A stretch of DNA of 7,802 nucleotides from Naegleria gruberi. Its lineage: Eukaryota. Positions 1 through 7,802 of this stretch are shown in pieces. The notes under the pieces are model-generated. The model was not told the origin of the DNA, made no database searches, and was given only the letters and a program-made list of their open reading frames with translations. The translations under genes were made by a program, and so were the position numbers. The DNA is taken from the NCBI GenBank assembly GCA_000004985.1, contig GG739105.1; one strand, written 5' to 3'. How positions within the stretch are numbered: the first letter of the stretch is position 1; every line of letters begins with the position of its first letter.

Positions 1-1273
1 TCAGGTACCATTGTCAAAGCAAACATCGGATGGTAATGTAGAAATGTTGAAACATATTGTATAGCCAGCAAAATGTTGGAGGGTTTGTTTGTTAAATAAA
101 CCTGCAACAACAATTCAAAAGTTTGTACTAGTCATGGTAGTTGTAGAACAATTACAGATTCATCAGTTTCATCATAATGCTCATCCATGACAATGAGATC
201 TTAATTGTTGAAGTGTGTTACTTTCACTTCTTATCAGAAAATCCTCAGAATCCACCAGAATGTGTGAAGATGTCATTCTCTTACAACAATCAACCTTTTT
301 AATCATGATTAGGAAGGGGAGATGAGACGTTCATCAGAGACTAATTTTTTCCCTCCTGCATTCTCCTAGCCTAGTTAGCTTAATGATGACACTAAAACAT
401 AGGGAACACAAATTACCAGATTTTAAGTGAAATTTCACATCTTCATCCAAATTGACTTGGTTTCTTCTGGATTTTGTGTAGTTGATGCTTCATTGGAGGT
501 GGAAACATTATTTTTCTTCTTCTTAACAATTCCATCAGTAGCGTGTGTAAAAACGCCAGCCAGTATAAACATTCTCATCAGAGGTGGGATGATGAATCCC
601 ATTAAAAGCAACACTCCGTCCCCAGGAAACATGAATCATCGTACGGTGTAGAAAATTTGAGTAATTGTCATCCATGATAGGATTTTTGATCAGTAGGATT
701 TCACCACTATAAAGAGAGCATTTCTGATTGGTATCACTTTGTTTTACCAATTCCATAAGAGGTTCCCTGCTCACTATTGATCAACATGAAAAAGTTATTG
801 CTATTGGATTCTTTTAAACTATCTTCTGTTTCTGAGAATCATCCTTGGCTTTCTGGTTTCTGGAGTACTAACGAGGAATTGAATGATAACCCACTCCAAT
901 GCCAATTGCATGGCCTGTTGCCAAATGTATTTCATTAAACTGTAGGTTTGCTGAATTCATTCAATAATTCATCGAGGGAGAATGATAAAGCAACTCCCTT
1001 TTTAACCTAATGAACAATCATATTCAACACATACTCAATTACCTGGATGAATATCTTTGATAGGAGAGTAAAACTAGAGAGCCTTTCAATTCTTGAACTA
1101 CTAAATCCAAATACTTGACATTATAGGTAGGATTTGCTTCATGAAGAAAGTAGCTATCTATCTTGTAAAAGTGACCTTTACATCAACCTCTTTTGAGTAA
1201 TAAAGCAAGCTCCATGAGTGTCCTTACTCAAATTGACATAGTCTATTTTTGATAGTTTCTTAAGTAGTATTGT

Positions 1274-1442
1274 TCAAGTTTTAGAATATTTAACAAATTT
1301 TTCTAAAACTCTACATGATTGATTCAATGTCAATAGCCTTTGAATGGAGTCTGTTTCAATAAGCTCATTCAATAATTGCTTTCTATGTTCCATATTACTT
1401 CCCATAACAATAGCATCAATAATGTACTGAGCGAATGCACTT
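1274..1442 (-). CDS. C-terminal fragment (56 codons plus stop) of a minus-strand gene whose upstream part is lost in the assembly gap. Unknown product.
   Basis: The frame is open from the gap edge to TAA at 1276..1274 and translates ...SAFAQYIIDAIVMGSNMEHRKQLLNELIETDSIQRLLTLNQSCRVLEKFVKYSKT*. The fragment is too short to classify. Confidence 0.3.
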
Positions 1443-2354
1443 NNNNNNNNNNNNNNNNNNNNNNNNNNNNNNNNNNNNNNNNNNNNNNNNNNNNNNNNNN
1501 NNNNNNNNNNNNNNNNNNNNNNNNNNNNNNNNNNNNNNNNNNNNNNNNNNNNNNNNNNNNNNNNNNNNNNNNNNNNNNNNNNNNNNNNNNNNNNNNNNNN
1601 NNNNNNNNNNNNNNNNNNNNNNNNNNNNNNNNNNNNNNNNNNNNNNNNNNNNNNNNNNNNNNNNNNNNNNNNNNNNNNNNNNNNNNNNNNNNNNNNNNNN
1701 NNNNNNNNNNNNNNNNNNNNNNNNNNNNNNNNNNNNNNNNNNNNNNNNNNNNNNNNNNNNNNNNNNNNNNNNNNNNNNNNNNNNNNNNNNNNNNNNNNNN
1801 NNNNNNNNNNNNNNNNNNNNNNNNNNNNNNNNNNNNNNNNNNNNNNNNNNNNNNNNNNNNNNNNNNNNNNNNNNNNNNNNNNNNNNNNNNNNNNNNNNNN
1901 NNNNNNNNNNNNNNNNNNNNNNNNNNNNNNNNNNNNNNNNNNNNNNNNNNNNNNNNNNNNNNNNNNNNNNNNNNNNNNNNNNNNNNNNNNNNNNNNNNNN
2001 NNNNNNNNNNNNNNNNNNNNNNNNNNNNNNNNNNNNNNNNNNNNNNNNNNNNNNNNNNNNNNNNNNNNNNNNNNNNNNNNNNNNNNNNNNNNNNNNNNNN
2101 NNNNNNNNNNNNNNNNNNNNNNNNNNNNNNNNNNNNNNNNNNNNNNNNNNNNNNNNNNNNNNNNNNNNNNNNNNNNNNNNNNNNNNNNNNNNNNNNNNNN
2201 NNNNNNNNNNNNNNNNNNNNNNNNNNNNNNNNNNNNNNNNNNNNNNNNNNNNNNNNNNNNNNNNNNNNNNNNNNNNNNNNNNNNNNNNNNNNNNNNNNNN
2301 NNNNNNNNNNNNNNNNNNNNNNNNNNNNNNNNNNNNNNNNNNNNNNNNNNNNNN
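1443..2354. other. Assembly gap (912 N).
   Basis: Uninterrupted run of n characters. The true length and content are unknown. The track ORFs 1274..2374(-), 1376..2443(+) and 1435..2364(+) exist only because N codons are read as X. Confidence 0.99.
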
Positions 2355-2747
2355 ATCATTATGATAATAAACAATCTGTCCTTGGGGAGGTATTTGTAGT
2401 GGTCATCTTTCTTTTGAAAGTTTTCGTGGAGGCAAATCAGTAGGTTGTTTGCAAATTATTATTATTGGTAAAGTTACTTCAACAAGGTTGAAATATAGAT
2501 AGACAATGAATGCAGTAATTCATTACTTATACAATAGCATGTTAATTGGATAAAAACAACGTCCAACAATACACTCCAGCTAACATTTAATGTTTTCATA
2601 CCATTGATCTGACCTAGCAGTAGTATTACCAACATGTCAGCAGTGCTTGAATGTTGTTGTTTTCATAATCCGCAATAATAACAGTAGTCATGTGAGTTGG
2701 TTTGTTGATGCAAAGGTAATTTTTTTTAAAATTTTTTTTATAAATAA

Positions 2748-2753
2748 TTTATT
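2748..2753 (-). promoter_or_regulatory. Putative polyadenylation signal AATAAA (read on the minus strand), 9 nt downstream of the transposase-fusion stop codon and followed by a T/A-rich tract.
   Basis: The plus-strand tttatt at 2748..2753 is AATAAA on the coding strand of the 2759..5884 gene. Homopolymer A/T runs at 2721..2740 follow it. Confidence 0.3.
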
Positions 2754-2758
2754 TAACT

Positions 2759-5700
2759 TTAATTGTCTTGTGTTGAATTCATAAATAGGTCTTCACAAAA
2801 GAAATCATGCATGAAATCATAATCATTTTGACCAATGGGTTCCTCATTGCATGGAAGACTATTTAAATTCCAAATATCGTCTTCCTCTAAAAAATTATCA
2901 AAAGATCCGATTGAATGTGGATTATCTTGGCTAACAATTATTGAGTTAGGTGAAGATTCAGATATTGAACTGGATGTTCTTGTTTCCTTTCTTAAACTTA
3001 TATCATCTTCAATATTAGCCTCTTGTTGAATTCGTTTCTTCCTTCCACATTTTTGTTTTGTGGAATAAACACATTCCTTATTTAAACGTTTACAATGAAT
3101 ACAAGGCTTTCCACTATTGCATCTAATTTTCAACTTAACACATGAGTCACACGAACTTCTGAATTCTGTTCCATTTAAATCAACATTCCTTTCTTTGAGT
3201 TTTGTCTGAATTCTCTTTTTAATTTTTCTTCTAACCGTATTATTCTTCTTAATTTTGTTGTTGTCTTCCTTATTGCCTTCTGAATCTGATTCATCAGCTT
3301 CAGGTGGTTCGTTCTCAATAACTATTTTTTTCCAAATATTCTTTTGAACATGGCAATATACAGAATTTTTCTTTTCTTCACTAAAATCTGACAAACTTTC
3401 AGAACATGATTTCAGTTTCTCGAAATCTTGTTTTAAAGTTGCCAATGTTGTTTGCCATTCTGAACTAATCTGCATATTAGGATTTGTTTTCAATCCGTGC
3501 CATTTCTTTTTGAACTTGGAGGACATGTATAACGTACGTGTAGGAAGCAAAATAGATTCTGCAAAGGAAGGTAAATTGAATTTACCTTTATGATTTGATT
3601 TTCTTTGACCTATCATTCTACCAAGGGAATGATATGCTTCACATCCTTGATTCATATATTTTGTTAAGCTTCCATACTTTTCCAAAAGATCCGGTAAATG
3701 ATACAAAATAATATTAATATAGTAAGCAAGTTGATCATTTGGAAAGGCTTCTCTTAAAACCTTTTTAGTGAAACTCAAATACTCTTTCAATTCTTCTTTC
3801 TTAAAATTCAAATCCAATAGCCCTTGACTGGCTTCAAGGTAATGATATATTATGAATCTAAGTGATGACCACACTTTAAAATCATTATCATTAAATTGGG
3901 TATCCGATAATGATTCCATCATAATTGATTCATAATTTAACAAAATCATATCAGCTTGATCTGCATTCATATAAGGAACTTCTAATTCAATTTTGTCATT
4001 TGTCGCTTGTAGAGCAAGTGTTGTGGCAGGTTGTTTCTTTCTAAATTGAAATTGAGACATTCCCTTCAATTTCTGAATTTTAGCTTCGAGGGATTTAATT
4101 CCTGACACTGTCATCTTAGAAATTTGAAGGGATAACAAACAGCCAACAATTCTCAATTTTGCATGAAGTATGTCAATAACTACATTGGTGAATAAATTTG
4201 GAAATTTTTGAAAATAATGAGCTGGGGGAGCAAAAGCAAAATCCTTCTCCATTCTATCATCATATACACAGGGACAATATGGACACACAAAGTTTCGTTT
4301 GATGTCAGAAATCTTCCATAATGCACTTAAATCCGTACATACGTACATTGTGCAAGGAATATCTTTTGATTGTCCTGTTTTTTCTGATTTGTATGTTATA
4401 GTCTTTAAATCATTAAAATATGTCATGGTTTTTTGAAAATAGCAGAAAACATTAGCTTTTGTTTCTTTCCCCTTATACATATCAGTAATGAATACATTGT
4501 TCCTACACTGAGTGGAAAGTTCAGAATTTAAAATTACAAAGCAACAAACAACCTCCCCTCCAGCTCTTCCATCCCAAAATAATTTCAATTCTAATTTCTC
4601 TGGTATGGAAATATCTTCGTTTTCTAACATTATAAGAGCATCATTTAAAACCAAGCCAGGATCAAGATGTATTCCATTAGAATCAGATGTGATCTTGTAT
4701 CTATCAATTATTTCCAAATCAATTTCACCTCTCCTATCAGCAAGCTCATTTACAGAAATCATTATGTTCTGTAAATTGTAAAATTTAACTATTTCATCAT
4801 ATAATCCATCTGATAATAAATTCTTATCTGTAAAATATACAGAGCTAGTGGCATCATAATTAGATAATAAATCTTTGTTTGAAATTTTCATTATTATTTC
4901 ATTAAGGTCTTTTGAATTTTGTGACCTCTCCTGCAATTTCCTAAATATTAGTTCACTATCTCTTTCAAACAAATAATCAATAAAATCATTCATTGTTTGG
5001 CCATTGGATTGTAATAATTCATCCACACCAAAATATAATCTCTCTCCATTAGCCTTTCTTGATTGAGAAGTTAATTGTGACAAATTTTTTGTTGACCTAC
5101 GGGACTTTCTAGGTTGAACAAAATTTTGCTCACAATTAGAACATACCAATCCGAAAGAAGAGCTGACATTAATTTGTTTTTTTTCTCTATCTTTTCGTAT
5201 TGGTTTATTTGTTTCTTCTGTCGAGCCTTGTTTACTAGAAGTACCAGTAATTATTGGTTTATTTGAAACCTCTACATGAATATTTCGATCTTGAATTTTT
5301 CTAATTTCTGCTTTCAACTTCTCTGTTTCTTTCTCTGCAATCACTTGTTCCAGTAATTTATTCATTAACCATTCATTAACATCACCACTAATTTCACATC
5401 CTTTTGAGGTTAAAAAATTGAAAAGGCAAACCTTATCAACTATTGTAGATTCCACATCATAAATTCTAAATCCTGATGAAACATGTTGTTGCTGTCCCCA
5501 ATAAGCCTCTCTCTTTAAATTTCTATATTTATCCCAATGACTTGGAATTGTATAAAAGGAGTTTGGTACTACTTTACTGACAACATCAAAATCACTGGCA
5601 TTGGAATATTCATATTCAATTAGTCTTATATTTTTGAATAAAAATGGCATTCCTTGTATTTTTTCTGAACCTGTATTATTGTTCAATTGATGTTCATTAT

Positions 5701-5884
5701 CCACATTTTGTTGAATTATTTCTGTACTTTTGTTTTGGTTGTAAAAACAATCTTGACATATTAAACTTGCTGCTAATTTTTTCTTTCGTAACTCTTCACT
5801 GACAAAATTTGTTTCTTGAAATATACTGTTTCCTTTGTAAACATTTACAACATGTCTTTGTTTCCATTTTTTTTTAATTTTCAA
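2759..5884 (-). CDS. EnSpm/CACTA-superfamily (Transposase_21 / Plavaka-KDZ-like) transposase core fused to a C-terminal Zn2Cys6 binuclear-cluster DNA-binding module. 5884 is the upstream limit of the open frame (TTG, not ATG). The first in-frame ATG is at 5650..5648 (Met79); an upstream exon is possible.
   Basis: A 1041-codon uninterrupted frame is very unlikely by chance in 30% GC DNA. Residues 431-440 LELKLFWDGR resemble the first-Asp block of plant CACTA TnpD (L-G-L-x-x-D-G-F-x-P-F, recalled from memory). Residues 516-537 CTDLSALWKISDIKRNFVCPYC resemble W-T-I-N-D-F-P-A-...-A-C-P-Y-C: the Asp-to-CPYC spacing is about 16, close to what I recall for the plant block. Residues 568-585 NVVIDILHAKLRIVGCLL resemble N-L-D-V-M-H-I-E-K-N-V-C-D-S-L-L-G. 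Residues 912-937 CDSCVKLKIRCNSGKPCIHCKRLNKEC match the Zn2Cys6 pattern exactly. Cys pairs upstream of the core (C43xxC46, C153..C163, C248xxC251) are compatible with KDZ-type CxC clusters. The CACTA motifs are recalled from memory, not from a search. Confidence 0.75.
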   Translation of the reverse strand: MKIKKKWKQRHVVNVYKGNSIFQETNFVSEELRKKKLAASLICQDCFYNQNKSTEIIQQNVDNEHQLNNNTGSEKIQGMPFLFKNIRLIEYEYSNASDFDVVSKVVPNSFYTIPSHWDKYRNLKREAYWGQQQHVSSGFRIYDVESTIVDKVCLFNFLTSKGCEISGDVNEWLMNKLLEQVIAEKETEKLKAEIRKIQDRNIHVEVSNKPIITGTSSKQGSTEETNKPIRKDREKKQINVSSSFGLVCSNCEQNFVQPRKSRRSTKNLSQLTSQSRKANGERLYFGVDELLQSNGQTMNDFIDYLFERDSELIFRKLQERSQNSKDLNEIIMKISNKDLLSNYDATSSVYFTDKNLLSDGLYDEIVKFYNLQNIMISVNELADRRGEIDLEIIDRYKITSDSNGIHLDPGLVLNDALIMLENEDISIPEKLELKLFWDGRAGGEVVCCFVILNSELSTQCRNNVFITDMYKGKETKANVFCYFQKTMTYFNDLKTITYKSEKTGQSKDIPCTMYVCTDLSALWKISDIKRNFVCPYCPCVYDDRMEKDFAFAPPAHYFQKFPNLFTNVVIDILHAKLRIVGCLLSLQISKMTVSGIKSLEAKIQKLKGMSQFQFRKKQPATTLALQATNDKIELEVPYMNADQADMILLNYESIMMESLSDTQFNDNDFKVWSSLRFIIYHYLEASQGLLDLNFKKEELKEYLSFTKKVLREAFPNDQLAYYINIILYHLPDLLEKYGSLTKYMNQGCEAYHSLGRMIGQRKSNHKGKFNLPSFAESILLPTRTLYMSSKFKKKWHGLKTNPNMQISSEWQTTLATLKQDFEKLKSCSESLSDFSEEKKNSVYCHVQKNIWKKIVIENEPPEADESDSEGNKEDNNKIKKNNTVRRKIKKRIQTKLKERNVDLNGTEFRSSCDSCVKLKIRCNSGKPCIHCKRLNKECVYSTKQKCGRKKRIQQEANIEDDISLRKETRTSSSISESSPNSIIVSQDNPHSIGSFDNFLEEDDIWNLNSLPCNEEPIGQNDYDFMHDFFCEDLFMNSTQDN
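3074..3151 (-). other. Zn(2)-Cys(6) fungal binuclear cluster motif (Gal4-type), residues 912-937, preceded by a basic NLS-like stretch RRKIKKRIQTKLKER and followed by a basic linker KQKCGRKKRIQQE.
   Basis: The exact spacing C-x2-C-x6-C-x5-C-x2-C-x6-C is visible in the translation. Lys/Arg residues fall at the expected positions between Cys2-Cys3 and after Cys6. Confidence 0.85.
4130..4747 (-). other. Transposase_21-like catalytic core region (about residues 380-585 of the 1041-aa frame). Candidate first Asp D438 (nt 4571..4573), second Asp D518 (nt 4331..4333), CPYC (nt 4274..4285), DxxH block (nt 4130..4177).
   Basis: I translated the motifs directly and checked them against the minus-strand nucleotides. 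The family assignment rests on established knowledge of CACTA/EnSpm TnpD conserved blocks. Confidence 0.55.
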
Positions 5885-5981
5885 AATAAATATTGATGGT
5901 CAATAATCAAGAATGAATATTCGACATTGTTCGAAAGATAATTAAATATACAAGATACCACGAGATTTGATAAATAATAAT

Positions 5982-6737
5982 TTATTTTGTTGTAAAGAAT
6001 GCACCTTCTTTCTCTCTCACCACCATCGTACAACATTCAATTTCCCAATTACAATAAACTCTGTTAGTTCTAGAATTTACAACAATTGTAAGAGTCTTAT
6101 ATTCAGCAAATTGCAATGGTTTGTTGTGAATATCTTCAACTTTGGGAAACATGTCATTTCTCCACCATCTATCACATTCGAAAGTAGGAAATCCACAGGC
6201 CAACACAAAGTGATATTTGAATAATTTAACTTGATGAGTTTCATATCCGACTGTTTGTTCATCATATACAACATCCTTTGCACATTGATAATTTCTTGTT
6301 ATTATTTTGTCAAAAATTGCATAATTCATATTTCCAAGATTCAATCCATTTCCAAACTTTACATTTCCAAATGTTAAATTATCCTTTAGTACTGTTGTAG
6401 CATCAATACAAAATTCCTTCCATTTCTTTTGTGCATAATCAATAAATTCAGTATCTGTTGTGATGCTCAATTTGTTCTTCAAGTCTTCAATTATCCTGTT
6501 ATACTCATCATCACTAATTGGGATGGCCTTGAAGGATCTGACCTTGTCAATATGTTTCTGTTCCAACTCCAACATTTTAGCCCATAATGGTTTCTTAAAC
6601 TTTTTTCCGGCCTGTGTTTTCATCTTGCTGCTTGTGTCTTTAGAAACCTTGTTGGGCTTTCTATTTAACATGAATTCTTTATAGAATGTTGGATCATAGG
6701 TGATAAAACTTGTTGTTTGCTTCAATGTTTTAGGCAT
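5982..6737 (-). CDS. Hypothetical 251-aa protein with a basic N-terminus and a Cys/His-rich C-terminal half. Possibly an accessory (TnpA-like) protein of the same element, or the 5' exon of the downstream transposase gene.
   Basis: True ATG at 6737..6735 and stop TAA at 5984..5982. The ORF is co-oriented with the transposase frame and only 97 nt upstream of it. It has a lysine-rich segment (KPNKVSKDTSSKMKTQAGKKFKKP). H168, H176, C181, C188, H204, C229, C235 and C236 could bind metal. I recognise no family. Confidence 0.55.
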   Translation of the reverse strand: MPKTLKQTTSFITYDPTFYKEFMLNRKPNKVSKDTSSKMKTQAGKKFKKPLWAKMLELEQKHIDKVRSFKAIPISDDEYNRIIEDLKNKLSITTDTEFIDYAQKKWKEFCIDATTVLKDNLTFGNVKFGNGLNLGNMNYAIFDKIITRNYQCAKDVVYDEQTVGYETHQVKLFKYHFVLACGFPTFECDRWWRNDMFPKVEDIHNKPLQFAEYKTLTIVVNSRTNRVYCNWEIECCTMVVREKEGAFFTTK

Positions 6738-6914
6738 TGTATGGTTGTGTTATTTTGTTGTGTGGTGGTGGTTTACATTGTGAAGTAAAGTCATTTTATT
6801 CTGTGATGACACTATTTTTTTGCTCCGTCCTTGCATTGTATTCAGTACTTTTGCATCTTTATTTATCAGAAACAAAAATATAAAATATTTTGCAATTACA
6901 ACAAAAACAAAACA
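6738..6914. promoter_or_regulatory. 177-bp divergent intergenic region between ATG 6737 (minus-strand gene) and ATG 6915 (plus-strand gene). Putative bidirectional promoter. TATAAAA at 6879..6885 faces the plus gene.
   Basis: The two start codons face away from each other across 177 bp. An A-rich leader (acaacaaaaacaaaacaATGG) precedes the plus ATG. On the minus strand an ACCACCACCACACAACAAAATAACACAACCATAC leader precedes ATG 6737. Confidence 0.4.
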
Positions 6915-7802
6915 ATGGATGGAGCCTTGGTTGTTTTTAAAGGCGTAGAAGAGCCACAGTTGCACAATAGTTTTGGGTTTTTAAAAGGCTTCAGGGATAC
7001 GGTAACCGTTAGCGTATTCATTCCGAAGTTAACTCCACAAGAAGCAGTGGAAAACTTTGCTGTTGTCTTCAGAGAATACAATCCTGAGAAGAAGACAATT
7101 TCATCCAAAACACAACAAACACTTCAGTATCCCTTTACAAGGTCAATCTTCTCCCCAAAAGAAGAAATAATTGATTTCGAATTTCAAGATAATTTCTGGT
7201 TTAAACGAGATGATATTCCCGATATTAAATTTTATTATGCAAAGGCAACATTCAAATTGGCAAAACTAAAATTGAAGGAAAAGAAATTCTATGATGTTTC
7301 AATCAAGTCTGGAAAAAACTATTATCACAAATATTACATAATGATGGGACGACAGGAAGAATTTTCATGGACAAATTTTGCAGAAAGTTCAACGGCTAAC
7401 AAATCTGTAACGTTCTTTTTTGAAACTTTATTGATGAAACTCGAAGATATGGCAAAAGCACAGGAGTTAACAATGATATTATATTCAAAAATGATAATGG
7501 AGAGAAATGATACACACACATTCATCGCACAAATGGTTGCTGATGGAGCAAAGATAAAGTTTGAAAATATCACAGCCAGTCATTTAGAAAAGAGCCCTCC
7601 AGATTTATTAAATCAGTTATCTGGTGACCCATTTTACTTGATAGAATATTTATTAGATAGGACAGAGTTAGGTAGCAGAAAACAGTTTATTGAAAAGGTG
7701 TTAGATACTGACAGGGACCTGTGGTCATTAGTCCCACCTGAAATTTTTGATGCTATCAAACCCTCTCAAAAATCGTTAGCTGATGCTATCAATTTTATTG
7801 GG
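6915..7802 (+). CDS. 3'-truncated gene of unknown function. 296 codons from ATG 6915 to the window edge with no stop. It is not in the supplied ORF track because it never terminates inside the window.
   Basis: I translated it manually: MDGALVVFKGVEEPQLHNSFGFLKGF...SLADAINFIG, with no stop in 888 nt of 30% GC DNA. The upstream in-frame stop TGA is at 6807..6809 and the first ATG is at 6915. A TATAAAA lies at 6879..6885, about 30 nt upstream. No Walker A, BTB, Crinkler LFLAK/HVLVVVP or other signature is recognisable. Confidence 0.7.
   Translation, partial: MDGALVVFKGVEEPQLHNSFGFLKGFRDTVTVSVFIPKLTPQEAVENFAVVFREYNPEKKTISSKTQQTLQYPFTRSIFSPKEEIIDFEFQDNFWFKRDDIPDIKFYYAKATFKLAKLKLKEKKFYDVSIKSGKNYYHKYYIMMGRQEEFSWTNFAESSTANKSVTFFFETLLMKLEDMAKAQELTMILYSKMIMERNDTHTFIAQMVADGAKIKFENITASHLEKSPPDLLNQLSGDPFYLIEYLLDRTELGSRKQFIEKVLDTDRDLWSLVPPEIFDAIKPSQKSLADAINFIG

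What the first reader, a model, noticed from the sequence alone, without database searches (positions are those of the whole stretch)
2759..5884. CACTA/EnSpm-type transposase core joined in-frame to a C-terminal Zn2Cys6 transcription-factor module
One intronless 3.1-kb frame carries the three hallmark blocks of Transposase_21 / TnpD-type transposases (a DG block, a TD-x16-CPYC block and a DxxH block) at about residues 431-585. About 330 residues downstream it carries a textbook fungal Zn2Cys6 cluster with flanking basic residues. In ordinary fungal Zn2Cys6 regulators the cluster sits at the extreme N-terminus. A C-terminal cluster behind a transposase core suggests either a transposase that borrowed a fungal-specific DNA-binding domain, or a host regulator built from a domesticated transposase. 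Both are uncommon architectures and the function is unknown.
Basis: partly seen in the sequence, partly recalled or inferred. Interest (0 to 1): 0.72.

Follow-up and report, generated by a model that had tools for sequence, protein, structure and literature searches.

The report
RAG1-like transposase with Zn2Cys6 tail
This Naegleria gruberi gene is the transposase of a two-gene cut-and-paste DNA transposon whose catalytic core resembles RAG1/Transib (the ancestor of the V(D)J recombinase) and which has gained a GAL4-type zinc-cluster DNA-binding domain and an acidic tail at its C-terminus, an unusual but not categorically new kind of mobile element.

Summary
A 1041-codon open frame lies on the MINUS strand (2759-5884). 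It carries the DG, D-x15-CPYC and DxxH blocks, and about 330 residues further on a Pfam-significant Zn2Cys6 cluster. The source is Naegleria gruberi, not a fungus. The core is a real DDE transposase, but Pfam Transposase_21, KDZ and CxC models do not hit it. The conserved signature is D438, E474, D518, C534-x2-C537, H574, H724-x4-H729, E749. A two-step profile link and a confident AlphaFold model (Foldseek E 6e-12, with only RAG1, RAG1L and Transib as significant hits) place it with RAG1/Transib inside the wider CACTA-Mirage-Chapaev-Transib clade. The fusion is not an assembly chimera, because two other Naegleria-type genomes have the same single ORF. In N. lovaniensis the Zn2Cys6 gene and a small partner gene sit in a 6.95-kb element with about 21-bp inverted termini. 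Three copies (95-99% identical) lie on three contigs, and N. fowleri retains only wrecks. A smaller sister element without the zinc cluster has the same two-gene layout. So 'a transposase that borrowed a DNA-binding domain' is favoured over 'a domesticated regulator'. Still open: copy number in N. gruberi, the absence of target-site duplications, the partner's function, and what the zinc cluster binds.

The parts
2759..5884 (-). Main ORF (1041 codons plus stop at 2759-2761): the transposase with the C-terminal Zn2Cys6 module. The NCBI model P0001 starts at Met79.
5798..5869 (-). Probable true start (ATG at 5867-5869), reading METKTCCKCLQRKQYISRNKFCQ in a different frame. A 1-nt indel somewhere in 5798-5812 separates it from the main frame. 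It encodes the conserved N-terminal CCxC...CxxC motif.
   Evidence: N-termini of P0002/P0003
5131..5155 (-). Conserved FGLxCxxC motif (residues 244-251, C248/C251), shared with the transposon paralogues that lack the zinc cluster. A putative small zinc-binding or DNA-binding element upstream of the catalytic core.
3587..4579 (-). Catalytic core, residues 436-766: D438 (4571-4573), E474, D518 (4331-4333), C534/C537 (4274-4285), H574 (4163-4165), N724/H729 (3698-3715; other family members have His at 724), E749 (3638-3640).
3050..3154 (-). Zn2Cys6 binuclear cluster domain (residues 911-945; the six Cys are 912-938), flanked by basic stretches.
2762..3025 (-). Acidic C-terminal tail (residues 954-1041, net charge -17) with a DDIWN-type acidic-hydrophobic motif shared with P0002. 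Resembles an activation domain.
5982..6737 (-). Partner gene (251 aa, P0156). Homologues lie directly next to every full-length family member examined. Here it is 5' of the transposase and co-oriented; elsewhere it is mostly 3' and convergent.
1444..2354 (.). Assembly gap (run of N). It limits any search for the element's end on this side.

Best explanation
The ORF encodes the transposase of a two-gene terminal-inverted-repeat DNA transposon family found in Naegleria and related heteroloboseans. The central ~500 residues form a RAG1/Transib-type RNase-H-like DDE nuclease. The inferred active site is D438, D518 and E749, with a C534/C537 plus H724/H729 zinc site and H574, mapped by alignment to RAG1 D708, C727, C730, H937, H942 and E962. 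This core would cut and rejoin the element's ends. One sublineage of the family acquired a complete GAL4-like module at the transposase C-terminus: a basic stretch, the Zn2Cys6 cluster, a second basic stretch, and an acidic tail. I infer that this module adds sequence-specific DNA binding, either to subterminal sites of the element or to target DNA. The acidic tail may add transcriptional activation or auto-regulation. A ~250-aa partner protein encoded next to the transposase is a second, conserved component of unknown role. Shown here: the fold and family of the core, the conserved motifs, the conserved fusion, and mobile-element behaviour in N. lovaniensis (copies, TIRs). Inferred: catalytic activity, what the zinc cluster binds, and whether this particular N. 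gruberi copy is still mobile.
For: Core identity. The Naegleria-only profile A2 found 178 relatives at E<=1e-3 in 1.8 billion proteins. The family alignment conserves D, E, D, C(2)C, H, H(4)H and E. Eight of 50 members hit Pfam RAG1, and P0065 passes the gathering threshold at 30.1 bits. The family profile A3 hits zebrafish RAG1 at 6e-15, amphioxus RAG1L at 2e-11 and HzTransib at 5e-7, with the D708/C727/C730 and H937/H942/E962 motifs aligned. hhalign of A2 against the RAG1-hitting subgroup A8 gives 99.9% probability, E 2e-34, over 469 columns, and A8 alone hits only RAG1/RAG1L in PDB. The AF2 model has pLDDT above 90 through the catalytic part. All 48 significant Foldseek hits in PDB are RAG1, BbRAGL or HzTransib (E 6e-12 to 3e-6, 515-665 aligned columns), and the next fold family scores E 0.03.
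Mobile element. In N. lovaniensis the Zn_clus proteins P0003, P0159 and P0160 are at least 90% identical and lie on three contigs. L001 and L007 share 6.9 kb at 99.15% identity with unrelated flanks, and L008 is an internally deleted copy. The termini are CAATTGGGGAGGCGGACAATT and, for the reverse complement of the right end, CAATGCAGAGGCAGGACAATT; both ends also carry the 12-mer CGCAAGCGAAAA about 60 bp in. The two full copies differ equally in the ORF (0.71%; 11 synonymous, 13 non-synonymous changes) and in non-coding DNA (0.79%). N. fowleri has only frameshifted, rearranged relics. A 3.73-kb sister element without Zn_clus (L003/L004, 99.4% identical, perfect 12-bp TIR CAATACAACCAC) has the same transposase-plus-partner layout.
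Fusion. Zn_clus lies in one ORF in three species, scoring 29.8, 39.9 and 34.5 bits. Basic flanks and an acidic tail are present in all of them. Other family members carry different C-terminal additions (Peptidase_C48 in P0015 and P0032), so the C-terminus is modular.
Against: No TIRs or second full copy could be shown for the N. gruberi window itself. Its partner protein is unique in the protein collection. Only a 1-kb stretch (aa 545-884) recurs, 100% identical, on another scaffold. No target-site duplication is visible at any of the four well-defined insertions, which is odd for a DDE transposon. The window copy has Asn in place of the first His of the H(4)H zinc site and an apparent N-terminal frameshift, so it may be inactive. 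The Naegleria-only and 11-sequence profiles do not reach RAG1 directly, so the link is transitive and structural. CGG/CCG half-sites, the usual Zn2Cys6 targets, are not enriched at the element ends.
Confidence: 0.78

Rival explanations
1. Domesticated gene. In N. gruberi, and perhaps in the genus, the transposase-Zn2Cys6 protein has been co-opted as a host transcription factor or programmed recombinase. It would be kept by selection together with its partner, much as RAG1/RAG2 or PiggyMac were.
For: A long intact ORF and the catalytic residues are retained at only 36-38% identity between species. The DNA-binding domain plus acidic tail looks like a complete transcription-factor module. The gene pair is linked in all species. 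There is no detectable TIR in the window and no second partner copy in N. gruberi. H724N in N. gruberi could reflect relaxed need for catalysis.
Against: N. lovaniensis has three copies at 95-99% identity, with TIRs and unrelated flanks. Coding and non-coding parts drift equally between copies. The sister species N. fowleri has let the gene decay. Only the two-gene unit is shared among the three species' loci, with no flanking synteny.
Confidence: 0.14
2. A CACTA/EnSpm (Transposase_21/TnpD) or KDZ transposase.
For: [quoted passage not shown] One relative, P0008, weakly hits nematode DUF1280 (24.8 bits, just under the threshold). PDB holds no CACTA, Chapaev or Mirage structure, so the fold search cannot separate these branches, and AFDB50 was unavailable.
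Against: There is no Transposase_21, KDZ or CxC hit for the protein or for 50 relatives, while 8 relatives hit RAG1. The termini start CAAT, not CACTA. There is no 3-bp TSD.
Confidence: 0.06
3. Assembly or annotation artefact: the Zn2Cys6 part belongs to a different gene and was joined by misassembly of this small gapped scaffold.
For: N. gruberi protein P0004, on a 290-kb scaffold, is 100% identical to aa 545-884 and then continues with an unrelated acidic tail that is not encoded in the window. The window is a 7.8-kb scaffold with a gap.
Against: The same core-linker-Zn2Cys6-acidic-tail order occurs in single uninterrupted ORFs in N. lovaniensis (two loci) and in a Logan assembly, with a homologous linker. 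The P0004 divergence point is ACT|GTT, a potential splice donor, so it is more probably the artefact (inference sequence).
Confidence: 0.02

Closest known systems
Transib transposase / RAG1 / RAG1-like (ProtoRAG, RAGL) - Pfam PF12940, PDB 6PQN, 4WWX, 6B40
   Same: The fold matches over ~520-660 aligned positions. The order of catalytic and zinc-binding residues is the same: D...E...D-x15-CxxC...LH...HxxxxH-x19-E. Both are TIR-bounded cut-and-paste elements. Like RAGL/ProtoRAG, this is a two-gene element in which the second gene is usually convergent with the transposase (RAGL layout from PMC7204232 abstract, and PMC9435367).
   Different: Structure-based identity is only 10-13%, and there is no direct Pfam RAG1 hit for this protein. 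The termini begin CAAT rather than with a CAC(A/T)GTG-type heptamer, and no 5-bp TSD is seen. The partner is ~250 aa and mixed alpha/beta in a low-confidence model, with no Kelch or RAG2 resemblance. There is a C-terminal Zn2Cys6 module and acidic tail. The host is a heterolobosean.
CACTA/EnSpm, Mirage and Chapaev transposases (CMC group; Pfam Transposase_21)
   Same: [quoted passage not shown] C-terminal add-ons such as Ulp1 protease occur in relatives.
   Different: No Transposase_21 hit. No CACTA termini and no 2-4-bp TSD.
GAL4/LAC9/PUT3-type Zn2Cys6 transcription factors (Pfam PF00172)
   Same: Canonical six-Cys spacing and basic residues, a Pfam-significant match, weak direct matches to LAC9, GAL4 and PUT3 chains, and an acidic C-terminal region like an activation domain.
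   Different: The domain is at the C-terminus of a ~1000-aa transposase rather than at the N-terminus of a regulator. There is no fungal middle-homology region (no Pfam hit). The host is not a fungus.

Membership tests
Zn_clus (PF00172, Zn2Cys6 binuclear cluster) | CX2CX6CX5-12CX2CX6-8C spacing and a score above the Pfam gathering threshold | tested here: met
   C912-C938 has the canonical spacing. Scores are 29.8 bits (GA 21), and 39.9 and 34.5 bits in the orthologues.
Zn_clus (PF00172, Zn2Cys6 binuclear cluster) | Binds DNA (CGG half-sites) as a dimer through an adjacent coiled-coil | not testable with these tools
   CGG/CCG is not enriched at the element ends, which is only indirect evidence. 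No binding data exist.
CACTA/EnSpm (Transposase_21, PF02992) | Significant match to the TnpD/Transposase_21 model | tested here: not met
   No hit at E<=10 for the protein, and none among 50 relatives.
CACTA/EnSpm (Transposase_21, PF02992) | CACTA termini and a 3-bp TSD | tested here: not met
   N. lovaniensis copies end in CAAT... and have no TSD. Not testable in the window itself.
KDZ (Kyakuja-Dileera-Zisupton) transposases | Match to the KDZ transposase or CxC cluster Pfam models | tested here: not met
   No such hit for the protein or its relatives.
CMCT clade (EnSpm-Mirage-Chapaev-Transib, incl. RAG1) | [quoted passage not shown] | tested here: met
   D438, D518, C534-x2-C537, H724-x4-H729 (Asn at 724 in this copy) and E749 are conserved across the family. 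Definition taken from PMC12730594.
Transib/RAG1-like superfamily | Sequence-profile similarity to the RAG1 core | tested here: inconclusive
   Direct tests are negative. The transitive link is strong: A2 to A8 at E 2e-34, A8 to RAG1 at 7e-7, A3 to RAG1 at 6e-15, and P0065 above the Pfam RAG1 gathering threshold.
Transib/RAG1-like superfamily | RAG1-core fold | tested here: met
   The Foldseek top 48 PDB hits are all RAG1, RAG1L or HzTransib (E down to 6e-12, TM normalised to target 0.5-0.64).
Transib/RAG1-like superfamily | RSS-like TIRs (CACxGTG heptamer) and a 5-bp TSD | tested here: not met
   The TIRs start CAAT and no TSD is visible at four insertions.
RAGL/ProtoRAG two-gene transposons | Second gene encodes a RAG2-like Kelch propeller | tested here: not met
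Autonomous TIR DNA transposon | Several near-identical copies with TIRs and unrelated flanks | tested here: met
   Met in N. lovaniensis for both the Zn_clus element and the sister element. For the N. gruberi window copy it is only partly assessable.

The most novel reading that the evidence does not exclude
Heteroloboseans carry a deep-branching RAG1-like transposon lineage that works as a two-subunit machine: a transposase plus an obligatory, non-Kelch partner that would be a functional analogue of RAG2. In one branch the transposase also acts as a sequence-specific transcription factor through its Zn2Cys6 and acidic module. This would be either an independent invention of the RAG1/RAG2-style two-gene architecture or a relic of its ancestral state, with an integration chemistry that leaves no target-site duplication.
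Probability: 0.15. Interest if true: 0.85.

Novelty: new variant of a known kind. Interest (0 to 1): 0.6.

Why it matters
RAG1/Transib-type transposases are studied as the source of vertebrate V(D)J recombination, and their deep history outside animals is poorly sampled. In the held literature I found only one report of RAGL elements in a unicellular eukaryote, the alga Aureococcus (PMC9435367), and no paper linking Transib or Zn2Cys6 to Naegleria. A heterolobosean family that has a conserved partner gene, apparently intact recent copies in N. lovaniensis, unusual termini and no TSD widens the known diversity of this clade. It also offers a culturable system in which to ask why such transposases recruit a second subunit. 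The Zn2Cys6 fusion is a clear case of a transposase acquiring a eukaryotic transcription-factor DNA-binding and activation module, which is the reverse of the usual route in which transcription factors arise from transposases. It is also a candidate raw material for new regulators.

Tried and rejected
1. A direct Pfam scan of the protein at E<=10 returned only Zn_clus.
2. phmmer of the protein against PDB returned only weak GAL4, LAC9 and PUT3 hits.
3. The Naegleria-only profile (A2) and the 11-sequence heterolobosean-type profile (A4) returned nothing relevant from PDB, so the RAG1 link had to be built through intermediates and structure.
4. TIR search in the window. The repeat finder and a k-mer scan validated on L003 found only chance-level pairs. 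The L003 and L001 terminal motifs do not occur in the window.
5. TSD search at L001, L007, L003 and L004 found none.
6. CGG/CCG enrichment at element ends, as a proxy for Zn2Cys6 sites, was absent.
8. AFDB50 fold search, intended to separate CACTA from Transib, was unavailable.
9. The N. gruberi scaffolds carrying P0004 and P0153 were not on record.
10. Literature searches for Naegleria with Zn2Cys6, Naegleria with Transib or Chapaev, and Zn2Cys6 with transposase found nothing pertinent.
11. Rfam and tRNA scans of the window were empty.
Full report
**1. Checking the observation**

The window is an entire 7802-bp scaffold of Naegleria gruberi. The exact-match protein P0001 is annotated 'predicted protein [Naegleria gruberi]' and its longest contig is 7802 bp. 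An N-gap occupies 1444-2354.

The long frame at 2759-5884 lies on the minus strand. It has 1041 codons counted from a TTG. At the local composition, stop codons occur at a frequency of 0.089, so an open frame this long has a chance probability of about 1e-42.

- FWD438-G439-R.
- D571-I-L-H574.

The zinc cluster is C912-x2-C-x6-C-x5-C-x2-C-x6-C938. It scores 29.8 bits against Pfam Zn_clus (gathering threshold 21) and has weak direct matches to LAC9, GAL4 and PUT3 chains. It sits between basic stretches and is followed by an 88-residue tail of net charge -17.

Two corrections apply to the gene model. The first ATG in this frame is codon 79, which is where the NCBI model starts. The orthologues begin with a CCxC...CxxC motif. 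In the window that motif opens at ATG 5867 in another frame (METKTCCKC...FCQ*). Deleting any single base within 5798-5812, a region of AAA and TTTT runs, fuses it to the main frame and gives a 1035-aa ORF. This is either an assembly error or a very recent lesion.

**2. Is the fusion real?**

Two other proteins share the full architecture at 36-38% identity: P0003 from N. lovaniensis and P0002 from a Logan assembly of run SRR25266765. Both are uninterrupted ORFs with Zn_clus at the same place (34.5 and 39.9 bits). All six Cys are invariant, the segment after the cluster is conserved (VY..KKRGRK), and both have acidic tails.

One point raises doubt. N. gruberi protein P0004, on a 290-kb scaffold, is 100% identical to residues 545-884 and then continues with an unrelated acidic sequence that is not encoded in the window. 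The break falls at ACT|GTT, a possible splice donor. A gene-model artefact or a redundant assembly of the same locus therefore seems likely. I could not fetch that scaffold. The cross-species conservation makes an assembly chimera in the window very unlikely.

**3. What the core is**

Pfam gives no Transposase_21, KDZ or CxC hit for the protein even at E<=10, and none for 50 relatives.

I then searched 1.84 billion representative proteins exhaustively with a profile of the three Naegleria-type cores, with the zinc cluster removed (alignment A2). This found 178 proteins at E<=1e-3 and 63 at E<=1e-10.

In a 50-member alignment, D518, C534 and H574 are invariant. D438, E474, C537, H724, H729 and E749 are at least 90% conserved. 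This is the D, D, C(2)C, H(3-4)H, E arrangement that defines the EnSpm-Mirage-Chapaev-Transib clade, which includes RAG1 (PMC12730594).

Several lines tie the family to RAG1/Transib:
- Eight of the 50 members hit Pfam RAG1. P0065 scores 30.1 bits, above the gathering threshold of 25.
- The 50-member profile hits zebrafish RAG1 (6e-15), amphioxus RAG1L (1.7e-11), mouse RAG1 and Helicoverpa Transib (5e-7). The printed alignment pairs the family's 'vsDL...ffCpfCd' with zebrafish RAG1 'GYDE...YICTLCD', and 'YiHIllkHlpd...sLgkfsnQGfEashkl' with 'YLHKTLAHVPE...SIGAWASEGNESGNKL'. From my knowledge of RAG1 numbering, these are D708, C727, C730 and H937, H942, E962.
- The Naegleria-only profile and an 11-sequence heterolobosean-type profile do not reach RAG1 on their own, so I tested the chain explicitly. 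hhalign of A2 against an 11-member subgroup that contains the RAG1-hitting proteins (A8) gives 99.9% probability and E 2e-34 over 469 columns. A8 alone hits only RAG1 and RAG1L chains in PDB, with E down to 7e-7.
- Independently, an AlphaFold2 model of residues 79-830 has pLDDT above 90 through the catalytic region. Foldseek against PDB returns 48 significant matches, all of them RAG1, BbRAGL or HzTransib (E 6e-12 to 3e-6, 515-665 aligned columns). The next fold family scores E 0.03.

There is a caveat. PDB has no CACTA, Mirage or Chapaev transposase, and AFDB50 was unavailable. Structure therefore cannot rule out those cousins. The preference for the RAG1/Transib branch rests on the Pfam and profile results.

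**4. Transposon or domesticated gene?**

Copies of the Zn_clus element in N. lovaniensis:
- The Zn_clus protein exists as P0003, P0159 (also 1131 aa, with Zn_clus) and the shorter P0160. All are at least 90% identical and lie on three contigs.
- At the DNA level, L001 and L007 share 6.9 kb at 99.15% identity with unrelated flanks. L008 is a copy with two internal deletions and a truncated end.
- The element is about 6.95 kb. It consists of a 2.15-kb 5' region with no long ORF, the transposase gene, and a convergent partner gene of about 265 aa.
- Its ends are imperfect inverted repeats of about 21 bp: CAATTGGGGAGGCGGACAATT on the left, and CAATGCAGAGGCAGGACAATT for the reverse complement of the right end. 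Both ends also carry the 12-mer CGCAAGCGAAAA about 60 bp in.
- The two full copies differ by 0.71% in the ORF (11 synonymous and 13 non-synonymous changes) and by 0.79% in the non-coding part. This is what is expected of copies drifting after insertion.

Other species and relatives:
- N. fowleri, which I recall to be the sister species of N. lovaniensis, keeps only the C-terminal half. That half has frameshifts, an inverted internal piece and no partner gene, and it sits inside a 9.5-kb segmental duplication.
- A related but distinct 3.73-kb element in N. lovaniensis (L003/L004, 99.4% identical on two contigs, perfect 12-bp TIR CAATACAACCAC) encodes a 776-aa transposase without Zn_clus plus a convergent 246-aa partner.
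- Paralogues without Zn_clus are also multi-copy in N. gruberi (P0010/P0153) and occur in Willaertia magna.
- Between the window, L001 and L002, only the transposase and the partner are shared. No flanking synteny exists.

**5. The partner gene**

The 251-aa ORF at 5982-6737 (minus strand) is 35-41% identical to the genes adjacent to P0003 and P0002. It is 23-30% identical (E 1e-5 to 4e-11 in pairwise searches) to the partners inside the smaller elements L003/L004 and L005.

In six loci (L001, L002, L003, L004, L005, L007) and in the deleted copy L008, the partner lies immediately 3' of the transposase and is convergent. This is the layout described for RAG1L-RAG2L transposons (PMC7204232 abstract). 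In the N. gruberi window it lies 97 bp 5' of the transposase and is co-oriented. Willaertia has the same layout, with a weak homologue.

**6. How it most likely works**

Shown:
- A RAG1/Transib-fold DDE core with an intact catalytic triad.
- A conserved in-frame Zn2Cys6 and acidic module.
- A linked partner gene.
- TIR-bounded, recently duplicated copies in a congener.

Inferred:
- The core cleaves and rejoins the element's ends.
- The zinc cluster adds sequence-specific DNA binding, either to subterminal sites or to targets.
- The acidic tail may activate transcription or regulate the enzyme.
- The partner is an accessory subunit.

CGG/CCG half-sites are not enriched at the ends, so the binding site is undetermined.

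The window copy may be impaired. It has Asn in place of the first His of the H(4)H zinc site and the N-terminal frameshift. Its own termini could not be found. A stop-free frame on the opposite strand begins only about 175 bp beyond the partner, and the other side is interrupted by the gap.

**7. Unexplained**

No target-site duplication is seen at any of four clean insertions. Transib/RAGL elements make 5-bp TSDs and CACTA elements make 3-bp TSDs. Gene order also differs between species. The nature of the P0004 locus remains unresolved.

**8. Novelty and verdict**

The closest known systems are Transib/RAGL transposons, with CACTA, Mirage and Chapaev as clade-level cousins. RAG1-like elements in unicellular eukaryotes have been reported: Aureococcus, plus 'fragments in other primitive eukaryotes' (PMC9435367). 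I found nothing in the held literature on such elements in Naegleria or on a transposase-Zn2Cys6 fusion.

I rate this a new variant of a known kind. It is a divergent RAG1/Transib-like two-gene transposon family with CAAT termini, no visible TSD, a novel partner gene, and, in one sublineage, a captured GAL4-type DNA-binding and acidic module. However, the family label (CACTA/KDZ) and the assumed fungal host are wrong.

Scores:
- Interest: 0.6.
- Confidence in the transposon explanation: 0.78.

Noticed in passing
window 5798-5869 (minus strand): The conserved N-terminal CCxC...CxxC start (ATG 5867) is out of frame with the main ORF by one base. Deleting any base in the AAA/TTTT runs at 5798-5812 restores a 1035-aa ORF. 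This is a likely homopolymer assembly error or a very recent frameshift. The NCBI model instead starts at Met79.
   Followed up: yes
window 6810-7802 (+ strand): A 331-codon stop-free frame (first ATG near 6915) runs off the scaffold end and diverges from the partner gene. The ORF lister cannot show it. It has no confident Pfam hit (MutS_IV, 19.8 bits, below threshold) and is absent from all related loci. It is probably a neighbouring host gene.
   Followed up: partly
window 1277-1441 (minus strand), abutting the N-gap at 1444-2354: The C-terminal 55 codons of a gene continue into the gap. There is a sub-threshold Pumilio-repeat hit (18.5 bits). The 366/355/309-aa 'ORFs' listed across the gap are artefacts of the N run.
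   Followed up: partly
N. gruberi protein P0004 (NAEGRDRAFT_73573, 290-kb scaffold); corresponds to window 3233-4252: It is 100% identical to residues 545-884 of the ORF and then switches to an unrelated acidic tail exactly at an ACT|GTT site. It could be a second locus, a haplotype duplicate or a gene-model artefact. The scaffold could not be retrieved.
   Followed up: partly
L003 5653-9385 and L004 5653-9342 (N. lovaniensis): A 3.73-kb two-gene sister transposon (776-aa RAG1-like transposase without Zn_clus plus a convergent 246-aa partner), 99.4% identical between contigs. It has a perfect 12-bp TIR CAATACAACCAC and no visible TSD.
   Followed up: yes
L001 5851-12808 and L007 5851-12797: Both ends of the 6.95-kb Zn_clus element carry the 12-mer CGCAAGCGAAAA about 60 bp from the terminus, and a shared TAAATAGC motif. 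This gives a bipartite end structure. The left end also has the palindrome TTGCGAAA-TT-TTTCGCAA. These are candidate protein-binding sites.
   Followed up: partly
L009 463-9988 and L010 470-9993 (N. fowleri): A 9.5-kb segment at 98.7% identity near the ends of two contigs contains the decayed transposase relic. A reverse-transcriptase gene (RVT_1) lies nearby in L010. This may be a subtelomeric or repeat-rich duplication.
   Followed up: no
Family members P0015 and P0032 (Logan assemblies): Two relatives of the transposase carry a C-terminal Ulp1-type Peptidase_C48 domain instead of Zn_clus, so the C-terminus of this transposase family repeatedly acquires extra domains. P0008 has a near-threshold hit to nematode DUF1280.
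   Followed up: no

What the first reader, a model, noticed from the sequence alone, without database searches (positions are those of the whole stretch)
5648..6040. Transposase frame lacks an ATG for its first 78 codons; a co-oriented 251-aa ORF 97 nt upstream may be its 5' exon or a second element gene
The frame opens right after a stop at 5902..5900, but its first Met is codon 79 (ATG at 5650..5648). In 30% GC DNA an 83-codon stop-free leader is unexpected unless it is coding. The 251-aa ORF ends 97 nt upstream on the same strand. A phase-1 donor candidate lies in its last codons (GAAG|GTGCAT, near nt 6005 on the minus strand). A phase-1 acceptor candidate lies at tttacaaAG|GAAAC, near nt 5829. 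Splicing these would fuse ...CCTMVVREKE to GNSIFQETNFV... and give a protein of about 1.27 k aa. A phase-0 alternative pairs ATGGTG|GTGAGA with gaagAG|TTA. If the ORFs are instead separate, the pair resembles the two-gene layout of CACTA elements, TnpA-like plus TnpD-like.
Basis: inference. Interest (0 to 1): 0.5.

Follow-up and report, generated by a model that had tools for sequence, protein, structure and literature searches.

The report
Frameshifted RAG1-like transposase with partner gene
The ATG-less leader is the real front end of a RAG1/Transib-like transposase gene in Naegleria gruberi whose true start was knocked into the neighbouring reading frame by a one-base shift, and the 251-aa ORF upstream is not an exon but a separate partner gene that travels with this kind of transposase in several amoeboflagellates.

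Summary
A stop at 5902..5900 is followed by 83 stop-free codons before the first in-frame ATG at 5650..5648, with a chance probability of about 1e-3 to 2e-4.

The splice interpretation is wrong.
- Intronless homologues in N. lovaniensis and in a Logan contig begin with a Cys4 motif.
- The window encodes this motif from an ATG at 5867..5865 in the adjacent frame. It joins the main frame through a 1-nt shift within 5815..5798.
- Cys-to-Cys spacing (28 residues, against 29 and 30 in the homologues) leaves no room for an intron.

The 251-aa ORF has homologues next to the transposase in five other elements. There it lies on the opposite strand, convergent, so it is a separate gene.

The large protein is a RAG1/Transib-like DDE transposase.
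- A profile of 51 relatives hits RAG1 chains (E = 5.6e-12).
- The AF2 core model has pLDDT 88.7, and all 49 significant PDB fold matches are RAG1, BbRAG1L or HzTransib.
- It carries a C-terminal Zn2Cys6 domain.

In N. lovaniensis the pair sits in multicopy elements of 7.0 kb and 3.7 kb with 5'-CAAT…ATTG-3' inverted ends and no target-site duplication. The partner protein has no RAG2-like or other recognisable fold.

The annotation problem is ordinary. The element family appears undescribed.

The parts
5982..6737 (-). Separate 251-aa accessory gene (EFC35623 / NAEGRDRAFT_76721). It is the partner of the transposase and is not an exon.
   Evidence: - Homologues at 35-41% identity lie beside the transposase gene in N. 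lovaniensis (L001, L003, L004) and in Logan contig L002, but on the opposite strand.
- A second, divergent element family has the same layout in L005, L007, L008 and L009.
- The C-terminal tail is conserved up to the stop.
5868..5981 (-). Intergenic spacer of 114 nt between the stop of the small gene and the proposed true start of the transposase gene.
   Evidence: All three frames carry stops here. There is no GTAAGT-type donor.
5804..5867 (-). Proposed true start (ATG 5867..5865) and first 21 codons, METKTCCKCLQRKQYISRNKF, read in the frame adjacent to the main ORF. The 64-nt span includes the one surplus T.
   Evidence: Alignment A2 with the N-termini of P0002 and P0003 shows M1, C7, C9, R27, K30, C37 and C40 invariant. 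KQYIS in the window matches KQHIS in P0003.
5798..5815 (-). Interval that must contain the 1-nt frame shift. It holds the run AAATTTT at 5810..5804 and the frame-A stop TGA at 5798..5796.
   Evidence: - Frame A is supported by homology through ISR (to 5816).
- The main frame is supported from EELR (5797 onward).
- Cys-to-Cys spacing is 28 residues, against 29 and 30 in the homologues, so no residues are missing.
2759..5803 (-). Main frame of the transposase gene from the shift to the TAA stop. Together with the first 21 codons it gives a corrected protein of 1035 aa.
   Evidence: The ORF is uninterrupted. It is 36-38% identical to P0002 and P0003 over 83% of its length.
5648..5650 (-). ATG used by the public gene model (EFC35622 / NAEGRDRAFT_76720, 963 aa). 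It is the first in-frame Met.
   Evidence: P0001 equals the ORF from this Met.
3425..5161 (-). RAG1/Transib-like transposase core of 579 aa. Key residues are D197 (4573..4571), D277 (4333..4331), C293/C296 (4285..4274), N483 (3715..3713, where the family and RAG1 have His), H488 (3700..3698) and E508 (3640..3638).
   Evidence: - A profile of 51 relatives hits RAG1 chains with E = 5.6e-12 in three colinear stretches.
- The AF2 model has pLDDT 88.7 and pTM 0.82.
- All 49 significant Foldseek PDB hits are RAG1, BbRAGL or HzTransib.
3050..3154 (-). C-terminal Gal4-type Zn(2)Cys(6) binuclear cluster domain fused to the transposase.
   Evidence: Pfam PF00172 scores E = 6.6e-7 and 29.8 bits, against a cut-off of 21. 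PDB sequence matches are to LAC9, GAL4 and PUT3. The domain is conserved in P0002 and P0003.

Best explanation
The window is a 7.8-kb Naegleria gruberi scaffold. It carries one copy of a two-gene DNA transposon.

**Gene 1** encodes a protein of about 1035 aa made of:
- an N-terminal Cys4 motif;
- a RAG1/Transib-like DDE transposase core;
- a C-terminal Zn2Cys6 DNA-binding domain.

Its real start is the ATG at 5867..5865. One surplus base within 5815..5798, most simply an extra T in the run 5807..5804, moves the start and the first 21 codons into the adjacent frame. The main frame therefore looks as if it has an 83-codon leader with no ATG, and the public model starts at Met 5650.

**Gene 2**, the 251-aa ORF, is an independent accessory gene of the element with its own start and stop. 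It is not spliced to gene 1.

What is shown:
- The leader is coding.
- The N-terminus is homologous across the frame shift.
- The small gene is a separate gene that stays next to the transposase gene in five other elements of two families.
- The large protein has RAG1-like sequence and fold.
- Related elements are mobile.

What is inferred:
- The protein cuts and pastes the element by the RAG1/Transib hairpin mechanism.
- The small protein is a transposition cofactor.
- The shift is either a real inactivating mutation or a base-calling error.
For: **Identity of the window and its genes**
- P0001 and P0004 are identical to the window's ORFs. Both sit on a 7802-nt N. gruberi contig.

**True start and frame shift**
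- The homologues P0002 and P0003 are single-exon genes. They start MGKQQKKFCCCCG…WCSECH and MTFCSCCG…WCNNCY.
- The window encodes METKTCCKC…NKF from ATG 5867 in the adjacent frame, then …EELRKKK…ICQDCF in the main frame.
- The joined sequence aligns with invariant C7, C9, R27, K30, C37 and C40, and with matching spacing.
- The leader is stop-free with a chance probability of about 1e-3 to 2e-4.

**The small gene is separate**
- tblastn E-values are 1e-34 to 1e-41 against genes lying convergent to the transposase gene in L001, L003, L004 and L002.
- hhalign against the small protein of the second family gives E = 1.3e-6 and probability 90.6%.
- hmmsearch against the small gene of L009 gives 3e-39.

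**RAG1/Transib affinity**
- Supported.

**Mobility of related elements**
- N. lovaniensis has three copies at 95-99% identity in unrelated flanks. They have sharp ends and imperfect inverted repeats of about 21 bp.
- A second family has three copies with a perfect 12-bp inverted repeat, CAATACAACCAC.
- N. gruberi holds a second, partial copy that is 100% identical at the protein level (P0005).
Against: - No transcript or read data were available, so the start codon and the reality of the extra base are untested.
- The N. gruberi protein on its own gives no significant hit to RAG1. Only the 51-sequence profile and the structure model do.
- No inverted ends could be found in the window, so the mobility of this particular copy is not shown.
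- The related elements make no visible target-site duplication. This is unexpected for a RAG1/Transib-type transposase.
- In the window the small gene is upstream on the same strand, unlike in most homologues. That rearrangement is unexplained.
Confidence: 0.85

Rival explanations
1. One reading: the 251-aa ORF is exon 1, spliced to the transposase frame to give a protein of about 1.27 k aa. The proposed junctions are donor near 6004 to acceptor near 5832, or donor near 6020 to acceptor near 5791.
For: GT and AG dinucleotides in compatible phase exist at those positions. The two ORFs are co-oriented and 97-114 nt apart.
Against: - The homologous small genes are on the opposite strand in five other elements.
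- The homologous transposase genes are intronless and start with the Cys4 motif.
- Either splice would remove the conserved CxC half of that motif, encoded at 5855..5841.
- The small protein's tail after the proposed donor is conserved.
- 50 such in-frame GT..AG pairs occur by chance here, and none is GTAAGT-like.
Confidence: 0.02
2. The sequence is correct and the shift is bypassed by programmed +1 ribosomal frameshifting at the frame-A stop. The ribosome reads CAG, skips the U of UGA, then reads GAA GAG, as happens in antizyme or in Euplotes genes.
For: The frame-A stop TGA at 5798..5796 sits exactly at the junction. Skipping its T gives …NKFCQ-EELRKKK…, which has the same length and is equally compatible with the homologue alignment.
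Against: - None of the homologues has a shift at this place. They are single ORFs.
- No stimulatory element was looked for or seen.
- The prior for this mechanism is low.
Confidence: 0.03
3. The frame shift is genuine and this copy is a decaying or N-terminally truncated element. Translation, if any, starts at Met 5650, and the leader is a recent relic of coding sequence.
For: - The copy has Asn where the family consensus and RAG1 have a zinc-ligand His (core position 483, equivalent to RAG1 H937). That position is at least 90% conserved among 51 relatives.
- N. gruberi has only one full copy and one partial copy.
- No inverted ends were found in the window.
Against: - The remaining 1014 codons are free of stops in 30% GC DNA.
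- The partial copy is 100% identical at the protein level, which argues for very recent duplication rather than long decay.
- The scaffold is small and contains a gap (Ns at 1443..2354), so a base-calling error is plausible.
Confidence: 0.5
4. The gene pair is a domesticated host locus in N. gruberi rather than part of a mobile element.
For: Copy number in N. gruberi is low. No inverted ends were found in the window.
Against: - Close relatives in N. lovaniensis are multicopy, lie in unrelated flanks, and have inverted-repeat ends and deletion derivatives.
- The flanks of the window share no significant similarity with the flanks in N. lovaniensis.
- The gene carries a frame shift and has lost a zinc ligand.
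Confidence: 0.08

Closest known systems
RAG1 / RAG1-like (ProtoRAG BbRAG1L) and Transib transposases (Pfam PF12940; PDB 4WWX, 3JBW, 6B40, 6PQN)
   Same: - The core has the same fold over about 580 residues: TM 0.53-0.61 and E down to 3.4e-12.
- Sequence matches are colinear in three stretches. The first is the stretch that RAG1 uses for nonamer binding (…PR..RR…L..LT). The second is the second catalytic Asp followed by CxxC. The third is Y-x-H-x4-H-x19-E, with spacing identical to RAG1 H937/H942/E962. The RAG1 residue numbers come from my own knowledge of the RAG1 literature.
- Like RAGL elements, the transposase gene is tightly linked to a second gene that is usually convergent (PMC7204232).
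   Different: - The partner protein is a 210-290-aa alpha+beta protein, not a Kelch-propeller RAG2.
- The ends are 5'-CAAT…ATTG-3' rather than CAC…GTG.
- There is no 5-bp target-site duplication.
- A Gal4-type Zn2Cys6 domain and an N-terminal Cys4 motif are fused to the core.
- The host is a heterolobosean amoeboflagellate.
- The N. gruberi protein alone does not reach significance against RAG1.
CACTA/EnSpm-Mirage-Chapaev-Transib clade (CMCT, Kojima 2025, PMC12730594), including ESTA and Plavaka
   Same: [quoted passage not shown]
- The termini are of the 5'-CA…TG-3' type.
- Other divergent lineages of this clade also reach RAG1 by profile methods.
- Three relatives weakly match DUF1280, a Caenorhabditis protein family.
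   Different: - There is no match to Pfam Transposase_21 (CACTA TnpD) in any of 51 relatives.
- There is no TnpA-like second protein.
- There is no 2-5-bp target-site duplication.
Fungal Zn(2)Cys(6) transcription factors (Gal4, Lac9, Put3)
   Same: The C-terminal 35 residues match PF00172 above the curated cut-off and match the solved DNA-binding domains. UniProt names the N. lovaniensis homologue after this domain.
   Different: The domain is a small appendage on a 1000-aa transposase. There is no fungal-type middle homology region. The organism is not a fungus.

Membership tests
RAG1/Transib-like transposases | DDE catalytic triad on an RNase-H-like core | tested here: met
   D197 and E508 are at least 90% conserved among 51 relatives, and D277 is invariant. 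HMMER aligns D277 and E508 with the RAG1 residues in GYDEK and GNES. The whole core superposes on RAG1. Alignment of D197 with RAG1 D600 is inferred from the fold, not shown residue by residue.
RAG1/Transib-like transposases | Zinc site formed by CxxC after the second Asp and H-x4-H before the Glu | tested here: inconclusive
   C293, C296 and H488 are present and conserved. The first His (position 483) is at least 90% conserved in the family but is Asn in the N. gruberi copy.
RAG1/Transib-like transposases | Significant sequence similarity to RAG1 or Transib | tested here: met
   The profile of 51 relatives against PDB gives 3jbw E = 5.6e-12, mouse RAG1 about 1e-8 and BbRAG1L 3.6e-8. Pfam RAG1 matches 9 of 51 relatives, best E = 1.9e-7. 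It is not met by the N. gruberi protein alone or by a 3-sequence profile.
RAG1/Transib-like transposases | RAG1-core fold | tested here: met
   The AF2 model has pLDDT 88.7 and pTM 0.82. All 49 Foldseek PDB hits with E <= 1e-3 are RAG1, BbRAGL or HzTransib. The next hit has E = 0.74.
RAG1/Transib-like transposases | Ends of the CAC…GTG type with a 5-bp target-site duplication | tested here: not met
   Tested on N. lovaniensis relatives. The ends are CAATTGGGGAGGCGGACAATT and CAATGCAGAGGCAGGACAATT in family 1, and CAATACAACCAC in family 2. There is no direct repeat at 5 complete junction pairs. The ends could not be located in the window.
RAG-like (RAGL) two-gene transposons | Adjacent RAG2-like Kelch-propeller gene | tested here: not met
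CACTA/EnSpm | TnpD-type transposase (Pfam Transposase_21) | tested here: not met
   0 of 51 relatives match at E <= 1, and the window protein does not match.
CACTA/EnSpm | TnpA-like second protein, CACTA termini and a 3-bp duplication | tested here: not met
   The small protein has no significant Pfam match. The termini start CAAT and no duplication is seen.
Single spliced gene (251-aa ORF plus transposase frame) | Both parts on one strand and colinear in homologues | tested here: not met
   The small gene is on the opposite strand in L001, L003, L004, L002, L005, L007, L008 and L009.
Single spliced gene (251-aa ORF plus transposase frame) | Spliced transcript across 5830..6010 | not testable with these tools
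   No RNA-seq or cDNA data are reachable.
Zn(2)Cys(6) binuclear cluster proteins | PF00172 match above the gathering score | tested here: met
   29.8 bits against a cut-off of 21, E = 6.6e-7, at aa 916-950 of the 1046-aa frame.

The most novel reading that the evidence does not exclude
Heterolobosean amoeboflagellates (Naegleria, an unnamed Logan-sampled relative, perhaps Willaertia) harbour a previously undescribed lineage of RAG1/Transib-like transposons. These work as an obligate two-protein system with a partner unrelated to RAG2, so a RAG1-type transposase would have recruited a dedicated cofactor a second, independent time. They also integrate without a target-site duplication.
Probability: 0.4. 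Interest if true: 0.75.

Novelty: new variant of a known kind. Interest (0 to 1): 0.55.

Why it matters
**For the narrow question.** The result corrects two public gene models.
- EFC35622 starts 78-84 codons too late because of a 1-nt shift.
- EFC35623 is a separate gene.
- An apparent two-exon gene is therefore not real.

**For the wider picture.** RAG1-like transposases outside animals are few, and they bear on how the V(D)J recombinase arose. Tao et al. 2022 (PMC9435367) report one in a pelagophyte alga. Three features would make this lineage worth study:
- It lives in free-living amoeboflagellates.
- It keeps a tightly linked, non-RAG2 partner gene across two families whose transposases share only about 22% identity.
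- It shows no target-site duplication.

If so, it would be a natural comparison for why RAG1-type enzymes acquire partner subunits. N. lovaniensis copies are 95-99% identical, so a possibly active element is available for experiments.

Tried and rejected
- **Inverted ends in the window.** I used the repeat finder, the N. lovaniensis end motif and a dedicated flank-against-flank search. Nothing was convincing. The best pair (90-107 with 6851-6868, 18 nt at 83%) is no better than chance.
- **A second, convergent copy of the small gene next to the assembly gap.** A 28-aa tblastx match at 1357..1440 suggested it. tblastn with three small proteins found nothing there, so the match is spurious.
- **Sequence searches of PDB** with the single protein and with a 3-sequence profile returned only the Zn2Cys6 domain. 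The RAG1 link appeared only with the 51-sequence profile.
- **Word-indexed protein searches** were saturated by low-complexity words.
- **Fetching N. gruberi loci.** The second copy (P0005) and a paralogue (P0159) are not on record.
- **The afdb50 fold library** was not available. CACTA-type predicted structures therefore could not be compared with the model.
- **Fold of the small protein.** There was no informative match.
- **Homology of the Willaertia upstream 213-aa ORF to the small protein.** hhalign gave E = 0.028 and probability 1.8%, so homology is not shown.
- **A small-gene homologue next to the Planoprotostelium relative.** None was found.
- **Target-site duplications of 1-8 bp** at five junction pairs, checked by eye, including shifted boundaries and swapped flanks between copies. 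None was found.
- **Literature.** The held library has no report of this family in Naegleria.

Full report
**What the window is.** The two long minus-strand ORFs are identical to two Naegleria gruberi predicted proteins.
- EFC35622 / NAEGRDRAFT_76720 has 963 aa.
- EFC35623 / NAEGRDRAFT_76721 has 251 aa.
- Both lie on a 7802-nt contig.
- The window contains an assembly gap of 912 Ns at 1443..2354.
- GC content is about 30%.

**Check of the observation.** All coordinates here are on the minus strand.
- A TGA lies at 5902..5900.
- The frame is open from 5899.
- The first in-frame ATG is at 5650..5648. This is where the public model starts.
- The 251-aa ORF (6737..5982) is co-oriented and ends 97 nt before the TTG at 5884 that the ORF listing takes as the start.
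- 83 stop-free codons are expected with a probability of about 8e-4 from the window's composition.
- Only 18 of 100,000 shuffles of the leader itself are stop-free.

**Why the leader has no ATG.** The word-indexed search found two full-length homologues.
- P0003 is from N. lovaniensis and has 1131 aa.
- P0002 comes from a Logan assembly of SRR25266765 and has 1232 aa.
- Both are encoded by single uninterrupted ORFs.
- Both begin with a Cys-rich motif: MTFCSCCGKQHIS…QWCNNCY and MGKQQKKFCCCCG…KWCSECH.

In the window the first half of this motif is encoded from an ATG at 5867..5865, in the frame adjacent to the main ORF. It reads METKTCCKCLQRKQYISRNKF, after which that frame continues CQ and stops at TGA 5798..5796. 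The second half, …VSEELRKKKLAASLICQDCF…, lies in the main frame.

Joining the two with a single-base correction gives a sequence that aligns with both homologues.
- M1, C7, C9, R27, K30, C37 and C40 are invariant.
- The distance from the CxC to the CxxC is 28 residues, against 29 and 30 in the homologues.
- KQYIS in frame A matches KQHIS in P0003.
- EELR in the main frame matches EQFR and NEFR.
- The shift must therefore lie within 5815..5798. This 18-nt stretch holds the run AAATTTT at 5810..5804.
- No residues are missing, so an intron cannot be the cause. The one Naegleria intron seen here is 62-63 nt and of the GTAAGT…CAG type.
- The corrected protein has 1035 aa.

I cannot tell whether the extra base is a base-calling error on a small, gapped scaffold or a real mutation.
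- One point favours decay. This copy has Asn where at least 90% of 51 relatives, and RAG1, have a zinc-ligand His.
- A programmed +1 shift at CAG-UGA-A is formally compatible with the alignment. The unshifted homologues give it no support.

**The 251-aa ORF is a separate gene.** tblastn with the 251-aa protein finds homologues at 35-41% identity, with E-values from 1e-34 to 1e-41.
- They lie immediately beside the transposase gene in N. lovaniensis and in the Logan contig.
- There they are downstream and on the opposite strand: L001 13543-14403, and L002 8118-8990.
- The same is true of the other two N. lovaniensis copies, L003 and L004.

A second, much more divergent element family has the same layout.
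- Its transposase is about 22% identical to the window's.
- Its small gene of 238-246 aa is convergent, 46-276 nt downstream, in L005, L007, L008 and L009.
- Its small protein is homologous to the window's: hhalign E = 1.3e-6 with probability 90.6%, and hmmsearch 3e-39 for L009.

A gene on the opposite strand cannot be a 5' exon. Two further points count against splicing.
- Both proposed splices would delete the conserved CxC.

The proposed GT and AG sites exist, but they are 2 of 50 in-frame combinations available by chance.

The exon idea is refuted.

In Willaertia magna a 213-aa ORF sits 54 nt upstream on the same strand, the same layout as in the window. Its homology to the small protein is not demonstrated. 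No small-gene homologue lies next to the Planoprotostelium relative.

**What the large protein is.**
- Pfam recognises only a C-terminal Gal4-type Zn2Cys6 domain, at window 3154..3050.
- An exhaustive profile search found 195 relatives. They occur in Naegleria, Willaertia, Planoprotostelium and unnamed samples. Some carry a Ulp1 protease domain.
- In an alignment of 51 of them, D277, C293 and H333 are invariant. D197, E233, C296, R337, Y481, H483, H488 and E508 are at least 90% conserved.
- The profile of these 51 hits RAG1 chains in the PDB by sequence: zebrafish 3jbw at E = 5.6e-12, mouse RAG1 at about 1e-8 and amphioxus BbRAG1L 6b40 at 3.6e-8.
- The match falls in three colinear stretches. 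The first is the PR..RR…LT stretch that corresponds to the RAG1 nonamer-binding region. The second is the second Asp followed by CxxC. The third is Y-x-H-x4-H-x19-E, with the same spacing as RAG1 H937/H942/E962. The RAG1 residue numbers come from my own knowledge of the RAG1 literature.
- Pfam RAG1 (PF12940) matches 9 of the 51 relatives, with best E = 1.9e-7. The CACTA family Transposase_21 matches none.
- An AlphaFold2 model of the 579-aa core is confident, with pLDDT 88.7 and pTM 0.82.
- All 49 significant Foldseek hits in the PDB are RAG1, BbRAGL or HzTransib, with TM up to 0.61. The next hit has E = 0.74.

One caveat comes from the literature. CACTA, Mirage, Chapaev, Transib, Plavaka and ESTA transposases all share the C(2)C and H(3-4)H motifs, and other divergent lineages also reach RAG1 by profile methods (PMC12730594). 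No CACTA-type structure could be compared, because the afdb50 library was unavailable. I therefore file the protein as RAG1/Transib-like within that clade, not as a proven Transib.

**It is a mobile element.** The evidence comes from the relatives.
- Family 1 in N. lovaniensis is a 6.96-kb unit present twice at 98.9% identity (L001 7851-14808, L003 7851-14797) and once as an internally deleted copy (L004). All three lie in unrelated flanks.
- Its ends form an imperfect inverted repeat of about 21 bp: CAATTGGGGAGGCGGACAATT… and …AATTGTCCTGCCTCTGCATTG.
- Family 2 is a 3.73-kb unit in three copies with a perfect 12-bp inverted repeat, CAATACAACCAC.
- Both families contain the transposase gene and the small gene.
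- No target-site duplication is visible at any of five complete junction pairs. This is unexpected for this class and remains unexplained.
- N. gruberi has a second, partial copy (EFC38786), 100% identical over about 337 aa, on a 290-kb scaffold that I could not fetch.
- I found no inverted ends in the window. The limits and the activity of this particular copy are therefore unknown.

**The partner protein.**
- The model built from 7 sequences has pLDDT 66.8 overall and 80-93 in the core. It shows helices followed by an antiparallel sheet.
- It is therefore not RAG2-like.
- Its persistence beside the transposase across two families that share only about 22% transposase identity suggests a transposition cofactor. 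This is inference.

**Comparison with the literature.**
- The held library contains no report of a Transib- or RAG1-like element in Naegleria.
- RAG-like transposons have been reported in a unicellular alga, and Transib-like proteins in bacteria, fungi and plants (PMC9435367).
- Their presence in a protist is therefore not unprecedented. The partner gene, the fused Zn2Cys6 domain, the CAAT ends and the missing duplication are new as far as I can tell.

**Verdict.**
- The splice hypothesis is refuted.
- The explanation for the leader is a displaced start codon caused by a 1-nt shift.
- The neighbouring ORF is a conserved accessory gene.
- The annotation issue is ordinary.
- The element family is a new variant of the RAG1/Transib-like kind and merits a closer look.

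Noticed in passing
window 1443-2354: A run of 912 Ns, an assembly gap, lies about 400 nt downstream of the transposase stop. Any downstream end of the element could be hidden in it.
   Followed up: partly
window 3713-3715 (minus strand): The N. gruberi copy has Asn at the position where at least 90% of 51 relatives, and RAG1 (H937), have a zinc-ligand His. The partial second copy, P0005, carries the same Asn.
   Followed up: partly
window 3050-3154 (minus strand): A Gal4-type Zn2Cys6 domain is fused to the C-terminus of a RAG1-like transposase. It is conserved in the three closest homologues only and is absent from the second family.
   Followed up: partly
L001 7851 and 14808; L003 7851 and 14797; L005 7653 and 11386; L007 7653 and 11343; L008 7653 and 9912: No target-site duplication is visible at any of five complete junction pairs of the two N. 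lovaniensis element families. Both families have 5'-CAAT…ATTG-3' ends.
   Followed up: partly
L005, L007 and L008, 4-6 nt outside the left end at 7653: All three family-2 insertions have CTCAAC just outside the left inverted repeat. This may be a target preference or a variable outer end.
   Followed up: no
L001 14217-14279; the same site in L003 and L004: The N. lovaniensis small gene has a GTAAGT…CAG intron. It is 63 nt in one copy and 62 nt in the other two. The N. gruberi and Logan homologues have no intron there.
   Followed up: yes
L001 9666-9744: A palindromic stretch of about 79 bp lies in the 2.15-kb region without long ORFs, between the left end and the transposase start of the 7-kb element.
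   Followed up: no
L004 20514-21314: A gene with OrfB_IS605 and Cas12f-like TNB domains (TnpB/Fanzor-like) lies about 7 kb from the deleted element copy in N. lovaniensis.
   Followed up: no
P0005 (EFC38786, N. gruberi 290-kb scaffold): This 519-aa model is 100% identical to the window protein from MEKDFAF to KIKKNNT and then continues into an unrelated acidic tail. It is either a partial element copy fused into another gene model or an assembly duplicate.
   Followed up: partly
P0019, P0040: Two distant relatives of the transposase carry a C-terminal Ulp1 protease domain (Peptidase_C48). Such captured domains are known from other DNA transposons.
   Followed up: no
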